A stretch of 64,000 bases of DNA. Source: a virus. This document shows positions 1 through 64,000 of this stretch, in pieces (positions within the stretch are counted from its first letter, which is position 1; every line of letters begins with the position of its first letter). A model generated the notes under the pieces. It had not been told where the DNA came from, did not search any database, and worked only from the letters and a program-made list of their open reading frames with translations. The stretch spans positions 1 through 64,000 of IMG/VR virus record IMGVR_UViG_3300031999_000009; one strand, 5' to 3'. Both the position numbers and the translations under genes were made by a program.

Positions 1-1
1 T

Positions 2-181
2 GCCGTGACCGTGCCGCGCTCGACAGCCATCGAGATTGCGCTCGATGCCGGACGCATGGAGCAGCGGCTCGCGACCAGCGGGGCCCCGGCCGAATTGATG
101 GAGAAGATTCGCGCCGCCGACTACAAGACTCTGATCAAGACCGTGCGGCCGGCGTTCAGCTACGCCAGGTATGGGATGTGA
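2..181 (+). CDS. Hypothetical protein, 3' end only
   Basis: Frame open from the window edge to TGA at 179-181 (...KTVRPAFSYARYGM*). Confidence 0.55.
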   Translation, partial: AVTVPRSTAIEIALDAGRMEQRLATSGAPAELMEKIRAADYKTLIKTVRPAFSYARYGM

Positions 182-357
182 CGCAGGGACAGCAACGCGG
201 ATTCGACGGCACGGTGGTCTACCGCTGGGTGCTGTCGTTGCCCGGCGGGTCGCACGTCTACACGTGGGCGGCGACGCGCGCGGACGCGATCGCGAAATGT
301 CTCGCGCATCGGAAAGTGACGCCGGTGACGGTTGAACCCGCACCGCCGTTGTGGTAA
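178..357 (+). CDS. Small hypothetical protein (59 aa)
   Basis: GTGA overlap with the upstream stop; MTQGQQRGFDGTVVYRWVLSLPGG...PPLW*. Confidence 0.5.
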   Translation: MTQGQQRGFDGTVVYRWVLSLPGGSHVYTWAATRADAIAKCLAHRKVTPVTVEPAPPLW

Positions 358-360
358 TGT
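352..360 (+). promoter_or_regulatory. Putative extended -10 promoter for the tRNA array
   Basis: TG-G-TAATGT ends 7 nt before tRNA-fMet; similar TGn-TAnnnT boxes at 1513, 44868 and 47980. Confidence 0.35.
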
Positions 361-367
361 TTCGTTT

Positions 368-443
368 CGCAGGGTGGAGCAGCGGCCAGCTCGCTTGGCT
401 CATAACCAAGAGGTCGGGGGTTCGAGTCCCTTCCCTGCATCCA
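368..443 (+). tRNA. tRNA-fMet (CAT), initiator type
   Basis: Cloverleaf, C1:A72 mismatch, A11:U24, anticodon loop CTCATAA, TTCGAGT T-loop, encoded CCA. Confidence 0.9.
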
Positions 444-451
444 AGATTCCA

Positions 452-514
452 ATGACGCAACACTCATCGTCTCAACGGTTACTTAGCTCGCGCCTATTGG
501 CGCTGAGTTATTGA
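452..514 (+). CDS. Putative leader/sensor peptide MTQHSSSQRLLSSRLLALSY
   Basis: 20-codon ORF whose codons match the anticodons of all eight downstream elongator tRNAs; no obvious Shine-Dalgarno. Confidence 0.55.
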   Translation: MTQHSSSQRLLSSRLLALSY

Positions 515-607
515 TCCGCGTGAGCTGGTGAGTCTCGCCGAAGCGTCAGCCTTCCTCTAGACAGACGACGTCGCAGCGCTCACTGATTCACGCGATAGCT
601 CTATCGC
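479..607 (+). promoter_or_regulatory. Attenuator-like leader with mutually exclusive stems
   Basis: Stems 481-494/499-508, 479-493/518-531, 517-532/579-594 and 592-597/602-607. Confidence 0.5.
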
Positions 608-697
608 GGAGAGTCGGCCTATCGGCTAGGGCACACAGTCTCGAAAACTGCCACCGCCTAAGAACGGCTGGGGGTTCAACTCCCTCACTCTCCGCCA
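608..697 (+). tRNA. tRNA-Ser (CGA)
   Basis: GGAGAGT/ACTCTCC acceptor stem, loop CTCGAAA, long variable arm, G73, CCA. Confidence 0.85.
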
Positions 698-699
698 AA

Positions 700-882
700 C
701 TATTCGCAGGTCGCTGGCGTGCACGGAACCATCTCGACGATCTCGTGGTCGATGATGGCGCACCGGCCGCAGACGAGCCTGCCATCGTCGAGAACGAACG
801 GCTGTGGGTGTTCGCAGTCGTAGGGACAATGGGCGTGGTCGCAGTCGTGCTGGAGGCACCACTCGGAGTAGGTCACGCTCAT
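700..882 (-). CDS. Cys/His-rich 60-aa protein, antisense within the tRNA array
   Basis: Fills the gap between two tRNAs almost exactly; CxxHxCxHxHCxxxC and CxxC motifs. Confidence 0.6.
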   Translation of the reverse strand: MSVTYSEWCLQHDCDHAHCPYDCEHPQPFVLDDGRLVCGRCAIIDHEIVEMVPCTPATCE

Positions 883-890
883 ATCGTAAC

Positions 891-968
891 CGCCGCGTGA
901 AGGGAACAGGCAGACCTCCCAAGCTCAAACCTTGGGGCTTCTCGGTTCGACTCCGAGCGCGGCGACCA
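891..968 (+). tRNA. tRNA-Leu (CAA), short variable loop
   Basis: CGCCGCG/CGCGGCG acceptor, CCAAG-CTCAAAC-CTTGG anticodon arm, A73, CCA. Confidence 0.8.
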
Positions 969-972
969 TCGT

Positions 973-1047
973 GGACCTGTGGCGAACGGCAGAGCAGGCG
1001 AGCTTAAACCTCGCCGGGTGCGGGTTCGAATCCCGCCGGGTCCACCA
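973..1047 (+). tRNA. tRNA-Leu (TAA), short variable loop
   Basis: GGACCTG/CGGGTCC acceptor, GCGAG-CTTAAAC-CTCGC, TTCGAAT, ACCA. Confidence 0.8.
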
Positions 1048-1052
1048 GACTT

Positions 1053-1136
1053 CGGCACGTGGCGGAACGGCAGACGCGCAAGCCCGAGGCGCTTGTGGAG
1101 AAATCCGTGGAGGTTCGATTCCTCTCGTGCCGACCA
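1053..1136 (+). tRNA. tRNA-Leu (GAG)
   Basis: CGGCACG/CGTGCCG acceptor, CAAGC-CCGAGGC-GCTTG (C at position 33), long variable arm, ACCA. Confidence 0.85.
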
Positions 1137-1140
1137 TCTT

Positions 1141-1224
1141 GGAGGCGTAGACCGTTATGGAGACGGGGCTGTCTGTAGAACAGTCGTTTCGGCTCGGCTG
1201 GTTCGATTCCAGCCGCCTCCACCA
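1141..1224 (+). tRNA. tRNA-Tyr (GTA)
   Basis: GGAGGCG/CGCCTCC acceptor, loop CTGTAGA, extended variable arm, ACCA. Confidence 0.85.
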
Positions 1225-1230
1225 TCTCAC

Positions 1231-1308
1231 GGGCAAGTGAAGGGAACTGGCATACCTTGTCGGCTCAGACCCGGCAGCTTGTGGGTTCGACTCCCACCTT
1301 GCCCACCA
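1231..1308 (+). tRNA. tRNA-Leu (CAG), short variable loop
   Basis: GGGCAAG/CTTGCCC acceptor, GTCGG-CTCAGAC-CCGGC, ACCA. Confidence 0.8.
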
Positions 1309-1346
1309 GTTCTGAATCAGGAACGGCGATCCTGATTCCTTGACAC

Positions 1347-1433
1347 GGAAGGCGTCCGACTGGACGAGGAAGCAGCCCGCTAAGCTGCCGGCGCTCATCA
1401 CGCTTCGGGGTTCGAGTCCCCGGCCTTCCGCCA
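1347..1433 (+). tRNA. tRNA-Ser (GCT)
   Basis: GGAAGGC/GCCTTCC acceptor, GCAGC-CCGCTAA-GCTGC (C at position 33), long variable arm, GCCA. Confidence 0.85.
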
Positions 1434-1434
1434 T

Positions 1435-1508
1435 TGGCGAGTCGTTCAACGGCAGGACGGCGCCCTTTGAAGGCGTCTATCGTGGTTCGAATCCACGCTC
1501 GCCAGCCA
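1435..1508 (+). tRNA. tRNA-Gln (TTG)
   Basis: TGGCGAG/CTCGCCA acceptor (U1:A72), loop CTTTGAA, GCCA. Confidence 0.9.
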
Positions 1509-1535
1509 ACTCTGCTAGGATGTGCAGGAAACTTT

Positions 1536-1900
1536 GGGGCCGACCCGGTTTCGACGGGTGTAAGAGAGCGATGTGTGCGTGCCGTCCTTGTCAGCCATGG
1601 ACGTAAAACGGGCGGACATCCTTCAACTGCTCAAGAAGCATTTGAACTCCCGATCGCGGCGTAACAACCGTCGTCGGGCGGTGGTCCTGCGAGGCGCCCA
1701 GTAGCAGGAACCCACTGTCATTTACCGGGCTAAGGCGTGGCGAGAATCCGGTGGTAGCCACGCACGAAAATCACGGTCGGATGGTGGAGGGCAAGTGCAA
1801 GCTGCCCCTCCCGCAGCCCAGCGGGTCATCTGGGATACGCACGTAGAGCACATCGAACGACGACATTCGGACGTGGGTTCGACTCCCACCGGCTCCACCA
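1536..1900 (+). ncRNA. ssrA: tmRNA; tag (A)AQEAFELPIAA* at 1629-1664
   Basis: 5' GGGGCCGA...GGTTTCGAC; 3' T-arm GTGGGTTCGACTCCCAC plus CGGCTCCACCA with G3:U70; tag ORF ending in AA. Confidence 0.93.
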
Positions 1901-1928
1901 CTTATGGCGATGATTCCCTCGGCGTAAC

Positions 1929-2417
1929 GTGCTTCCACTGCTCGTTTCGGCTGGCGCAACCTTCGGCGACGACGATCGTTACCGCTACAACTTGTGGCGA
2001 AACTTCGTTGTCGAGCCGAAGGACGCGTGCCTGTGGGTGATGCTGAACCCATCGACCGCGACCGCTACGGCTGATGATCCCACCGTCCGTCGGTGCCAAC
2101 AGTTCTCCCGCGCCTGGGGATTCGACGCGTGTCGCGTCGTGAACATCTTCGCGTGGCGGTCCACCGACCCGAAGGTCTTGACCCTCTTGGAAGACCCTGT
2201 GGGCCCAGAGAACGACGAATGGATTGCGCGCGAGGCGAGCTGGGCCGGCAAGATCATCTGCGCCTGGGGAGCCTACGGCCATCTCAGAGGCCGCAGCGAA
2301 CGGATTCGTCATCTCCTTGCGCCTTACGAGCCCTGGTGCTTCGGCCTCACCAAGAACATGCAGCCACTTCATCCGCTCTACCAACATTCGACCACGCCGC
2401 TGGTGCGCTGGGCGTGA
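1929..2417 (+). CDS. DUF1643 family protein
   Basis: YRYxLWR, VMLNPSTA...DDPT, VVNIFAWRSTDP, ICAWG and PLHPLY motifs. Confidence 0.85.
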   Translation: MLPLLVSAGATFGDDDRYRYNLWRNFVVEPKDACLWVMLNPSTATATADDPTVRRCQQFSRAWGFDACRVVNIFAWRSTDPKVLTLLEDPVGPENDEWIAREASWAGKIICAWGAYGHLRGRSERIRHLLAPYEPWCFGLTKNMQPLHPLYQHSTTPLVRWA

Positions 2418-2611
2418 GAACAAAAGCAGAGATCGCCGCTGCCGCGGCGCACGACGAGGCCACCCGCCCGTTGATGCGCAACTGGATCGACAGCTTGGAC
2501 GGCATTCACCGAGGGCTGGTCTTCTGCGCGATGCGCGATGCGGCCCAACAGGCCATCGACGCGTGGGAAGCCGAGCGCCAGGAGCGCGTCGCGGCGGAGT
2601 TCTTCTCGTGA
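2414..2611 (+). CDS. Hypothetical protein
   Basis: GTGA-coupled at both ends; MRTKAEIAAAAAHDE... Confidence 0.6.
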   Translation: MRTKAEIAAAAAHDEATRPLMRNWIDSLDGIHRGLVFCAMRDAAQQAIDAWEAERQERVAAEFFS

Positions 2612-3300
2612 AGTTGCCCATCACGCAGGAGAACCTGCGCGAGTGGTTCCCGTCACCGTATGTGGAGAACCCGCTAGCGGGTGACCCGTGGTGGCAATTG
2701 CAGTCGCTCGGCCTACTCTGCGCGCTTCAGTTCATGCGCCTGATCCCGGCCGGCGATCTCCAGCAGCAAGCGCTGATCGAACTGCGACGGGGCCTGGACA
2801 CGGGCCTGTTGGCGATTCCGGCGCCGTCCGACGAAGAGATCCAGCGTCGCCGCGCACAGTCGCTGGCTCCGTGGTGTCCGTCGCCCTTCCCGGTCGTGGA
2901 CGCGATGCTGAACTTGGCGGCGCTCACGCCAGACGACGTGCTGCTTGACCTGGGGAGTGGCGATGGCCGGATCGTGCTGGAAGCCGCTGCGCGCGGCGCG
3001 CGCTCCATCGGCGTGGAGATCGACGCGGCATTCGTGTCGGCGTCCATTGAGCGTGTGAGCGAAGACCCCGCCTACGCGCGGGCGTCCTTCCGCCACGAGA
3101 ACGCCCTCGAAGCCGACTTGTCAGAGGCGACCGTCATCACCTGCTACCTGGTGTCGACGTCGATGGCGGTGTTGTCCGAGAAATTCCGCACACTTCGGCC
3201 TGGAACACGTATCATTTCCCATGCGTTCGCAATGGCAAACTGGGCCCCGACTCGCGTCGTTCACGTGGACGGTGTGCCGGTTTTCCTGTGGACTGTGTGA
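2608..3300 (+). CDS. Class I SAM-dependent methyltransferase (FAM173/DOT1-like protein methyltransferase type)
   Basis: SLAPWCPSP..VVDAML, LLDLGSGDGRIV, GVEID and LRPGTRIISHAF motifs. Confidence 0.85.
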   Translation: MKLPITQENLREWFPSPYVENPLAGDPWWQLQSLGLLCALQFMRLIPAGDLQQQALIELRRGLDTGLLAIPAPSDEEIQRRRAQSLAPWCPSPFPVVDAMLNLAALTPDDVLLDLGSGDGRIVLEAAARGARSIGVEIDAAFVSASIERVSEDPAYARASFRHENALEADLSEATVITCYLVSTSMAVLSEKFRTLRPGTRIISHAFAMANWAPTRVVHVDGVPVFLWTV

Positions 3301-3326
3301 CAATGGGCGCCTGACGAAAGGACCGG

Positions 3327-4811
3327 ATGGCCCTCGCTGACTGGCTTCCATGGGGTCGCCCGCGCGACCGCGCGAGCACCACCGACTTGATGTCGGACGG
3401 GCTGCCGAAGGGCGTTCGCACCGTTCAAGGCGTGTCGTCGCAAGAATTCGGTGCCTCGGGCACTGAAAACTTCGGCGGCTACATCCGCAAGGAAGACTTC
3501 AATCCCGAGCTCGACGATTGGCAGCGCGCGGTTGCCATCTACGACAAGATGCGGCGCACGGATGCCCAGGTCCGCGCGATGCTGCAGGTCATCAAGCTGC
3601 CGCTCCGGGGCGCGACCTGGACGTGCAATCCCGCGTCGACCGACCCGATCGACAAGAAGATCGCTGACTACTGCAACAACGCGTTGTTCGACGACGACGC
3701 GATGGAAGACTCCTGGGACTTCACTCTGCGGCATATCCTGTTGCAGCTTGACTTCGGCGTGAGCGTGCTGGAGAAGGTTTGGAAGGTCGACGAGGATGGT
3801 CATTACCGCTTCAAGCGGCTGGCACCGCGGCTTCCGAAGACCTTGCGTGAATGGCACGTGAACCGGGAAGGCAAGCTGGTGGCCATCGTTCAATATGCGC
3901 CAGTGCCGCAGAGCACCACTCGGCTCGCCAACGCGCAGTTGCGCACGCCCACCTACAATACGAGCATCAGCTACCAGTATCTGACGATCCCCGCTGAATA
4001 CGCGGCCGTCTTCTGCTTGGAGCGCGAGGGCGACAACTACGAGGGCTACAGCCTCCTGCGGAACGTCTACCGCAATTGGTGGTTCAAGGACCAGGCGTAT
4101 CACACGATGGGCGTCGGCCTCGATCGGTGGGGCGTCGGCATTCCCGTCGCAGAGCTCGAGGAAGGACACACGCTCTCGACTGGCGATCTGCAGACGTTGC
4201 GCGAAGTCCTGCAGGCCATTCGTGCGAACGAGAAGTCCTACTTGGTCGCGCCGCCGCACGTGAAGTTCAAGATTCTTCCCGAGGGCGCATCCGGCGGCAC
4301 CATCGGCCAGTTCGGCATCGGGTGGATTGACCACAACGACTCGCAGATTGCCCGCAACGTGCTGGCGAACTTCCTGACGCTTGCGAAGGATTCGCAGGGA
4401 TCGCTCAATCAGGGCAGCGGCTCGCGGTTGACGGACATGTTCGTCAGTTCGTTGAACGGCATCGCGGCCGGCATCAACGGCGACCTGAAGCAGCAAATCA
4501 TCAAGCCGCTGTGCGACCTGAACTTCGATATGTCGCGTCGGCGGTATCCCGTTCCGGTCTGCCTTGACTTGGAGCAGGTCGAGCTGCAGAACCTGATTGA
4601 GATTCTTGCGAAGCTGACGGGCACCGTCATCACGCCGCAAGACGACGACGAGACGTTGCTGCGGAAGATGCTTGGGCTGCCGAAGCTGGACCCGCACAAC
4701 AAGCGCGATCAGAATGATCCAGTCAAGGCAGAGATGACCACGGCGACCGACGCGGTCGCCCCACCGGCTCAGCAAACGCCGGCGCCTGGCGAAGTCGAGG
4801 GGAGCATATGA
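3327..4811 (+). CDS. Portal protein (DUF935, Mu gp29-like)
   Basis: YDKMRRTDAQVRAML, LDFGVSVLEKVW, YEGYSLLRNVY..WWFK, DRWGVGIP; position at the start of the head module. Confidence 0.85.
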   Translation: MALADWLPWGRPRDRASTTDLMSDGLPKGVRTVQGVSSQEFGASGTENFGGYIRKEDFNPELDDWQRAVAIYDKMRRTDAQVRAMLQVIKLPLRGATWTCNPASTDPIDKKIADYCNNALFDDDAMEDSWDFTLRHILLQLDFGVSVLEKVWKVDEDGHYRFKRLAPRLPKTLREWHVNREGKLVAIVQYAPVPQSTTRLANAQLRTPTYNTSISYQYLTIPAEYAAVFCLEREGDNYEGYSLLRNVYRNWWFKDQAYHTMGVGLDRWGVGIPVAELEEGHTLSTGDLQTLREVLQAIRANEKSYLVAPPHVKFKILPEGASGGTIGQFGIGWIDHNDSQIARNVLANFLTLAKDSQGSLNQGSGSRLTDMFVSSLNGIAAGINGDLKQQIIKPLCDLNFDMSRRRYPVPVCLDLEQVELQNLIEILAKLTGTVITPQDDDETLLRKMLGLPKLDPHNKRDQNDPVKAEMTTATDAVAPPAQQTPAPGEVEGSI

Positions 4812-5776
4812 AGATTGCCGGTCAGCGCGTAGATGGCGCTCTCCATCTGGCTCTTGGCGGAGGCGTCTCCGTCGTGCTGCGCGGGCAGCACATGAGCCGG
4901 CCGCTTGACGAATCCGTCGCCGAGCGCATGGGCCCGTGGCACGCCGTGGTGTCGTCGTTCGATTCGCGTCGTCGTGTCGAGCGCATGTTGGAGACGGCGC
5001 GCGTGGTGCCGATCTCGCAGCTCGCCATCTCGTTGGACATGAGCTTCGACGAACGCCGCGAGCGCGTGTGCAACGCGTTGTGCGAGAAGCTCGGGATGCC
5101 GAAGCCTGGGTCGAACATGCCGATGTCCGCAGCGGGGCCCTGGATTCCCACCAACGGGCTTGGCGAGGAATGGGTCGTCTACTGCATGGACGGCAAGCAC
5201 TTCGTGCTGGGCTACGACATCGACGACATGGGCGTCGTCACGTTCACGGAAGGCGAGGCCGAGGAAGTGGTGCAGGCGTGGCAGACGCTCGCGGAGCGAG
5301 CAGCCGAAGAGGCGCGCGAAGAGGTCACGCGCGTCGAGCCTGCGTCAGAGGGCGGCGGGGCCGAGAACGTGGACTTGTCGCGCTCGGTGTGGAGGTTCTC
5401 GAATCCAGACGGCATCAATCAATACACCGGTGGCGGCGGGGCGGGCAAGTTCGCGGCGAAAGAATCGACTGAGCGTGCAACGTCCGGCGAGCGCAGGGAG
5501 GCGGCTGGGCACTCCTCGGCGCGCGACGCTCACATTGCAGCGGCTGAAGCACACCGGATGGCCGCGAACAAGACCGGCAGCTCTGAAGCCGCTCGGGCGG
5601 CCACCGCCAAGGCCGCTGCTCTGACGGCTGGATTCAAGTCTGGGGCTGCCGCTGCCAAGGCTGCGGCTCGTGCACGCGAGGAAGCCGCCAATAGCACGAC
5701 CGACAACGCGCCTGGTTACGCCCACGGTGAGGCCCAGAAAGCCCACATGGACGCGGCTCGCGCACACGGAGCATAA
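4808..5776 (+). CDS. Putative head-associated protein with SNPDGINQY motif
   Basis: ATGA-coupled to the portal; N-domain paralogous to 6969; Ala-rich C-terminus. Confidence 0.7.
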   Translation: MKIAGQRVDGALHLALGGGVSVVLRGQHMSRPLDESVAERMGPWHAVVSSFDSRRRVERMLETARVVPISQLAISLDMSFDERRERVCNALCEKLGMPKPGSNMPMSAAGPWIPTNGLGEEWVVYCMDGKHFVLGYDIDDMGVVTFTEGEAEEVVQAWQTLAERAAEEAREEVTRVEPASEGGGAENVDLSRSVWRFSNPDGINQYTGGGGAGKFAAKESTERATSGERREAAGHSSARDAHIAAAEAHRMAANKTGSSEAARAATAKAAALTAGFKSGAAAAKAAARAREEAANSTTDNAPGYAHGEAQKAHMDAARAHGA

Positions 5777-5777
5777 A

Positions 5778-6953
5778 ATGCCTGGCAGACCTCACCACAC
5801 CGAACACATGAAGTCGTGCGTCGAAAAGGTCATGGCGTCAGGCAAGGACGAGTCTGCGGCCTACGCGATTTGCACGGCGTCGCTGCAGGACGCCGGCCAG
5901 CCCATCTTCGAAGCAGACGACCAGGCCGCCGATGCGGTGCACTTGCGCCTCCTGGCCGTCCGGCATCGCATCCTCGCGCTGTCGAATCCAGAAGGCGTCA
6001 ACCAATACACGGCGGGCGGTGGCCGGGCTGGCCACTTCGACGACAAGGACAGCAGCCGCATCTCCGGCATCGCGTCGAAGGCTGGCGGCGATCGCGACAA
6101 GGAAAACGCCTTGGCGTCGCAGATGGCGAAGTCCATCACGGACCCAGACAAGGCGCATCGCCGTGCGAATGCCGCCGAAGACCAAAACTATCACCAGGTG
6201 GCCGCGATCTTCCGCGCCAGAGGCGACGAGCTGCAGCCCAAGCCCTCCGCAGGCGGCGAGCACGCTGCGAAGGACACCGAGCGCATCGCGGGCATTGTCA
6301 CGCGTGCAGGCGGGTCGTTCGACAAACAGTCCGCCCTGGCCGAGCAGATGGCGAAGTCCATCGACAGCCCTGAGAAAGCCGCCGCTCGCGCCTCTGCGGC
6401 TGAAGCGGCCGGACACCCGCACATTGCCGAGAAGTTCCACGAGCGCGTGCAGGAACTGACACCCAAGACCGCTGAGGTCAAGGCTGAGACGCCGAACGCG
6501 CAGGCCCCGCCTGTCTCGACGGTTGCGCCGCCGAAGGCCGACACGGGCCCCAAAATGGGCGAGCACCTCTCGCCGCGCATGCAGATCATCAAGACCGAGG
6601 GCGAGCAGCTCCGCGGAAGTGAGCGTCCGCTCGACTACGGTCACGTGAACGAGCTGCTCCGCGAGAAATACGGCGACGAGCGTGGCAACAAGCAATACGA
6701 GAAGCTGATTGACGCGCCAGGCCGAGGCGTGCATTTCGTCGTGGGCACCAAGATCCAGATGGAGAAGGTCGCGATGGCTAAAGCGGTGGGCGTGCCGCGC
6801 GATCAGATTTCCGAACACAGCTATGGGTCGTTGCACGGCAAGTGGATGGCGCAGAAGGCGTCCAAGAAACTGTCGGCGATGGACGACGACCTCGACATCA
6901 TTCTCTTGCGTTCACTGGCCGAACATCATCGGTCCCTGGCCGCGTCGTTGTAG
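5778..6953 (+). CDS. Putative head-associated protein with SNPEGVNQY motif and an internal duplicated domain
   Basis: CVEKVM...AYAICTASL N-terminus; two ~65-aa repeats (QMAKSI..P.KA). Confidence 0.7.
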   Translation: MPGRPHHTEHMKSCVEKVMASGKDESAAYAICTASLQDAGQPIFEADDQAADAVHLRLLAVRHRILALSNPEGVNQYTAGGGRAGHFDDKDSSRISGIASKAGGDRDKENALASQMAKSITDPDKAHRRANAAEDQNYHQVAAIFRARGDELQPKPSAGGEHAAKDTERIAGIVTRAGGSFDKQSALAEQMAKSIDSPEKAAARASAAEAAGHPHIAEKFHERVQELTPKTAEVKAETPNAQAPPVSTVAPPKADTGPKMGEHLSPRMQIIKTEGEQLRGSERPLDYGHVNELLREKYGDERGNKQYEKLIDAPGRGVHFVVGTKIQMEKVAMAKAVGVPRDQISEHSYGSLHGKWMAQKASKKLSAMDDDLDIILLRSLAEHHRSLAASL

Positions 6954-6968
6954 ACAGAAGGAGCAGAC

Positions 6969-7568
6969 ATGCGAATCGAAGGACTGCGCGCCGACGGTGC
7001 GCAACTGTTGCTGTTGGGGTCAGGGTTGGCGGTCATCATGCGCGGCGATCGCGTGTCCACGACGGTGGATGAAGACGTGGCGCGCAAGCTTGGACCGTGG
7101 GGCCCCGCGGACAACGGCCTGGAGCAGCGTCGCGCAGCCGAGCGGCAGGTTGACCGCTGCCGCGTCACCCCTATTCACCTGATGGGCGCGATGCCAGCCG
7201 CCGCGGATTCCCCGGCGTCAAAGGGTGAGCCCGCGGCCACGGCGGAGGAGCTGAAGGCCAAGGCCAGCGAGCACCAGGCGGCCGCATGGGGCGAGGACAA
7301 CGACATCGACAAGCTGAAGGAAGACGCGGACAACGAAGCCAAGGAAGCGCTGAAGCAAAGCGCGTCGGCCAAGACAGCGGCGGATCACCGCGCAGCTGCC
7401 GATGCCTTGGAAGCCGCGGCGGCCTCTCAGGCGGCGGTGGCGAAACTTCAGGAGGGCCCCGCTGCGACGCCGGCTCCTGGCACGCCAGAGTTCGATGCGT
7501 ATGTGGCGGCAGAGGTCGCGCGACGCGTGTCAGAGGCGCAGGCGACTCCCGCGCCAGTCAGCGCGTAA
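6969..7568 (+). CDS. Hypothetical protein, paralog of the 4808 N-domain
   Basis: AAGGAG RBS; shared DG..L.LG.G..V..RG and GPW motifs. Confidence 0.75.
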   Translation: MRIEGLRADGAQLLLLGSGLAVIMRGDRVSTTVDEDVARKLGPWGPADNGLEQRRAAERQVDRCRVTPIHLMGAMPAAADSPASKGEPAATAEELKAKASEHQAAAWGEDNDIDKLKEDADNEAKEALKQSASAKTAADHRAAADALEAAAASQAAVAKLQEGPAATPAPGTPEFDAYVAAEVARRVSEAQATPAPVSA

Positions 7569-7584
7569 TCGGTTACTCTTAGCC

Positions 7585-7839
7585 ATGCCGCTCGACCCGC
7601 TGTGGAAAGAAGTCGCTCGCGATACGCCGGATGCCCGCGCGAAGCGGTCATTGAACGAGAAGAAGCACAAGGTGCTCGGCTGGATGGAAGAAGTCTTCTG
7701 CGTGAACTGTGGAGTGTCGGGCGGAATGATTTCAAGGGACTGGGCGTTGTTCGTCACGTATCTCTGTGACGACTGCGTGTTCAAGCATGGGCGGCCCCCA
7801 ATGGCCGAGCTACCAGAGCATCTGGTGAAAGGACAATAG
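7585..7839 (+). CDS. Zinc-ribbon protein
   Basis: CVNC...CDDC. Confidence 0.65.
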   Translation: MPLDPLWKEVARDTPDARAKRSLNEKKHKVLGWMEEVFCVNCGVSGGMISRDWALFVTYLCDDCVFKHGRPPMAELPEHLVKGQ

Positions 7840-7843
7840 AGCG

Positions 7844-8338
7844 ATGCCGTTCTACTACGACGTCAAGAAGACTCCTGGCACGCCAGGCACCGCCTGCACG
7901 ACGAACGGTGCAGCGAACACGCTGTCGACGCACTTCCGCTTCGCCACCATCGCCAACCAACCTGTCGCGCGCATCGCGGGTGTCTACGGCGCGGCGCGCT
8001 TTGGCACGGCGGGCGGTGCAGTGATGTATGGCATCCGTCCGGGCACAATCGGCACCGGCGGCACAGCGAACACGCCTGCGAAGCGCAACCCGCTGTCTCC
8101 GGCTGCCTCGTTGACGGCCTTCGATGACGGCACGGCGATCACGGCTGGCATCACGCCGATTCAGCAATTGTCGGTCGGTGTCGCGCAGACCGGCGGGCAG
8201 GGTGGCTGGGTCGGGTTGGAGCAGGACCACATGATCGCGTTGCAGCCGAACGCTGGCGCGAACGGCCAGTTCGAGATCGCCTCGAAGGCGAACTCGGCAT
8301 CCGTGACGTTCGACCCGCTCATCGAATTCCAAGAGTAA
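7844..8338 (+). CDS. Putative virion structural protein
   Basis: Gly/Thr/Ala-rich, beta-prone 164-aa ORF in the head module. Confidence 0.7.
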   Translation: MPFYYDVKKTPGTPGTACTTNGAANTLSTHFRFATIANQPVARIAGVYGAARFGTAGGAVMYGIRPGTIGTGGTANTPAKRNPLSPAASLTAFDDGTAITAGITPIQQLSVGVAQTGGQGGWVGLEQDHMIALQPNAGANGQFEIASKANSASVTFDPLIEFQE

Positions 8339-8341
8339 GCC

Positions 8342-8626
8342 GTGGCTGTCGGCCAAGCCACGCTCGCGTTCGGTGCGGTGCCGGGCCTCGGGGAAGCCTC
8401 GGTGGTGGTCACCGGACAGGCGGCGATCCTCGGCACGTCGCTCGTGGAGGCGTTCTTTCAGGAAGCCGTCACGGGCACCAACGATGCGGTGCAGCATCGG
8501 CAGGCGGGATGGGCGATCCGCTTGACGTGCGGCGCTATTGTGGCGGGCACCGGATTCACGATCTTCGCCGACGTGGAAGAAGGCTTCGCGGTCGGCGACT
8601 TCACCGTTCAGTGGGTATGGAACTGA
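8342..8626 (+). CDS. Putative virion structural protein
   Basis: 94-aa ORF ending in FTVQWVWN, tightly packed with its neighbours. Confidence 0.65.
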   Translation: MAVGQATLAFGAVPGLGEASVVVTGQAAILGTSLVEAFFQEAVTGTNDAVQHRQAGWAIRLTCGAIVAGTGFTIFADVEEGFAVGDFTVQWVWN

Positions 8627-8627
8627 C

Positions 8628-10100
8628 ATGAGCTTCCTCTATCGTCTGATCGGGTCGGTCACCCCGCAAGAAGTGGACACGGCGCCACAGGCGGCGCGTG
8701 GCATCCTCTACGACTTCGCCGGAAACCTCATCACGCCCGCGAACCGCGCGGCGGTGTCGGAGACGGCGGGCGGTGTCCTGCACGCGGGCAAGGACTACAA
8801 GATTGCGCGCACGCTCCGCGCCTCGCAGAATGGCGCGCTCGTCATCGCGGGCGACGAGACGATGCTGCTCAACGATTCAGGGGAGGGCACGACCCGCAAC
8901 CTGAACACGTGGATTGAGACGCTGACGACGATGGCGTCGACGCAGACGCTGGCGACCGGCTTGCTCCTGAACAGCGCCTCCACGCTGACCACCACGACGG
9001 GCATCCTTGAAAGCAGCCATCGATCGTTTCCAGTGCTGGCGAAATCCGGGCTGCACTTCCGTGCTCGCCTGCGCTTTTCGGGCGCGACGAACTGCTTCGA
9101 AGAGTGGGGCTTCTCGGACTGCGCGAGCGCGACGACGGCGCTGATCAACAACGGAGCGTTCTTCAGGCGTGACGGCGCCGGGTCGCTCCAGCCGATTCTG
9201 GCCTTCAACGGCACAGAAGGCGCGGGTCCGACGATGACGGGACCGGGCAACACGGAATACGCGTGGTATGACATTTTTCTCGAAGACGACCGCGCGACGT
9301 TCCAGATCACGTCGGTGACGGGCGTCCTCCTGTCGTCGGTGGTCATGGAGCGCGGCGCGACCGGCGGGAGCGGCACGGGTGTGGCGACGGCGGCGCGGCT
9401 GCTGGCCGTCACGCATATCCCGGCGTTCTTCCGCGTCTACAACTCTGGCGCGGCTGGCTCGGCGCCTCAGATCGCGATGACGATGTGCACCGTGCAGATG
9501 GTGGACTCGTGGTCGCAGCGGTCGATTCCGATCCAGCAATCCGGCATGTTGCTGAACGCCGCGTCGTCACCGACCGCGTTCACGCAGCTCGCCAACTGGA
9601 CGAACAGCGCCGCGCCGACGACGCGCACGCTGTCGAACACGGCGGCTGCGGAAACGACGCTTGGCGGCTTGCTCGTGGTGAACGCGATCGCGGGCGGTGC
9701 GACCGACTTGATCATGTTCGGCTGGCAGAACCCAGCGCCCTACACGTTCTACTGCGATGGCGTCTGGATTCCCGCGCCGTTGAATCAGGTGGTGGCCGTC
9801 GCCACGACCGCCACGATCTTCCAGTATTTCATGGCGTTCAATTCGAGCGCCGTCTCGCTGGCGACCGCTGCGCCCTACTCGCCTATGCGCGTGGCGCTGC
9901 CCGGTGTGCATACGGCAGCCGTCGCGCTCGCCGCGAACGCGCTGTTCTCCGGCAACCAAATCTTCGTGCAGTTCGCAACGCCGTTCGCGGTGCATCCCGG
10001 CCGGTTCCTCCATATCGGATGCCGAGAGATTGTCGGCACGGCGACCGCGACGGAAACGTATCTGTGGGCCGGTGTGGGCGTGTCAGGATTCTTCGAATAG
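8628..10100 (+). CDS. Putative head fibre/decoration protein with a lectin-like beta sandwich
   Basis: ~490-aa Thr/Ala/Gly-rich ORF; EWGF..NNGAFFR segment is concanavalin-like (inference). Confidence 0.6.
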   Translation: MSFLYRLIGSVTPQEVDTAPQAARGILYDFAGNLITPANRAAVSETAGGVLHAGKDYKIARTLRASQNGALVIAGDETMLLNDSGEGTTRNLNTWIETLTTMASTQTLATGLLLNSASTLTTTTGILESSHRSFPVLAKSGLHFRARLRFSGATNCFEEWGFSDCASATTALINNGAFFRRDGAGSLQPILAFNGTEGAGPTMTGPGNTEYAWYDIFLEDDRATFQITSVTGVLLSSVVMERGATGGSGTGVATAARLLAVTHIPAFFRVYNSGAAGSAPQIAMTMCTVQMVDSWSQRSIPIQQSGMLLNAASSPTAFTQLANWTNSAAPTTRTLSNTAAAETTLGGLLVVNAIAGGATDLIMFGWQNPAPYTFYCDGVWIPAPLNQVVAVATTATIFQYFMAFNSSAVSLATAAPYSPMRVALPGVHTAAVALAANALFSGNQIFVQFATPFAVHPGRFLHIGCREIVGTATATETYLWAGVGVSGFFE

Positions 10101-10107
10101 GTGGAGT

Positions 10108-10287
10108 GTGCCGTTCTACCGCGTGACGCTCGACCCTGTGCGGGTAGAGGCCACATCGCCGGACGCGGCGGTTCGGCAGGTCATCCAGGGCTCGCCCGTA
10201 TTTCGCGTGGTGGAAATGATTCGTCGAGAGTCGTGGGACCAAGGAGCGGAAACGCTCGTGACGAGGGCGCCAGGTCCACAACCGTAG
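10108..10287 (+). CDS. Small hypothetical protein
   Basis: GGAG RBS; MPFYRV N-terminus shared with 21001. Confidence 0.5.
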   Translation: MPFYRVTLDPVRVEATSPDAAVRQVIQGSPVFRVVEMIRRESWDQGAETLVTRAPGPQP

Positions 10288-10298
10288 GAGGCTAGCCC

Positions 10299-12404
10299 GT
10301 GTCACTGCTGCTTGCTGCGGCACCACCGCCGGTAGCGCAGCCGGACACAGCCGAATCCTTCCGCGGCGACGTTCGTCCGTTCCGCAGAAACCTCCGCAAT
10401 AACGCCGTCCGTGCGCTCGCTGCGGCGCTTCTCCTCTACAACAATGTCGATGTAACCGTCGTTGCGGCTGAAGCGGACACGTTCGTCCAGTCAGTCCAAG
10501 GCACCCGCGCGCTCTCCGCGGCCAATACTGCCTTCGCGCAACGCGCTGGGCGCATCGCCGCCCCACTTGGCTGGACGGTGCCGGCGACTGTCGCCGAGGA
10601 ACAAGACACCGTTGTTCAGGACGTTCAGGGCACCAGGCAGCTGGCGACTGCCGCGCGTGCGTTCGCGCGACGCGCGGGTCTTGCCGCGCCGCTCGGGTGG
10701 TTTACCCCGAAAGACACGACTTACGAGACAGAGCCGTGGATCCAGCCGGTCGCTGGCGCTGAGACGGTCCTCGGGCGTTCGCTGGCACGTCTCCGCGCTG
10801 TTGCCAAACGGGCGGCCCCGTATGGCTGGTTCACGCCAGAAGACTTCACGACCGAGGAGTCCACGTGGACGCAGGCGCCGCAGGGCACCCGCGCAATCTC
10901 ACTCACCGCAGGCCGCGATCGTGCGCGAGCGGTCACCGCCAGCCGTTACCTCTGGTCGCAGAGCTACGACGATTTCCAGCAGGCGGACCCGCTCCAGCCG
11001 ACGCAGGGCACGGCCTCGCTTGGCCAATCGCTGGCCGCGTTCCGCCGCGTCGCCGTGCAGTCCGCGAGACTTGGCTGGTTCCAGCCAGAAGACTTCACGA
11101 CCGAGGAATCCACGTGGACGCAGCCTGTCCAGGGCACATCCGCGCTGGCTGGTGCGCAGCGCGCCACGACGCTCAGGGCTCGCACCGCGGCACAACTTGG
11201 CTGGTTCGCGCCTGAAGACATCTCGTTCGTCGAGCCGACGCCCGTCCAAGACGTGCAGGGCACGGCGTCCATCAGGACTGGTTTGCGTGCGTCGCTGTCC
11301 CGCGCCACCCTCGCCGCGCGCTACGGCTGGTTTACGCCGTCAGACGATTCTGTTCAGGAACAGCACGACCCAACGCAACCAGTGCAGGGGACGTCCGCGC
11401 TTGCCGCTGGTCTGCGGCTCGTCCGCCTGCGCGCGGGACAAGCCTCGGCTTTGGGCTGGTTCACGCCCAAGGACGATTCGTTTGTCGAGCCGACGCCCAT
11501 CCAGCCAGTTCAGGGCACTGCGTCCCTGTTGGCGATGGCTCGTGGTCGGCGAGCGGCGGCGGTCATCTCGGCTCGGCTCGGGTGGTTCTCCCCTGGTGAT
11601 CTCACCGATATTCCTGAGCCGTGGATTCAGCCCGTTCAAGGCACCACGGCACTTCGCGTCGCGTCGCAGTCAGCGTGGCAGCGGGCTCGGATTGCCGCCA
11701 CTTACACCTGGTTCGTCAGCACCGATACGACTACCGAGGCTGACCCGACCGTCCAGCCGACACAGGGCGCAGGCGCGCTGTTTCGCGCGAACCTGGGCTT
11801 CGCGTCGCGCGCGCGCGTGGCCGTTCGCTACCTCTGGTTCACGCCGTCTGACGGAACCGCTGAAGAATCGACGTGGACGCAGGACGTTCAGGGTGTGCGT
11901 CAGCTGCGCGCCGCCTCGATTGAGTTCCGCCGCCGCGTGCAAGCAGCCGTGGCGCTGTTCTGGGCGAACGGCACCGACGCCAGCGTCGAGCCCGAGCCGC
12001 CCGTCCAGCCCATCCAGGGCACAAGCTCGGTGTCACGTGCGGCCGTCGCTTTCCGCGCGCGAGCCGCCAAGGCTGTCCGCCTGCTCTGGTTCACGTCCGA
12101 GGACGACAGCACGGACACGGGCACGACCGAGCTCTACCTCCAGCCCACGGTGGGCACGCAGAACTTGCGTCGCAGTCAGCAGTTGTTCTGGTCGCGGGCT
12201 CGTGCGGCATCCTCGCTGCTGGTCAGCTATGGCACAGACGAAAGCTTCGTCCCGCCTCTCCAGTTCCTCCCGATCTACCGGTTCGACGTGGAGAGTTCAC
12301 AGCTTTTCGCAATTGATGCGACACTGACCACTGCGGTGTGTGATGAGGTTGAGCGCGTGTCACTGGTGAGCGACGACGCCCTGTTCTATTCGGTCTTCGA
12401 GTAA
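10299..12404 (+). CDS. Repeat protein with 14 copies of a ~42-aa unit
   Basis: Repeat Q-P/D-VQGT-x(20)-LGWF-x-P-x-D; GGAGG RBS. Confidence 0.8.
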   Translation: MSLLLAAAPPPVAQPDTAESFRGDVRPFRRNLRNNAVRALAAALLLYNNVDVTVVAAEADTFVQSVQGTRALSAANTAFAQRAGRIAAPLGWTVPATVAEEQDTVVQDVQGTRQLATAARAFARRAGLAAPLGWFTPKDTTYETEPWIQPVAGAETVLGRSLARLRAVAKRAAPYGWFTPEDFTTEESTWTQAPQGTRAISLTAGRDRARAVTASRYLWSQSYDDFQQADPLQPTQGTASLGQSLAAFRRVAVQSARLGWFQPEDFTTEESTWTQPVQGTSALAGAQRATTLRARTAAQLGWFAPEDISFVEPTPVQDVQGTASIRTGLRASLSRATLAARYGWFTPSDDSVQEQHDPTQPVQGTSALAAGLRLVRLRAGQASALGWFTPKDDSFVEPTPIQPVQGTASLLAMARGRRAAAVISARLGWFSPGDLTDIPEPWIQPVQGTTALRVASQSAWQRARIAATYTWFVSTDTTTEADPTVQPTQGAGALFRANLGFASRARVAVRYLWFTPSDGTAEESTWTQDVQGVRQLRAASIEFRRRVQAAVALFWANGTDASVEPEPPVQPIQGTSSVSRAAVAFRARAAKAVRLLWFTSEDDSTDTGTTELYLQPTVGTQNLRRSQQLFWSRARAASSLLVSYGTDESFVPPLQFLPIYRFDVESSQLFAIDATLTTAVCDEVERVSLVSDDALFYSVFE

Positions 12405-12413
12405 GGTCAACAC

Positions 12414-12554
12414 ATGGACGTGAGCACCAGCCGCACGGTAGACTTCGCCGTCGAGGTCATCCTTGTTGAACCGCTGATCGTCGCGCGATTCGATGTCTCG
12501 GTTAGCCAGGTCGTGGCGAACGATGTGGCCATGGAACATCCGGAGGCTGTATGA
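12414..12554 (+). CDS. Small protein resembling the C-terminus of the repeat protein
   Basis: TAAGG RBS; RFDVSVSQ versus RFDVESSQ; ATGA overlap with the next gene. Confidence 0.5.
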   Translation: MDVSTSRTVDFAVEVILVEPLIVARFDVSVSQVVANDVAMEHPEAV

Positions 12555-12868
12555 GCGGTGGACAAGTGCAGTTGCGAGTCGGCGACGAGGCCAGCATCAT
12601 CCGTGTGACCGTGAAGGACGCCGGCGTGGCGCTGAATCTCGCGACGGCTACGGTCAAGCAGTTCAAACTCAAGAAGCCCAGCGGCACGGTCGTGGTCAAA
12701 GACACCGTCTTCACCACCAACGGCGTCGATGGCCAGCTTCAGTATGTGACACTGGCCGGCGACCTCGACGTGCCTGGCCCGTGGATGGTTCAGGTCTACA
12801 TTGAGATGGGCACGCAGAAGTTCCACACCACCATGTTCAGCCTTCCCGTTTCGGCGAACCTGAGCTGA
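12551..12868 (+). CDS. BppU N-terminal-like Ig-fold virion protein
   Basis: VGD...IRVTV...LNL......KKPSG...DGQLQY....GDLDVPGPW pattern. Confidence 0.65.
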   Translation: MSGGQVQLRVGDEASIIRVTVKDAGVALNLATATVKQFKLKKPSGTVVVKDTVFTTNGVDGQLQYVTLAGDLDVPGPWMVQVYIEMGTQKFHTTMFSLPVSANLS

Positions 12869-12872
12869 TGCC

Positions 12873-14534
12873 ATGGAACAGCTGACGCTCTTGAACGTGG
12901 ACGCGCTGCCCTACCGCGATCGCTTGCTACTGAAGGCTGATCCCGCGCCGCTGCCGCCCCCGGTGATGGCGGCCTTGGAATTGTTGTCCACGCTGGCGAC
13001 GGTCAAGGACGGTGTGGGCCCCACGTCGGTCAAGTCGTCGAACGTATTCCGTCGACCCGCCGTGCAGCTGCGCGTCCCGTTGAATCGTAAGACCACGGTG
13101 AACGTGCGGCAGGACATTCCCCTTGACCGGCTCGAGCCGACGCAGGAGAAAATCCCCGCGGTCGGGTTGCAGGTTTACATCGTCCGTCCACGGCGTGACC
13201 CACCAGATGTGTTGCATGTCGTGATGCGCGACGGTCGCGATCGGCTCGTGGTGCAGGAAGGTCACACGCGTCTCGGCGCTGCGGTGTTGCGCGGCGAGAC
13301 GACCATGAACGCGCGTGTCTGGGAGTTCGTGCAGGACGCCGCTGGTGACTTCGTGCCGGTCCCGCGTGGGCTTCAAAAGCGCGGGCTCGACAAGGCGTCG
13401 CACGCGTTGAGCTACCGCGAACGCCTGACGCTCCTCGCCGCGCAGTCTGAGGTTGCTGACAGCGACGTCATCAATCTGCCGAAAGCCGGCTGGAGTGCGC
13501 CGGCGGCGACTGATTACGACGAGTGCCTCGCGCAGAATAGCGATAAGGCCGATCCTGGAGCCTACTGCCGCACGCTTGGTATTCTTCCGCCAGACGAGGA
13601 CGACGAGGAAGAAGCCGAGGACGAGGGCGACGCACCCGAGACGGTCAACATGCCGGACATCGCGGACGTGTCGTTCCCGTCGATGATCGGGGCCATGCCG
13701 TCGAGTGCACCCGCCGGGTCCACCGTGACGAAGCGCAAGCGCAAGCGGCCAGTTGTCTACAAGGGCGTGCGCCTGAGTCGCTGGCCCATGAAGTTCGAGG
13801 CGGAGGTCATGTCGCTGTCGGAGATCCCGCCGCGCCTGGACATGGCTGTCGAGACAGTGCTCGCTGACGGGCAGTCGCTGCACGCCACGATGCAAGACAT
13901 CGCGAACTTTGGTTCACGCGAAGTCGTGCGCGAATTGGTGCGTCAGGGCGCGCCAGACACGCTGCTGTCTGCGGTCCCTCCCGTCGACGCGACCGATTGC
14001 TGGTCCGCGCTGACGCGCGATCGAGACAGCGACCTGGCGGCTGCGCGTGCTGACACTGCGCATCGCGTGGGTCGTCGCCGGCTGAGCCAACAGCGCCGCG
14101 ACCAGCTGACCGATCAGTTGTTCGAGCTGCGCGTGCCTGGCATCACCAAGCGGTATGCGAAGCGCGCGGTGAATGACGCCTTCGCGCTCGGGCGCTCGAC
14201 GGCCATCACGTTCTTTCGCCGCAAGCACGAGGCCGTCAACTTGGCCTACCGTGACGAGAATGGCCGTTTCATCAGCGAGATTGAGGCCGTCAACAGCGGC
14301 ATCATCGCGATCGACTTCGTCGTGCAGACCGCCATCATGGACACGCACACGTGCGACGAGTGCTCCGAGGTGGACGGCGAAACGATGGACCTCGGCGATG
14401 CGCGTCAGGAAGAGTTGCATCCGCCCTACGTGAAGTGCTTGGGCGGTGACCAGTGCCGGTGCGTGCAGATCGCTGTGCTGGAGAATGGGAAGGAAATCAA
14501 TGTTGACGAGATTGACGAAGACACCATTGGTTGA
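12873..14534 (+). CDS. MuF-like head morphogenesis protein with an N-terminal ParB/Srx-like domain
   Basis: LEPTQE...LVVQEGHTRLGAA (ParB-like); AIMDTHTCDECSEVDG...CLGGDQCRC (MuF). Confidence 0.75.
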   Translation: MEQLTLLNVDALPYRDRLLLKADPAPLPPPVMAALELLSTLATVKDGVGPTSVKSSNVFRRPAVQLRVPLNRKTTVNVRQDIPLDRLEPTQEKIPAVGLQVYIVRPRRDPPDVLHVVMRDGRDRLVVQEGHTRLGAAVLRGETTMNARVWEFVQDAAGDFVPVPRGLQKRGLDKASHALSYRERLTLLAAQSEVADSDVINLPKAGWSAPAATDYDECLAQNSDKADPGAYCRTLGILPPDEDDEEEAEDEGDAPETVNMPDIADVSFPSMIGAMPSSAPAGSTVTKRKRKRPVVYKGVRLSRWPMKFEAEVMSLSEIPPRLDMAVETVLADGQSLHATMQDIANFGSREVVRELVRQGAPDTLLSAVPPVDATDCWSALTRDRDSDLAAARADTAHRVGRRRLSQQRRDQLTDQLFELRVPGITKRYAKRAVNDAFALGRSTAITFFRRKHEAVNLAYRDENGRFISEIEAVNSGIIAIDFVVQTAIMDTHTCDECSEVDGETMDLGDARQEELHPPYVKCLGGDQCRCVQIAVLENGKEINVDEIDEDTIG

Positions 14535-14844
14535 GACGCTGCGGTCGTCGTGGAAGCGCTGGCTCGTGCCGTCGGTGCCGCCTGGCCAAATCACGGACGG
14601 TGCCAAGTTGATTCTCGAGACGGCCGTCTACGTGGAAGCGCGGTGCCCCTGTGGGTCCGAGCACATTCATCGACTCGACCTGTTCTCCACCTCGGAGTGC
14701 CGTCGCTGCAATCGCACGATTGCGATTCGCTCCATCCAATATTTCCGCCCTGGGCCGCACGTGATGCCCGACCCGCAGTTCACGATCGGATTCGTGCTGA
14801 CGGATGAAGCGCTGGCCCGCCGACGCACCTCCGGCGTGCACTGA
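14527..14844 (+). CDS. Zinc-ribbon protein
   Basis: CPCG...CRRC; start uncertain. Confidence 0.55.
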   Translation: MVETLRSSWKRWLVPSVPPGQITDGAKLILETAVYVEARCPCGSEHIHRLDLFSTSECRRCNRTIAIRSIQYFRPGPHVMPDPQFTIGFVLTDEALARRRTSGVH

Positions 14845-14847
14845 TTC

Positions 14848-15066
14848 ATGCGCCGCTGTGATTTCTGCAGCTGGCGCAAAGCCATGACTCTGCAAGACGC
14901 GTCGGGGCGCTGGGGATGGACATATATCTGCGCGGTGTGCGGGACCGGATTGGTCTTCACAAGCACTTACAGCCCAAATTCCAAACGAGGCGTCTTTAGA
15001 ATCAGTGGGTTGCAAGAAAAGCTTGCCAAAGAAGAAAAATCAGAACAAAGTAGCGCTCGTGCGTAG
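14848..15066 (+). CDS. Zinc-ribbon protein
   Basis: CDFC...CAVC. Confidence 0.45.
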   Translation: MRRCDFCSWRKAMTLQDASGRWGWTYICAVCGTGLVFTSTYSPNSKRGVFRISGLQEKLAKEEKSEQSSARA

Positions 15067-15073
15067 CGAACCC

Positions 15074-16780
15074 ATGAACAAGGTGATCCTGTCCTGGCCG
15101 AGCCTTATCCAGCTCGCCGAGGCTACCGCCGGTTCAGCGTCGCGCTCGTGGATTCAACTCGCTCGCACCGGCTCATTCGTGAGCAACCGCTACGGGAAGT
15201 TCAGCATCACGCGGGAAGACCTCACGACGATGCTGTCGAACTTCAACGACATCACGCCGAAGGCTCCCACGGAGCTCCCTATCGACTACGACCACCTCAG
15301 CATGGACCCCAAGAAGCCCGGCGACGGGATGGCGGCCGGGTGGATGAAGAAGCTGGAGCTGCGCGGAGACGGCGAAGAGCTGTGGGCCGAGGTCGAGTGG
15401 ACGCCAGATGGGGCTGCCCGCATCGCCAAGAAGGAATACCGCTTCGTCTCGCCATCGTTCGTGAAAGATCACACGCACAAGGATGGCAAGAAGATCGGGA
15501 CGACGCTCCTGGCTGCGGCGATCACGAACCATCCCTTCCTCGAAGGAATGAAGGCGCTGACCCTTTACAATTTCTCCGCGATGGGCGATGTGGCGTTGAA
15601 CACGGACGCCGCGCTCGAAGTGGTCAACTTGGCTGAAATCGGTCAGCGCGTCATGATCGCGCCGGGCAATGCGCGCACGCAGGACGAAATCGGTGGCACC
15701 TTCGAAATCACAGAGGCCGTGGGCGAGGGCGATGACTGTTTCGTGACCGTCAAGGACGCGAACGGCGTGCCGCACAAGTGGTTCCGCGCCACGGAACTGC
15801 TGCCCGCGAGCGCGACGCCCGCCAACCCGATTCAACCGAATCTGGTGCCAGCGCCAGCCGAAGGGGACATCGCGGCGCCGCATCCAGACATTGCCACCGC
15901 GACGGCCGCTGTGGCCAGCAAGCCTGCGGCGCCAGCGACACCCGCAGTTCCAGGCGATCCCGCAGCGGCTGGGAAAGCGGCCAGCGATGCGGCTCAGGCT
16001 GGAGACAAGCCAGACGACCCTGACAAGCCTGCCGAGGCTGCCTCGCCCGACGCTCAGAAGCCTGGTGATGCGGCTGGCGAAAACGAGAAAAAAGTAGCAT
16101 CTGGCGAGAAAACGCCGCAAAATGTTGGCGCAGGCAATGACGTCGAAGCGCTGATCAAGCAGAAAGTCGCCGCTGCACTCGCAGGGGCACATCCGAAGGG
16201 GACCGCGAACATGATGTTCAAGCTCCGTAACGACAAGAACGAAGAAATCGAAGTCACGGCCGAGCAGCTTGCCGCGGCGGGCATCAACGTGGTTCCTGAA
16301 GGCGCCACCGCGATTCCGACGGCGGAGCTGGACACGATGAAGGGCACGATCACCAACCTGTCGAGCCGGCTCGACACGATGGCGGCCGAGTCGGTCAAGT
16401 CGGCGAAGGCCGCGCGTGTGATCGAGCTCAACACCGAGCTGACGCGCCTCTCGACGGCTGGCCTCATCACCAAGGCCACGCGCGACAAGCTCTTCGAGCT
16501 CTACCAGGACGCTGCGGATCTCGCGCCGTTCCGTTCGCTGGCAAGCACGTTCACGACGCCGGTCGTGCAGCTGAACACCGAGCACGGGTCGGGCGGCAAG
16601 GCCGAAGCGACCGAAGTGCCGAAGGGCGAGGACGCGACGAAGAAGATCATCGCGCTCGCGAACACGATCGCCAAGGAGCGCGGCATTTCGCTGCGCGATG
16701 CGACGATCGCCGCCGGCGCCCAGCTGGGCCCGGAGTCGGAAGCGTATCGCGACCAGTTCATGCCGACCGTCGGCGCGTAA
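15074..16780 (+). CDS. Mu gpI-like prohead protease with C-terminal scaffold
   Basis: LPIDYDH, AAGW, LWAEVEWT, EYRFVSPSF, AAITNHPFL; helical C-terminus. Confidence 0.9.
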   Translation: MNKVILSWPSLIQLAEATAGSASRSWIQLARTGSFVSNRYGKFSITREDLTTMLSNFNDITPKAPTELPIDYDHLSMDPKKPGDGMAAGWMKKLELRGDGEELWAEVEWTPDGAARIAKKEYRFVSPSFVKDHTHKDGKKIGTTLLAAAITNHPFLEGMKALTLYNFSAMGDVALNTDAALEVVNLAEIGQRVMIAPGNARTQDEIGGTFEITEAVGEGDDCFVTVKDANGVPHKWFRATELLPASATPANPIQPNLVPAPAEGDIAAPHPDIATATAAVASKPAAPATPAVPGDPAAAGKAASDAAQAGDKPDDPDKPAEAASPDAQKPGDAAGENEKKVASGEKTPQNVGAGNDVEALIKQKVAAALAGAHPKGTANMMFKLRNDKNEEIEVTAEQLAAAGINVVPEGATAIPTAELDTMKGTITNLSSRLDTMAAESVKSAKAARVIELNTELTRLSTAGLITKATRDKLFELYQDAADLAPFRSLASTFTTPVVQLNTEHGSGGKAEATEVPKGEDATKKIIALANTIAKERGISLRDATIAAGAQLGPESEAYRDQFMPTVGA

Positions 16781-16790
16781 ACGAGTTAGG

Positions 16791-16957
16791 CGACCAGTGT
16801 AGGGCTCCGCTTCCAACGGAGCCTGAAGCCGCAGGCTAGCCTCCTGCGGTGAGGAAGGGATTCCTCGTATTGGTCGACAGGGGCTGCAAGGGATTTTGGC
16901 CTCCCTGCCATCGCGGTTGAAACCGCGGTCGCAGTGGAGGCTTTTCTTTTGTAGCCC
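16791..16957 (+). ncRNA. Structured intergenic RNA (four-way junction plus long hairpin)
   Basis: Closing stem 16791-16799/16868-16876, three hairpins, then a rod at 16881-16957. Confidence 0.55.
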
Positions 16958-16989
16958 GCACCTCTTTCACCGTAATAGGAGACGAGCAC

Positions 16990-17385
16990 ATGCGCGTAAA
17001 TCTTGTCGGACAGGACATCACGCTCGAAGCGGCGGCGGACCTGTCGACGCACCAATACAAGTTCCTCAAGGGTGCGGCGGCCGTCGCGGGCGGCCAGCTG
17101 GCACGCGTTGACGTGGCCGGCGCCAACGAGCGGTGCTTCGGCATCCTTCAGAACAAGCCGAACGCGGCGGGCCTGGGCGCCGTCGTGCGTATCGACGGAC
17201 GGTCGAAGTTGCAGACCGACGCGAGCGCGATTCTTGTCGGCTCACCCGTGAAGTCCGGCGCGCTCGGCGTGGGCGTGCTGGCGGGCACCGACAAGGACAA
17301 GGTTGGCGCGATCTCGTTGGAGGCGAACGGTTCGGTCGCCATCATCATCGACGCGCTGATCTGCAACTACGACCTCGCGGTCTAG
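16990..17385 (+). CDS. Capsid cement/decoration protein (DUF2190-like)
   Basis: AAADLS..QYKF, GILQNKP; directly before the major capsid gene. Confidence 0.8.
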   Translation: MRVNLVGQDITLEAAADLSTHQYKFLKGAAAVAGGQLARVDVAGANERCFGILQNKPNAAGLGAVVRIDGRSKLQTDASAILVGSPVKSGALGVGVLAGTDKDKVGAISLEANGSVAIIIDALICNYDLAV

Positions 17386-17484
17386 TCGCAATCTCTCGAC
17401 GGCGGACGCGCGGGCGCAAGCTGTGGGCCGTAGGCCACGTCTCGCGGGGGTCACCGTCTCAACTCTCATTGATAGGGCTACACA

Positions 17485-18408
17485 ATGCCGCTGATTACCC
17501 AAGTCAAGTTTGACCAGCTGTTGACGAACATCTCCGTCCAGTTCGCCTCAGCGCCCGAGGGCTACCTCGCGGATTCCGTGCTTCCGCCGGTGCCGGTCCT
17601 GAAGGAGTCGGCGGCCTACTGGGTCTACGACAAGTCGCGTCTCGATGCGCCGGACTCCAAGCGCGCGCCGCGCTCGGACTACAACCGGATCGACTGGAAC
17701 GTGACCACGGACACCTACCTGGCCGAGCAGTATGGCCTCGAAGGTGAGATCGACGACGAGGAACGGAAGAACGCCGCCTCGCCGTTGGACCTCGACGTGG
17801 ACACGACCGAGATCGTCACCGACATGGTGCTCAACAACCGCGAGCTGCGCGTGCAGGCGCTGGTCATGTCGACGGGCACCATCACGCAGAACACGACGCT
17901 GGCCGGCGTCAACCAGTGGTCGGACCCCGCGTCGGACCCCCTCGGCGACGTGAAGACGGGTCGCACGACCATCTACACGGGCGCGCCGGGCTACACGCCC
18001 AACACGTTCCTGTTCGGTTACCTGGTGTTCGAAGGGCTGAAGATTCACCCCGACATCAAGGAAATCGTGAAATACACGGAGCGCGCGATCATCACGCGCC
18101 AGATCCTCGCCGCCGTCTTCGAAGTGGACGAGGTGCTGATCGGCAAGGTGATTCGCCGGTCTTCGAAGGAAGGCGTCGCGGACGCGTTCACGGACGTGTG
18201 GGGCAAGGACGCGCTCCTGTTCTACAAGGAACAGCGCCCGAGCCTGAAGCGTGCGTCCCTCGGCTACCAGATGCGCCAGAACGATCTGCGCGCCTTCCGG
18301 TATCGCGAGGACAAGCGCGACACGGACGTCATCCGCATCAGCGAGAAGCAGGACGAGAAGATCGTGTCCGCGCCGCTCGGCTATCTGATCAAGGCCGCGG
18401 TCGCGTAA
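17485..18408 (+). CDS. Major capsid protein (HK97 fold)
   Basis: DQLLTNISV, YLADSVLP.VPV, QWSD..SDP..D, DVWGKD, GYLIKAAV. Confidence 0.88.
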   Translation: MPLITQVKFDQLLTNISVQFASAPEGYLADSVLPPVPVLKESAAYWVYDKSRLDAPDSKRAPRSDYNRIDWNVTTDTYLAEQYGLEGEIDDEERKNAASPLDLDVDTTEIVTDMVLNNRELRVQALVMSTGTITQNTTLAGVNQWSDPASDPLGDVKTGRTTIYTGAPGYTPNTFLFGYLVFEGLKIHPDIKEIVKYTERAIITRQILAAVFEVDEVLIGKVIRRSSKEGVADAFTDVWGKDALLFYKEQRPSLKRASLGYQMRQNDLRAFRYREDKRDTDVIRISEKQDEKIVSAPLGYLIKAAVA

Positions 18409-18417
18409 GAGCTCGCC

Positions 18418-18843
18418 ATGCTCTGTAAGCTGCGTTCCGCGCTCAAGTTCGAAGATGACGGCTTCCGGCACCTGCCGGGGGCCGTCGTCGACATTCCTGA
18501 GCACATCTTTGCGGCGTTGCCGGAGGGCACCGCCGTGCCCTTCGTCGAACCAACCGAAATCCGTGACGACGGGCCCACGCTCGAAGAGTATCTGGCGGCT
18601 GGCTACACCGAGGCAGGCTACCCACCGCCCGGCTACACCGTTCGCGATTCGCCGGGCATGGATGCGTTGCGCGCGACCCGCAAGGCCGACGCCTTGAAGT
18701 CCGCGCAGGCACGTGTGGCCGTGGTCGCTCCGGTGCTGCCGGTGGACGTGCCGGCGGACGTGCCGGAAGAGGTCGAGGCTCAGCCCGCTGACGCTGTCGA
18801 TCCTGCCGACGCAGAGGATGCCATCGCTGAGCAGACGGGATAG
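18418..18843 (+). CDS. Hypothetical head-associated protein
   Basis: Follows the major capsid gene; GPTLEEYLAAGY...YPPPGY. Confidence 0.65.
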   Translation: MLCKLRSALKFEDDGFRHLPGAVVDIPEHIFAALPEGTAVPFVEPTEIRDDGPTLEEYLAAGYTEAGYPPPGYTVRDSPGMDALRATRKADALKSAQARVAVVAPVLPVDVPADVPEEVEAQPADAVDPADAEDAIAEQTG

Positions 18844-18846
18844 CGT

Positions 18847-19308
18847 ATGGCATACGCCACTCTCGACGATGTCCAGCGACGGATGCCGCAGTTTCAGCTG
18901 ACGGCCACCTCGAAGCCGTCTACTGAACCCGCACAAGTCTTCCTCGACGACACGCACGCCCAGTTCGACTCCGCGATGGAGAACTTGGGCTACGTCGTGC
19001 CGATCACTGGCGAGCGGGCGCTCGCGCAGTGTAAGGAAATCGTCTGCCAGGGCACGATCGCTAAGATTCTCTACGCGCGCGCCGCCGCGGTGGGCACCGA
19101 CGTTGCGGTGCACAGCGCTGACCGTGCGCAGCGGCAATACGACGACTCGCTGAAGAATCTGGCGAACGAGGCCAGCCCGATCGACCTGAAGGACGCAGTG
19201 CGCACGTCCGACGAAATGGCCAAGACCGGCGTAGGCCCGATGGGGTTGACGGTGGATGACAACGGCGACGCCATCACGGCACGCGCCACCATGGATCAGA
19301 ACTTCTAA
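18847..19308 (+). CDS. Head-tail adaptor (Mu gp36-like)
   Basis: MAYATLDDV N-terminus, GYVVPI; synteny. Confidence 0.75.
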   Translation: MAYATLDDVQRRMPQFQLTATSKPSTEPAQVFLDDTHAQFDSAMENLGYVVPITGERALAQCKEIVCQGTIAKILYARAAAVGTDVAVHSADRAQRQYDDSLKNLANEASPIDLKDAVRTSDEMAKTGVGPMGLTVDDNGDAITARATMDQNF

Positions 19309-19811
19309 TGGGCATCCTCCTGACCTTCTCCGTGACCGGCGCCGAATCGGTGCAAAAGGGCCTGGCGGCTATTCAGGCGGCCGTGCAAGACCTGACGCCG
19401 TTCTGGAAAGACGTGTTCGCGCCGAAGTATTTCGCGCTTGTGCAGGACCAGTTCAACACCGGTGGTCGCCCGCGCGGCGAAGGTGGTCGGTTCAGTGGTG
19501 GCGCGTGGGCTCGCTTGTCACCGAAGTATGCAGCCTGGAAGAAAGTGCACTATCCAGGCGCGAAGATTCTGCAGCGCACGGGCGATTTGCAGGAATCGCT
19601 TCGGTGGAACGGCAACGACCTCGGCAACGGTGGGATCTTCGACGCGCAGCCCTCGTTCGTGATTGCCGGCACGTCGGTGCCGTATGGCCGGTATCACCAG
19701 GATGGCACGGGCTCGATGCCGGCGAGGCAGTTCATGCCGCAGCCTGATCCGGCAGTGTTCGCGCCGCTGATGCTGAAGTGGATTCTGAAGGCGCAGGCCG
19801 GTGCAGCTTGA
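19308..19811 (+). CDS. Virion morphogenesis/tail completion protein (Mu gpG-like)
   Basis: WARLSPKY, ILQRTGDL, GTSVPYGRYHQ.G..MPARQF. Confidence 0.85.
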   Translation: MGILLTFSVTGAESVQKGLAAIQAAVQDLTPFWKDVFAPKYFALVQDQFNTGGRPRGEGGRFSGGAWARLSPKYAAWKKVHYPGAKILQRTGDLQESLRWNGNDLGNGGIFDAQPSFVIAGTSVPYGRYHQDGTGSMPARQFMPQPDPAVFAPLMLKWILKAQAGAA

Positions 19812-20278
19812 ACCACATTACGCAGGCGAAGCGCAAGCTGCGGGATTTGTTCCTGTTGCAGCTTCCCGGCAAGTTGGCGGCAGCGGACGGTGCCGCGGCC
19901 GACGGGATTTCGACACCGGTGCCCTACGAGATTCACACGACGGACAAAGTGGATCTCGGCGGGATGCCATCGCTCGAGTTGATCGTAACGGATTCGTCGC
20001 CGACCAAGGACAGCTACGCGCAGATTGTCAGGCACCGCGTCGTGGTTGGCGTCTCGCTCGGTGGCGACACCGAGGAAGTCATATCGGCACAGATCGAACG
20101 CTACATCTGGGCGTTGCGGCAAATCTGTCGGGACACGCACTTGACGCCTATCGAGGGCACGGGGCCGCTGGACACCGGTGGCGAGCAATACACGCCGTTG
20201 CAGCAGCGCCCAGGAACGGTGGAATCGCCCTTCGTGAAAGGCGCATTCATCGAAGTCTTTGTCACGACTGTTGAGTAG
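19808..20278 (+). CDS. Putative tail terminator
   Basis: Position between the completion and tube genes; ~156 aa. Confidence 0.55.
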   Translation: MNHITQAKRKLRDLFLLQLPGKLAAADGAAADGISTPVPYEIHTTDKVDLGGMPSLELIVTDSSPTKDSYAQIVRHRVVVGVSLGGDTEEVISAQIERYIWALRQICRDTHLTPIEGTGPLDTGGEQYTPLQQRPGTVESPFVKGAFIEVFVTTVE

Positions 20279-20286
20279 GAGAAACC

Positions 20287-20625
20287 ATGGCGCTTCTGAC
20301 ACCGTTGGTTCCCGTCATCACCGGCCCACTGCTTGGCGCAGTGGCCGCGGCTGGCGGTGGTGATTCGTTCTCCAACACGGGGAAAGAGCTGTTTTACGTC
20401 AAGAACGCCAGCGGCGGCGCCATCACCGTGACGTTCGACTCGCCTGCCACATGCTCGTTCGCAGGCGCGGCCCTCGCCGCGCATGACAACTCGGTCAGCG
20501 TTGGCGCGGCCGAGGAGCGTCTCATTGGCCCGTTCCCGGCGGTGCGCTTCAACGATGGCAGCGGCAACGTCATCGTCACTTACTCGGGCGTCACGTCGCT
20601 GACGGTCGCCGTCATCCGGCCATAA
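20287..20625 (+). CDS. Small virion protein, paralog A
   Basis: AAAGGGDSFSNTG...IGPFP..RFND. Confidence 0.75.
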   Translation: MALLTPLVPVITGPLLGAVAAAGGGDSFSNTGKELFYVKNASGGAITVTFDSPATCSFAGAALAAHDNSVSVGAAEERLIGPFPAVRFNDGSGNVIVTYSGVTSLTVAVIRP

Positions 20626-20635
20626 GGGGACATTC

Positions 20636-20998
20636 ATGGCAATTCTTGCAGTCCAAAAGCCCGTCCTGGCTGGCGCCACGCTGTCACTCGCAGCGGCGGC
20701 GGCCGGTGGGGACTCGTTTCCGAACACCGGGGTCGAGTATTTCCAGATCCTGAACTCCCACGCGACGTTGCCGCGCACGGTGACGTTCGATTCGCCTGGC
20801 ACGTGCAATTTCGGGTTGGCTGCGAATGCCGCGCACGACATGGCGGTCGTGGTGCCTGGCGTGAGCGGCGCCCCCGCCAATCGCGTGGTCATTGGACCCT
20901 TTCCTGTGGGCCGCTTCAACGACGGCAACTCCAGGGTTCAGGTCACCTACAGCGATGCGGCTGCGGATCTCACGGTCGCCGTGCAAGGGGCGGCGTAG
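20636..20998 (+). CDS. Small virion protein, paralog B
   Basis: AAAGGDSFPNTG...IGPFP..RFND; tandem duplicate of 20287. Confidence 0.75.
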   Translation: MAILAVQKPVLAGATLSLAAAAAGGDSFPNTGVEYFQILNSHATLPRTVTFDSPGTCNFGLAANAAHDMAVVVPGVSGAPANRVVIGPFPVGRFNDGNSRVQVTYSDAAADLTVAVQGAA

Positions 20999-21000
20999 TC

Positions 21001-21282
21001 ATGCCGTTCTACCGTGTCCGCGACGGTCATCGACTCGGCCACAACGGTCAGACGTTGGAAGCCGGGACGGTGATCGAGGTGTCGACCTACATCGGTCGCG
21101 AAGTCGCGGAGAAGTTGGAGCCATGCACTGCGGAAGGTGAAGGGCTTGGCCACCTGTCACCTGCCGATTTGCTGGTGGCGCAAGCGGCTCCGCACGAGCG
21201 AGCGTCGTTGATGCCACCGGCTGCGGTGCCCACGATAACCAAGGCGAAGGCTCCGGTCGAGACGGACTCGATCAAGTCGTAA
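21001..21282 (+). CDS. Hypothetical protein
   Basis: MPFYRVRDG... Confidence 0.6.
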   Translation: MPFYRVRDGHRLGHNGQTLEAGTVIEVSTYIGREVAEKLEPCTAEGEGLGHLSPADLLVAQAAPHERASLMPPAAVPTITKAKAPVETDSIKS

Positions 21283-21308
21283 CGCGCCAAGTCTGACGGA
21301 GACGATAC

Positions 21309-21887
21309 ATGGCTCAATCACCAGCAAACATCCACATTGGCGCTGCGAGACTCTTCCTGGGCATCACAGCGCCGGCGACCGGCACGCCTCCGACGCTGAT
21401 GACGCACACGGATGGTGTGCCAGCGACGGGCATCGAGGCCGGCTACACGCAGGACGCGGCGACGTTCACCTACAAGCAGAACAAGCAAGAGGTGACCGCC
21501 GAGCAGTCGCTGAACCCGGTTGACGTCTTCGTGCTGAACGAAGAAATCTCGATCGAGTTCACTGCGATGGAACACGTCTACAACACGCTGAAGACGGCGT
21601 TCGACAACGTCGGCACGGTGGATGACGTGAACAAGTCGCTGTTCTACGGCGGCGATGGCGCCGGCCTCGTCAGCGTGACGACGCAGGCGGTCATGCTGTC
21701 CTCGCGTATCCGCACGGCGCCCACCAAGTTCGAGATCCTGGTGCTCTACCGGGTCTACAACATGGAAGGCATCATCATGCCGTATGCGCGGACGACGCCG
21801 GCCGTCTACAAGATCATGCTCAAGGGCCTGGTCGACACCACGAGGAACGCGGGCGACCGTTCGTTCCAGTGGTTCAAAGAGAAGTAA
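21309..21887 (+). CDS. Major tail tube protein
   Basis: NIHIGAARLF, GYTQDAATFTY; size and synteny. Confidence 0.75.
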   Translation: MAQSPANIHIGAARLFLGITAPATGTPPTLMTHTDGVPATGIEAGYTQDAATFTYKQNKQEVTAEQSLNPVDVFVLNEEISIEFTAMEHVYNTLKTAFDNVGTVDDVNKSLFYGGDGAGLVSVTTQAVMLSSRIRTAPTKFEILVLYRVYNMEGIIMPYARTTPAVYKIMLKGLVDTTRNAGDRSFQWFKEK

Positions 21888-21898
21888 GCTCTCCTCGT

Positions 21899-21930
21899 GG
21901 TGGCCGGCGTGGATGCCGGCCACCGTCTTT
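21899..21930 (+). terminator. Putative intrinsic terminator or stabilising hairpin after the tail tube gene
   Basis: GGTGGCCGGC-N6-GCCGGCCACC followed by GTCTTT. Confidence 0.5.
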
Positions 21931-21999
21931 CGTCCTGAGCAGCTCAGCTCTTTCTGGGCATTTCGGGTTGATTCGCCGCCCGAATAAAGGAGTCAGTTC

Positions 22000-22365
22000 A
22001 TGGGTATCACCAACAAGCAGCGTGGTCGGCAGATTTTCGAGGGCGGCGCATCGACGCAGCCTCAGAAGGCATACGCGGCGGATGGCGCGATCAGCGCGCA
22101 CCGCGACGAAATCGCGTTGCTCACGAAGGCAGGCGTCGGCGCCTACACGCTGGCCGCGCCCACGCGTGACAACATCCGCCTGACGATCATCAACCGGACA
22201 GCCAACGCGCATGTGGTGACGGCGACCGGCCTGCTCGATGATGGCGTGGTCGGCGGCTCGAAGAACACCATCACCATGCCCGCGTTCGCTGGCGGGTCCG
22301 CCGAGCTCGTCTCGCATGGCGGCAAGTGGAACACGGTGGCGCTCAAGGCTTCCGTCGTCGCGTAA
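22000..22365 (+). CDS. Putative virion structural protein
   Basis: AAGGAG RBS; beta-rich. Confidence 0.7.
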   Translation: MGITNKQRGRQIFEGGASTQPQKAYAADGAISAHRDEIALLTKAGVGAYTLAAPTRDNIRLTIINRTANAHVVTATGLLDDGVVGGSKNTITMPAFAGGSAELVSHGGKWNTVALKASVVA

Positions 22366-22377
22366 TAGAGGAGCCAC

Positions 22378-22800
22378 ATGGCAGCCAGCACCATCAAAGC
22401 GTCGGCCGTGCAGGCCGGCGCTGGAACTGTTCTCGGATCGGCGATTGCGCTGAATCCAGCAATTACCTCCGGGCGGTTCGTCCTCGACGTGACCGCCGCG
22501 GCGACGCTTGCTGGGGACACGCTCGACGTGTTCGTGCAGACCTCCAGCGACGGTGGCGTGACCTACGACGACTTCGTGCACTTCACGCAGGTGCTGGGCA
22601 ACGGCGGCGTGAAGACCTTCATCGCGCAATGGTCACGTGACATTGCGCCGACGTCAGCGCTGCACGCACGGCAAGATGGCGTGGTGTCGGCTGGCGTGTT
22701 GCAAGGCGCGCTCGGGTCATTCATTCGCGCGAAGTCGGTGACGGTTGGCACGGGCAGTTTCACGTTCGCGGTGACGGCAGACCTGCTGCGCCAGAGGTAG
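22378..22800 (+). CDS. Putative virion structural protein
   Basis: LDVFVQTSSDGGVTYDD motif; GAGGAG RBS. Confidence 0.7.
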   Translation: MAASTIKASAVQAGAGTVLGSAIALNPAITSGRFVLDVTAAATLAGDTLDVFVQTSSDGGVTYDDFVHFTQVLGNGGVKTFIAQWSRDIAPTSALHARQDGVVSAGVLQGALGSFIRAKSVTVGTGSFTFAVTADLLRQR

Positions 22801-22803
22801 GCG

Positions 22804-23331
22804 ATGGGCACGCATCGACGGAGCGCCCGCGCTCTCCTCGACGTGCCTGCTGGCTGGGCAGTCATGCGGCAAAGCATGATTGTCCTCACCGACGCCCAAA
22901 TTAAAGCTCTCCCAACAACAGGCATTGAAGTGGTTCCCGCTCGTTCGGGGATCACGCACATCGTTTCGCCTCCCTTGAGCCAGTGGTGGGTGGACACAAC
23001 GGCAGGTGTTTACGCGACAGCCGCGGCGGCATCGTGGTCGTTGTTGGTCGGCCCCAACGAAGTGACTGGCTCCGCGTTGGTGCGGAACGCGCTACAGGCG
23101 GCGGGCATTTTCGGGCACCATTTCATCAGCGATGGCGATAACGGGGTTGGAGCGTTCAGCGGCACATTTGTCAGCAACTTCCACCCTTTCAGCGAGCGCG
23201 TCAACCAGCCGGTCCTCATTCGCGACTTCTTCGGCACCGTGGCAAACTACACGGGAGGGCACGCATCGAACCGGGCGCGCATTTGCGTGGCTTACCTCAG
23301 TTTCGACGAGACGCTCGGCGTCTACGTCTGA
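22804..23331 (+). CDS. Putative virion structural protein
   Basis: LTDAQIKALPTT.IE.VPA. Confidence 0.6.
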   Translation: MGTHRRSARALLDVPAGWAVMRQSMIVLTDAQIKALPTTGIEVVPARSGITHIVSPPLSQWWVDTTAGVYATAAAASWSLLVGPNEVTGSALVRNALQAAGIFGHHFISDGDNGVGAFSGTFVSNFHPFSERVNQPVLIRDFFGTVANYTGGHASNRARICVAYLSFDETLGVYV

Positions 23332-23347
23332 TGTTCCACGTGAAACA
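23332..23347. promoter_or_regulatory. parS site
   Basis: TGTTCCACGTGAAACA matches the chromosomal parS consensus TGTTNCACGTGAAACA; intergenic. Confidence 0.8.
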
Positions 23348-23367
23348 ATCGCGTTAGACTGGTCCTT

Positions 23368-23973
23368 GTGACCTTCGTCTTCCGCAACGGCGTCGTTCTT
23401 CCCGTCCCACCAGGCTACGCCGAAGACCCTGACCACCAGGCGCTTGTCGCCAAGCTATCCACCACGAACAGCTACGCAGAAGCCGTAGCGGTCCTTGGGG
23501 GCGCCCCACTTTCGTCATGGCTCGCGGCCGACCTGCTCACCGGCGCGCCATGGGCTCGCCGCTTCTTGAACACCACGGCACGGCTGTGGTCACAGGACAG
23601 GAAACTGGCCGAATCGGGCATCCGCGCCATGATGCGCGTGCTGTCGGGGCAAGAATCGAAGGCTGGGCGGCACCGAACACTGCCGTTGACGCCGGCTGAA
23701 CAGACTCTGGCGACCTCGGCCGTGGCCGCCTGGCGCGTATTGGTGGATGCCGCCTGGTCTACAGACCGCCCCGGACTGGCCCAGGCGCTCGCCAGGCACG
23801 CGAACGCCAGGTTCAAGCTCTCCAAGGCCCACGGGAAGGCGCTCGTGGCCCTGACGAGGCGCAGGCGGCTCAGACGCGCCGACGTGGTCGTGGCCTTGGC
23901 CTCGTGGGAAACGGGGATACCCGCCAGGCGCCTTGGACCTCCACAAGCCGTCGCCGACCTGATCTACGGCTGA
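23368..23973 (+). CDS. Hypothetical protein inserted in the tail operon
   Basis: 201-aa Arg/Ala-rich ORF bracketed by parS and a 16-bp palindrome. Confidence 0.55.
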   Translation: MTFVFRNGVVLPVPPGYAEDPDHQALVAKLSTTNSYAEAVAVLGGAPLSSWLAADLLTGAPWARRFLNTTARLWSQDRKLAESGIRAMMRVLSGQESKAGRHRTLPLTPAEQTLATSAVAAWRVLVDAAWSTDRPGLAQALARHANARFKLSKAHGKALVALTRRRRLRRADVVVALASWETGIPARRLGPPQAVADLIYG

Positions 23974-23989
23974 TACCGCCGGCGGTATG
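23972..23989. repeat. 18-bp repeat containing the palindrome ATACCGCCGGCGGTAT, copy 1
   Basis: Identical to 52598-52615. Confidence 0.8.
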
Positions 23990-24082
23990 GCTGGCAACAA
24001 TTCTCGGGCAATTTCCGCCCACCCTTTCTTGCTCGACAATGAGGCTCTCAATGTCTGAGACGATTATGTCGAAGGAGAAGGT

Positions 24083-24601
24083 ATGAGCGACTTGAAGCTG
24101 CTGAACGCGCGGGCCCTGCGGCGAGAGAACGAAATCGAGGTTGACCTCGGCGATGGCACGATGGTCAAGGCACGAAAGATGGACATGACGCTGCTCGTGT
24201 TCGAGGGCCTCGTGCCGATGCCGATGCTGTCGGCGGTGCAGCGGATGTTCGACGATCCTGACGCGACGCCCACGGAGCAGGTCGAGAAGCTCGGCGACCA
24301 GGGGAAGCCCATGGTCGATCTTCTGCGCCGGCATGCGTCGATCGTCACGATCCAGCCGAAGATTTCCGTGGAGGACACGAACGATCCGGACACAATCCCG
24401 GCCTCCTATCTGAACATCCAACAACTCATGGCGATTTGGACTGCGACCGCTGTTGTGCCGACCTTCGGCACCAGCCAAGCCACGCGATTTCGTGGAGGAG
24501 CAGTCCCCGATGATGCTCCTGATGCACCAGCTGTCGAAGTCATACCAACGGGCACCGAGCTCGTGGTTGGTGGGCGACTCGTCGAATATATCGGTCAGTG
24601 A
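24083..24601 (+). CDS. Tail assembly chaperone (gpG-like)
   Basis: AAGGAG RBS; upstream of the tape measure gene. Confidence 0.75.
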   Translation: MSDLKLLNARALRRENEIEVDLGDGTMVKARKMDMTLLVFEGLVPMPMLSAVQRMFDDPDATPTEQVEKLGDQGKPMVDLLRRHASIVTIQPKISVEDTNDPDTIPASYLNIQQLMAIWTATAVVPTFGTSQATRFRGGAVPDDAPDAPAVEVIPTGTELVVGGRLVEYIGQ

Positions 24602-24722
24602 GCAGGCGTTCGCGCTGGATTTCGATGCGGCGTGTCTGCACCTGGGTCTTGACGCCGAGCGAAAACTCAAAGAAGGTCAGAACAAGAACACGCGCACGAT
24701 TCGGCGCGTGATGGGGCGCTAA
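24489..24722 (+). CDS. Tail chaperone frameshift extension (gpT-like)
   Basis: Overlapping +1 frame FVEEQ...SYQRAPSSWL...FALDFDAAC starting at TTT CGT. Confidence 0.6.
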   Translation, partial: FVEEQSPMMLLMHQLSKSYQRAPSSWLVGDSSNISVSEQAFALDFDAACLHLGLDAERKLKEGQNKNTRTIRRVMGR

Positions 24723-24727
24723 GACCA

Positions 24728-27700
24728 ATGGCTGACGACGAAGTTCTTATCAAGATCGCGGCCGACATCGCGTCGGCGGTCGAAGGACTCAGCACGCTCA
24801 CTGAAAAGATGAGCGAGGTCGTCGGCCAGATCACGGACGTCGGCGCCAAGTCCGAAGAGGCCGAGGGCGCAACCAAGTCGTTCTGGGAAACCTGGGTCGG
24901 CGGGGCTGAGAACGGCACGACGGCGAGCGTGCTCTGGGGCGAGCAGATGTCCCAGGCGTTCGACACGCTGAAGGAGGGGGTCGGCAACGCCATCAAAGCG
25001 TTGCCGAACCTCGTCGCCAATTCGGCGGCGGTTGGCGACGAGCTCTTCACGATGTCGAACCGGCTGAACATCGCCGTGGGCAGCATTGGCGAGCTGGAAT
25101 ACATCGCTGGGCAGAGCGGGGCGTCGATGCAGGGCATGGCCCGCACGATTCAGACGCTGGGCACGTCCCTGTCGGACGTGGAAGGCAAGTCAGCGAAGGC
25201 TATTTCTGCGCTCGGCCTGAGCGTATCTGACCTCAAGAAACAGAAGCCAGAGGAGGCGTTCTACCAGATTCTCGACGCCATCAAGCAGACCGTCCCCGTT
25301 GCGGACCAGAGCGCGAAGGCGATGGAAATCTTCGGCGGTCGGTTCCGTGCGAACACGATGCTGCTGAAAGAGGACATCGCGGGACTCCGCGCGTCCTACA
25401 AACAGCTCGGCATGGCCGGCGAGGATCTGAACAAGCTGGCCGTCGAGGGCGATCGTTACTCGGACAACCTGAAGAACATCCAGCTGGTGCAGGACAGTTG
25501 GAAGAACAGCATCGCGAACGCGTTGCTGCCGACTATCAACGACCTCCTCGAAACGATGCCCGGCCTCGGCGGCGCGGTGCTGACGCTCGGCGAGGGGTTC
25601 ATGTCGACCGCTTCCAGCGTGCTTCCGCTACTGGGCAACGTCGCGCTCCTGAAGGGTAGCGGCTTGGCGACGTGGGCCATGGAAGCGGCGAGCGCGATCC
25701 CTGGCGTGACCACTGCCGCCACAGCCTTGAAGGGATCGCTTGGGTTCCTCGGCTCGGCGGTGGCGGTCGTTGGCGTGGCGTTCGCGGCCTGGGAAATCGG
25801 CAAGTGGATCTCGAACCTGCAACTCTTCAGTGGTGAGCTGAAGACGATGTCGCAGTGGGTCGAGTATGCCGGCGCCAAGACCCTGCAGTTCTTCGGGATT
25901 GCCGAGAAGACCAGTGATGCCGACCTAAAGCTTGCAATCTCCTCGCGCGCGGCCGGCGAGGCGCACAAGGACCAAGCTAAGGCCACGGCAGAGGTTGGTG
26001 CCGCTGCGGTCAAGGCGGTTGACGGATTCGCACAACTCAACGCTGCCACGGCGAAGACGAAAGCTGAATACGACGCGCTTCTGCCTACGCAGCGCGCGTC
26101 CATCAAAGCAGCGATTGAGCAAGGCGTCTCACTCAAGGACATCCACGACGCCACGCAAATCTCGACGGACGCTCTCACGCTCTTCAAGCAGGAAATGGAG
26201 AAGGCGAAGAAGGTATCCGACTCCGGCCCTCTCGGGAAATTCCTCAAGGAAGTGACGGACATGGCGCCGGCTATGAAGGCGGCCCTGGCGTCAGGCGCCA
26301 ACATGTCGTTGGTCGTCGAGCAATTCGGGAAAGCCGCCGACGATGTCGTGAAGAAGGCCACCCTGATCCCTGGTGCGCTGGAGAAGGTGCCAGTAGAGGT
26401 CAGGAAGATCGCGGATGAGTTCCAGAAAGCTGAACTCGCGAAAGTGATGGAGGGCATCCACAAGAAAACCATTGAGTTGGCGGCGGCGTTCCAAGAGAAG
26501 TTGCGCAAGGCTGCTGAAGAGACGATGAAGGCGATCAACGCCTCTGTGCTGGCCGCCTACACGAACATCGTCAAGATTGACGACGCGCTGGCGATCAGCG
26601 CCAAGACTGGCTCGGAGAAGCGCCTCGCCATCATCGCGAAGGCGCAACAGGACGAAGAGAACATCGCCAAGGGCCGGTATGGCGTAAGCGACGCGCTGCG
26701 AGAGAAAGAGCTCGACGCCATCAAGCGCAAGTATGACGAACAGCGAGCGCTGTCCGAGAAATACACCGGCGACGTCGTGCGCGATGCGGAACTGCGCGGC
26801 ATCAAGACCAAGGCTGAAGCCGAGAAGGAGCTTGCCGTAGAGCAGAAGGTGCTCGCCGACATGCTCGCTGCGCGTGGAGAGTTCACCTACAAAGATATCG
26901 AGAAACAGAAAGAAACCGTCAAGTCTGCCGAGGTTGCGGCCGGCAAGATGAAGGTCGACTGGGGCACGGCGCTTGACTCGATCAACGCGTCGTTCACGCA
27001 GATGGCCACGATCGCTGGTGGCTCCTTCGGCGGCATCTTGAAGGGCGTCGCTGAAGTTTCAAGCGGACTGGGCGTGATGAAGTCGTCGTTCGGCAGCGCG
27101 ATCGGGATGTTCAAGGGCGCTGGCGGGCTCGGAGGCATTGCTGGCTCGTTCAAGAATTTGAGCGGTGGCGTCGGCGGATTGATTGGCGGGATCACCAAGG
27201 GCCTCGGGACCGTCATGCCGATGGCTGGCGCGATCATCGCTGGCGTCGGCAGCGCGATCAAGGTTGGCAAGAAGCTCTTCGACGTGTTCAACAAAAGCGC
27301 GGGCGAGAAGGCAGCCAAGGAGGTTGGTAAGAACTTCGGCACGACAATCACCGAGGAAGCGGGTAACGCGATCGCGAAGACCGCGAAGGACATGTTCAAG
27401 GGCGACCGCTTCGCCGCGTCGATCTACGAGATGAACTCCATCATCCAGACGGCCGGTGGCATCACCGAGAAGAACTTCTCGCAGATGACCGCTCGCCTGC
27501 GTGACGTGTTCTCGATGGTCGAGACTGGGAAGTTCACCGTCGAGCAGGCAACGAAGGTGCTTGAGGAGAACTTCGGCGCGTTCGCCGACTACGTCACGAG
27601 TTCTGGCAAGGTTGCCTCGAAGGAATTCACCGACATCATCGCGCTCAACGCGAAGTTCGGCACGCAGTCCAAGCAGGTCATGGACTTCGTGGCTGGCCAG

Positions 27701-28957
27701 ACGTCTCGTCTGGGCGGCGCGCTGGCCAAGATGGCCGGCTCGATGGATGAGAACGCCGAATCTGTCGCGAGGTTCGAGCGTCTGGCGGTGGCCGGATTCA
27801 ACGCCGCAATCTCCGCGGGCGTGCCGTATCTCGACGCCATCGATCAGATGGGCCCGGCTCTCGACAAAATCTCTGAGAAGAACAAGAAGCTCGGACTCGC
27901 CGGCGGCGCCGCCATCCAAGAACTGCTGAAGTTCCGCGAGGTGGTGAACGCCAACAAGGATCTGGTCGAGTCGGCCGGCGCGTTGAACGAGGTCATGTTG
28001 GCGTTGTCCAACACGGGCGCCTTGAACGCGGAGACGATGGCCGACCTTGAGGCGCAGGGCTCCTCGACCTTCGCGCAGTTGACCGCGGCTGGGTTCACGG
28101 AGCAGCAGGCCCTGCAGCAGATGAAGGGCTATCTCGAGAACGTGCGTGACGCACACGAACGTCTCGGCCTTCCGATCGACGAGAACACGCAGAAGATGCT
28201 CGATCAGGCGACTGCGAGTGGCGTGCTGAAAGAGCAGGAGATGTCGACGAACGACGTCATGATGCAGGGACTCGGCGCTATCATCAAGGCGCTGGGCGGA
28301 GACTTGCCCGCGTCGTTCAAGAAGATGACCGATTCCGCGGTGGCCTCAGCCAACACCGTCGCTGGATCGATGACCGGCACGGTCGGCGGAGCCGTCAAGG
28401 CCACCTCCGACCAGATCAAGGCGACCCCGTGGCAGGAATACGCCACGAAGGGTGTTGCGGCCGGGAACATCACATCCTCCGCCGTGAACAAGACGGCCAA
28501 CGCGGTGGATGCCGTCGGCAACCAGCTGGAGAACACGGACTGGAGTGGGTGGGCTGACGAGCTCGTTTCGGCGGCCAACGCGGCCCAGGAAGCGGTGGAC
28601 GGCGTCTCCTTGGGCCACTCGCCAGGCGGCCTGAAGGAGATCCCGCTCAAGATCAAGGACGCGATGGCGGCGTTCAAGGACTTCGAACACATCGGTGTTG
28701 GATCAGCCGAAGAAGTCCAGAAAAGCGTGGACGCGTTGAGCAGCGCTCATGCGAACATTGGCATCGCAGGTGATGCAGCCGGTGGGGCGGCGACTGCAGG
28801 TGGCGGCGGCGGTGGCGAGACGTTCCACATCACCATCCAGGCGCTCGATTCCGCAGGAGTCGACGGCCTCACGGAGACGAAACTCATCCCCGCTATCGTG
28901 AAAGCGTTGCGGAAGGGTGGCCGCAACCTGAGCGACGTTCAAGGGGTCATCCAGTAA
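24728..28957 (+). CDS. Tape measure protein
   Basis: 1409 aa, Ala/Gly/Lys-rich helical, GHSPG motif near the C-terminus. Confidence 0.92.
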   Translation: MADDEVLIKIAADIASAVEGLSTLTEKMSEVVGQITDVGAKSEEAEGATKSFWETWVGGAENGTTASVLWGEQMSQAFDTLKEGVGNAIKALPNLVANSAAVGDELFTMSNRLNIAVGSIGELEYIAGQSGASMQGMARTIQTLGTSLSDVEGKSAKAISALGLSVSDLKKQKPEEAFYQILDAIKQTVPVADQSAKAMEIFGGRFRANTMLLKEDIAGLRASYKQLGMAGEDLNKLAVEGDRYSDNLKNIQLVQDSWKNSIANALLPTINDLLETMPGLGGAVLTLGEGFMSTASSVLPLLGNVALLKGSGLATWAMEAASAIPGVTTAATALKGSLGFLGSAVAVVGVAFAAWEIGKWISNLQLFSGELKTMSQWVEYAGAKTLQFFGIAEKTSDADLKLAISSRAAGEAHKDQAKATAEVGAAAVKAVDGFAQLNAATAKTKAEYDALLPTQRASIKAAIEQGVSLKDIHDATQISTDALTLFKQEMEKAKKVSDSGPLGKFLKEVTDMAPAMKAALASGANMSLVVEQFGKAADDVVKKATLIPGALEKVPVEVRKIADEFQKAELAKVMEGIHKKTIELAAAFQEKLRKAAEETMKAINASVLAAYTNIVKIDDALAISAKTGSEKRLAIIAKAQQDEENIAKGRYGVSDALREKELDAIKRKYDEQRALSEKYTGDVVRDAELRGIKTKAEAEKELAVEQKVLADMLAARGEFTYKDIEKQKETVKSAEVAAGKMKVDWGTALDSINASFTQMATIAGGSFGGILKGVAEVSSGLGVMKSSFGSAIGMFKGAGGLGGIAGSFKNLSGGVGGLIGGITKGLGTVMPMAGAIIAGVGSAIKVGKKLFDVFNKSAGEKAAKEVGKNFGTTITEEAGNAIAKTAKDMFKGDRFAASIYEMNSIIQTAGGITEKNFSQMTARLRDVFSMVETGKFTVEQATKVLEENFGAFADYVTSSGKVASKEFTDIIALNAKFGTQSKQVMDFVAGQTSRLGGALAKMAGSMDENAESVARFERLAVAGFNAAISAGVPYLDAIDQMGPALDKISEKNKKLGLAGGAAIQELLKFREVVNANKDLVESAGALNEVMLALSNTGALNAETMADLEAQGSSTFAQLTAAGFTEQQALQQMKGYLENVRDAHERLGLPIDENTQKMLDQATASGVLKEQEMSTNDVMMQGLGAIIKALGGDLPASFKKMTDSAVASANTVAGSMTGTVGGAVKATSDQIKATPWQEYATKGVAAGNITSSAVNKTANAVDAVGNQLENTDWSGWADELVSAANAAQEAVDGVSLGHSPGGLKEIPLKIKDAMAAFKDFEHIGVGSAEEVQKSVDALSSAHANIGIAGDAAGGAATAGGGGGGETFHITIQALDSAGVDGLTETKLIPAIVKALRKGGRNLSDVQGVIQ

Positions 28958-29760
28958 TGTCGAACTTCCTCTACACACGTCCGACTGAGCGCTTGGCCGG
29001 GACGTTGGCGGTGAACTCAGGCGTTGTCGACTCGGCCTATTTGCCGGCGAACCTCGACGACGGATTCCCGCACAAGCCCGCGAAGCTGACGGGCACGACC
29101 GGGTCATGGACTCGCGATCTCGGGTCCGCGCTGCAGGTTGACTTCTGCGCGGTCTTCCATCACAACTTAGCGGCGGCCGTCGACTTGCGACTGCAGGGCC
29201 ACACGTCTGATGCGTGGGGCGGGCCAGACGTGAACCTGGCGTTCACTGTGGTCGCTGCGCACGCGGATGGCTTCACCAAGAACGTCTACATCGACTTGAC
29301 AGGGTTGCTATCGGCAGCAGGACGCACCAAGCGCTGGTGGCGGTTGCTTGTCAATTCCGCGAACACGTCTGCCGTCGCCGTGGGCGAGTGGGCCATGTAT
29401 TCAGCCGTCCGCAACTTCGGTGTTCGCAACATCAGCAAGGGGTCCGATCGCACGACGCGTCGTCCTGCGCTGACGCACGAGACAGAGCTCCTGGTCAAGC
29501 GGTCCTACGACCTCGGCACGACCATCCGCGGGGTCAAAGTGACCGCTGAGTCCACCGACCTGACGCTCGCGGACATTGACGCCTGGCATCGCTCCTCGTC
29601 CGGCGGCGTGAAGCCGTTCACGATCGTGCCGAACAAGGACGAAGACGAGCCGTGGTTCGTGACGTTCCAGGCCGAGGATCTGGCGTGGAAGCGCGAGAAC
29701 CGCAACTACAATCCGCTGAGCCTTGAGTTTCAAGAGGTGTCGCGCGGGCTGACACTCTGA
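28957..29760 (+). CDS. Distal tail (Dit-like) protein
   Basis: Directly after the tape measure gene; ends ...LEFQEV. Confidence 0.6.
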   Translation: MSNFLYTRPTERLAGTLAVNSGVVDSAYLPANLDDGFPHKPAKLTGTTGSWTRDLGSALQVDFCAVFHHNLAAAVDLRLQGHTSDAWGGPDVNLAFTVVAAHADGFTKNVYIDLTGLLSAAGRTKRWWRLLVNSANTSAVAVGEWAMYSAVRNFGVRNISKGSDRTTRRPALTHETELLVKRSYDLGTTIRGVKVTAESTDLTLADIDAWHRSSSGGVKPFTIVPNKDEDEPWFVTFQAEDLAWKRENRNYNPLSLEFQEVSRGLTL

Positions 29761-29767
29761 GGTAAAG

Positions 29768-30502
29768 ATGTCCAACGTCGCTACGCACATTTTCGTGTCG
29801 GTGGGCCCGGACGGGGCCGACGCGACGCAGATCCAGCCACTTCGCGATTGGAACGAGGGCCACAAGTTCGGTGGCGGTTCGAACAACCAGTTCCTCCAGC
29901 GCGATACCGGCGACGCGACGTATGGGGCCAAGTGGAGCACGGGCCTGACCTACGACGGCACGACGCTGTCGATTGCCAGCGCCATCGCCATCGCCGGCAA
30001 CACGAACAACACCATCACGGGCACGGTGGCTGGCGCCTACACGACCACCATCACGAACTCCTCAGCGAACGCGGCGGCCTATGCCGGGCTCGCGCTGACC
30101 ACGAACTCGGTGTCGCCGTCGTTGCTGCGGGCGATGTCCTCGGCCTTCACGCCGGTGAACGGCGCTCGCGCGGATGGCGCACAGTGGATCAACGCTGCGG
30201 GTGCTGGCGGCCTGGACCTGGCCGCAGGCCACGCCAGCGGAGTTATCACGTTTTGGACGAACGGCGCGGAACGCCTCCGCATCACGGCAGCTGGCCTGCT
30301 CACGTTCGGTGGCACGTCGAACGCGTTCCCCGCCTTGAAGCGGTCCAGCGCCGACGTGCAGGTGCGACTGGCTGACGACTCGGCTTACGCCACGTTGGAT
30401 TGCCTGGGGTTGAAGGCCAGCGGCGCAGCCGGTGCGAGCTTTGGTCCAGCGGCGGTGGCGTCGATTACGGTGGTGAACGGTATTGTGACGGCGATTTCGT
30501 AG
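29768..30502 (+). CDS. Short tail fibre
   Basis: WNEGH N-terminal motif, FWTNGAERLRIT, ITVVNGIVTAIS C-terminus. Confidence 0.65.
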   Translation: MSNVATHIFVSVGPDGADATQIQPLRDWNEGHKFGGGSNNQFLQRDTGDATYGAKWSTGLTYDGTTLSIASAIAIAGNTNNTITGTVAGAYTTTITNSSANAAAYAGLALTTNSVSPSLLRAMSSAFTPVNGARADGAQWINAAGAGGLDLAAGHASGVITFWTNGAERLRITAAGLLTFGGTSNAFPALKRSSADVQVRLADDSAYATLDCLGLKASGAAGASFGPAAVASITVVNGIVTAIS

Positions 30503-30521
30503 ACAAAGGAGACGATGACGA

Positions 30522-30908
30522 ATGAAGAGGGAACTGACGTTCGAAGCGGATCACGGCAAGTTGTTCGAGTCGCTACACCTCGCGTTGCGCCTTGGCCGGA
30601 GCAATCAGCAGTCCGCCCCCGGCAAGGCCACTCTGCGCGCCGAGCGTGACATCTACCGCACGTTCGAGGCCATCTCCATGCCTGACCCGAAGAAACAGGA
30701 GGTCCGGTGCACGTGCGGGCGCGTGGTGTTCGAGCAGGACACCAAGGCTCGCGTGTTGCGGCCAGCTGGCGGCACCGTCGTGCTGACTCAGGCCGAGGTT
30801 GAACTCCTGCAGGACCGCATCGACAAGGGCTTCTGGAGCGGCGACACCGGATTCGACATGGCCGATGCGTTGGACTTCCTCGGCACGGCGAGGGAACGAA
30901 AGGATTAG
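30522..30908 (+). CDS. Hypothetical protein, possible fibre chaperone
   Basis: AAGGAG RBS; follows the fibre gene. Confidence 0.6.
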   Translation: MKRELTFEADHGKLFESLHLALRLGRSNQQSAPGKATLRAERDIYRTFEAISMPDPKKQEVRCTCGRVVFEQDTKARVLRPAGGTVVLTQAEVELLQDRIDKGFWSGDTGFDMADALDFLGTARERKD

Positions 30909-30909
30909 C

Positions 30910-32073
30910 GTGGGCTTCTACGGCGGCCAGAACGGTGGTTACGATCCGGTTGGCTTCTTCACTGAAGGAGAGGTGTCCCTTCCTGAGACGGGCACGTTCC
31001 TGACGTGGGTCGAGTTCACCGACAGCGCGGATGCGACGAACGTCTGGTCGATGCAGGCGCTGGTTGACCCGTCCACCTACTACGGCGGTTTCAAGGAGCC
31101 TCGCGTCATCGAGATGGGAGCCCTGGTGCGTGCGTTGTCCGACATCAACGGCACGTATCAGGGCGCTGACTTCCAACTCGTGCTGTCCGACAACGACCGC
31201 CTGGTGCGTGGGAAACTCAAGGCGTCCTCGACGAAGTTCTTCCTGAATCGGTCCTTGGTCGTGCGGATGATCGACGACGCATCCCGCCGCGAGGGATTGA
31301 CGCCGAGAACCATCATGCGCGGGCTCGTGGCTGATTACCGCCCACTGCCAGACCTCAAGTTCTCCCTGGGTGCGCAAGACGTCATCACGCGTCGCTTCTC
31401 GTCACAAATCGCGTCGCAGAGCCAGGTGCCGAAGCGCACGATCACGTTGGATGACTTCCCCGAGGCTCCACCTGACACGGTGGGCAAGCCCGTGCCGATC
31501 ATCTACGGCGTGGTGTCTGACGAGAACGAGCAAAGCGTCATCGTCGGCACGCAGCCCAAATTCGTTGCGACCGGGAACATGACCTACACGAACCATGGCA
31601 CCGCCGGCACGTGGAACGTGACCTACGTGGTGACACTCGTGGGCGATGAGACGGCCTACCCGCCGTGGGCGGGCGAGAACCAGCAGGACGAGCGCGTGAT
31701 TGGCACGCTCGTCATCCCGAACTGCATTGGTCCGAACGAATTCGTGCAGGGCTCTCGCTACACGACGATCGAATGGGACCAGCCATTCGGGTTCGCGACG
31801 AAAATCTATGGCCGCTTCAAGGATGGGAACAGCTTCAAGGGTGGCACGTTCGGCTACATGGCCTACGTGCCGAAATACATCACTGAGGGCGTGCTCGCGA
31901 CCGACCGCGTGATCTTCCTTGAGGGGTGGTTCAACGCTTCGCAGGACCAGTTCCAGCCACCGACGAACAACATGTATGTCTCGGGGACGTTCGCGGCGGG
32001 GAACACGGTGCTGGTCGACAACGCCAGGGGAGTCATTCAGCCGATCTACGTCGGCCCCAAGCGGTTCAAGTAG
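30910..32073 (+). CDS. Tail-tip hub protein, N-terminal half
   Basis: DFPEAP.DTVGKPVPIIYG hub-like motif; ends GVIQPIYVGPKRFK. Confidence 0.65.
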   Translation: MGFYGGQNGGYDPVGFFTEGEVSLPETGTFLTWVEFTDSADATNVWSMQALVDPSTYYGGFKEPRVIEMGALVRALSDINGTYQGADFQLVLSDNDRLVRGKLKASSTKFFLNRSLVVRMIDDASRREGLTPRTIMRGLVADYRPLPDLKFSLGAQDVITRRFSSQIASQSQVPKRTITLDDFPEAPPDTVGKPVPIIYGVVSDENEQSVIVGTQPKFVATGNMTYTNHGTAGTWNVTYVVTLVGDETAYPPWAGENQQDERVIGTLVIPNCIGPNEFVQGSRYTTIEWDQPFGFATKIYGRFKDGNSFKGGTFGYMAYVPKYITEGVLATDRVIFLEGWFNASQDQFQPPTNNMYVSGTFAAGNTVLVDNARGVIQPIYVGPKRFK

Positions 32074-35000
32074 ATGGCGCGCATCGGAGCGTTCGGCCCA
32101 CTTGTGGGTTACGACTCAGCAGACTGCGGCGCTAGCGGTTTCACGGCTGGAAACAGCGGCGCGCCCATGCCTCGCAACTCTCACGACGGCACGGGTATGG
32201 GCTACGCGCTTCGCTCCTACAGCAATAGCTTGATGTCGCCTCGCTATGGCGACAACGGCGTGACTCAGGTCGCCAAGCTTGCCGCTTACACACGCTTCTG
32301 GATGCGGATTCGCCGGTATCCGCGCGCGATTCCTACGGACCTTGTCGGAGAGTGTTCGTTCTTCGGTTGGCAAGGTAACCAGCAGGGCGGGCCAATGGCG
32401 ACGCTCTACCTCACTCCTGGTGGCCAGATTCGCGTGATGAACGAGGGAAACGCCCTCGCAGCGAACTACAACTCCATGTATCTGTCGCCACCCGTTCCGC
32501 TGAACGAATGGTTCAAATACGAAGTCGCAGTCATCCCCTCGCACAACGCCGGCGTCATCAAGTTTCGCGTGAGCCGTGAAGACGGCACCTACCTATTCGA
32601 CGCAGGGAACCTCGGCAGCAGCCTGCTTGAAGAAGGGATCAACGCCTGGAACGGTGTCACCAGCCAGCAAGTCGTCATCACGACGTTCGGTCGCCACGTC
32701 GGGTCGACGAATTTGGGGTGCGACCTCGACCTATCGCATGGGGCATGGGATGACGCTGATTTCCCTGTCGACTCAAGGATGTCGCTCGTTCCAGTGGTCG
32801 GGTTGGGCACGTATAACTTGTGGACCGGCGGTCGTCCCGACTGGCAGGCCCGTAACATGCAGAGCGGCAGCGGTGGCGCTGAGCAAGTATCCACGACAGC
32901 TGCGGCTGACTTCAACAACCGCCAGAGCTACCGACTGAAGAATCTGCGCGAGTGTGGAATCACAGGGAATATCTACCACTGGCGGATCGCGCTCAACAAC
33001 ACCGCAGGCGGCGCCAGCGGTGCGATTCGCTACTTCATCCGCATCAACGGCACCATTTACGAGACGCCAACGCTGAACACGGCAGGGTCGCCGCTGAACT
33101 GGCAATCATGGACCTTTTCCGGTGTCGTTATCACTCCAGACGACGATCTCGAAATCGGTGTCGGCGGCGGCAGCGCTGGCACGATGGGGATGGGCGGCAT
33201 GTGCCTGCTTGTCGACCACGACTCACCTATCACCGAATTCGCTGGTGGCGACTTCGAGATCCAGAATGTGTCTTGGGTTGGCACTGGAGGGGCTGGCCAG
33301 TCGGTGACGTTGCCGTTCATTCCCCACATGCTTCTGTGGTGGCCGCGCACGGACGTGACGATCGGTAGCGGGAGCTATCCACCCGGAGGCATGTGGTGGG
33401 ACACGCTGTCTGGGTGCCACGACCAGGCGTCTCCTGGCCCTCGCCGTGACCAGATCAGGGTCTTCGAAGACCGCGAGGCGCAGACGGCCACGCTCTCGAT
33501 CGTGGGCAACTACACCCACATGAACGCGGCAGGCATCACGTATGACTGCCTTTGCGTGCGCGATCCACAGAACCGTATTCACGCGCGCGGAAACATCTCC
33601 CAGCGCGCGCAGACGATTCCCGTGAATACCGACGATGCGGATTATCCCATCAACGCCGGCACGTCCACGCCAGAGTTGTTCAGCGTGTTCGCGCCGGAAG
33701 CGATGTTTCTCTATGGGGAGTCTGACAACACGTCCCTGACGGCCTACTTTCGCGGGCTGAAGCAATCGGGCGATGCCACGTTGCCGTGGGGCCCCGCCGT
33801 CGCCGTGACGGACGTGATTCAGGCATTGACCGCCAGTGGGTGGCAAGCTGGCACGCTTGCTTACCAGACGAATCAGATTGACGGCGTATTCATCGGGTTT
33901 CGCACGAATTCGTTCCAGACGTCGAGTCCATTCGCGATCGCGTTCTATCAGGGAGACGCGAGCGGCGGTGGGCTGGCGCCTGGGATCAATCGCACGATCC
34001 CGCTGGCGCTGGGCGGGAAAGTTCCAGAATGGGTCGTCGTCTTTCCCCCCACAAGCGCGCAGCGTTACATGAAGAGCGCCTTCACGCTCGGCAAGATTGT
34101 CGCCTCCTACAGCGAGTCCAACAAGGACAGCGCGGAGACGCTGAACGCTGCGGGCTTCACGCGGACGGCCCAGACGTTCCAGACATCAAACCCTGCTGGA
34201 TCAGTTGAGAAGATCACGTTCTATCTCAAGAAGACCGGCGTGCCGACTGGCACGATGCGGGCGAAGGTGTGGTTGACCAGCGCTGGAGCGCCGACCGGCG
34301 CACTCCAGATCGCATTGAGCGCCACCGTGGACGTGTCAACGCTTTCTGACTCAGCGTTCGCGCTCGTGGACTTCACGTTTCCGTCAGACGAGAAGATCGT
34401 CCTCCTCAACAACACCACCTATGCCGCGGTTCTCGAGTATCTCGGTGGCGATGCGTCGAACTACGTCGAGGTCGGACAAGACGCCAGCGCTCCTGCCGCG
34501 ACTGGGTCCAAATACAACTGGAACGGTGCGGTCTGGGCCATTGACACCGAAGATCTGTGCTTCTACGTGTATCTCGAGAGTGCTCGTGTCTGGGCCGCGG
34601 CCGGTGACACGACGAACGCGATCGTTGACTTGGTCGCGGACGGCGTGGTTGTCAACAACTCGCTGAACGATGGCGTGCTGCAGGGCTCCTACCCTGAGTC
34701 CAACTTCGCGGCCTCTACCGAGAAGCTCGACGGCAGCCCCACGGCGACCGCCCAGACCTTCACGTCGGCTTCGTCGGGAGAGCTCGCCTCTGCGATGTTC
34801 TACCTCAAGAAGACTGGTCTGCCACTGGGCACCTATGCGGCAAAGCTCTATGCGACGGTCGCTGGCGTGCCGACCGGCGCCGCGCTGGCGACGAGCGACG
34901 CGCAGTTGGCTGGCGATCTCGACAACACCAACTACGAGATGATTCGTCTCACGTTCACTGGCGCGAACCGGATCACGCTTGCTGCGGCGACCGTCTACGC

Positions 35001-36492
35001 CATCGCGATTGAATATACCGGCACGGCGTCCGACTACATCGACGTCGCCCAGGACAACACGGCCCCGACCCACGCGGGCGTCAAATACAATTTCACGGGG
35101 GCGTGGGCGAGCGATACCCCAGACCTGATCTTCTACCTGTTTACAGCCAGCGCCGGCTGGTATACCGCCCTGGCGTGGACGACCGGGCTCGACGCCTTGG
35201 GCGTGCTGCCGGACGGTCTGTGGCACAAGTTCTTGGTTGCTGGCCACGCGTGCAAGTCGATCGACTCATGGTATGTCGGTGGCATCAGGCAACCGACGTT
35301 CAGCGCCCAGGGCGACCCGGACACGGAAGCCTATTTCCTGATTCCCGGCTATTCTGCCTACGACAACGCCTTCGGCACGAACGTCACGACCGAGACGATC
35401 AATGGTCGCCTCTACACGGTGTGCTATGTGAAGGAGGGCGGGAACAGCCCGATCGACGTCGAGAGCATCCGAAATGGGTCGACACCGTTCTCGTTGAACG
35501 TGCAGGGCATTGAAGACGTGGGAAACGGGACTGGCACGGTCATCTCGCGTTCCTTCGACATCTACAAGCACGCGATGCAGAACTGGGTCTTCGGAGACTA
35601 CCAAGCGGGGGCCTGGCTGTCGACGCCGACGTTTCCTGATTCTGAGGGTGTCCTGTTGATGCGCGAGGAGAGCTTCAGCGAGGCGTCCGCGCTCTCCGCC
35701 CGTCGCGTCGGTGGAGGTTACGTTGGCGCCGGAGGGTTCGGGCTCGACGGCAATTTCATGTCGGTGCGCGAGGCCGTCCGCGTCCTGAACGTGTCCTGTG
35801 ACTGCGACTCCGGGCTCAATCGCCTGTGCCAGTTCTTCGTCTCCATGACCGACGACGCGGCGGCTGTGCTTACAGCTAGCCCCGTCTTCGTGGACGCGGA
35901 TGATGTGAAGCGCGGATCGTTCTCTGTTGATGACGATTTCGCGAATCACTTCAACGTGGTGCCCTTCGCTTACGCGAAGGACTACGTGTCCGGGTCGAAG
36001 ACGCCGTGGCGTGGGGTTGATGAAGCTCGCGACCAGGCGTCCATTGACGGCTACGAAGACACACTGACCATGCCCGTTCAAGAGCTGGGCTTCGTGCGTG
36101 ATCAAGTCACCGCCTCGGATATTGCACATCGGAAACTGCTGCGCCACAAAGATCCGCCGCGTCGCGTGCAGTTCACGACGCCTGTGCAGGGCTACAACGC
36201 GGAGCTCGGAGACGTTCGCCTGCTCTCTCACTACGAAGGTGTCGGCGCGACCGGGTGGAGTCGCCAGCCTCTGCGCGTGCATCGCCACGCCGCCAACCTG
36301 AACGACGACACGGTGCAGTTCGAGTGCTACGACTTGAGTCGTCTGTTCGAGTCGGCGTTCATCCTCGGCAACGAGGTCGTGCTGAACCCATCGTGGGCGG
36401 CAGCCCCGCCGCTGGATCGCGTCTATGGCTACTTGGCTGACGAGACAACTGAGGTCTTCTCAGACGGCGAACCTGGGAAGCGAGTGCGCTGA
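32074..36492 (+). CDS. Receptor-binding/hub C-half protein 1 (1472 aa)
   Basis: Variable N-terminal lectin-like region, duplicated internal domain, shared ~425-aa C-domain ending PGKRVR. Confidence 0.8.
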   Translation: MARIGAFGPLVGYDSADCGASGFTAGNSGAPMPRNSHDGTGMGYALRSYSNSLMSPRYGDNGVTQVAKLAAYTRFWMRIRRYPRAIPTDLVGECSFFGWQGNQQGGPMATLYLTPGGQIRVMNEGNALAANYNSMYLSPPVPLNEWFKYEVAVIPSHNAGVIKFRVSREDGTYLFDAGNLGSSLLEEGINAWNGVTSQQVVITTFGRHVGSTNLGCDLDLSHGAWDDADFPVDSRMSLVPVVGLGTYNLWTGGRPDWQARNMQSGSGGAEQVSTTAAADFNNRQSYRLKNLRECGITGNIYHWRIALNNTAGGASGAIRYFIRINGTIYETPTLNTAGSPLNWQSWTFSGVVITPDDDLEIGVGGGSAGTMGMGGMCLLVDHDSPITEFAGGDFEIQNVSWVGTGGAGQSVTLPFIPHMLLWWPRTDVTIGSGSYPPGGMWWDTLSGCHDQASPGPRRDQIRVFEDREAQTATLSIVGNYTHMNAAGITYDCLCVRDPQNRIHARGNISQRAQTIPVNTDDADYPINAGTSTPELFSVFAPEAMFLYGESDNTSLTAYFRGLKQSGDATLPWGPAVAVTDVIQALTASGWQAGTLAYQTNQIDGVFIGFRTNSFQTSSPFAIAFYQGDASGGGLAPGINRTIPLALGGKVPEWVVVFPPTSAQRYMKSAFTLGKIVASYSESNKDSAETLNAAGFTRTAQTFQTSNPAGSVEKITFYLKKTGVPTGTMRAKVWLTSAGAPTGALQIALSATVDVSTLSDSAFALVDFTFPSDEKIVLLNNTTYAAVLEYLGGDASNYVEVGQDASAPAATGSKYNWNGAVWAIDTEDLCFYVYLESARVWAAAGDTTNAIVDLVADGVVVNNSLNDGVLQGSYPESNFAASTEKLDGSPTATAQTFTSASSGELASAMFYLKKTGLPLGTYAAKLYATVAGVPTGAALATSDAQLAGDLDNTNYEMIRLTFTGANRITLAAATVYAIAIEYTGTASDYIDVAQDNTAPTHAGVKYNFTGAWASDTPDLIFYLFTASAGWYTALAWTTGLDALGVLPDGLWHKFLVAGHACKSIDSWYVGGIRQPTFSAQGDPDTEAYFLIPGYSAYDNAFGTNVTTETINGRLYTVCYVKEGGNSPIDVESIRNGSTPFSLNVQGIEDVGNGTGTVISRSFDIYKHAMQNWVFGDYQAGAWLSTPTFPDSEGVLLMREESFSEASALSARRVGGGYVGAGGFGLDGNFMSVREAVRVLNVSCDCDSGLNRLCQFFVSMTDDAAAVLTASPVFVDADDVKRGSFSVDDDFANHFNVVPFAYAKDYVSGSKTPWRGVDEARDQASIDGYEDTLTMPVQELGFVRDQVTASDIAHRKLLRHKDPPRRVQFTTPVQGYNAELGDVRLLSHYEGVGATGWSRQPLRVHRHAANLNDDTVQFECYDLSRLFESAFILGNEVVLNPSWAAAPPLDRVYGYLADETTEVFSDGEPGKRVR

Positions 36493-39400
36493 TGGCCCGC
36501 ATTGCGGTCTGCGGATTCGAAATTCCATCGGCCGGCGCCGAGGCTTTGCAGGCTGGCGCGCAGGGCGCCGGAGACAATGGTCGGTGTGGCGGTGTCGCGT
36601 TCACGATGGACAACATCCGGGTTGGCAGCAGCCGAAACTACCGGGTGGACTTCAACAACATCGGGACTATCTACGTTCGTTTCTATATTCGATTCCGAGA
36701 ATACCCGGTCGCAGGGACTGGCGCTCCAGTCGCGACGACTGGCACTGTCATCTTCGTGGCGGACGGATCGATCGAGGGAGGGGCCGGCGAGTTCTACATG
36801 ACCGCTGAGTATGGTGGATCGCTGAAATGTTGGTCGGATGGGAACGCGGCAGCTCCGACACAAATGGGCGCCTCCACCCAGACGATGGCGCTCAACAAGT
36901 GGTATCGGGTCAATCTGACGCTCGCGTGGGGGAACGGCTCGGTTAATTCGGGCTCTGCCATTGTGGCCATCACAGACCCAGACGACCTGGACCACCCCAC
37001 GTCGACGCTGCACAGAAACGGCGCCAACGTGAACGGTATCAATTCGAATGGCACCATCACCGGGATCTACATGGGGTCGCAAAGCTCGACGCTTCCCGTC
37101 AACGGGGGCAAGATCGACTTTGACGACCTTGTTGTGGATAACGCCAGCGCACCGGGCCCAGGGTTCATCACGCTGTGTCGAATTGTTGGCCAGGGTTCTT
37201 ACAATGGATGGGGAGCCCCAGACTATCGAGGGATGAGAAAGTTCCCCATCGACACCATCGCTCCATTCGGCTGTTCGACAACCACTGCTGGCGACCGCGT
37301 TTCGTTCCAAGTGGAGTCGCCAGGCGCGGCGCTCGGCGTGACTGGCACGATCAATGTGCTTCGCATGATTGCCCACGGCTCGCTCTCTAAATCCAACTGG
37401 CGGCTGATACTCCGCGCTAACGGCGTGGAGTCTTCGTCTCCGCTTCAGGCTGCGTCGCCTACGGGCAATTGGAAGAGCATCCTGACAGGCCAATTCCAAG
37501 GTGGTTGGTGGTTCGACGGGCCCATCGCCCCCGGTGGCACTTACGAAGTAGGCATAGATGGTGGCGATACTCCCGCTGGGTCGGATTCTTGCCAATTCCT
37601 CGGCCTCATCGTCGAGCATTCCTCGCCGGATTGGACACCGCCGATTGAGACTGGCGACATCCAGATCAAACGCGGAAGTTTCGTTGGCACTGGCGCGAAC
37701 TTCATCGACGTGGCCATCGGGTTCGCCACGCCTGCTCGACCCACGGCGATCTTCGCTCGAATTTCATCTGGCGACACAGGGGCATTCTGGTGTCAGGCGA
37801 ATGGTCGCCGCGGCGAATACTCCACGCGCTTTAATGATGGCAACACGCTGGCCGGCATTGCACACGTCGATACAGACGTGTTCACACTGGCGAAGCTGAA
37901 CGGCCTGAACAATCTTGGCGCCACGATTTACTGGCTGGCAATTTCCGACCCGGAGAAGCGGATGGTCGAGTCCGTCACGCGTGACTCGACTGGCGATGAC
38001 ACTGACAACGACGTCGTCAAGCTGACTCAACCAGGCTTCGTGATTGAGGCCATGATCGCGACGGGTCAGTCCGACGTGGTGACGACCACGTTTTCGCATT
38101 ACAAAGGGTTGCAGCATGGTGATCTCAGTAGCCATTTGAACCAGAACCTGGCCCCGCAGGCCGATGCGATTCAGAGAATGGGCACTGGAGAGTTCGAGCT
38201 CGGCCTCCTGTCAGGCTTTGGGAGCTTCAACGTCACGCGCGTCCCAGCGATGTGCTTTCGCCGCGCTGGTGTGTTCTACGTGAACACCCTCTGCGAGATC
38301 GGTAGCTACGTCGGCGACAACACCATTGGACGGGTCATCCCGTTCACGTGGAACGCGACCGCTCTTGGCATGCTGTTGGTGGTCCCGTCCGTGGTGACGA
38401 CGAAGCGCGCGCTGCGATGGGGGATGGCCGCCACCAACAACGAATGGAACGCCACGGGCGCCTTCGCCACGGGCATCACGGCGGCTGACCATACAGGATT
38501 CACGGTCAGCACCGTCACGAATAATTTCAATGCGACCGGCGTGACGTATCACTACTTGGCCTTTGCCGACGGTGTCGACGCGGCGCCGTTCGTGCCGTTC
38601 CTGCCCGCCGGCGTCTGGCACGAGTATTTGGTTGCCGGCCACGCGGTGAAGTCCATCGACTCGTGGTATGTGGGCGGCGTGCGCCAGGAGATCGCGAGCG
38701 CGGAAGGCGACCCCGATCTCGATGCCTATTTCCTCATCCCTGGATATTCAGCCTGGTCTGCAGTCTTCGGTGCTGGCGCCGCGCCTCGACAGGTCGTTCG
38801 AAACGGGCATACCTACACGCTGATCTACGTGAAAGAGGGCGGCGTCAGCCCGCTCGACATCGAAGCGATCCGTGGAGGCACGACGCCGATCACGCTCAAC
38901 GTGCAGGGGGTCGAGACGGTTGGCGACACCACGGGCACGGTGATTCAGGACTCGCTCGATATCTACAAGCACCTGATGCAGAACTGGATCTTTGGCGACT
39001 ACCAAACGGGCGCATGGTTGGCGACGCCGACGTTCCCAGATAGCGACGGGTTGCCCATGATGTTCGAGCCGAGCTTCGACGCCGCCAAGACGCTCGCGTC
39101 AAGCCGCGTGGGCGGAGGCTATGTGGGCGCGGGAGGGTTCGGGCTCGAGGGCGCCTTCATCAACATCCGAGAAGCCATCCGTGTGCTGAATCTGTCGTGC
39201 GACGTTGACGCTGGCCTGAACCGCCGCTGCCAGTTCTTCGTGGCTATGACCGACGATTCTGCGACGGCGTTGAACTATTCCCAGGAATTGGTTGACGCGA
39301 ATGATGTCGTGCGTGGGTCGCTGGACGTCTTAGACGACTTCTCCAACCACTTCAACATCATCCCGTTCGTCTACGCCCGCGACTACGTGGGCGGGTCCAA

Positions 39401-39890
39401 CACGCCCTGGCGCGGCACCGACGAAGTGCGCTCGGCTGAGTCGATTGTCACCTACGAAATGTCACTCGTGATGACGTCGCAGGAATTGGCCTTCGTGCGC
39501 GACCAGGCGACTGCCATCGACATTGCCAGGCGGAAGTTGATCCGACACAAAGACCCGCCTCGGACGGCACGATTCCGCATGCACGTGGGCGGCAACAACG
39601 TCGATCTCGGAGACGTCAGACTCCTGACGCACTACGGCGGGATCGGCGGGTCTGGCTGGTCGCAGCAGCCCCTGCGCGTGCAGCGTCACACGGTGGCGCC
39701 TGACAATACCGTTGAGTTCGAGTGCCTTGACTTGAGCCGCCTGTTCGAAGCCGTCTTCATTCTCGGCGACGAGCTGGTGTTGCCATCGTCCTGGCCGGCG
39801 GCCTCGACCGCGCAGCGACTCTATGGCTACTTGGCCGACGAGCTCACGGCCGAATTCTCCACCGGCGATCCCGGAAAGCGGGTGCGGTAG
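36492..39890 (+). CDS. Receptor-binding/hub C-half protein 2 (1132 aa)
   Basis: MARI start; shared C-domain from WHEYLVAGHAVKSIDSWYVGG. Confidence 0.8.
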   Translation: MARIAVCGFEIPSAGAEALQAGAQGAGDNGRCGGVAFTMDNIRVGSSRNYRVDFNNIGTIYVRFYIRFREYPVAGTGAPVATTGTVIFVADGSIEGGAGEFYMTAEYGGSLKCWSDGNAAAPTQMGASTQTMALNKWYRVNLTLAWGNGSVNSGSAIVAITDPDDLDHPTSTLHRNGANVNGINSNGTITGIYMGSQSSTLPVNGGKIDFDDLVVDNASAPGPGFITLCRIVGQGSYNGWGAPDYRGMRKFPIDTIAPFGCSTTTAGDRVSFQVESPGAALGVTGTINVLRMIAHGSLSKSNWRLILRANGVESSSPLQAASPTGNWKSILTGQFQGGWWFDGPIAPGGTYEVGIDGGDTPAGSDSCQFLGLIVEHSSPDWTPPIETGDIQIKRGSFVGTGANFIDVAIGFATPARPTAIFARISSGDTGAFWCQANGRRGEYSTRFNDGNTLAGIAHVDTDVFTLAKLNGLNNLGATIYWLAISDPEKRMVESVTRDSTGDDTDNDVVKLTQPGFVIEAMIATGQSDVVTTTFSHYKGLQHGDLSSHLNQNLAPQADAIQRMGTGEFELGLLSGFGSFNVTRVPAMCFRRAGVFYVNTLCEIGSYVGDNTIGRVIPFTWNATALGMLLVVPSVVTTKRALRWGMAATNNEWNATGAFATGITAADHTGFTVSTVTNNFNATGVTYHYLAFADGVDAAPFVPFLPAGVWHEYLVAGHAVKSIDSWYVGGVRQEIASAEGDPDLDAYFLIPGYSAWSAVFGAGAAPRQVVRNGHTYTLIYVKEGGVSPLDIEAIRGGTTPITLNVQGVETVGDTTGTVIQDSLDIYKHLMQNWIFGDYQTGAWLATPTFPDSDGLPMMFEPSFDAAKTLASSRVGGGYVGAGGFGLEGAFINIREAIRVLNLSCDVDAGLNRRCQFFVAMTDDSATALNYSQELVDANDVVRGSLDVLDDFSNHFNIIPFVYARDYVGGSNTPWRGTDEVRSAESIVTYEMSLVMTSQELAFVRDQATAIDIARRKLIRHKDPPRTARFRMHVGGNNVDLGDVRLLTHYGGIGGSGWSQQPLRVQRHTVAPDNTVEFECLDLSRLFEAVFILGDELVLPSSWPAASTAQRLYGYLADELTAEFSTGDPGKRVR

Positions 39891-42800
39891 ATGGCTCGCA
39901 TCCTCACGTCTGGCTTTGAGCTGTCAGGCACGGGAGGGTCTGGCGAGGGCTGGGGCTTCGCCCGCGCGAGCGACAACGTCACGTCTGGGCGGCTCGGTGG
40001 TCGCTGTGCTGCGCTGTCCGGTTACAGTTCCGGTGTTGCTGGCGTGGTGGGGTCGAGTAACTCGTTCAACACCCAGGCGCAGGAGTTCTGGATTCGGTTC
40101 TACCTCTACGTCGACACGCTTCCAGGGCCAGGCGGCTTGCGCATCCTCGGCGGCTTCGGCTCTGGCGATCCCGGATCTGAGCATGCTTGGTATTTGGTGC
40201 TGACTTCCGCCGGAAGGCTGGATGGCTACAACGACGGCGCTGACGTGCGCACCAAGATCGGAACAGGCTCGTCCGTGCTCAGCGTTGGCCGGTGGTATCG
40301 GATCAACGTCCACGTCCGATTCAGGGATCGGGTCGGGAACAACTCCAACAATCTGTCAGTGACGATTGACGGCGGGCTCGACTGGAGTGTTTCTACTACT
40401 GGCGCCCTGAGTGGCGGGTTGAACTTCTGGACGGTGAACCAGGACACTTCAACCGCTTCCACGTTCGGCACCGGGCTGTCGATCAACCCATTCAACGCCA
40501 CGGACGCAGAACGCGACGGCGGCTTCGTGCTGATCGACGATCTCGTTGCTGACAACGCTTTCATTCCGGGCGCTGGTGGCGTCACGCTCTTGCATGTGAC
40601 GGGGCAGGGCACCGACAACGCCTGGACGACATCTGGAGACTGGCGAAACGTGGTGGCGGCTCCTCCACGCAAGGGCCAGAACCTGTCGAATAGCACAGCG
40701 TCTGCGTTGGCGACGACTTTCACCATCGAAAGTATGGCCAGCAAAGGCTTGGCTGGCGTCACGATCAAGTCCGCTCGCCTACTTCTGGCTGGGCGACCTA
40801 TCCGGGCTAACTGGAGCTATCGACTTCGAAGGAACGGCGCGGTAATTGACAGTCCGCTGACTGGCGCCGGCATTGAAGGTTGGTTCACGAAGTCGCCCGG
40901 TGATATTGGGAGTGGCACGAGCGGTTGGTTTCTCGACGTCGGCACGGTCCCGCTGTCCACGACAGACGTGCTTGAGATTGGCGTCGTTGACGGACCCGCC
41001 GGCGCTGGCACCTCGTTTCTTTACGGCGCCTACCTGGTGGTCGATTGGGAGGGCGCCGACCCGGCAACGTCCGTGCTGAACGGCACAATCAAAACCGTGT
41101 CCGGAACCTACGTGGGCAACGGCACGTCGCAGCTCGTTGCGTTCGCCGATCCTACGTTCAAGCCCACGCTGTTGTTCATTGCCGGCGACAATAACGGGGC
41201 CGGCGACCGGGTCATCTGGTGCGATGGCTGGGGCGCGGAGGGCGACGGCGCCGTGCGCTGGTCCACTTCAGATTCCTCGGTTGCCGATCTTGTGCGCGCG
41301 ACGACCGGCAGCTTCAGTGTCAAGGGTGCATCGAACTCACTCAACCAGTCCGCCGAGACGTATCGGTATTTCGCTGTTCGCGATGAAGCCGGACGGTTCA
41401 CGCGGAGCGGCATGCGCGCGGTGAACGTCTTCGGTGGCACTGGCGACAATTGGAACGTGCCGCTTAATGTCGGGCTTGTGGCCCCGTCGTTCCGTGTGGA
41501 TGCCCTGCTGGCTTATGGACAGTTTTTCGGAGTGTCCAACCAGGTGCTCTACCGAGACACATTCTACACAGGCGATTCGTCGTCGGTGATGGCGACAAAC
41601 ACCTCGCCTGTAGCTGACGGAATCCAATCGCTCGGCATCAACACGTTCCAGATGGGCAAGCTCCACACGGTCGGTGGCAGCACAGACACCACGGCCTGGC
41701 TCGCCATGAGCAACCAGGCGAGCTTGTTCACGCTGCGTCGCTTGTTGACGGTCGGAACCTACACAGGAGACGGCTCCGGCGCTCGCGTGATTCCAGTCGC
41801 CGGCTTGGATGTAAATCCGTCCTTCCTGTTCGTGGTCCCAGAAAGCGCCGGGCTGCGCTACTACCGTTTCTTCGCCGATGGCGCTGGCGCGAACTCTCGT
41901 GACTGGATCGCCGGCAACGCCGTCGCCACCGCCATCACCGCGTTCGATACGGTGGCGCAGTTCAGCGTGTCGTCGACGCTGAACGTCGCAGGCACGGTGT
42001 ATCACTACGTGATGTTCGGCGAGGGCGATGACCCCAGCGGCGTCCCGCCAGAGGGGTTGTGGCACGAATTCCTCGTGTGTGGTCACGCGGTGAAGGCGGT
42101 CGAGTCCTGGTATATCGGCGGTGTGCGCCAAGAGGTCGCGAGCGCGGAAGGCAGCCCCACGGACGCCTATTTCCTTGTGCCGGGCTATTCCGCGTGGAAC
42201 GTGGCATTCCCCGGTGTGACCACCGTGACGCGAAACGGTCGGCGTTACACCGTGATCTACCTGAAGGAAGGCGGCACGAGCCCACTCGACGTGGAGGCGA
42301 TCCGCGCGGGCGATACTCCGCTCACAGTGAACGTCCAAGGCATTGAGGACGTGGGCGACGGTAGCGGCGCGCTCGTGACCAACGCCATGGCGGCCTACCG
42401 GCACGCGATGCAGAACTGGGTCTTGGGAAACTACCAGGCTGGAAGCTGGCTCGCTTCGCCGACGTTTCCAGACTCAGAGCTCGTCTCCATGATCGACGAG
42501 GTGAGCTTCACGGTCGCTGACGAAGCCGCACAACTGCGCCTTCCTGGTGGCTACGTGGTCGCCGGCGCGGTGGGGTTCGACGGCAACTTCGTCAGCGTTC
42601 GTGACTTCGTGCGGCAATTGAACGCGTCGTTCGATGTCGACTCTGGCCTGAACAGACGTTGCCAGTTCTTCGTGTCGATGATCGACGATTCCGTCAGCGG
42701 ACTGACGCCACAGCTTGAATTGAGCGACGTGGCTGATGTGCTGAGGGGGTCGTTCGAGGTTGACGACGACTTCGCTGCGCAGTTCAACATCATCCCGTAT

Positions 42801-43325
42801 CGCCTGCGCCGCGAATACGTCTCAGGCGCGGACCCGGAGTGGCGTCTCTCCGCCGAGGCTCGGTCAGGGGAGTCGATCGCGAACTACGAGGGTGAGTTTT
42901 CGTTCCCCGTCATCGACATGCACATGACCCGCGATCCGGCCACGGCGGCCGACATCGCGACTCGGAAGCTTCTGCGTCACAAGGATCCGCCCCGACGCGT
43001 GAAGTTCCGACTGTCTGCCCCCGGCCTCAACCTCGAGATCGGAGACGTGCGCGCCTTGACACATTTCGGCGGGGTTGGCCCGGCAGGCTGGAGCCGTGTG
43101 CCGGTGAGAATTCACCAGCTGGCTGCCAATCTGGCCGATAATACCGTCTCTATCGAAGGCTACGATATGTCACGCCTCTTCTCGACGGTCTTCATCCTGG
43201 GCGACGAAGGCACGTTGAACCCTGCGTGGACCACGGCGACACTGCCTGAACGCGTGTATGGTTACTTGGCGGACGAGGTGACGGGTGATTTCAGCAACGG
43301 CGATCCGGGGAAGCGAGTGCGCTGA
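39891..43325 (+). CDS. Receptor-binding/hub C-half protein 3 (1144 aa)
   Basis: MARI start; shared C-domain from WHEFLVCGHAVKAVESWYIGG. Confidence 0.8.
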   Translation: MARILTSGFELSGTGGSGEGWGFARASDNVTSGRLGGRCAALSGYSSGVAGVVGSSNSFNTQAQEFWIRFYLYVDTLPGPGGLRILGGFGSGDPGSEHAWYLVLTSAGRLDGYNDGADVRTKIGTGSSVLSVGRWYRINVHVRFRDRVGNNSNNLSVTIDGGLDWSVSTTGALSGGLNFWTVNQDTSTASTFGTGLSINPFNATDAERDGGFVLIDDLVADNAFIPGAGGVTLLHVTGQGTDNAWTTSGDWRNVVAAPPRKGQNLSNSTASALATTFTIESMASKGLAGVTIKSARLLLAGRPIRANWSYRLRRNGAVIDSPLTGAGIEGWFTKSPGDIGSGTSGWFLDVGTVPLSTTDVLEIGVVDGPAGAGTSFLYGAYLVVDWEGADPATSVLNGTIKTVSGTYVGNGTSQLVAFADPTFKPTLLFIAGDNNGAGDRVIWCDGWGAEGDGAVRWSTSDSSVADLVRATTGSFSVKGASNSLNQSAETYRYFAVRDEAGRFTRSGMRAVNVFGGTGDNWNVPLNVGLVAPSFRVDALLAYGQFFGVSNQVLYRDTFYTGDSSSVMATNTSPVADGIQSLGINTFQMGKLHTVGGSTDTTAWLAMSNQASLFTLRRLLTVGTYTGDGSGARVIPVAGLDVNPSFLFVVPESAGLRYYRFFADGAGANSRDWIAGNAVATAITAFDTVAQFSVSSTLNVAGTVYHYVMFGEGDDPSGVPPEGLWHEFLVCGHAVKAVESWYIGGVRQEVASAEGSPTDAYFLVPGYSAWNVAFPGVTTVTRNGRRYTVIYLKEGGTSPLDVEAIRAGDTPLTVNVQGIEDVGDGSGALVTNAMAAYRHAMQNWVLGNYQAGSWLASPTFPDSELVSMIDEVSFTVADEAAQLRLPGGYVVAGAVGFDGNFVSVRDFVRQLNASFDVDSGLNRRCQFFVSMIDDSVSGLTPQLELSDVADVLRGSFEVDDDFAAQFNIIPYRLRREYVSGADPEWRLSAEARSGESIANYEGEFSFPVIDMHMTRDPATAADIATRKLLRHKDPPRRVKFRLSAPGLNLEIGDVRALTHFGGVGPAGWSRVPVRIHQLAANLADNTVSIEGYDMSRLFSTVFILGDEGTLNPAWTTATLPERVYGYLADEVTGDFSNGDPGKRVR

Positions 43326-43702
43326 TGGTTGTGTATGAGATCGCCGACGGAGCGGACGATGCCAGACGCGCCGTCCTTGAATCCCTGACGCCGATGCACC
43401 TCATTCACGGCTACCGCACGGTCGAGGAGCTCAGCGCGTTTCTGGACGCTGGCTTGGGCGACATGCGCCGCGCACAATTGAACGCCCAAATCCCAGCCGA
43501 CATGCCGATCGCCTTGACTCGGGTCTGGCTGTTCTACGTGGACCGCGCGGCGGTGGACGTGTGCGCACTGCGGATGGCGCCTGGCGCCCGCTGCGAAGCG
43601 TGGGCCCAGCCGACTGGATGGACCGAATTCTACAAGCGCATCGACGAGCTTCGCGCGATGGCGCGCCGTTACGATCCGGCATTCACGCCGGTTCACGCAT
43701 GA
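43325..43702 (+). CDS. Hypothetical protein
   Basis: TGATG-coupled ORF. Confidence 0.6.
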   Translation: MVVYEIADGADDARRAVLESLTPMHLIHGYRTVEELSAFLDAGLGDMRRAQLNAQIPADMPIALTRVWLFYVDRAAVDVCALRMAPGARCEAWAQPTGWTEFYKRIDELRAMARRYDPAFTPVHA

Positions 43703-43709
43703 GGGCACC

Positions 43710-44237
43710 ATGCCGCTGACCTGGAGTGTGATTTCCGCGTTCGTGCTGGACCAAGTGTTCGGCTACCAATCGGCCAACAAGTTCCGCGAGAACCTGATCA
43801 TCTTGGCTGCGCGCCGTCCTGGTCGACACCTGGGTGGGTCGCGGTTCTATCCGAACAACCTTGCCATCTCGCTGCGTGGCCAGGTGCGGGCCAAGTCCTG
43901 CACGCTGGGCCCGAGCGACTGCTTCGACTACGTGGACGTCGAGATCGACGGCACGGACCAGGCTGGAATCACTTACCAAGCCGCGGTGCAGGTGCGTGTG
44001 GCAGATCCGCTGCAGAGCATCACGCCGAAGATTCGGAACGTCACGGCGGGGAGCGATGCTGGTGTCGGCGTGGCATGCACCGCCACGGCGCCAGACTATT
44101 CAGGCGCCAACCAGCAGCAAACGATCGCGTTGAACCTCGTCACGGGGTTGAACAAGTATCGGTTGCAGTTCACCCAAGGCTCGGTCAGCTACGATACGTG
44201 GATGACCGGCGAAATCGAGAGCTTCGCCACCTTATAA
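43710..44237 (+). CDS. Putative tail protein
   Basis: W.........ANKFRENL N-terminus typical of fibre anchors (inference). Confidence 0.6.
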   Translation: MPLTWSVISAFVLDQVFGYQSANKFRENLIILAARRPGRHLGGSRFYPNNLAISLRGQVRAKSCTLGPSDCFDYVDVEIDGTDQAGITYQAAVQVRVADPLQSITPKIRNVTAGSDAGVGVACTATAPDYSGANQQQTIALNLVTGLNKYRLQFTQGSVSYDTWMTGEIESFATL

Positions 44238-44247
44238 GGAGTAGACG

Positions 44248-44820
44248 ATGCCAGCACGCGATTACATGGAAACGCTGATTACCGCCGGGACTGATGGCAC
44301 AGCCCTGACGGCAGCAGCGAGAAACTCTGCGCTCCCAGCCGCGGCGATCGTCACGCTTCCGCCCAACTTCTTCGACTTCATTGGCAAACAGGTGCTGCTC
44401 AAGGCCAGCGGCAAGGTCAGCGTGGTCATCACCACGCCAGGCACGCTGCGGTTCGACGTGAACTTCCTCGATTCGGCCGCGGCGAACGCCATCGTGTCCG
44501 ACACGGGGGCGATTCTGGGCAACATCGTGGCCAAGACGGACACGCCGTTTTATCTCGAATTGCTCTTGACCTGTCGCGCCATCGGCACCTCCGCGAACAT
44601 CATGACCGGTGGCTACCTGTTCACAGCCGCGACGATCCTGACGGCGGCGATTGCGACTGGCCCTGGCCCCGGCGGCTCACTTTACCCGTGGAACGCGGCG
44701 CCCGTGGTCGGCGCGAACTTCAATTCGACGCTGGCGCAGCAAGTCGACCTCCGGTTCACGCAGACCGTGGCGACCGGTTCGCTGACCCTCCAGCAGTATT
44801 CGCTGATCAGGATGAACTGA
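44248..44820 (+). CDS. Putative virion structural protein
   Basis: TAAGGAG RBS; beta-rich 190 aa. Confidence 0.65.
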   Translation: MPARDYMETLITAGTDGTALTAAARNSALPAAAIVTLPPNFFDFIGKQVLLKASGKVSVVITTPGTLRFDVNFLDSAAANAIVSDTGAILGNIVAKTDTPFYLELLLTCRAIGTSANIMTGGYLFTAATILTAAIATGPGPGGSLYPWNAAPVVGANFNSTLAQQVDLRFTQTVATGSLTLQQYSLIRMN

Positions 44821-44924
44821 GGCTTTCGCAGTAGTTTACGGATGTTCTCCTGTTCGCTAGGCTGGCCTGTTAGAATCATCACTCGGAGGCTGAAATGATT
44901 GAGCCACCGTCCACAAAGGAACCG

Positions 44925-45230
44925 ATGTCCATAGAGTTCAATGTGCAGACGTTCCTGTCGGAAATGCGGAAGGAACTGCGCGAGGACCATCGTCTCTTGG
45001 TGGCCCGCGTGGACGATGGCTTCGCTGAAGTCACGGCGACCGCGCGCGCCGTCCGCGACGAGCTGGTCAACCACACATCTGAGGACTACAGGACAGCGCA
45101 GGCGCTTGATATCCGCCTTCAGCCCATCGAATCAGCCCTGAAGAACGTCAAGTGGATGACGCGCACCATCGTCGCCGCCGTTGTTCTTGGCGCGATAGAT
45201 TTGCTGTTCCATTGGAAGGGCACTCCGTGA
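44925..45230 (+). CDS. Holin-like membrane protein
   Basis: Coiled coil plus C-terminal transmembrane segment; coupled to the endolysin. Confidence 0.55.
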   Translation: MSIEFNVQTFLSEMRKELREDHRLLVARVDDGFAEVTATARAVRDELVNHTSEDYRTAQALDIRLQPIESALKNVKWMTRTIVAAVVLGAIDLLFHWKGTP

Positions 45231-45706
45231 CCTTCGATGGAGTGTTCGACAGATTGATCGGACATGAAGGCGGCTACGTCAACAACCCGAACGACCCAGG
45301 CGGGGAGACGAACTGGGGCATCAGCAAGCGAGCCTACCCGAACATCGACGTCAAGGCGCTCACGCGCGACGGCGCGAAAGTCATCTATCGGCGTGACTTC
45401 TGGGATCGCCTCAAGGCCGACGGGTTCCACGATGGCGTGGCCTACCAGCTCTTCGACTTCGCAGTCAATTCGGGTATCGAGACGGCCGTCCGCTACTTGC
45501 AACGCGCCGTTGGCGTGGCTGACGACGGACACTGGGGCCCCGCCAGTGCCGCCGCCGCGACGGCTTTGTCTGAGTCGGACACGATCATGCGGCTCAATGC
45601 CGAGCGTCTCGACTTCATGACCAAGCTCAAGAACTGGCCCGATGCCAGCCGTGGGTGGGTCCGTCGCATCGCTGGAAACTTGCGTTACGGCGCTGAGGAC
45701 TCGTAG
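45227..45706 (+). CDS. Endolysin, glycoside hydrolase family 108
   Basis: HEGGYVNNPNDPGGETNWGIS, FDFAVNSG, LQRAVGV.DDG..G, GWVRR. Confidence 0.93.
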   Translation: MTFDGVFDRLIGHEGGYVNNPNDPGGETNWGISKRAYPNIDVKALTRDGAKVIYRRDFWDRLKADGFHDGVAYQLFDFAVNSGIETAVRYLQRAVGVADDGHWGPASAAAATALSESDTIMRLNAERLDFMTKLKNWPDASRGWVRRIAGNLRYGAEDS

Positions 45707-45716
45707 ACTCAGCCTC

Positions 45717-45968
45717 ATGTCTGAGCAAGACCTCATGGCGTGGTTCGCCGCGCACCCTTTCATCCGGAACGAGCTTCTGTTGATCCTTGGGGCGGTCAGC
45801 GCCATCGCCAAGAAGGACTGGGAGTCGTTCAAGAAACACCAAGCGGGAGAGCCCACGGCGACGTTCAACTGGCGAGTGGCTGGTTGGCAATACCTTCAGG
45901 GCGTGATCATCGGCGGTGTGCCACCGATTGTCGCCGAAATCTGGCACATCCTCGGAGGCGTAGCGTGA
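45717..45968 (+). CDS. Holin-like membrane protein
   Basis: Two hydrophobic segments; follows the endolysin. Confidence 0.55.
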   Translation: MSEQDLMAWFAAHPFIRNELLLILGAVSAIAKKDWESFKKHQAGEPTATFNWRVAGWQYLQGVIIGGVPPIVAEIWHILGGVA

Positions 45969-46420
45969 AGCGATTGATTCCTCTCCTGTTGGTGCTCAGC
46001 CTGGTCAGCGCGACTGCCTGCACGGCTGGGCGCGTCATCTCGGGCTCTGGCATCCCCGCTACGGTGAGCACTGAGGGCAAGCTGGCTATCCAGGCCCGCG
46101 CGGTGATTGCCGCGTCTGAGGGCGTCCTGGCGGCCACAGAAGCCGCCGTGAACGCGAAGCTGCTCACCCCCGCCCAGGGGCTTCCCGTCGCGCAGGCGAC
46201 CCAGCAGGTCGGCAAAATGGGCGACCGGCTGGCCGTTGTGCTTCGCATCTACGAATCGGCGACTGGTGGTGCTCGCGCTCAGGCGGCCACTGAAGCCATC
46301 AAATTGTTGACCGACATGGCGGGGTCGATGACGTCCCTGCCCGATGCCGTCCGCGGCGTGGTCGCAGCGCCGCTCGCGTCCATGCTTGAGCTTGTGGCTG
46401 GCCTGAAGTCGGCCCTGTAG
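45965..46420 (+). CDS. Lipoprotein, spanin candidate
   Basis: MKRLIPLLLVLSLVSATAC lipobox signal. Confidence 0.65.
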   Translation: MKRLIPLLLVLSLVSATACTAGRVISGSGIPATVSTEGKLAIQARAVIAASEGVLAATEAAVNAKLLTPAQGLPVAQATQQVGKMGDRLAVVLRIYESATGGARAQAATEAIKLLTDMAGSMTSLPDAVRGVVAAPLASMLELVAGLKSAL

Positions 46421-46427
46421 GAGACAC

Positions 46428-46685
46428 ATGCCTGACATCGACGCAATTCTCGGCGCAGCGTCCGCAGCTTCGCCCCTCATAGGGATGGTGCCGATCGTCG
46501 GCCAAGCCCTGCCACTGGCGCTTCAGATCATCGGGCTCTACCGCAAGACGCGCGACGGCATCGAGGCGATGAATCCTGGCACGTCCGGCATGATGACGGA
46601 TGCCGAGCTCTTCGACGCACTCCAGAAGGATTCTCAAGCGCTCGAGGCGCACTCAGCCGCGCTGATCGCCAAGTGGTCTGCTTGA
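46428..46685 (+). CDS. Hypothetical protein in the lysis cassette
   Basis: AGGAG RBS; hydrophobic N-half. Confidence 0.65.
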   Translation: MPDIDAILGAASAASPLIGMVPIVGQALPLALQIIGLYRKTRDGIEAMNPGTSGMMTDAELFDALQKDSQALEAHSAALIAKWSA

Positions 46686-46702
46686 TCCTGTAGAATCGCA
46701 GG

Positions 46703-47170
46703 ATGCGAAAAATCCTGCTTCTACTCTTGCTACTGCCAGGGACGGCGGTTGCTCAGACGTCGTCGCCGGCACTTCCGAACAGTGTGGACGTGATGATCAT
46801 TCCCGCCGTCGGCGACCCGGTCACGATACCGCCGATCGCCACCAGGAACACCGTCATCGCGGCGGCCACGAACTGCAACCTGGCCGCCTCGCCGCCAGGT
46901 GGTGCTGGCACACTGGTGAATCCTACAATCGCAGAGTTCGACGATCCCTTCACCACCGGGCGCGTGTGCCGAGTGCCGTTGCCGACTGGACTCCCGGTTG
47001 GCAATGGATATCGCGGCGTGGCGGTCATGATCGCCAACACGTGCGACGTGGGTGGTGTGCCGACGGCGAATTGCCGCAGCCCGAGGTCTGCGGTGGCCAT
47101 TCCCCCTTTCAACGTGCAGCTGATCCTAACGGCCCCTGCGTCCCCGACCAATCTGGGAATCAGACCGTAA
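46703..47170 (+). CDS. Secreted protein
   Basis: MRKILLLLLLLPGTAVAQ signal peptide; four Cys. Confidence 0.7.
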   Translation: MRKILLLLLLLPGTAVAQTSSPALPNSVDVMIIPAVGDPVTIPPIATRNTVIAAATNCNLAASPPGGAGTLVNPTIAEFDDPFTTGRVCRVPLPTGLPVGNGYRGVAVMIANTCDVGGVPTANCRSPRSAVAIPPFNVQLILTAPASPTNLGIRP

Positions 47171-47172
47171 AG

Positions 47173-47445
47173 TTGGTCGTCGGTGACTGGACGCGCGTCG
47201 CGGCGCCGGGCAACAATGGCCGCGTCACCTACAGTCTTCTGACGAGCACGAGCGCCGTGATTGAGTTGATCGTGAAGCTCGACGGCGTTCAACAGGATCG
47301 GTTGACAGGCTCTGACCTGCGGAAAGTGGCCGGCTCATACTTCCAGCTTCCGCTCCGTCGTGGAAGCTACGCGCTCACCGTGGAAGCCAAGGATGGCATC
47401 TGCACGGACGGCTCGACTCGACCGATGACGGTGGTCGTGCAGTGA
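47173..47445 (+). CDS. Ig-like beta protein, start uncertain
   Basis: GSYALTVEAKD motif; no clear RBS. Confidence 0.5.
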   Translation: MVVGDWTRVAAPGNNGRVTYSLLTSTSAVIELIVKLDGVQQDRLTGSDLRKVAGSYFQLPLRRGSYALTVEAKDGICTDGSTRPMTVVVQ

Positions 47446-47582
47446 TCTCGTTCGCCGCTGGTATGCTGGTGGTTGCGCTCGCGTTCTTCGTGTGGGATCG
47501 TAGATTCCGTCACCGGCGCTCGTCTGGCCCGCACGAGACGCTGATTATTCACATCGGGCCAGTTTCAGAACAGGAGCGTTAG
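47442..47582 (+). CDS. Small membrane protein
   Basis: GTGA-coupled; MISFAAGMLVVALAFFVWDRR. Confidence 0.55.
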   Translation: MISFAAGMLVVALAFFVWDRRFRHRRSSGPHETLIIHIGPVSEQER

Positions 47583-47897
47583 ATGTTGATTCTCACAGAC
47601 ACGCAGAAGTGCTCGCTTGCGGTCGAGCCGCGCAACTCCAAGGGCAATCTCGCCCCCGTTGACGGTGTTCCGCAGTGGTCGTCGTCGAACCCCGCCGTGG
47701 CTGACGTGCAGCCGTCGGCGGACGGCCTCACCGCCGTGGTGGTGGCTGGCGCGACGGGCAGCACGCAGATCAGCGCGACGGTGGATGCGGACCTGGGCAC
47801 CGGCGTGCGCAGCATCAACGCTGTGCTCGATGTCACGGTTGCGGCGAGCGAAGCCGTGACGCTCGGCATCTCGGCTGGCGTTCCCGAGGCTCAGTAA
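47583..47897 (+). CDS. Ig-like (Big_2-type) domain protein
   Basis: WSSSNPAVA.V motif. Confidence 0.75.
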   Translation: MLILTDTQKCSLAVEPRNSKGNLAPVDGVPQWSSSNPAVADVQPSADGLTAVVVAGATGSTQISATVDADLGTGVRSINAVLDVTVAASEAVTLGISAGVPEAQ

Positions 47898-48019
47898 GAC
47901 GGCATCGGGAGAGGCTGCATCCGGCAGAAGGGGGCCAAGCGGCCCGCTGGGACTGCCGGGCCCCATGCAGTCTCTCTCGTGCTAAGCTGGCGACTTTGGT
48001 GACGGAGGAGGAAACGACG

Positions 48020-48250
48020 ATGGAAGATACGCTTCAAGGATTGTCCTATCTGCCGGATGTGTCCGGTCGCCGCTTTGGCACGGTCGACTTCGGCTATGAC
48101 CGCATCAACAAACTCCGCGAGGAATACACCGCGCTCCTGGCGCTGGCGTCGTTGGTGTTGGGCGCACCGCCCGAGTCGTTGACGGCCGTCCAGATCGCCA
48201 ACTGCATCGGACTCCTGCAGTCCGGCGCCCTTGTGATTTCCCGCCCGTAA
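48020..48250 (+). CDS. Hypothetical protein
   Basis: GGAGG RBS. Confidence 0.55.
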   Translation: MEDTLQGLSYLPDVSGRRFGTVDFGYDRINKLREEYTALLALASLVLGAPPESLTAVQIANCIGLLQSGALVISRP

Positions 48251-48277
48251 AAGAATTCCAGAATTCTTCCGTGCGCC

Positions 48278-48306
48278 TTGACTTCTGCCAGGATTGATAG
48301 TATCAT
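48278..48306 (+). promoter_or_regulatory. Early promoter copy 1
   Basis: TTGACT-17 bp-TATCAT containing the TGATAGTATCA palindrome. Confidence 0.85.
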
Positions 48307-48353
48307 CGTCCTAGATGAAGCACGTCCAATGACGGACGGCTAGGAGGTGCCAC

Positions 48354-48512
48354 ATGGGAAAGCGCAGCGAGGTTTGCGCCTGCGGCGTGAAGGTCAAGGT
48401 TCATGCGCGTCGCAGCCGCCGGAATCAGCTCCCCGGCGTGAAGACCGATCGGTTCGGCGTTCCCCGTCCTGGTGCTGGTCGCCGCGTGAAGAAGGAGGTC
48501 GCTCGTGGCTGA
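48354..48512 (+). CDS. Small basic protein
   Basis: AGGAGGT RBS; MGKRSEVCACG... Confidence 0.55.
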   Translation: MGKRSEVCACGVKVKVHARRSRRNQLPGVKTDRFGVPRPGAGRRVKKEVARG

Positions 48513-48765
48513 CGACATGTCGGCGCGGCTCCTGGCCGCCGTTCACAAGCTGGAGGAGATCGCCCAGTCTCCGTCAGACCCGTTTCTTGACGCCGCCTTC
48601 AGGGAAGAGGCGACGCGCGTCCTGGCTCCGTTCTTCCATGTCGAACTCGATGCCGCCACTGGCGAGTGGGGCACGCGGATGGACGTCGAATTCCAGAAAG
48701 CCTATGAACAGCAGGTTATCTACCCGGAATTGCTCAAGACCTTCTCGTCGAAGGTGAAGCATTGA
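48505..48765 (+). CDS. Hypothetical protein
   Basis: AAGGAGG RBS. Confidence 0.65.
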   Translation: MADDMSARLLAAVHKLEEIAQSPSDPFLDAAFREEATRVLAPFFHVELDAATGEWGTRMDVEFQKAYEQQVIYPELLKTFSSKVKH

Positions 48766-49112
48766 GAGTCGGGTTCACGGGCACACGCGCGGGCATGTCG
48801 TCGAAGCAACTCGATGCGTTCGCCGCCGTCTTGAAAACCTATGCGATTGACGAATTCCACCACGGAGGCGCGCGTGGCGCTGACACCGAGGCGGATGCGG
48901 CCGTGAAGCTGATCGCCCCGCTTGCCGCTGTTCACGTGCTCAGGCCCAAGGGCCGCGGCGACGAGTTGGCTCGGAATCGCGTAATCGTGTCGCGCGTCGA
49001 TGTGCTGATCGCGGCGCCACTTCAGGACGAGGAAATCACGCGAAGTGGCACGTGGGCCACGATTCGCTACGCACGGGCGGCTGGAAAGCCCGTGATTCAG
49101 TTGCCGCGATGA
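48762..49112 (+). CDS. SLOG-superfamily (YspA/DUF2493-like) protein
   Basis: VGFTGTR, HHGGARGAD, RN..IV...D.LIA.P, SGTWATIRYA. Confidence 0.8.
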   Translation: MRVGFTGTRAGMSSKQLDAFAAVLKTYAIDEFHHGGARGADTEADAAVKLIAPLAAVHVLRPKGRGDELARNRVIVSRVDVLIAAPLQDEEITRSGTWATIRYARAAGKPVIQLPR

Positions 49113-49552
49113 CGATTCTGCCGACACATACGTGCTTCGACGACGCTATGGAGGTCGTCAACTTGCTGCTGAAGGAGGGCGACGCCGGTCGTATCGACAA
49201 GGCCAGGCTGGTGCATGGGATCTGCCTCGCGCCAGACGGCCCACTGGCCGGCACGCCGTTCGCGCACGCTTGGGTAGAAGACGGCACCGCGTGTATCCAA
49301 GCCGGCATGCTGAACGGCGAAAAGGTGTTCTTCGGCGTTGAGCGGGAAGAGTATTTGCGCTCCATGCGCGTGCAGGCGAGCACGTCGTATACGCTCTTGG
49401 AGGCGTGCGTGCAGAACCTCGCGAGTTTCCACTTTGGGCCGTGGGAACCTGCATATCTGGCCATCATTCGTCCAGGCGATCGGACGATTTTCTCGGAGGA
49501 CGACCATGGGCGCGACGGCGGGAGCGAACAAGGACCGGAAGCTGCTTCTTGA
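49109..49552 (+). CDS. Hypothetical protein with C...HAWVE motif
   Basis: PTHTCFDDA, LVHG and HAWVED could form a papain/transglutaminase-like triad (inference). Confidence 0.6.
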   Translation: MTILPTHTCFDDAMEVVNLLLKEGDAGRIDKARLVHGICLAPDGPLAGTPFAHAWVEDGTACIQAGMLNGEKVFFGVEREEYLRSMRVQASTSYTLLEACVQNLASFHFGPWEPAYLAIIRPGDRTIFSEDDHGRDGGSEQGPEAAS

Positions 49553-49826
49553 GAAGCGGCGCCTGATTCGGTGCGGCCACTGCCGTTACCATCGGGTCGA
49601 GAACCAGGGTCGACAGGCCAGGCCGGATCGCTACAAGGACCGGAGGCGCACGTGAGGTTGCGCTACTGCACGAACTGCGGCGCAGACACGCGGTGGCCTC
49701 GGTGGTGCGGTGACTGTTGGCGCATGGTGTGGAAAACCGTGCTGGTGCAACTGGTGGCCGCAGCGGTCACGTGGTTGGTTGGTCGCTGATTCTGAATAAT
49801 TATTCACGAATTCGCGTCTGCTGCCG

Positions 49827-49855
49827 TTGACTTCCGGCAGCGTTGATAGTATCAT
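49827..49855 (+). promoter_or_regulatory. Early promoter copy 2
   Basis: TTGACT-17 bp-TATCAT. Confidence 0.85.
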
Positions 49856-49876
49856 TTGGTGGTAGAGGAGACACAC

Positions 49877-50092
49877 ATGAAGCGACGTTCGATTGTGGAA
49901 TTCGAGAAGACCCTGCTCGCATCTATCGTGGAAGAGAAGGCCACTCTCGCGGCGATGAACGACAATGCTGCGGTGGCGCAGCGAGCGATTTCTGATCAGT
50001 CTGTGCGCGTAGCCACTCTCGAAGGCGTGGCGTTGCAGCTGTCGAAGACGGAACCCACGGAAGAGGCCGCCGAGATCGCGCAGACCGAGTAA
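49877..50092 (+). CDS. Coiled-coil hypothetical protein
   Basis: GAGGAG RBS just after the promoter. Confidence 0.65.
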   Translation: MKRRSIVEFEKTLLASIVEEKATLAAMNDNAAVAQRAISDQSVRVATLEGVALQLSKTEPTEEAAEIAQTE

Positions 50093-50147
50093 GGTTCGTT
50101 CACCCGGCGGCTGATTGACGGCCGCCAAGACAGAGGAGATGACGACG

Positions 50148-51725
50148 ATGGCGAAGAAGATCCCTCCCGTGCCTGACGACGTGACCGTCATTGCACCCGT
50201 GCCCACCGAGAAGCCGACCGCGGCTGAGAGCGCGCTTCTCCAGGCGTTCAAGGCTGCGCGCCGCGTCTCGACGCCGATCGTGGCGATCGAGACTCCTGAC
50301 GCGGCGGCCACAATCGCCATGATTCGGAAGGTGCTGAACGACAAGGCACCGACGCTCTCGTGGGATTGTGCGCGCGGCCTGAAGGGCCTCAACGATCTCG
50401 GCAAGCAGGCGATGGCCAACCTCGGTATCGACCCGCAGCTCACCGTGAACGCCACGGAGACGTTGCTGGCGTGCGAGAACCTGCCCGAATTGTCGGTGGT
50501 GTTCATGCACAACTTCCACCGTCAGGTGAACGAGGCGTCAGTTATCCAGGCGCTCTGGAACCTGCGCGACGTGTTCAAGGTCAACAAGCGGATGATCGTG
50601 CCGTTGGGCTCGAGCTTCCAGATGCCGCCGGAACTGGCCGGCGACGTCATCACCCTCGACGAACCGCTTCCGACCCGCGAGGAGCTGTCGGCGACGCTCG
50701 ACCAGCAGCACAAGAACGCGGAGCTGCCGTTGCCGTCCGAGGAAGTCAGGGAAGCAGCGTTGGACGCCCTTGTGGGGTTGTCGAGCTTCACGGCGGAGCA
50801 GGTGGCGGCGATGTCGCTCACGAAGCAGGGCGTCAACGTCGCAAAGCTGTGGGAGCGCAAGGTCAAGGCCATCCAGAACACCGACGGCCTGCGCGTGTGG
50901 CAGGGACGCCCCGGCGACACGACGATGGACGAGCTGCGCGGCATCGACAACGTGGTCGAGTTCATGCGGAAGTTGGTGCACGCCGACGCGTTCGGCGCCA
51001 TCGTCTTCATCGACGAGATGGACAAGGCGTTCGCGGGTGGCATGTCCGAGCACACCGGTGACTCGGGCGTCAGCAAGGATCAGGTCGGCACGGTGCTGAG
51101 CTACATCGAGGACACGGGCTCACTCGGCGTGTTGCTGGCCGGCGTGGCTGGCACGGGCAAGACCCAGCTGGCGAAGGCCACTGGCGTGGAAGCGGGCAAG
51201 CCGGTCATCGTGTTCGACCTCGGCGGGATGAAGGGCGGCACGGTTGGCCAGTCGGAGCGCACGATTCGCGCCGCGCTCAAGGTGGTGACGGCCACGGCGG
51301 AGGGCCGCGTGCTGTTCATCGGAACGGCGAACCGGACCACGCTGTTCACGCCAGAGCTCAACCGACGGTTCCCCGACCAGTTCTTCTACGACACGCCAGA
51401 CGACGCCGGTCGCTCGGCAATCTGGCCTGTCTACGCGGCGAAGAACGGACTGACGGCCTCGCAGGCGCACGTGCCGCAGGGCTTCGACGCTGGGTGGACT
51501 GGCGCGGAAATCAAGCGCGCCTGTGAGCGGGCGGCCTTGTTCGGCTGCACGGTGGTCGAGGCGGCGCGGTTCATCATCCCGTCCAGCGTGAGCGGCAAGC
51601 GCCAGATCGAGGCGCTCCGGCACGAAGCGGCTGGTCGGTTCCTGTCCGCCAGCTACGACGGGTTCTACCAGGTGCCGCAGGCGCCACAGGTGCCCGTCCA
51701 GCAGCGGTCGATTGAGGTGCAGTGA
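50148..51725 (+). CDS. Ycf46-like AAA+ ATPase with Walker B before Walker A
   Basis: IVFIDEMDK precedes GVAGTGKT; sensor I IGTAN, PELNRRF, WTGAEI. Confidence 0.85.
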   Translation: MAKKIPPVPDDVTVIAPVPTEKPTAAESALLQAFKAARRVSTPIVAIETPDAAATIAMIRKVLNDKAPTLSWDCARGLKGLNDLGKQAMANLGIDPQLTVNATETLLACENLPELSVVFMHNFHRQVNEASVIQALWNLRDVFKVNKRMIVPLGSSFQMPPELAGDVITLDEPLPTREELSATLDQQHKNAELPLPSEEVREAALDALVGLSSFTAEQVAAMSLTKQGVNVAKLWERKVKAIQNTDGLRVWQGRPGDTTMDELRGIDNVVEFMRKLVHADAFGAIVFIDEMDKAFAGGMSEHTGDSGVSKDQVGTVLSYIEDTGSLGVLLAGVAGTGKTQLAKATGVEAGKPVIVFDLGGMKGGTVGQSERTIRAALKVVTATAEGRVLFIGTANRTTLFTPELNRRFPDQFFYDTPDDAGRSAIWPVYAAKNGLTASQAHVPQGFDAGWTGAEIKRACERAALFGCTVVEAARFIIPSSVSGKRQIEALRHEAAGRFLSASYDGFYQVPQAPQVPVQQRSIEVQ

Positions 51726-52141
51726 TGGCAGCCGCACAAGCCGGTTGGACCGACTACGCCATCCTGCAGGCGTCCTCTGGCAACGGGAAGCAGTGGAAGG
51801 TGCAGGTCAACGTCGAGGGCTTGTTCCGGTGCAACTGCCCGTCGTTCATCTTCAGCAAGATGTCGCCCAAGACGTGCAAGCACTGCAAGCGCTGTGAGGA
51901 GCAGCGGCTGACGGAAACGAAGGTCAAGCCGGTGGCTCGTCCGGCAATCGCGCCCTACTGGGACGAGGCGATGGGCTTCCTCGATAAGATGCTGACGCAG
52001 GCCAGCGCGTCCGTGACGGCCGCACAGAAGAAGGTCATGTGCGACGTCCTGGCGACCAAGCTGGCGCTGTTCAGGCCCATGGCGGCAGCGGTGGAAGTCA
52101 CCGAGGTCGTGGGCATCCGGCGGATCACGTTCGACGACTGA
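51725..52141 (+). CDS. SWIM zinc-finger protein
   Basis: CNCPSF...CKH. Confidence 0.75.
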   Translation: MAAAQAGWTDYAILQASSGNGKQWKVQVNVEGLFRCNCPSFIFSKMSPKTCKHCKRCEEQRLTETKVKPVARPAIAPYWDEAMGFLDKMLTQASASVTAAQKKVMCDVLATKLALFRPMAAAVEVTEVVGIRRITFDD

Positions 52142-52186
52142 TCGTAAATCACCCGGCATGCGCCGGGTTCACCAAGGAGCAGGCAG

Positions 52187-52594
52187 ATGGCGAGTCTCAA
52201 CAAGGTTCAATTGATTGGCAATCTCGGGCGCGACGCAGAGCTGAAGTATCTCGCGTCCGGGGCAGCGGTGGCGACCATCAACATGGCGACCACGGAATAC
52301 TGGAACGACAAGGCTGGCCAGAAGCAGGAGAAGACCGAGTGGCACCGGGTCGTCATTTGGGGCAAGACCGCGGAGGGCCTGGCCGAGTATCTCGTGAAGG
52401 GCAAGCAGATCTACGTCGAGGGCCGGCTGCAGACCCGGCAGTGGGACGACAAGGACGGCAACAAGCGCTACACGACCGAGATCCGTGGCGATCGGGTCAT
52501 CCTGCTCGGTGGTGGCAAGGGCGGCGCGGCGCACCCGGCGGCTTCCGGTGAGGAGCCAACCGGCCAGATGCCGGACGACGACATCCCGTTCTAG
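52187..52594 (+). CDS. ssb: Single-stranded DNA-binding protein
   Basis: [38 protein letters not shown] tail. Confidence 0.97.
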
Positions 52595-52597
52595 GTC

Positions 52598-52615
52598 GAT
52601 ACCGCCGGCGGTATG
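52598..52615. repeat. 18-bp repeat containing the palindrome ATACCGCCGGCGGTAT, copy 2
   Basis: Identical to 23972-23989. Confidence 0.8.
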
Positions 52616-52619
52616 AACA

Positions 52620-52635
52620 CGTTCCACGTGGAACA
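52620..52635. promoter_or_regulatory. parS-like site
   Basis: CGTTCCACGTGGAACA (perfect GTTCCACGTGGAAC palindrome); intergenic. Confidence 0.75.
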
Positions 52636-52649
52636 CTCTGGGAGACGAC

Positions 52650-52970
52650 ATGCTGCACTACAAGCTCGACACTGACGGACAGCCTGTCGCCTGCGATCTC
52701 TTGGAGTGGGCCACGTGGTTCGAGGGCGCCGGCGCCTCACGTATCGTCGCCCAGGACATGGTCGGTGACGTGCAGGTGAGCACGGTCTTCCTCGCGCTGG
52801 ACCACGACTGGTCTGGCGCGGGGCCTCCCGTGCTCTGGGAGACGATGATCTTCGGCGGACGACACTCGGACTACCAGCGCCGCTACTCGTCGCGTGAGGC
52901 GGCCGTGGCGGGCCATGTTGAGGCGCTGGCGCTGGCGTCTGTGACACGGAACATCGAGTTGGAGGACTGA
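52650..52970 (+). CDS. Phage hypothetical protein
   Basis: VSTVFL.LDH...LWETMIFGG motif. Confidence 0.75.
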   Translation: MLHYKLDTDGQPVACDLLEWATWFEGAGASRIVAQDMVGDVQVSTVFLALDHDWSGAGPPVLWETMIFGGRHSDYQRRYSSREAAVAGHVEALALASVTRNIELED

Positions 52971-53251
52971 TGAAACGGATCACGGTGACGTGGCAGGAGA
53001 CGACCACCTACGCGGTGTCGATTGTCGTGCCGGACGACTACCCGGAGACACTCGAAGAGTTCGCCTCGCCTGAGTGGAGCGCCTACCCACCGAGCGGTGA
53101 TGGCGAGGAAGACTGGTGGGCCCGCGTCGAGGAGCAGTCACCTGATTGGATCCGGACTGGGTGCATTGAAGTGACCGACCGCACGCTCACGGACCTTGAG
53201 CTCGACACGGGGCCGGAGTCCGACCACAACCCCGCCGAGCCTCCGCTCTGA
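52970..53251 (+). CDS. Acidic hypothetical protein
   Basis: TGATG-coupled. Confidence 0.65.
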   Translation: MKRITVTWQETTTYAVSIVVPDDYPETLEEFASPEWSAYPPSGDGEEDWWARVEEQSPDWIRTGCIEVTDRTLTDLELDTGPESDHNPAEPPL

Positions 53252-53265
53252 TTCCGAGGTGACTC

Positions 53266-53436
53266 ATGACTGTTGTCGACAACGTCGTTGCAGCCTACAG
53301 ACTCGCGCTGACCGTGGCCTCCTCGCGTGAGGACGTGACGAACATCATCGCCGAATTGACCCAGAGCATCCGCGCGCTCGACGTCGTGCGCCTCGAAGGG
53401 ATCGAACAGCGTCGGAAGATGGGCACGCCCGCGTGA
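53266..53436 (+). CDS. Small hypothetical protein
   Basis: GAGGTG RBS; 56 aa. Confidence 0.55.
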   Translation: MTVVDNVVAAYRLALTVASSREDVTNIIAELTQSIRALDVVRLEGIEQRRKMGTPA

Positions 53437-53617
53437 AATTATTCGGAGCCGCCTTGGTTGCCGCCCCGTTGCTTCTTCTCACGGCCTAGTGCGCGAGTCG
53501 GGATGGCGCGTGGCGATGGCCACGTGGTTGATCGTGTCCGCCGTGGTCGCGTCGATCTCTGTCGGCGCCTGGCTCCTCGCGCACTGAAATTAGTTAAAGA
53601 TTTCGGGCGTGAGGGTG

Positions 53618-53646
53618 TTGACTCCTGCCGCGATTGATAGTATCAT
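53618..53646 (+). promoter_or_regulatory. Early promoter copy 3
   Basis: TTGACT-17 bp-TATCAT. Confidence 0.85.
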
Positions 53647-53682
53647 TGTCTTATGTTGATGGAGACGATGATGGAGACAAAC

Positions 53683-54465
53683 ATGACCACTTGGGAATTC
53701 CCGAGCACCACGACAAGCGAGATTCACACCGTCACCCTGGTCGACCCGCGCACGAAGTTTCTGACGTGCACCTGCACTGGTTTCAAGTATCGCCGCGACT
53801 GCTGGCACACCAAGGCGGTCGCCGAAAAGATTTCCCCGGCGGTGGCACCGGCTGACAACAAATTTCTTCGAGCCGCGCTCGACTATCACAAGATGGGCTA
53901 CCACGTGATTCCGGTCGAGCCGAACGGCAAGCGGCCACTCGTGCAGTGGAAAGATTTCATGACCGTCAAGCCGACGCTGGGCCAGATCAAGACCTGGTGG
54001 ATGCGCACCCCGAACGCCAACGTGGCGATTGTGCTCGGCCAGAACCGGTTTGCGGTGGACCTGGACGGCGGCGCCGAAGCCGAAAAATTATTGGCGGACG
54101 CGGGCATCGAGCTTCCCGCCGACGCGCCCCGCAGCAAGACAGGCGGCGGCAATCACGTGTTCCTGTCCGCGCCCACGCCGCAACCTGACCGAATCGGTCT
54201 GCTGAAGGCGGCCGAGCCGCTGGCCGGCGCACTGCCCACGCCGAAGGGCAAGCTGCGCCACGCGCAAATCGACATCCGCGGCCTCGGAATAATTATCGCG
54301 GCCCCGTCCGTGCACCCGAGCGGTGCCGTCTACACGTGGCTGTCGCCGCTGACGGCCACGCCGCCGATGGCGTCGGACGCGCTGCTGGAGCTCATCGCCT
54401 ACGTGCCTCCGCCGCCACCGAAGAAGCCGCGGGCGCCGCGCAAGGCAAAGGTCGTGGTGTCATGA
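53683..54465 (+). CDS. SWIM finger plus bifunctional primase-polymerase (Prim-Pol)
   Basis: CTCTGF..CWH; ALDY..GY.VIP, KRP, AVDLD, TGGGNH.F, DIRG, APSVH. Confidence 0.85.
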   Translation: MTTWEFPSTTTSEIHTVTLVDPRTKFLTCTCTGFKYRRDCWHTKAVAEKISPAVAPADNKFLRAALDYHKMGYHVIPVEPNGKRPLVQWKDFMTVKPTLGQIKTWWMRTPNANVAIVLGQNRFAVDLDGGAEAEKLLADAGIELPADAPRSKTGGGNHVFLSAPTPQPDRIGLLKAAEPLAGALPTPKGKLRHAQIDIRGLGIIIAAPSVHPSGAVYTWLSPLTATPPMASDALLELIAYVPPPPPKKPRAPRKAKVVVS

Positions 54466-54535
54466 AGAAAATAATTCTCCTGGCCACCTTCTGCTGGCTC
54501 GTGCTGCTGCTCGGTCAATACGCGGGGCAGCACGG

Positions 54536-54763
54536 ATGGTAGTCGCGACCTACCCGTCGTCGACTGAGCCTGGCGTCACACACACCGTCACGGTGAAGAC
54601 GCGCCCCGGCACCAGGCAGGTGGCGTTGAAGTGCACGTGTAAAGGGTTCACGCGCGCGGCGCGCTGGCACTCCTGCTGGCATGTCCGCGAGGTGGCTCAA
54701 CGAAATAATTATTTGACCGTGGTCGGCGGCGAGCTGTTCGGCTACACACCGGAGGCCAAATGA
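54536..54763 (+). CDS. SWIM zinc-finger protein
   Basis: CTCKGF...CWH. Confidence 0.7.
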   Translation: MVVATYPSSTEPGVTHTVTVKTRPGTRQVALKCTCKGFTRAARWHSCWHVREVAQRNNYLTVVGGELFGYTPEAK

Positions 54764-55908
54764 CCTGGGAGTTTGCGTCGAAGTCTAGCAGTGCTGTTCA
54801 CACCGTGACGCTCCACCCCTCTGGCGAACTCGTGTGCACGTGCAGCGGCTGGCGTTTCAAGAAGCCTGGCAAGCCACGTGAGTGCACGCACATGACGGGG
54901 CTCATCAAAAAGAATTCGTGGTCACGGGACGTGAAGGGCGACCTCGTGATCATCAAAGAATCCGTCGAAAATAGTCCGAATTCGGTCGTGCCTCTCTTGA
55001 CTCCGCCTGTCGATGATAGTATCATTGTTCTTGTAGGAGGGACACCAACAATGAACACAACGATGACCACCCCCACTCAGACGGCCCCGGACGCGCAGCT
55101 TGCGGTGGGCATGACCACCCCGGTGAGCGGTGCGGCGTTCAACGAAAAATATGGCGACGGCACCTGGTCGATGGACGAGAAGCTCGACGGCCACCGGTGC
55201 TTGGTCGTGAAGCGCGGCGAGGACATCAAGTGCTGGTCACGCGGCGGCGCCGGTCGTGCCAGCCTCGAAAAGAAAGTGACCCCAGCCATCCTGTCCGCCA
55301 TCGCGCAGATGCCCGACGGCATCTACGACGGCGAGCTGATGATTCCCGGCGGCAACTCATGGAACGTGGTGGACCTGGCCAGGCAGCACGAGCTGGTGGT
55401 CATCCTGTTCGACGTGCAGGAGATTCTGGGCCAGAACGTGTGCAAGGAACCACAGTCCATGCGGCGCGACCTGCTCGCGCAGGCGGTGGCGCACGTGAAG
55501 ACGGACGCGGTGCGGTTGGTGGCCAGCTTCACGCCGGAGTGGGCGGTCATCGAAAAGATTTGGGCCGAGGGTGGCGAGGGCGTCATCGTCAAAAAGAATT
55601 CTGCCCCCTACCGCCCCGGCTACCGGTCGGATGCGTGGGTCAAGGTGAAGCAGCTGATGTCGGTGGTCGGCGTCATTACCGGGTTCAAGGCTGGCTCGTT
55701 CGGTCCCCACTCAGTAACCTGCGTGACCCTGGACAGCGGCGTCAAAACCCAGGTCAAGACACTGGACACCGTGACGCTGGCGGCGATCGAAAAAAATCCC
55801 GAATCTTTCCTCGGCCACCGACTGGTGATTCAGTGCCAGCAGGTGGTGGCGTCGAGCGGCTGCCCGCGTCATCCGATGTGGGACCACATGGCGGGAGACA
55901 CGGAATGA
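54760..55908 (+). CDS. SWIM finger plus ATP-dependent DNA ligase; internal start at 55051
   Basis: CTCSGW..CTH; EKLDGHR, YDGEL, LFDV, EGVIVK, WVKVK. Confidence 0.88.
   Translation: MTWEFASKSSSAVHTVTLHPSGELVCTCSGWRFKKPGKPRECTHMTGLIKKNSWSRDVKGDLVIIKESVENSPNSVVPLLTPPVDDSIIVLVGGTPTMNTTMTTPTQTAPDAQLAVGMTTPVSGAAFNEKYGDGTWSMDEKLDGHRCLVVKRGEDIKCWSRGGAGRASLEKKVTPAILSAIAQMPDGIYDGELMIPGGNSWNVVDLARQHELVVILFDVQEILGQNVCKEPQSMRRDLLAQAVAHVKTDAVRLVASFTPEWAVIEKIWAEGGEGVIVKKNSAPYRPGYRSDAWVKVKQLMSVVGVITGFKAGSFGPHSVTCVTLDSGVKTQVKTLDTVTLAAIEKNPESFLGHRLVIQCQQVVASSGCPRHPMWDHMAGDTE
54997..55025 (+). promoter_or_regulatory. Early promoter copy 4, inside an ORF
   Basis: TTGACT-17 bp-TATCAT, then AGGAGG and ATG at 55051. 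Confidence 0.85.
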
Positions 55909-56222
55909 AAAATAAATTCCGCGCACTGCTCGCCCACTTGCGGCATCGCCTGTTTCACGGTGAGCACCATCACCTGCAGGAGCACGGCGACCGCGAAATA
56001 TTTCTTCGATGCTCACTGTGTGGGCTTCGATCGCCAGGCGTGCTCCTGGGGCCAGGGCCTCGTCCGGCGCTGGCTGGCGACCCCGTCCGTGCCAAGGCTC
56101 TTGTCGCCTCTGTCTCGCGCATCGTGCCACCGCTCGTGGCCGCGCCAGTGACAGCAGACGAGATTCGGTGGTTGGTCCACGAAGACGAAGACGACTTTCC
56201 TTCGATGCGACAGGTTCATTAG
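55905..56222 (+). CDS. Hypothetical protein with His-rich/CxxC motif
   Basis: ATGA-coupled. Confidence 0.6.
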   Translation: MKNKFRALLAHLRHRLFHGEHHHLQEHGDREIFLRCSLCGLRSPGVLLGPGPRPALAGDPVRAKALVASVSRIVPPLVAAPVTADEIRWLVHEDEDDFPSMRQVH

Positions 56223-56231
56223 GAGACGACG

Positions 56232-56690
56232 ATGAAGGTATCAGAGGTCGGCTTGCTCGACGAATGCTTCACGCACATCGCGGAAGACGGAAAGCAGACC
56301 AGCTACGCGGTCACCAAGCTGGTTGAGTATCTGGCCGCCCACAATTGGGAGAAGGTGGTGGTGCCCGTCGAGGAGTTCCACGCGGCCTACTGTGTCAACA
56401 ACCGCGGTGTCGAGCCTGACCGCATCGCTCGCCTGCTTCAGTGCGTGCCGGCGTTGGTGCGGCCGATCGTGTTCATCCACATGCCGGACAACTCGCACCT
56501 GTTGGTGGATGGCACGCACCGCTACGTGGCGCTCTTCGGGCTGAATCGAACGGAAATCTTCGCGCACATGGTGCCGTGGGACATCGCTAAGGACTTCATC
56601 CTCGAGGACATTCCCAACACGACACCCGAGCGGTTGATGCAGCACTCGCACCTCTCGCAACTTCGCGAGCTTCTCGGGATCGATCGGTAG
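56232..56690 (+). CDS. ParB/Srx-like domain protein
   Basis: PIVFI.....LLVDGTHRY. Confidence 0.75.
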   Translation: MKVSEVGLLDECFTHIAEDGKQTSYAVTKLVEYLAAHNWEKVVVPVEEFHAAYCVNNRGVEPDRIARLLQCVPALVRPIVFIHMPDNSHLLVDGTHRYVALFGLNRTEIFAHMVPWDIAKDFILEDIPNTTPERLMQHSHLSQLRELLGIDR

Positions 56691-56841
56691 ATGCCCACGC
56701 TGGTCATCACGATGGCAAATGGGTCCGTCCAGCGGCACAAGGGATGGACGCTGGAAATGGCCGAGCGGCTCAAGGCATCCTGGGCGCAGATCACCCCTCC
56801 ACCGGTCTTCACGATCGCGTGGGAGGACATAGGAGACGACG

Positions 56842-57147
56842 ATGGCGGTTACAAAAGCGGCAAAGCTCGACGACCTCAATCTCGGTGATTTCGTCTATGA
56901 CATGCACGACGGTTTGCGCCCGTTGCGCGAGCGCTTCGGCATCATCTCCATGGTGCAGTGGCACCACTCCAGCGAAAACGTCCAGCCGTTCGTCGGGCCC
57001 AAAGGGTGGAAGTTTCCGAACAAGGAGCTGCGCGTGATCGGCTTCACGGATGAAGGCCACGCCGTGTGTGGCTTCACCTACGACGGTATCCGCAGCGGCA
57101 TTCTGGTGCTGTCGGACTTGGTCACTGGCCCAGACCCGAGGGATTGA
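56842..57147 (+). CDS. Hypothetical protein
   Basis: AGGAG RBS. Confidence 0.65.
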   Translation: MAVTKAAKLDDLNLGDFVYDMHDGLRPLRERFGIISMVQWHHSSENVQPFVGPKGWKFPNKELRVIGFTDEGHAVCGFTYDGIRSGILVLSDLVTGPDPRD

Positions 57148-57259
57148 GCATGTCAAGGTTCGTGGGAGTTGTGATCGGTGCGTGTTTCGTCGTGGGCTGC
57201 CTCGCGCTGGCGATCGCCTTCGCCGCGTGGTCCGTCCATCTGGCGTGGAGCCAATTTCA

Positions 57260-57565
57260 ATGACCTTCCAGGTCTGGCATCGTCGCCTTCCCACGTTCAT
57301 GGAGAGCCGGCCGGAGGAACTTGTCGCCTTCCCGCAAGGGTGGCAGCACGTTGCTGACGTGGACGTGGACGCATTGAACCAGGTCTTCGAGCGGACCAAT
57401 AGCATCGACGCGCTGTGGACCGACAACCTGGAAGTGACGCTCCGCGTGGCTCCACCGCTTCGGTCGACGTCAGTCGGGGACGTGATCGTCGCGCCCAATG
57501 CGGTCGGCCTGAACGGACAGCCTGCCAGGCTTGAAATCGCGATGCTCGGTTACAAGGAGTTCTGA
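57260..57565 (+). CDS. YodL-like protein
   Basis: L..VFERTN...RSTSVGDVIV. Confidence 0.65.
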   Translation: MTFQVWHRRLPTFMESRPEELVAFPQGWQHVADVDVDALNQVFERTNSIDALWTDNLEVTLRVAPPLRSTSVGDVIVAPNAVGLNGQPARLEIAMLGYKEF

Positions 57566-57566
57566 G

Positions 57567-58484
57567 ATGGTCAAGAACAGGAAGCGGGCCTACGCCGGCG
57601 TGCTGGACATTCCCGAGGGCGAGCAGAACGGCATCCGGATTCGCCACAAGCATCAACCGCCTGGCACTACGCTCCAGTCAGGCAACTTCCGCACGGCGTT
57701 GTTCGGCCAGAAATCGGAGAGCGTCACGTTCAAGGCCGCGACTATCTGGCACGAGCTGTCCGAGAAGGGCCAGGGCGTGTGGATGACGGACCTCCCGATC
57801 GAGCAGCGCCAGATGGACGAGCTCATCACCAAGGCCCGCGGACGGGTGCTGGTGGGCGGGCTTGGGCTGGGTTACGCGGTGGTGGCGTTGTCGGCGATGC
57901 GCTCTGTTGAGGAAATCGTCGTGGTCGAGCGCAACCCTGACATCGTGGCGCTCGTGTGGGCGGCGACGGTCGCCAAGTGCCGCAAGGGCGTCCCCGTTTC
58001 CGTGGTGACCGAAGACTTGTTCGACTACTTGCTGTGGGCGACAGCCAAGCAGGAGAGGTTCGATTGGGGCCTCTTCGACATCTGGCAGGGCGACGGTGAA
58101 ACGACCTTTCACCAGACCGTCGTGCCGCTGCGCGCCGCCGCCGCGCGTGTCGTTCGCGAGCTGGAGTGCTGGAACGAAGACGTCATGCGCGGCCAGCTGA
58201 TGATGGGCCTCCGGACGCGCCTGATGTTCCTGGGCGCAGCGGAAACGGCGAGTGTCGTGGGGTCTGATCTGACGAAGGGCATGCCGACCCTCGAGTTCCT
58301 GTGCGAGCCGCACCAATCCATCTACACCGACTGGTCGGTGGCGTTCTGGCGCTGGTATCGCGAAAACGCTGGTGCCGCCAACATCGACGTGATGCTGGCA
58401 CTTTACGCGTCCAGCTACGGTCGCCCAGAACGGGCAGCAACGCTAGCGCGATTCGAGGCACGCCATGAGCTTCAAGCTCGGTGA
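57567..58484 (+). CDS. Class I SAM-dependent methyltransferase (spermidine-synthase-like fold)
   Basis: VWMTD.P.E, GRVLVGGLGLG, VVVERNPD, FD...FDIW. Confidence 0.8.
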   Translation: MVKNRKRAYAGVLDIPEGEQNGIRIRHKHQPPGTTLQSGNFRTALFGQKSESVTFKAATIWHELSEKGQGVWMTDLPIEQRQMDELITKARGRVLVGGLGLGYAVVALSAMRSVEEIVVVERNPDIVALVWAATVAKCRKGVPVSVVTEDLFDYLLWATAKQERFDWGLFDIWQGDGETTFHQTVVPLRAAAARVVRELECWNEDVMRGQLMMGLRTRLMFLGAAETASVVGSDLTKGMPTLEFLCEPHQSIYTDWSVAFWRWYRENAGAANIDVMLALYASSYGRPERAATLARFEARHELQAR

Positions 58485-58674
58485 GTTGCTCGGATCGGAA
58501 GAGATTCACGTGCGCCTGGAGTGTGCGACTGGGAAGGCTCCCTTCGATAGTCGACAGGACGCCAACCGCGCCCTCAAGCGATTGCCTCGGTCTGGGCCCA
58601 CGCGGATGACGGTGTTCCGATGCGGCTATTGCGAGAAGTATCACCTCGGCCACCGTCGAGGAGCAGTTCTGTGA
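58465..58674 (+). CDS. Small zinc-finger protein
   Basis: C.TGK..F...FRCGYCEKYHL. Confidence 0.65.
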   Translation: MSFKLGELLGSEEIHVRLECATGKAPFDSRQDANRALKRLPRSGPTRMTVFRCGYCEKYHLGHRRGAVL

Positions 58675-58950
58675 GTAAACGATGCCCACGATGCGAGTCG
58701 CCGGACCCGGCACGGCATCCCGCCATGCAGTTCGAGGGGGAAGTGCAAATCTGTGAGCACCCTTGGCACGGCATACCAATCGACACGAGCACGAAGCGAT
58801 TGGGAGCCCAGGCCAGAGCGGCCGAGGAGGGGAAGTGAGGGGACCAACTCCTCGGCGTCTTGGGCGCCACAATCCCCGGCGCACGATACTGTTGCGACAT
58901 CGACTCACGACATCCCTGTGGGGTCTTGGCCGCGAGCGAGGAGGAGAACG

Positions 58951-59385
58951 ATGAGTGCCAAGAGAAAGGTTCAGATTCCGTCCATTGGCGACCTGTTGGT
59001 GCTCGCCGCACCGTGGCAATTCCACGTGGTGAATGAGCATCGGAACGCCACGCTTGTCGCTCACATGGGGAAAACAGTGCCAGGCCGGTCCTATTACCCG
59101 CTGGGCGTCACCCAAGCCGCGTCATGGCACCCGTTGCCTTCGACGCTCTGGTGCACGATCCCCTCCGGCGCCGTGCTCCGCGTCTCGCGTATCTACATCC
59201 GCGCTGGTGCGGCCGCCTACGACTCAGTGACGTTCTGGTGGAAGCCATCGCCGAAGGCGAAATCGGTTCGATTCTTCGCTCGACTGCCAGATGTGAACAA
59301 GATGTCGGTGCGCTCTGATGCCTGGACCGCCCGAGACGAGGCCGACCCGGTCCTTGGTGCCCGAGCGATCGAATTGGAGGAGTGA
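58951..59385 (+). CDS. Hypothetical protein
   Basis: GAGGAG RBS; RIYIR.GA..YDSVTF. Confidence 0.7.
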   Translation: MSAKRKVQIPSIGDLLVLAAPWQFHVVNEHRNATLVAHMGKTVPGRSYYPLGVTQAASWHPLPSTLWCTIPSGAVLRVSRIYIRAGAAAYDSVTFWWKPSPKAKSVRFFARLPDVNKMSVRSDAWTARDEADPVLGARAIELEE

Positions 59386-59567
59386 TGACATGCGTGAACT
59401 GCGGTAAGAATGAGGCGCCGCTGGTGATTTGCGACCAGTGCCGCCAGTCCTATCCCGGCGACCCGCAGGTGCTCGAAATGATGGTGCACGCGTTCCAGCT
59501 GTATCGCGTGCCTGTCCTTGAGGCGTCCCCGGCTCCGTCGTGGCCGAAGAAGGTCGATCCGCAATGA
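59382..59567 (+). CDS. Small zinc-ribbon protein
   Basis: CVNC...CDQC. Confidence 0.55.
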   Translation: MMTCVNCGKNEAPLVICDQCRQSYPGDPQVLEMMVHAFQLYRVPVLEASPAPSWPKKVDPQ

Positions 59568-59754
59568 GCTTCATTCGCGTGCTCTGGGCACAGCGCGGCG
59601 GCCACATCCATTGTCGCGTGTTCGTTTCGAAGACGGAGGACGGCCCAGGCCATGCGTCCGGCAATCTCGTGTTCGACGTAGACGAGTGGCCCTGGGTGGC
59701 CCGCCGACTTGCGTATGTGGCTGGGATGGTTGTCGTTCACGAAGGAGACAACAC

Positions 59755-60987
59755 GTGAGCTTCGTCCTGCGCGACTACCAAGAAAACGCCGTATCGCGAG
59801 GCGTGCAATTCTTGAAGTCTGGCACTGGCGGCGGCTTGGTCGTGCTGCCGACCGGTGCTGGCAAGTCGTTGGTCATCGCCGGCATCGCCAGTCGCCTGGA
59901 TGGTCCGTGCCTGATTTTCCAGCCGTCGCGCGAAATCCTCCAGCAGAACGCAACGAAGTTGCTGGCGTATGGCTACGAGCCGTCCGTCTACTCCGCGTCG
60001 ATGGGCGTGAAGGAGGTTGGCCACATTACGCTGGCGACCATCGGAAGCGTGAAGGCGCGACCGGACTTGTTCGACGCCTTCCCCTACATCATGGTGGATG
60101 AGGCCCACCTGGTGAATGCCAAGTCCGGCATGTATCAGGAGTTCATCGAGTCCATGGGCGACGTGCGCGTCCTGGGGTTGACGGCAACGCCGTTCCGACT
60201 GTCGACCGATGGCTACGGTGGTTCGCAGTTGAAGTTTCTGACACGCACCAGGCCGCGCTTCTTTCACACGGTCGTGGCCTATGCCCAAATCCCAGACCTG
60301 ATCCAGCGCGGCTATCTGTTCAAGCCGGAATACCAGGCCGTGACTGGCTTCACGGCCTCGGCTTTGAAGCTGAACACGACAGGCGCGGACTACACGGACG
60401 ATTCCGTGAAGCGCCATTTCAACCAGATCGGCTTCGCTGACCGCCTGCGCCGCATCGTCCTGCGTCTCTTGGAAGTGGGGCGCCGGAATGTGCTGGTCTT
60501 CACGCGGTTCGTAGATGAGGCCGAAGCGCTGGCGCGCACCGTGCCTGGCACGGCCGTCGTGACGGCAGCTACGAAGTCGCACGAGCGCGAGCAAATCATC
60601 GCAGACTTCAGGTCTGGCGTGATCAAGGTGGTGGCGAACGTCGGCGTGCTGGGCTTGGGCTTCGACTTCCCTGAGCTGGAGACGGTGGTGCTGGCCAGGC
60701 CGACCGTTTCGCTGGCGCTCTACTATCAGCAGGTCGGGCGCCTGCTGCGACCACACCCCGCGAAGACGTCCGCGTGGGTGGTGGACATGGTTGATCAGGT
60801 CCGTCAGTTTGGGCCGATCGAAAACTTGTGGCTTCAACCAGGCGGACCCAGTGGGATGCTCTGGGAGATGGTGACGCGCACGGATGGCGTGACGAAGCCG
60901 TTGACGAACACGTATTTCGGTGGCGATCCGACGGGACGACGAAAGAAGTGGGATCGCAAGCGGAAGTGGGGAACCAATGGACGTTGA
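59755..60987 (+). CDS. SF2 DEAH-box helicase (RadD/YejH-like)
   Basis: LRDYQ, PTGAGKS, VDEAH, GLTATP, GFDFP, QQVGR.LR. Confidence 0.93.
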   Translation: MSFVLRDYQENAVSRGVQFLKSGTGGGLVVLPTGAGKSLVIAGIASRLDGPCLIFQPSREILQQNATKLLAYGYEPSVYSASMGVKEVGHITLATIGSVKARPDLFDAFPYIMVDEAHLVNAKSGMYQEFIESMGDVRVLGLTATPFRLSTDGYGGSQLKFLTRTRPRFFHTVVAYAQIPDLIQRGYLFKPEYQAVTGFTASALKLNTTGADYTDDSVKRHFNQIGFADRLRRIVLRLLEVGRRNVLVFTRFVDEAEALARTVPGTAVVTAATKSHEREQIIADFRSGVIKVVANVGVLGLGFDFPELETVVLARPTVSLALYYQQVGRLLRPHPAKTSAWVVDMVDQVRQFGPIENLWLQPGGPSGMLWEMVTRTDGVTKPLTNTYFGGDPTGRRKKWDRKRKWGTNGR

Positions 60988-61213
60988 GCAGGCAGATTCG
61001 TCGCATGAGAAATGGGCAGACACAGCCGAATTGGTGGCCGAGAACCCGGCCGCGGCCACCGCGAAGTCGTTGCGGTTGGCGTTGGCGTATCTGTCGTATC
61101 GGCGGGCGGCGCTCATCTTGAACGCGCGCCGCAAGAAGCGAGAGCCCTCCGAAAAGAAGTTGGCAGCGATCGACGCGCGGTTGCAGCACTACGCCGAATT
61201 GCTTCAGAAATAG
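60977..61213 (+). CDS. Hypothetical protein
   Basis: Overlaps the helicase end; helical. Confidence 0.55.
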   Translation: MDVEQADSSHEKWADTAELVAENPAAATAKSLRLALAYLSYRRAALILNARRKKREPSEKKLAAIDARLQHYAELLQK

Positions 61214-61237
61214 TCAAAGAATTCGGAGACGAAGGTG

Positions 61238-61266
61238 TTGACTCCTGCGCCCTTTGATAGTATCAT
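61238..61266 (+). promoter_or_regulatory. Early promoter copy 5
   Basis: TTGACT-17 bp-TATCAT. Confidence 0.85.
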
Positions 61267-61272
61267 TATTCT

Positions 61273-61682
61273 TGTAAGGAGGGGTGGGCGGCCGGAGGGG
61301 CTGTCACCGCGCCGGGTCAGAAGAGGGCCCGAACGCTCACCCACTTTGACAACTGAATCAGTCCAACGTGACCGGGCCCGAGTGGGTCGGGTTGCAGGAG
61401 ACGGCCGACATATCCGGTAGGGACGCCAGCGCCGGACACACTAAGGCCGGGAGACATCTCCCCTGTAGGAACGCTGAAGTTACGTTGGACTGATTGGGTT
61501 GTCGGGGACACACGCCGGCGCGCGCAAGGGCAAGCGATTCCGCACGGACAAGCACTTCCGGGCGTTGCCCGATACGAAGGCGCCCTGTATCGGGAAAGGC
61601 GACGGCGGCCTTGACGACCCGCACTCTGCGTCGGATGTTAGGTTCAAGTAATTGGACCCATGCACGAAAGGTCCGACGCGCA
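61273..61682 (+). ncRNA. Large structured ncRNA or leader of unknown class
   Basis: No credible ORF; stem of about 25 bp at 61345-61372/61479-61506 and several other helices. Confidence 0.65.
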
Positions 61683-61693
61683 CTTTGGAGGCG

Positions 61694-62071
61694 ATGATGA
61701 CGACTCAGTTCACGCTCATTCAGTTCACGCTCCTCACCAAGCAACGCCGCCGTATCGTCCGCCAGGAACCGTGCTGGCTGGCGACGGCGTCGTTCGCTGA
61801 CGGGCCAGGGATGAAGGTCAAGAAGATGACCACCACGCGAGATATCCAGAAGGCGGCTCGCTTCAGTCTCGTGACTGCGCACAACATCGCGGTCCAGTTC
61901 TCACACCTGCCGGCATCGCTGGTTCGACCGGACGGGTCGGTCCTCGAGGCCGAGTCGTCTGCGGTGCAGGCGGAACAGCGTCGGCGACACGACGAGCACC
62001 ACCGCCTGAAGCGGGACATGAACCGAGACTTGAACGCCCTGTTCGAGTCGGCTGCGGAGATGCTGCGATGA
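61694..62071 (+). CDS. Hypothetical protein
   Basis: GGAGG RBS. Confidence 0.65.
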   Translation: MMTTQFTLIQFTLLTKQRRRIVRQEPCWLATASFADGPGMKVKKMTTTRDIQKAARFSLVTAHNIAVQFSHLPASLVRPDGSVLEAESSAVQAEQRRRHDEHHRLKRDMNRDLNALFESAAEMLR

Positions 62072-62220
62072 GCAAGACCAGCGACTGGGCCATCCGCGTG
62101 CTGAACGAGGAGCCGCCCTTGAACAAATACGAGCGCGTGGTGCGCTACGACGCGTCGATGCTCAGGATGCAACGCATCTGGGCCTACCTTCTGAAAAGAA
62201 AGATGAGGCTCTACCGATGA
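62068..62220 (+). CDS. Small hypothetical protein
   Basis: ATGA-coupled at both ends. Confidence 0.5.
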   Translation: MSKTSDWAIRVLNEEPPLNKYERVVRYDASMLRMQRIWAYLLKRKMRLYR

Positions 62221-62543
62221 AGCGCACACGCGCCAGTCTGCAGTTGGCCGAACTTCGGAAGCTGCGTGAGATTGCCCACGAGTGCCTCGAAGGTCGCGCC
62301 TGCCCATTCTGCGGCGAGCCGCTGCTGACGACCACCAACATCTACGCACCTGGTGACGGGATGGCGTCCCCCATCAATGCGGACCTCACACTGCATCACC
62401 GCGACGGCAACCACGCGAACAACGCGAAGACGAACCGCGTGTGGGCACACCGGCGTTGCCACAAGTCGTTCCACATGACCGAGCGCCATTTGGCCCGAAA
62501 GAAAGCATCGAATTTAGGCAAAGAATTAGCCCACACAGCTTGA
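62217..62543 (+). CDS. HNH endonuclease
   Basis: CPFC...LHHRDGNHANN...N...HRRCH. Confidence 0.85.
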   Translation: MKRTRASLQLAELRKLREIAHECLEGRACPFCGEPLLTTTNIYAPGDGMASPINADLTLHHRDGNHANNAKTNRVWAHRRCHKSFHMTERHLARKKASNLGKELAHTA

Positions 62544-62568
62544 CTCGCTGCCGGATTGATAGTATCAT
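62540..62568 (+). promoter_or_regulatory. Early promoter copy 6
   Basis: TTGACT-17 bp-TATCAT. Confidence 0.85.
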
Positions 62569-62630
62569 CGTTTGGTAAGGTGATGACGACCACTTCGGCA
62601 ACCACGGTGACTACGAAGGAGACGACGACA

Positions 62631-63431
62631 ATGGCCATGCGCTCAATCCTCAACTTGAACATCAGCCTCGGAATGTTCGGCTTCCCGGTCAAGGTTTACA
62701 AGGCAGTGAACGACCCCGCGGAGGGCATCTCGTTCCGCCAGGTGCACGCAGCGTGCGGCACCCCGATCAACCAGGTGAAGCGCTGCTCCTGCTGCAACGT
62801 CGACGTGACGCAGGCGGAGCTGGTCAAGGGCTACGAGCAGCCCGGTGGCCCGATGCTGATCTTCCAAGAGGACGAGATCAAGGCCCTCAAGCCCGAGGCG
62901 ATGGGCACGGTCAAGGTCGACGGCTACCTCGCCGCTGACGAAATCGACCCCTGTTACCAGGACGGCCCCATCTACTACTTGTCACCTGACCGCGGCACCA
63001 ACAAGAAGGGCGACTGCGACACGTTCACCACCTGGCGCGACGCGCTGGCTGGCCGGTGGGCCATCGGCAAGGTCGTCATGTATGGCCGCGAGCACGTGGT
63101 GGCGATTCGCAGCGTCGACCGCCTCTTGGCGATGCACTTCATTCGGACCCACTCGGAGATTCGCAACGTGTTCGACGTGCCGGCCTACGACACGGTGCCG
63201 GAGACGAGCAAGAGCGAATACGCCGAGCTGATGGGCCAGCTCATTCGCAAGTCCACCATCGCGTTCGACGACGTGGTGCTGGAGTCTGACGCCTACACGG
63301 ACTCGGTGAAGGCGCTGATCGAGTCGCGCAAGGCAGGCCAGCCCGCTCCGGCGCAGGCTGAGTTCAAGCCCGCGTCCACCGGTGGCGACCTGCTCGCGAT
63401 GCTGAAGGCGTCATTGGCGGCTCAGGCGTGA
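62631..63431 (+). CDS. ku: Ku DNA end-binding protein
   Basis: ISLG...PVKVYKA, ISFRQVH, LVKGYE, YYLSP, GREH.V, DLLAMLKASL. Confidence 0.92.
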   Translation: MAMRSILNLNISLGMFGFPVKVYKAVNDPAEGISFRQVHAACGTPINQVKRCSCCNVDVTQAELVKGYEQPGGPMLIFQEDEIKALKPEAMGTVKVDGYLAADEIDPCYQDGPIYYLSPDRGTNKKGDCDTFTTWRDALAGRWAIGKVVMYGREHVVAIRSVDRLLAMHFIRTHSEIRNVFDVPAYDTVPETSKSEYAELMGQLIRKSTIAFDDVVLESDAYTDSVKALIESRKAGQPAPAQAEFKPASTGGDLLAMLKASLAAQA

Positions 63432-63497
63432 TCAAGATGGTAAACCCGCAACTGGGAGCAGGTGCGCCCTGTTCCCCTCTCTCTCTGGAGGAGGACC

Positions 63498-63968
63498 ATG
63501 TCAGAACCGATCGGGATTGCACCGAAACGAAAGTTCACTGTCAACCAGTTCGATCTCGCGAATGCAATTCCTAACTGCCCGGCGCACTGCGCCATTGCGC
63601 TCGCTATTGAGCGGACCTATGGCGCAACGAATGTGAGGGTCGGTAGCACCAGGGACGGCCGGATCGCTTTCACCATCGGAAACAAGCGTTACGTTTACCC
63701 GGGCATTCCCCGTGCGGCGATCGAGTGTCAGTATCTCGTTGACGCCGGACAGGCCAACCGCGTAGCTCCATTTACCGTGAATCTTGAGCACGGCTTCGTT
63801 CACAAAGTTGGGCAAAGCCCCTCCAGCAACCCAAAGCGGAAGCGCCGTGGTCACTGGCAGCGGAAGGCGTCGCGGAGCCCGCGTGGCGTGCCCTACTCTC
63901 GGACGCTAAGGCGCGAGCTCGAACAGCGACAACTCGAGGCTCTTTCCACTGGGACACACGTCAGATGA
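63498..63968 (+). CDS. Hypothetical protein
   Basis: GGAGG RBS; HCAIALAI motif. Confidence 0.65.
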   Translation: MSEPIGIAPKRKFTVNQFDLANAIPNCPAHCAIALAIERTYGATNVRVGSTRDGRIAFTIGNKRYVYPGIPRAAIECQYLVDAGQANRVAPFTVNLEHGFVHKVGQSPSSNPKRKRRGHWQRKASRSPRGVPYSRTLRRELEQRQLEALSTGTHVR

Positions 63969-64000
63969 TCATCAAAATCATTCCGTCCGACGGGAAGCCC

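Follow-up and report, generated by a model that had tools for sequence, protein, structure and literature searches.

A Ser/Leu/Gln/Tyr-rich leader ORF with mutually exclusive RNA helices in front of a phage tRNA array: a candidate sensor of tRNA supply

The reasons for which phages encode tRNAs, and the control of these genes, are debated; the customary accounts invoke codon supply or evasion of defences that cut tRNAs. The locus described here raises the question whether a phage could also gauge its need for such tRNAs. The window, a 64,000-nucleotide stretch of a viral genome (IMG/VR record IMGVR_UViG_3300031999_000009, positions 1 to 64,000), carries a 20-codon open reading frame (ORF) between an initiator-like tRNA gene and a further group of tRNA genes. 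The initial annotation had read this ORF as a leader peptide with a codon for each downstream tRNA, and thus as a sensor of tRNA depletion, an interpretation that was partly supported by the analysis below. The features of the RNA gene block are as follows.

332-360, plus strand: weak and uncertain promoter-like site, TTGAAC-17-TAATGT with TG before the second hexamer, read from the sequence; the start would lie near the 5′ end of tRNA-Met
368-443, plus strand: tRNA-Met(CAT), initiator-like (ARAGORN; Rfam, 57 bits), with CCA encoded at 441-443
452-514, plus strand: leader ORF, ATG at 452 and TGA at 512-514, 20 codons plus stop, peptide MTQHSSSQRLLSSRLLALSY
608-697, plus strand: tRNA-Ser(CGA), first of the tRNAs to follow the leader (Rfam RF00005, match 608-694, score 35.3 bits, cut-off 29, E = 5e-5; missed by ARAGORN)
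700-882, minus strand: gene for a conserved 60-aa Cys/His-rich protein (HAHCP..C.HPQP...CGRC...MVPCTP..C)
891-1508, plus strand: seven tRNAs, Leu(CAA), Leu(TAA), Leu(GAG), Tyr(GTA), Leu(CAG), Ser(GCT) and Gln(TTG) (ARAGORN; Rfam)
1536-1900, plus strand: phage tmRNA, which closes the RNA gene block (ARAGORN; Rfam RF00023, 144.6 bits)

Codon content and setting of the leader ORF

The letters of the ORF, its start and its stop were all verified in the sequence, and a recount returned the annotated composition: 14 of the 19 sense codons specify Ser, Leu, Gln or Tyr (S/L/Q/Y), through five different Leu and five different Ser codons that include TTA and CTA. With ordinary wobble, every one of the eight array anticodons finds a codon in the ORF, as had been claimed, and 11 of the 19 codons are cognate to some array tRNA. 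The significance first attached to this coverage did not hold, since given the peptide it is unremarkable under the phage's own codon usage (P = 0.40 for the window; a second value in the same test was 0.31), and P falls to 0.0012 only when TTA and CAA are each demanded. What did exceed the nulls was the amino-acid content, which is the genuine signal in this ORF, rather than its anticodon coverage. Of the 350 ATG-initiated short ORFs that the 83-kb phage contig contains, it ranks first for S/L/Q/Y enrichment and is the only one to cover all eight anticodons, and a six-frame scan of 114,809 stop-free 19-codon windows placed it at one of two loci with such enrichment. Dinucleotide shuffles of positions 444-607 equalled it in 57 of 20,000 cases, the best shuffled window reaching 9-10 of 19 S/L/Q/Y codons from local composition alone. 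The other two frames of the ORF, read from the sequence, are not enriched.

The codon usage of the ORF is also unlike that of the phage genes, with a third-position GC content (GC3) of 53% compared to 78%. TTA has a share of 0.2% among 636 Leu codons sampled from the phage genes and is present in the leader as well as in its counterpart described below, and CAA occurs twice, though it accounts for 20% of Gln codons in the phage's genes. Several features counted against a sensor: TCA, CTA and TCT/TCC lack a cognate tRNA in the array, and 5 of the 19 codons here and 8 of 25 in the counterpart specify amino acids outside the set, conserved Arg codons among them. Contigs from four sediment runs were identical over the leader, or differed by one letter somewhere in 360-510, and are therefore uninformative on synonymous change.

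All eight downstream tRNAs listed in the initial annotation are present, seven found by ARAGORN and tRNA-Ser(CGA) added by Rfam. The array is not continuous, as had been implied, because the antisense gene at 700-882 separates tRNA-Ser(CGA) from the Leu tRNAs; this fits poorly with a single transcript and was likewise counted against the sensor reading. The product of this gene has 30 homologues (52-100% identity) and no Pfam or PHROG matches. Among the 30 loci carrying it, an array was found in one only (L210), another (L213) having a single tRNA. In L210 the gene again lies antisense, directly after Ser tRNAs, and the uniform gap test described below found no matched leaders in that array. 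For a few amino acids the tRNAs of the window come close to a full decoding set, and their structures include odd anticodon loops and absent variable arms. These unusual shapes, together with the retention of tRNA-Leu(TAA) despite the rarity of TTA, speak for replacement of host tRNAs rather than plain codon compensation.

With regard to initiation, the tRNA upstream of the leader has the C1/A72 mismatch that an initiator should show, in line with its annotation as tRNA-fMet, and the ATG at 452 lies 8 nt past the encoded CCA. The promoter-like site at 332-360 scores below threshold in a promoter scan of positions 1-2500, which returned no sites, and is not among the phage's eight TTGACT-N17-TATCAT sites. 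A Shine-Dalgarno sequence is lacking, as had been cautioned, and none was read before the related leader either; unlike the two leaders, the genes behind this phage's own promoters are preceded by GGAGG-like sites, which counts against translation. Translation would have to rely on initiation of the leaderless type, which the predicted RNA 5′ ends, expected 6-8 nt from the leader AUG in both phages, would permit.

A counterpart in a related phage and a survey of other arrays

Relatives were sought through the portal protein. The nine closest viral loci included one with tRNAs, designated L007, and the nine closest new metagenome portal loci included none, so that 17 of the 18 closest portal relatives scanned were without tRNA genes and L007 is the sole comparator. 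RF00005 run on whole records of portal relatives detected tRNAs in one of five, and ARAGORN over 185 loci found arrays in the records of the window and L007 only. A pattern for tRNA-Leu(GAG) matched L007 only, the single other relative of its terminase carried no tRNAs, and its upstream protein had no other viral locus. A degenerate leader pattern matched 11 loci, ten of which, when scanned, lacked tRNAs and were set aside as chance matches; the eleventh was the L007 record. A genome scan for the portal returned 26 distant relatives, none of them exceeding 35% identity where the match was full-length and many from Terriglobia MAGs; it yielded neither a close prophage nor a host. A search of INPHARED gave single tRNA-sized pieces only.

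The portal proteins of L007 and the window phage are 58% identical. L007 carries a leader ORF (ATG 3028 to TAA 3108, 26 codons) with the same bias: 17 of 25 codons are S/L/Q/Y, and nine of nine array anticodons are covered. It lies on the same strand as its array, 86 nt from the first tRNA compared to 93 nt in the window, and this first tRNA is again tRNA-Ser(CGA). A promoter matching the consensus at 12 of 12 positions (TTGACA-17-TATAAT) precedes it, leaving a lead of 6-7 nt to the AUG. Across the 21.5 kb of the L007 locus the leader scores highest among 27,111 stop-free windows, and shuffles equalled it in 29 of 20,000 cases, L007 having been fixed as the test beforehand. An ORF of this bias was thus present in the one array-bearing relative, as expected if it is conserved, and the codon set also varies with the tRNA set, as the initial annotation had asked: CAG occurs three times in the leader of L007, which has a tRNA-Gln(CTG), and the window has neither this tRNA nor CAG in its leader. 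At the DNA level the two leader regions show no significant similarity (P = 0.17 by local alignment; P = 0.49 for the spacer behind the ORF), which implies that the shared bias is not residual sequence identity. The peptides share a loose SSS-R-L-SS stretch and otherwise mostly differ in sequence, and in length.

A complication is that the L007 leader is in frame with an upstream ORF for a signal-peptide protein, which counted against the sensor reading. Both homologues of this protein (2/2), however, stop before the promoter and have no S/L/Q tail, and GC3 falls from 84% to 57-64% at that tail in L007; these observations indicate that the tail is not part of the upstream protein family.

Unrelated arrays were reached with a tandem-Leu pattern, which matched at least 117 loci, six of those among the matches listed having at least three tRNAs. 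In a uniform gap test covering 67 pre-tRNA gaps in 12 loci, the gaps at P < 0.01 numbered five and corresponded to the window leader, the L007 leader and three block heads of one further phage, G006. The S/L/Q/Y contents of 14/19 for the window and 17/25 for L007 gave P = 0.001 in this test, and no leaders were found in the 41 gaps of six other phage arrays. Among the six tandem-Leu loci, of which L229, L326 and L274 were also read by eye, leaders occurred in L229 only, which is part of G006 and was tested via L333 (the same G006 stretch). G006 (IMGVR_UViG_3300049728_000159) is an unrelated 187-kb phage with no sequence similarity to the window. Its leaders list the amino acids of their own blocks, one Tyr/Leu/Ser block having a leader with 16 of 18 codons for Leu, Ser or Tyr; all three are followed by a GC hairpin and T-run terminator, and two of the three have Shine-Dalgarno-like sites.

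Mutually exclusive helices and competing explanations

The RNA of the leader region folds into the following elements.

462-478, plus strand: segment 1, codons 4-9 including UCA UCG UCU; pairs with segment 2 (duplex -17.9 kcal/mol, P = 0.009 against shuffles; minimum free energy (MFE) fold)
481-510, plus strand: apex hairpin within the ORF, GCUCGCGCC UAUU GGCGCUGAGU (MFE and centroid folds)
516-538, plus strand: segment 2, immediately past the stop codon; pairs with segment 1 or segment 3 (duplex energies against shuffles)
573-594, plus strand: segment 3; pairs with segment 2 (the 'on' helix 2:3, duplex -25.9 kcal/mol, P = 0.003; constrained folds) or serves as the 5′ arm of the final hairpin
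585-615, plus strand: final 'off' hairpin 3:4, core 591-597/602-608 and extension 585-589/611-615 (duplex -18.6 kcal/mol, P < 0.001)

Mutually exclusive stems around the ORF had been proposed, and judged by duplex energies they are real and stronger than in shuffled sequences. The segments behind these single-duplex P values were picked by hand after the folds had been viewed, and all beat the shuffles. An objective rule, in which segment 2 is simply the 24 nt after the stop codon, was tested against 1000 dinucleotide shuffles. In the window this gave E12 -23.5 (P = 0.042) and E23 -27.0 (P = 0.010), both being reached jointly in 1 of 1000 shuffles, and in L007 the joint count was 0 of 1000. 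The rule does not fit G006, whose geometry is thus different. In both phages the helices 1:2, 2:3 and 3:4 are mutually exclusive and the stop codon adjoins segment 2, a correspondence of energies only, between two sequences that cannot be aligned. The L007 leader fold has a z score of -3.4. In constrained folds, tRNA-Ser is misfolded when 3:4 forms, as it does on masking of segment 2, and takes up the cloverleaf when 2:3 forms.

The final stem at the 5′ end of tRNA-Ser is also present, with one correction: the inverted repeat spans 591-608 rather than 592-607, and its last base is G1 of the tRNA. Hairpin 3:4 takes in nucleotides 1 and 4-8 of tRNA-Ser(CGA), and the last helix in L007 captures nucleotides 1-6 of its tRNA-Ser. 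The absence of a U-tract terminator, which the initial annotation had flagged, was confirmed, with no terminator-like site in 444-607; the hairpin at 591-608 runs straight into GGAGAG of the tRNA. Helix 3:4 does not take the form of an intrinsic terminator (a GC-rich hairpin followed by a U-run) in either the window or L007, and terminator-like sites are not enriched in this phage (16 compared to 13.9 expected; 11 compared to 13.4). Without such a terminator, the output step is a guess. Other elements were also sought. An Rfam scan of positions 1-3000 at E ≤ 1 gave only tRNA, tmRNA and related look-alike models, which set aside a T-box or other Rfam family, and a pseudo-tRNA in 444-607 was rejected on the lack of any match to tRNA models (ARAGORN, Rfam). 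As a Rho site, the two spacers are merely mildly C-rich (C 20 to G 13; C 22 to G 14), and Rho was left as a possible output.

Such strong helices, arranged alike in both phages, could also belong to an element made of RNA only, in which the 164-nt spacer would be a structured 5′ leader (for instance a site at which the tRNA precursor is processed or its folding chaperoned, or where a nuclease enters) and the ORF with its bias would be untranslated by-products. The low fold z score in L007, the lack of both a Shine-Dalgarno sequence and a terminator, and the contact of the last helix with the tRNA itself all agree with this. Moreover, CUG and CAG are reverse complements, so that pairing within a hairpin can lift Leu and Gln jointly, and some of the L007 Leu and Gln content could have arisen in this way. 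Left unexplained is that an ATG-started open frame ends exactly at segment 2 in two unlike sequences, and that precisely this frame is the most S/L/Q/Y-rich stretch per sequence searched, the window's other frames not being enriched. Nor would an untranslated element account for a CAG/CAA difference that tracks the tRNA sets, or for the similar bias in G006, where Shine-Dalgarno-like sites and ordinary terminators occur. We regard this explanation as unlikely.

An accidental short ORF in a T/C-rich inter-tRNA spacer, functioning as spacing only, is a far poorer account. The pattern was admittedly chosen post hoc from 64 kb, local composition alone already yields 9-10 of 19 S/L/Q/Y codons in the best shuffled window, the anticodon coverage adds little once the peptide is given, and such ORFs are absent from the six other phage arrays. 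The L007 leader nevertheless passed its test with no DNA similarity able to carry the bias, a matching helix scheme is not expected of neutral spacers, and the five gaps below P = 0.01 are precisely the five leader-bearing array heads; chance is accordingly improbable. Least credible is that the ORF encodes a functional Ser/Leu-rich peptide (a membrane peptide, for instance, or an inhibitor; in L007, the tail at the C terminus of the secreted protein encoded upstream) whose position before the tRNAs is incidental, since the loose shared stretch and the in-frame L007 protein that suggest it are outweighed by the missing tail in both homologues, the codon usage foreign to phage genes, the divergence of the two peptides and a stop codon and helix scheme that it does not explain.

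A proposed gate on tRNA supply and its relation to known systems

In the reading that we favour, at a probability of roughly 0.55, ORF 452-514 is translated and acts on the tRNA genes behind it as a regulatory leader of the trp/his/ilv type. The 20-codon mini-gene, set in a three-way RNA switch, probably lets the phage sense a shortage of Ser, Leu, Gln and Tyr tRNAs. The leader codons would demand the species that the array supplies, namely the class II Ser, Leu and Tyr tRNAs and Gln. Transcription would begin upstream of tRNA-Met, and 3′ processing of this tRNA would leave the 5′ end of the leader about 8 nt before the AUG. When tRNAs are plentiful, the ribosome would reach the UGA at 512-514 and mask segment 2, so that helix 3:4 (585-615) could form, the 'off' state; in an untranslated leader 1:2 would pair and 3:4 would also form, again 'off'. 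This helix would sequester the first nucleotides of tRNA-Ser(CGA), preventing its folding and cutting by RNase P, and it may in addition halt or destabilise the transcript. Slow decoding of Ser, Leu or Gln codons in segment 1 would instead leave a stalled ribosome hiding that segment, whereupon 2:3 would pair and liberate segment 4, allowing the tRNA to fold and the array to be expressed. Because the array products would relieve the stall, the proposed arrangement would be self-limiting, a homeostat that keeps these tRNAs in balance in the infected cell. Purely by conjecture, the trigger might be the loss of host tRNAs to anti-phage nucleases.

A more specific version, which we put forward tentatively and hold to be doubtful in its entirety, is a ribosome-operated folding gate rather than a transcription stop. 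The last helix would grip the 5′ strand of the first tRNA's acceptor (nucleotides 1 and 4-8 in the window, 1-6 in L007) and block folding and RNase P until a ribosome stalls for want of Ser-, Leu-, Gln- or Tyr-tRNA. This homeostat for class II tRNAs and Gln would be read via a near-leaderless mini-gene after an initiator tRNA and triggered by the loss of such tRNAs in the host, for instance to a tRNA-cutting defence. If true, leader-peptide control would gain a new mode of output, and the gate would be the first tRNA-supply sensor regulating tRNA genes.

Among the systems to which the element may be compared, T-boxes bind uncharged tRNA directly and do not need an ORF. They are similar in being RNA leaders that read tRNA status through alternative helices, but the window element has an ORF and no T-box covariance model matched positions 1-3000 (Rfam, E ≤ 1). 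The G006 leaders resemble it in the order of promoter, short ORF and tRNAs, the ORF spelling out which amino acids its block serves; they differ in their hairpin and T-run terminators and, in some, Shine-Dalgarno-like sites, neither of which is found in the window or L007. The trn operon of Anabaena sp. PCC 7120 is described as a supernumerary tRNA array that is induced when translation is impaired (PMC8421152), and is thus alike in being a surplus array responsive to the state of translation; the words 'leader' and 'attenuat' have no occurrences in that paper. TrcR is the name given to the repressor of the Anabaena array in a later paper (PMC10272220). Phage tRNAs have also been set against tRNA-cutting defences, including PARIS, retron effectors, anticodon nucleases and Schlafens (PMC10264068, PMC11555353, PMC13056530), and the near-complete sets and unusual tRNA shapes of the window array are in keeping with such a function; the parts of these three papers available to us describe no sensing leader. 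A search of the literature found no published account of leader-peptide control of tRNA genes.

The closest parallel is with the attenuators of amino-acid operons, which use leader peptides such as trpL, hisL, leuL and pheL and the multivalent thrL and ilvL. Shared with these are a short ORF rich in the sensed codons, a segment 1 within the ORF and a stop just before segment 2, the mutually exclusive helices 1:2, 2:3 and 3:4, and, as in thr and ilv, the proposed joint sensing of multiple amino acids. The window leader departs from them in a 3:4 helix that has no U-tract and overlaps an acceptor strand, in lacking a Shine-Dalgarno sequence, and in being phage-borne. If confirmed, this terminator-less variant with a tRNA-overlapping helix would represent a new coupling of translation to RNA maturation, and would provide a compact, portable sensor for specific tRNA pools. 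Moreover, amino-acid attenuators control biosynthetic enzymes, whereas the window leader faces tRNA genes, so that the sensed quantity would be the product itself. If this holds true, the phage takes a direct measure of its decoding capacity and produces replacement tRNAs when they are needed, and the principle of attenuation extends from amino-acid supply to tRNA supply.

The RNA gene block and its leader ORF

The window covers 64 kb from the start of an 83,273-bp IMG/VR viral contig (completeness rated 68%), has a G+C content of 60–67% and also encodes a methyltransferase. Its left end carries the following features:

368–443, tRNA-Met(CAT)
452–514, leader ORF (ATG 452 to TGA 514), peptide MTQHSSSQRLLSSRLLALSY, in the 164-nt spacer between tRNA-Met(CAT) and tRNA-Ser(CGA)
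608–697, tRNA-Ser(CGA), found by Rfam only (35.3 bits) and missed by ARAGORN
700–882, minus strand, gene for a small Cys/His-rich protein (about 60 aa), within the tRNA block and immediately past tRNA-Ser(CGA)
after tRNA-Ser(CGA), in this order, tRNAs Leu(CAA), Leu(TAA), Leu(GAG), Tyr(GTA), Leu(CAG), Ser(GCT) and Gln(TTG)
1536–1900, tmRNA (Rfam, 144.6 bits), directly after the tRNA block
1929–2417, DUF1643 gene, next after the tmRNA
3327–4811, Mu-type portal

No further tRNAs were found elsewhere on the contig. The tRNA-Met has a C1/A72 mismatch, an initiator trait, and ARAGORN calls AQEAFELPIAA as the tmRNA tag peptide. Bacterial tRNA-Leu usually has a long variable arm; within 891–1433, tRNA-Leu(CAA), Leu(TAA) and Leu(CAG) are 75–78 nt long with variable loops of 4–5 nt, and Leu(GAG) and Ser(GCT) carry C at position 33. 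Such unusual shapes may help the tRNAs to evade tRNA-cutting enzymes, or may affect charging. tRNA-Leu(TAA) (973–1047) is retained although TTA makes up 0.2% of the 636 Leu codons in nine long phage genes. Together the array tRNAs decode every Tyr and Gln codon, roughly 99% of those for Leu and roughly 64% of those for Ser, a profile more in keeping with replacing host tRNAs than with serving rare codons. The Cys/His-rich protein belongs to a conserved family (30 homologues) with no Pfam or PHROG match. One homologue, in an unrelated 137-kb phage (L210, 4001–4168), is likewise antisense: it sits in an array of 25 tRNAs and immediately follows tRNA-Ser(CGA) and Ser(GCT).

The initial annotation proposed that the leader peptide senses tRNA depletion and switches on the downstream array. 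As it stated, 14 of the 19 sense codons specify Ser, Leu, Gln or Tyr (S/L/Q/Y), and each of the eight array anticodons is served by a leader codon through ordinary wobble. In total, 11 of the 19 codons are cognate to an array tRNA, while TCA, TCT and CTA have none. Full coverage is true but weak as a statistic: when the peptide was kept constant and its synonymous codons were sampled from the phage's own usage, it gave P = 0.40, falling to 0.0012 only when TTA was required for tRNA-Leu(TAA) and CAA for tRNA-Gln(TTG). The real signal is the amino-acid content, which exceeds both local and contig-wide expectation. The leader ranks first for S/L/Q/Y among 350 ATG-ORFs (12–45 codons, both contig strands), and alone among them has full anticodon coverage. 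The six frames hold 114,809 stop-free windows of 19 codons, and a score of 14 occurs at only two loci among them, the second being antisense near 7345. Dinucleotide shuffles of the spacer, in which local T/C richness already yields about 9–10 such codons, reached 14 in 57 of 20,000 cases. GC3 is 53% in the leader vs 78% in the phage genes, and TTA and CTA (0.2% and 0.9% of the same 636) are among the leader's five Leu codons. Contigs from four sediment runs differ from the window by 0 or 1 letter across this stretch.

Codon-matched leaders in other phages

Portal homologues numbered 156 at E ≤ 0.001, and tRNA genes were rare among them; the portal relatives found in a genome scan were distant only, many from Terriglobia MAGs. 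The nine viral loci whose portals are most similar included a single one with tRNAs, L007 (IMGVR_UViG_3300050821_018259; 58% portal identity); none were present in four further whole records of portal relatives (one of 122 kb, rated complete) or in nine further metagenome loci. The L007 tRNAs, Ser(CGA), Leu(TAA), Leu(CAA), Leu(GAG), Leu(CAG), Tyr, Gln(CTG), Gln(TTG) and Ser(GCT), are the same kind of set as in the window, with Ser(CGA) first in both. Upstream of them lie:

2986–3014, perfect promoter TTGACA-17-TATAAT
ATG 3028, TAA 3108, leader ORF, peptide MFHRTLSSSRLSSLQQGYQRSLQLLG

A leader is thus found in this related phage too, with S/L/Q/Y at 17 of 25 codons and all nine anticodons served. 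It is the top-scoring of 27,111 windows in the locus, its score matched by 29 of 20,000 shuffles. Its codons also follow the tRNA set: the extra tRNA-Gln(CTG) is accompanied by three CAG codons, while the window leader, whose sole Gln tRNA is Gln(TTG), has two CAA (20% of the phage's Gln codons) and no CAG. TTA is present in both leaders. The paired tRNAs of the two phages are 64–83% identical. The leader regions align no better than shuffles (local alignment P = 0.17; post-ORF spacers P = 0.49), with one 9-mer as their sole common word, so the shared bias does not come from inherited sequence identity, and the two leaders appear largely independent in sequence. The L007 leader shares its reading frame with a signal-peptide ORF lying upstream; since two homologues of that protein stop before the promoter and have no tail, and GC3 falls there from 84% to 57–64%, the tail is not part of the upstream protein family.

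The stretch before the leader ATG is similar in both phages, GATTCCA (window 445–451) and GATTTCA (L007 3016–3022), and lies at the predicted leader RNA 5' end in each. Upstream of its array, the L007 phage also has an ORF (L093, minus strand, 1–830; L007 115–447) with weak, below-threshold matches to TROVE and the Ro60 vWA domain. In front of this ORF, a tRNA-like stretch carrying D-arm and T-arm motifs recalls the Y-RNA-like RNAs that accompany bacterial Ro proteins. The neighbouring tRNA-Phe, Lys(CTT) and Lys(TTT) have no leaders.

A search for tandem tRNA-Leu patterns returned at least 117 loci, of which at least six carry three tRNAs or more, including the unrelated 187-kb phage G006 (IMGVR_UViG_3300049728_000159). 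Three of its tRNA blocks, with heads at L333 998–1147, L334 685–838 and L335 ~723–894, are preceded by leaders that list the amino acids of the block behind each:

MRLLSLSSSPSLSSYYLSL..., ahead of Tyr, five Leu and Ser tRNAs
MRQHKQWQRNQH..., ahead of Arg/Met/Trp/Gln/His/Asn/Lys tRNAs
...VEFVGAVATVVAAEAAEGVD..., ahead of Val/Gly/Asp/Ala/Glu tRNAs

Each was matched in 0 of 5000 shuffles, and each has a common promoter-like motif upstream (..CCGTAGTATTATG or GTAGAGTATCATG), then a GC hairpin and T-run terminator; the fourth block (Pro/Phe) had no significant leader in the shuffle test. A uniform test was applied to 67 pre-tRNA gaps at 12 loci (15-codon window, amino-acid set of the downstream tRNAs, 1000 shuffles). 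Only five gaps gave P < 0.01: the window leader (0.001), the L007 leader (0.001) and the three G006 heads. None of the 41 gaps in six other phage arrays did, which indicates that the codon-matched leader is real but not general. Terminators are a feature of G006, and the window and L007 represent a variant without an ordinary one.

Predicted helices, initiation and output

Folding of both leader regions gave a long hairpin with its 5' arm in the ORF and its 3' arm after the stop codon (z = −3.4 for L007). The alternative pairings, numbered as in the trp attenuator, are:

Predicted leader helices, with energies in kcal/mol and P against shuffles
Window 1:2, 462–478 / 516–533, −17.9, P = 0.009
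Window 2:3, 517–538 / 573–594, −25.9, P = 0.003
Window 3:4, core 591–597 / 602–608 plus 585–589 / 611–615, −18.6, P < 0.001
L007 1:2, ~3034–3057 / 3109–3130, −31.1, P < 0.001
L007 2:3, ~3109–3129 / 3165–3183, −32.5, P < 0.001
L007 3:4, 3173–3183 / 3191–3200, −17.0, P = 0.009

As these segments were picked post hoc from folds, they were retested by a rule that took the first 24 nt past the stop codon as segment 2, allowed partners anywhere in the ORF or downstream, and compared with dinucleotide shuffles of the whole region. The window gave E12 −23.5 (P = 0.042) and E23 −27.0 (P = 0.010), jointly equalled in 1 of 1000 shuffles, and L007 gave −28.8 (P = 0.007) and −32.2 (0 of 1000), jointly 0 of 1000. 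The mutually exclusive stems described initially are thus stronger than chance as energy predictions, here from two unalignable sequences, and the modelled geometry in both phages is of the trp type, segment 2 directly adjoining the stop codon.

The 3' arm of helix 3:4 is partly tRNA, comprising G1 and nt 4–8 of tRNA-Ser in the window and nt 1–6 in L007. In constrained folds of the leader joined to the complete tRNA, masking segment 2, which mimics a ribosome at the stop, let 3:4 form and not the acceptor stem, and masking segment 1, which mimics a stall on early Ser/Leu codons, gave 2:3 and the cloverleaf. The unconstrained minimum of the window also holds 2:3, so the 'off' state would need kinetic setting, as it has in known attenuators. 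No U-run follows 3:4 in either phage, and a scan found no terminator-like site in 444–607; the missing U-run and Shine-Dalgarno had both been listed initially as caveats. Since terminator-like sites in the phage are no commoner than in shuffles, the former is uninformative rather than damning. The output step of the proposed switch is a guess.

The leader ATG lies 8 nt past the CCA of tRNA-Met. Translation would begin at an AUG 6–8 nt from the RNA end, which would be the predicted start point in L007 and, in the window, the end created when tRNA-Met is processed at its 3' side; initiation on such a near-terminal AUG without a Shine-Dalgarno is plausible. The phage's own promoters comprise eight copies of TTGACT-N17-TATCAT, probably an early or middle set, laid out as an A/T-rich upstream part, TTGACT, 17 nt ending in TGATAG, and TATCAT:

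48278, 49827, 53618, 54997, 61238 and 62540, plus strand, in the window
67959 and 82943, on the contig

Most lead to a GGAGG-like ribosome site and then a gene, whereas the leader has no such site. A candidate promoter for the RNA block, TTGAAC-17-TAATGT (332–360), is below the scan threshold and uncertain.

Relation to known control systems

The leader is best explained as a codon-matched switch, placed before the tRNA genes and read by the ribosome, at a probability of roughly 0.55. The conserved small gene lying antisense inside the block (700–882) argues against it. Its main rival, a switch working through RNA only, is considered rather improbable. The leader is not a T-box: an Rfam scan of 1–3000 at E ≤ 1 returned tRNA, tmRNA and related models only.

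The inducible tRNA array of Anabaena is reported to be under promoter-level control by repeats and a repressor (PMC8421152; PMC10272220) and, unlike the window, to involve no leader (PMC8421152). Full-text literature searching found no published account of leader-peptide control of tRNA genes. Leader-peptide attenuators control amino-acid operons, with thr and ilv as multivalent cases. The window leader shares their logic, but no ordinary terminator follows it, and its initiation signal would be a near-terminal AUG without a Shine-Dalgarno. The proposed switch would represent a known control logic that is novel in its variant, with an unusual output helix predicted to capture the first tRNA.

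Follow-up and report, generated by a model that had tools for sequence, protein, structure and literature searches.

Among phage early transcripts, those known to be processed by RNase III include the lambda N leader and the early mRNAs of T7, with sites in leaders and in intercistronic hairpins, and the enzyme acts on RNA that pairs with itself over at least about two helical turns. In phage homing-endonuclease operons, such as those of T4 mobE and I-TevI, hairpins at ribosome-binding sites delay translation. Bacterial stable RNAs are cut from precursors laid out as a closing helix with a branched insert, and the Correia elements of Neisseria are miniature inverted-repeat elements. One account of RNase III describes action on intramolecular stems, with effects on the maturation, stability and translation of the targets (PMC6212723). 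The PeSL cassettes (promoter-early stem-loops) of T4-type phages are described as pairing a promoter with a terminator stem-loop (PMC2839356; see also PMC4122927), and HEARO/IscB-associated RNA and other large 'ornate' RNAs found in phages and prophages, such as GOLLD and ROOL, are Rfam families (see also bioRxiv 10.1101/2024.12.08.627333).

The locus that we compare with these systems belongs to an uncultivated sediment phage, and the window, by which we mean the whole stretch of DNA that was analysed, is the first 64 kb (64,000 nt) of a single 83,273-nt virus record. The phage has a G+C content of 60-67%, carries almost all of its genes on the + strand and is remote from cultured phages (Ku at most 30.5% identical to mycobacteriophage Ku). 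Its genome is otherwise tightly packed. The same sequence was recovered in sediment metagenome runs; in contigs from four further sediment runs, compared across 60900-62700, the leader discussed below is identical wherever the contigs cover it, and the sole difference is a G>T change at 61061 (X4). We propose, with a probability of about 45%, that the stretch 61274-61693 on the + strand (~420 nt) is a long 5' leader of an early accessory operon (g61697, g62068 and the HNH endonuclease gene) and acts in cis through a helix of RNase III type and a hairpin that controls translation. The cassette on which this operon would lie, inserted between the genes for the helicase and Ku, is specific to the lineage and bounded by two repeated copies of an early promoter. 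The feature would then be a structured early-mRNA leader on an accessory cassette, an ordinary kind of element in a new instance.

Transcription would begin at the early promoter P5 (61215-61266, + strand), which consists of an A/T-rich CAAAGAATTC upstream element, a -35 box TTGACT (61238-61243), a 17-nt spacer and a -10 box TATCAT (61261-61266), the core TTGACT-N17-TATCAT spanning 61238-61266. From the spacing we infer a transcription start at ~61273-61276; in the proposed mechanism host RNA polymerase would start at P5, at ~61274, and read through the leader into the three genes. P5 belongs to a set of eight near-identical sigma-70 promoters in the genome, all on the + strand. A regular-expression scan for TTGAC-N15-20-TAGTAT returned seven copies, on the + strand only, and BLAST of the stretch against the genome added the eighth at 82943, which is 93% identical to P5 over 42 nt. 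All eight share an A/T-rich AAAGAATT-like upstream element, TTGACT, the 17-nt spacer and TATCAT (TATTAT at 82943), and in 60500-63600 two promoter-like sites were found against a mean of 0.5 in shuffles. Six copies lie within the window (48278, 49827, 53618, 54997, 61238 and 62540), and the "promoter 5" named in an earlier, sequence-only reading of this DNA is real, being the fifth of these. The sixth, P6 (62540-62568, + strand), stands in front of Ku (Pfam PF02735, E 1.1e-26) and forms the downstream edge of the cassette.

What follows P5 sets it apart from its copies. A start codon lies from a few to ~70 nt behind each of the other seven, whereas behind P5 alone there are ~420 nt devoid of a usable start, an atypical length that counts against a cis-acting leader and could reflect recombination debris. 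The leader start TTCTTGTAAGGAGG is common to P5 and to the copies at 54997 and 82943, behind both of which TTCTTGTA(A)GG is also found. At 54997 the corresponding GGAGG is the ribosome-binding site of a gene; behind P5 the Shine-Dalgarno-like AAGGAGG (61277-61283), which opens the 5' domain of the leader (61277-61347, + strand), has no start codon after it. These observations are the starting point for a different account, which we hold to be somewhat unlikely, in which the stretch is non-functional evolutionary debris, left when recombination or insertion assembled the cassette. It would comprise a duplicated promoter whose ribosome-binding site was orphaned, coding sequence in decay (61478-61651) and an inverted duplication or small inverted-repeat mobile element (156 bp with 25-bp ends) that folds by chance. 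The 93% identity of the first ~42 nt, which take in the promoter and the start of the leader, to the site at 82943 fits this account, as does the AAGGAGG left behind with no start codon, while in a phage so tightly packed elsewhere 420 nt of junk behind a strong promoter would be costly.

The promoters also invite comparison with the PeSL cassettes, which the locus resembles in its many near-identical sigma-70-like early promoters scattered among small accessory genes, and in having P5 inside and P6 at the edge of a block that is missing in its two closest relatives (loci L001 and L002), as expected from promoter-promoter recombination. Unlike in PeSL cassettes, no terminator-like site is found on the + strand near P5 or P6, the two of the eight promoters covered by the scan of 60500-63600; moreover, the phage is unrelated to T4, and shuffling is read here from one comparison with two relatives.

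The operon behind the leader opens with g61697 (61697-62071, + strand), a conserved 124-aa protein whose family numbers 11 proteins, itself included, at E<=0.01, with 48-68% identity and 23 invariant columns, and whose homologues begin at the same Met. It has no family in Pfam, PHROGs or Atlas, the last returning only unnamed clusters with scores <=0.80 and TM below 0.5. It is followed by g62068 (62068-62220, + strand), a 50-aa ORF that overlaps the adjacent genes at both its start and its stop, with a codon log-likelihood of +27.7 and no Pfam or PHROG family, and then by the HNH endonuclease gene (62217-62543, + strand), which encodes 108 aa, matches phrog_1271 'HNH endonuclease' at E 9.4e-08 and shows visible Cys and His-Asn-His motifs in its translation. 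Terminator-like sites are absent from the + strand of 60500-63600, with two on the - strand against 2.6 expected; the leader is therefore probably co-transcribed with the next three genes, as the sequence-only reading had supposed for two ORFs and an HNH nuclease, and the stretch is by default a 5' UTR and not a free-standing RNA gene. A free-standing small RNA gene has its own promoter and its own terminator, and here only the promoter is present.

Upstream of P5 lies g60977 (60977-61213, + strand), of 78 aa from the ATG at 60977 (a longer ORF runs from the GTG at 60920), which overlaps the 3' end of the helicase gene; its codon log-likelihood is +27.1, it has no Pfam or PHROG family, and it gave no tblastn match in 21 related viral loci found by a scan with the helicase, and is absent from L001 and L002. 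In these two closest loci the helicase is 74-75% and Ku 59-60% identical to ours, Ku follows ~180 nt after the helicase, and the gap is occupied by a different promoter and a leader conserved between both. Immediately downstream of Ku the two loci diverge from one another as well. None of five ORFs of the block (g60920, ORF 61499, g61694, g62068 and HNH) has a tblastn match in the 21 loci. Since the ORFs of the block and the leader lack a counterpart in relatives, and L001 and L002 join the helicase directly to Ku, the block at ~60990-62540 is a lineage-specific accessory cassette in a variable region; and as the nearest relatives lack the whole of it, the stretch is not among the features that this phage group conserves. 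The debris account draws on the same facts, the block being missing in the closest relatives and L001 and L002 differing downstream of Ku as well. Homology between the leader and the ~150-nt Ku leader of L001 and L002 was considered and rejected, the local alignment being at shuffle level (z ~1).

The stretch had been called non-coding, and indeed there is no ORF with a credible start between ~61274 and the ATG at 61694/61697, nor any long stop-to-stop frame. Under a codon model trained on 33 long ORFs of the phage, the first ~225 nt of the leader score negatively in all frames. Further downstream, an ORF-like stretch at 61499-61651 (+ strand) runs for 50 codons from a TTG to a TAA in the frame of g61697, the two being separated in frame by the TAA plus 14-15 codons. 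It has a GC3 of 0.82 and a codon log-likelihood of +11.6, a score reached by only 2.4% of wrong-frame 50-codon windows, while 19% of true-frame windows score lower; it may be either a small gene or a decayed coding remnant. As a gene it would encode a basic 50-aa protein starting at the TTG and would reduce the untranslated leader to only ~225 nt, and its score is in the range of its neighbours (HNH, +15.5 over 108 codons; g59540, +11.7 over 72 codons). We nevertheless regard a gene here as very unlikely, given that the TTG lacks a Shine-Dalgarno site and lies within the 3' arm of the long helix described below, that the peptide has no family in Pfam or PHROGs, and that 0 of 10 g61697 homologues are extended N-terminally by such a segment or by any other long one. 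Phmmer with the peptide from 61478-61648 against 1.84 billion representatives found only three matches at E<=0.001, all of them long repeat proteins matched in 4-13 short stretches, where the shared short motif may be chance, and among these representatives the peptide is not on record as a called protein. A gene-like codon bias with no usable start is what the debris account expects of a decayed coding remnant.

How much of the leader is folded was judged against dinucleotide shuffles (100 for the whole leader, 200 for each part folded separately). The whole 423 nt reach a z of -4.20 on the + strand, with 0 of 100 shuffles as good, and -2.18 on the - strand, with 2 of 100 as good. Among the parts, the inverted-repeat domain at 61345-61506 stands out (z -5.74 on the + strand, -5.18 on the - strand), followed by 61620-61700 (-2.61 and -1.62), while the 5' domain at 61273-61347 is not significant (-1.74 and -0.4) and both the 106-nt interior at 61374-61478 taken alone (z -0.94) and 61504-61627 (z +0.57) are shuffle-like. 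The + strand is favoured in all four regional folds, that is, the whole and three parts. When both strands of the genome were scanned in 160-nt windows and the energies corrected for dinucleotide content, 61341-61500 came 12th among 8312 windows, as about the fifth distinct locus, and the remaining + strand windows starting at 61201-61621 range from z -1.74 to +1.75. The excess stability of the stretch thus comes almost wholly from one inverted repeat, I1, and only ~160 nt, containing one long-range helix, fold beyond chance.

An earlier description of the stretch as about 410 nt of highly structured RNA was for this reason overstated, as beyond the long helix the 5' domain, the interior and 61504-61627 behave like shuffles. 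All five helices that it named do exist in the sequence and in the minimum-free-energy fold: GGGTGGGCG/CGCTCACCC pairs 61282-61290 with 61334-61342 in the 5' domain and folds the AAGGAGG into the helix, CCCGATAC/GTATCGGG falls within inverted repeat I8 and GCGTCGGA/TCCGACGC within inverted repeat I3. The lesson is that in sequence of 62-68% G+C most hand-drawn helices are chance; here only the 25-nt inverted repeat survives the controls. That the stretch is the largest non-coding gap in the window is also doubtful, since the tRNA/tmRNA array at 368-1900, which accounts for all six gathering-level Rfam matches in the window, is longer; our gene map of the window is crude and too noisy for ranking the other non-coding gaps.

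The long-range helix domain occupies 61346-61505 (+ strand), its arms at 61348-61372 and 61479-61503 enclosing the 106-nt insert. I1 is a 25-nt inverted repeat, 88% complementary, with arms 106 nt apart, and is listed first among the 23 inverted repeats of the whole 64-kb window (arms of 17 nt or longer, separated by up to 400 nt). In the dot-bracket of the 61345-61506 fold the helix consists of ~9 bp, a 1x1 mismatch and 17 bp, with four G-U pairs; within the 25-nt repeat only three positions are not Watson-Crick, two of them G-U on the transcribed strand. The 17 bp are retained when the whole leader is folded and its centroid taken, and the insert is predicted to be branched, with a stability at chance level. 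The domain is single-copy in the genome, both by BLAST and by a single-sequence covariance model, which finds only its own site. That G:U pairs speak for a structure at the RNA level had been argued before, and the argument holds in part: the four pairs are present in the main helix and, since they become mismatches on the - strand, lend mild support to the transcribed strand, but the argument is weak, as the z-scores of the two strands are close.

A helix nearly as good on the - strand weighs against a cis-acting leader, as it makes an inverted repeat at the DNA level possible. An element of this kind, whether it served replication as an origin, the HNH nuclease as a recombination or homing site, or a protein as an inverted repeat to bind, would suit the near-equal inverted-repeat scores of the two strands, the adjoining helicase gene and the HNH nuclease encoded 700 nt downstream. 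It is in our view highly improbable, as the arms, 106 nt apart, are unlike an operator and relatives replicate without the stretch. An origin, which had been raised as an alternative from the outset, was looked for and rejected: there are no tandem iterons, only short, low-identity repeats of chance type; no A+T-rich stretch is present, the GC being 0.59-0.68 across 61220-61639 and the A+T-richest 100-nt windows of the genome lying at 79.55-79.70 kb; and the cumulative GC skew does not turn at the site but keeps climbing across the region, apart from a slight dip at 62-64 kb.

Near-equal strand scores are equally compatible with the debris account, and so is the chance-level folding outside the inverted repeat. 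A 25-nt repeat with only three non-Watson-Crick positions, however, must be either recent or maintained, and the genome holds no second copy and no target-site duplication at the ends of the repeat. On the latter grounds, single copy and flanks lacking a duplication, a miniature inverted-repeat transposable element was rejected. By analogy the domain would resemble the Correia elements in its length of ~156 bp, its 25-bp terminal inverted repeats, its transcription and its duplex of RNase III size; unlike them, it is single-copy here, lacks a target duplication and did not turn up again in the collections that were searched.

In the cis-acting leader that we favour, two elements probably act in cis, the first of them being the duplex. 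Its 9 bp, 1x1 mismatch and 17 bp, making ~26 bp between 61346-61372 and 61479-61505, are long enough to serve as substrate of a host RNase III, and the duplex is most likely a processing or stability site, at which the first ~225 nt, including the vestigial ribosome-binding site, would be removed from the mRNA. Common to this locus and the lambda N and T7 sites are a strong early promoter, a long untranslated 5' region with small early genes downstream, and an intramolecular duplex of more than two helical turns with a small internal loop. In contrast to those sites, the helix is long-range, closing a 106-nt insert where a simple hairpin would have a short loop, ~190 nt separate it from the ribosome-binding site downstream, and cleavage is here a prediction only.

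The second element of the proposed leader is the hairpin by the ribosome-binding site of g61697 (61620-61693, + strand; I3), with a stem of 61628-61636 and 61671-61679. The stem is lengthened where 61620-61627 pairs with 61687-61693, and this added pairing masks the GGAGG at 61687-61691 before the ATG at 61697. The hairpin is also present in the centroid of the whole-leader fold and would hold translation of g61697 down until opened or cut. The masking of the Shine-Dalgarno site is predicted with modest strength (z -2.61), and a hairpin only modestly better than chance is a point against the leader reading. Shared with T4 mobE and I-TevI is an operon that includes a free-standing HNH nuclease and whose first gene has its Shine-Dalgarno site paired in a hairpin; unlike there, the masked site is that of g61697 and not of the nuclease, and the z of -2.6 is only modest. 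The rest of the leader, with no structure beyond chance, may be decayed coding sequence.

Searches for known families and for relatives of the leader bear on all of these readings. Rfam 15 (4227 models, including group I and II introns, HEARO, GOLLD, ROOL, riboswitches, 6S and small ribozymes) gave on 61100-61800 at E<=10 only noise, namely mir-595 (15.6 bits vs 70) and SNORD66 (13.4 vs 32), in agreement with the earlier statement that the class is not recognised, and ARAGORN found no tRNA-like gene in 61000-62000. BLAST of the leader against 50,697 phage records found no match, plasmids gave none either, and neither BLAST nor nhmmer matched it in the 21 related loci; against five whole related records the best BLAST hit covers 15 nt at E 0.16, and the single-sequence covariance model of the helix domain reaches at best 11.7 bits (E 0.51). 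Of the related records G001 is 100% and G004 94% complete by CheckV estimate, and both lack the leader. The arm-core pattern has no match in viral contigs and a single one in one genome each of 185,579 species (L041), which is unrelated: a far longer palindrome between genes of an acidobacterial MAG, where the common part is only the queried 11-mer.

Approaches through the neighbouring genes were similarly unproductive. Scans of viral contigs with g61694, g60977 and HNH singly gave nothing or one weak HNH locus (L028), and the g61697 family alignment (A1) found nothing in viral contigs or genome contigs. A metagenome locus from the A1 search (L022) was rejected as a false positive, with 31% identity over 45 residues, and by eye its DNA reads as belonging to a transport operon of a cell and not to a phage. 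Of the 12 viral loci recovered with the promoter pattern, L033 alone resembles a distant relative, and nothing in it corresponds to the leader. The leader being an orphan in every collection searched suits the debris account and counts against a cis-acting leader, as with no homologue found in these collections nothing shows selection on the helix; on the other hand, debris of a small inverted-repeat element fits poorly with arm cores that recur in none of the 185,579 species' genomes searched, the lone match being unrelated.

Several more specific identities were tried and rejected. A boxA-type antitermination site at 61344-61352 is a 9-mer at chance frequency (6 matches vs 7.97 expected). 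A retron msr-msd fails on its partner, there being no match to PF00078 (RVT_1) at E<=1 in the 83-kb record (estimated 68% complete), while control genomes responded. A HEARO or IscB omega RNA finds no Rfam match, and the HNH ORF, of 108 aa, matched HNH profiles only. In the case of a group I intron with a homing endonuclease, there is no Rfam intron, and the flanking g60977 and g61697 are separate genes, with homologues starting at the same Met. The locus is like HEARO/IscB RNA, GOLLD and ROOL in having a structured RNA of several hundred nt near an HNH-domain gene in a mobile context, and unlike them in that no Rfam family reaches E 1 on 61100-61800, the 108-aa HNH protein has no RuvC part, and only ~160 nt are structured beyond chance.

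These results also decide how much can be kept of the proposal, made in the sequence-only reading, of a new large phage ncRNA. One non-random helix speaks for it; its size does not hold, as only ~160 nt are structured, no terminator is present, the 3' third has a gene-like codon bias and relatives lack the block. In a narrowed form, an RNA of the 5' ~230 nt or an RNase III-excised 106-nt insert would accumulate as a trans-acting decoy, scaffold or guide travelling with the HNH cassette. The strong early promoter of its own, the lack of coding capacity in 61274-61498, the absence of a known RNA family, a + strand favoured in all folds and the layout of closing helix and branched insert, which matches that of the precursors of bacterial stable RNAs, all agree with such an RNA. 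We still find it unlikely, since the insert is shuffle-like (z -0.94), no terminator ends the RNA, no relatives were found and hence no covariation, the nearest complete relatives (G001 and G004) lack the leader, and the record encodes neither a reverse transcriptase (0 RVT_1) nor a large RNA-guided nuclease as partner, the HNH protein having only 108 aa. A related version, in which the P5 transcript is cut by RNase III in the 26-bp helix to give an undescribed branched RNA of ~106-160 nt (or the 5' ~230 nt) acting in trans, for example as a decoy for host defence or a partner of the g61697 protein, is distinctly unlikely. Nothing obtained favours a trans-acting RNA class over the simpler leader reading.

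If the cis-acting leader is the right reading, this phage would be one more that times an accessory operon by means of a long structured leader and host RNase III, and it would also provide a clear non-T4 case in which repeated early promoters lie at the borders of exchanged gene cassettes; the finding would be of use in annotating uncultivated phages and is not surprising. If instead the helix-bounded RNA were stable, trans-acting and moving with the HNH cassette, it would make a new phage RNA class. Within this genome, the intergenic RNA candidate with the most structure is a different one, at 16790-16990.

The most structured locus that the genome-wide fold scan returned lies at 16790–16990 on the plus strand, with a z of −6.46 for the scan window starting at 16801 and of −6.72 for the fold of the region. 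It is intergenic, placed between a 591-aa ORF that ends at 16780 and the next ORF, which starts at 16990. The predicted fold is an 86-nt, cloverleaf-like four-way junction, closed by a 9-bp stem and bearing three hairpins whose loops measure 7, 7 and 4 nt, followed on the 3′ side by a long hairpin, the inner part of which, together with a U-run, resembles an intrinsic terminator. The Rfam search of the window gave no gathering-level match here. This locus is a stronger ncRNA candidate than the untranslated leader at 61274–61693. The genome reaches its highest A+T content per 100 nt at 79550–79700, beyond the window (GC 0.36–0.41), and a search for an origin or a packaging site is more promising there than in the same leader.

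Within the leader, translation of the ORF-like stretch 61478–61648 gives a peptide in which the segment around RALPDTKAPCIGKG (61547–61600) resembles a motif of the database protein P0013 (513 aa). The motif recurs many times in that protein and, since repeats inflate the E-value, the likeness at the peptide level is probably due to chance.

An eighth copy of the early promoter is located beyond the window at 82943–82984 and is 93% identical over 42 nt to P5, the copy that drives the leader, the match taking in the first transcribed bases. Such a near-copy suggests that promoter modules have been copied or exchanged within the genome. The leaders of the promoters at 48278 and 82943 have in common a short hairpin (48306–48350 in the window and 82972–83020 beyond it), with a stem of 5–6 bp and a loop that reads AATGA or ATGA; CTAGGAGG and then the start codon come after it. 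In both early transcripts this shared hairpin may bind a protein or have a stabilising role.

In the two closest relative viral loci, the stretch ahead of Ku (L001 9207–9381 and L002 9195–9361) holds a promoter unlike that of the window and a G+C-rich leader of ~150 nt, which is well conserved between them. In contrast, the window's Ku leader, behind promoter copy P6, is only ~60 nt long and resembles theirs just in its final ~19 nt, directly upstream of the ATG.

Met/Thr codons, in repeats of the ATGACGAC type, form runs at the beginning of several early genes, for example at 61694–61705 and 62580–62640 in the window and at 83024–83080 further along the genome. The N-terminus of g61697 reads MMTTQ, a Thr-rich stretch precedes the Ku ATG, and the ORF at 83024 opens with a Met/Thr-rich repeat run. 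These runs may represent either a context for translation initiation that the genes have in common or an N-terminus of low complexity.
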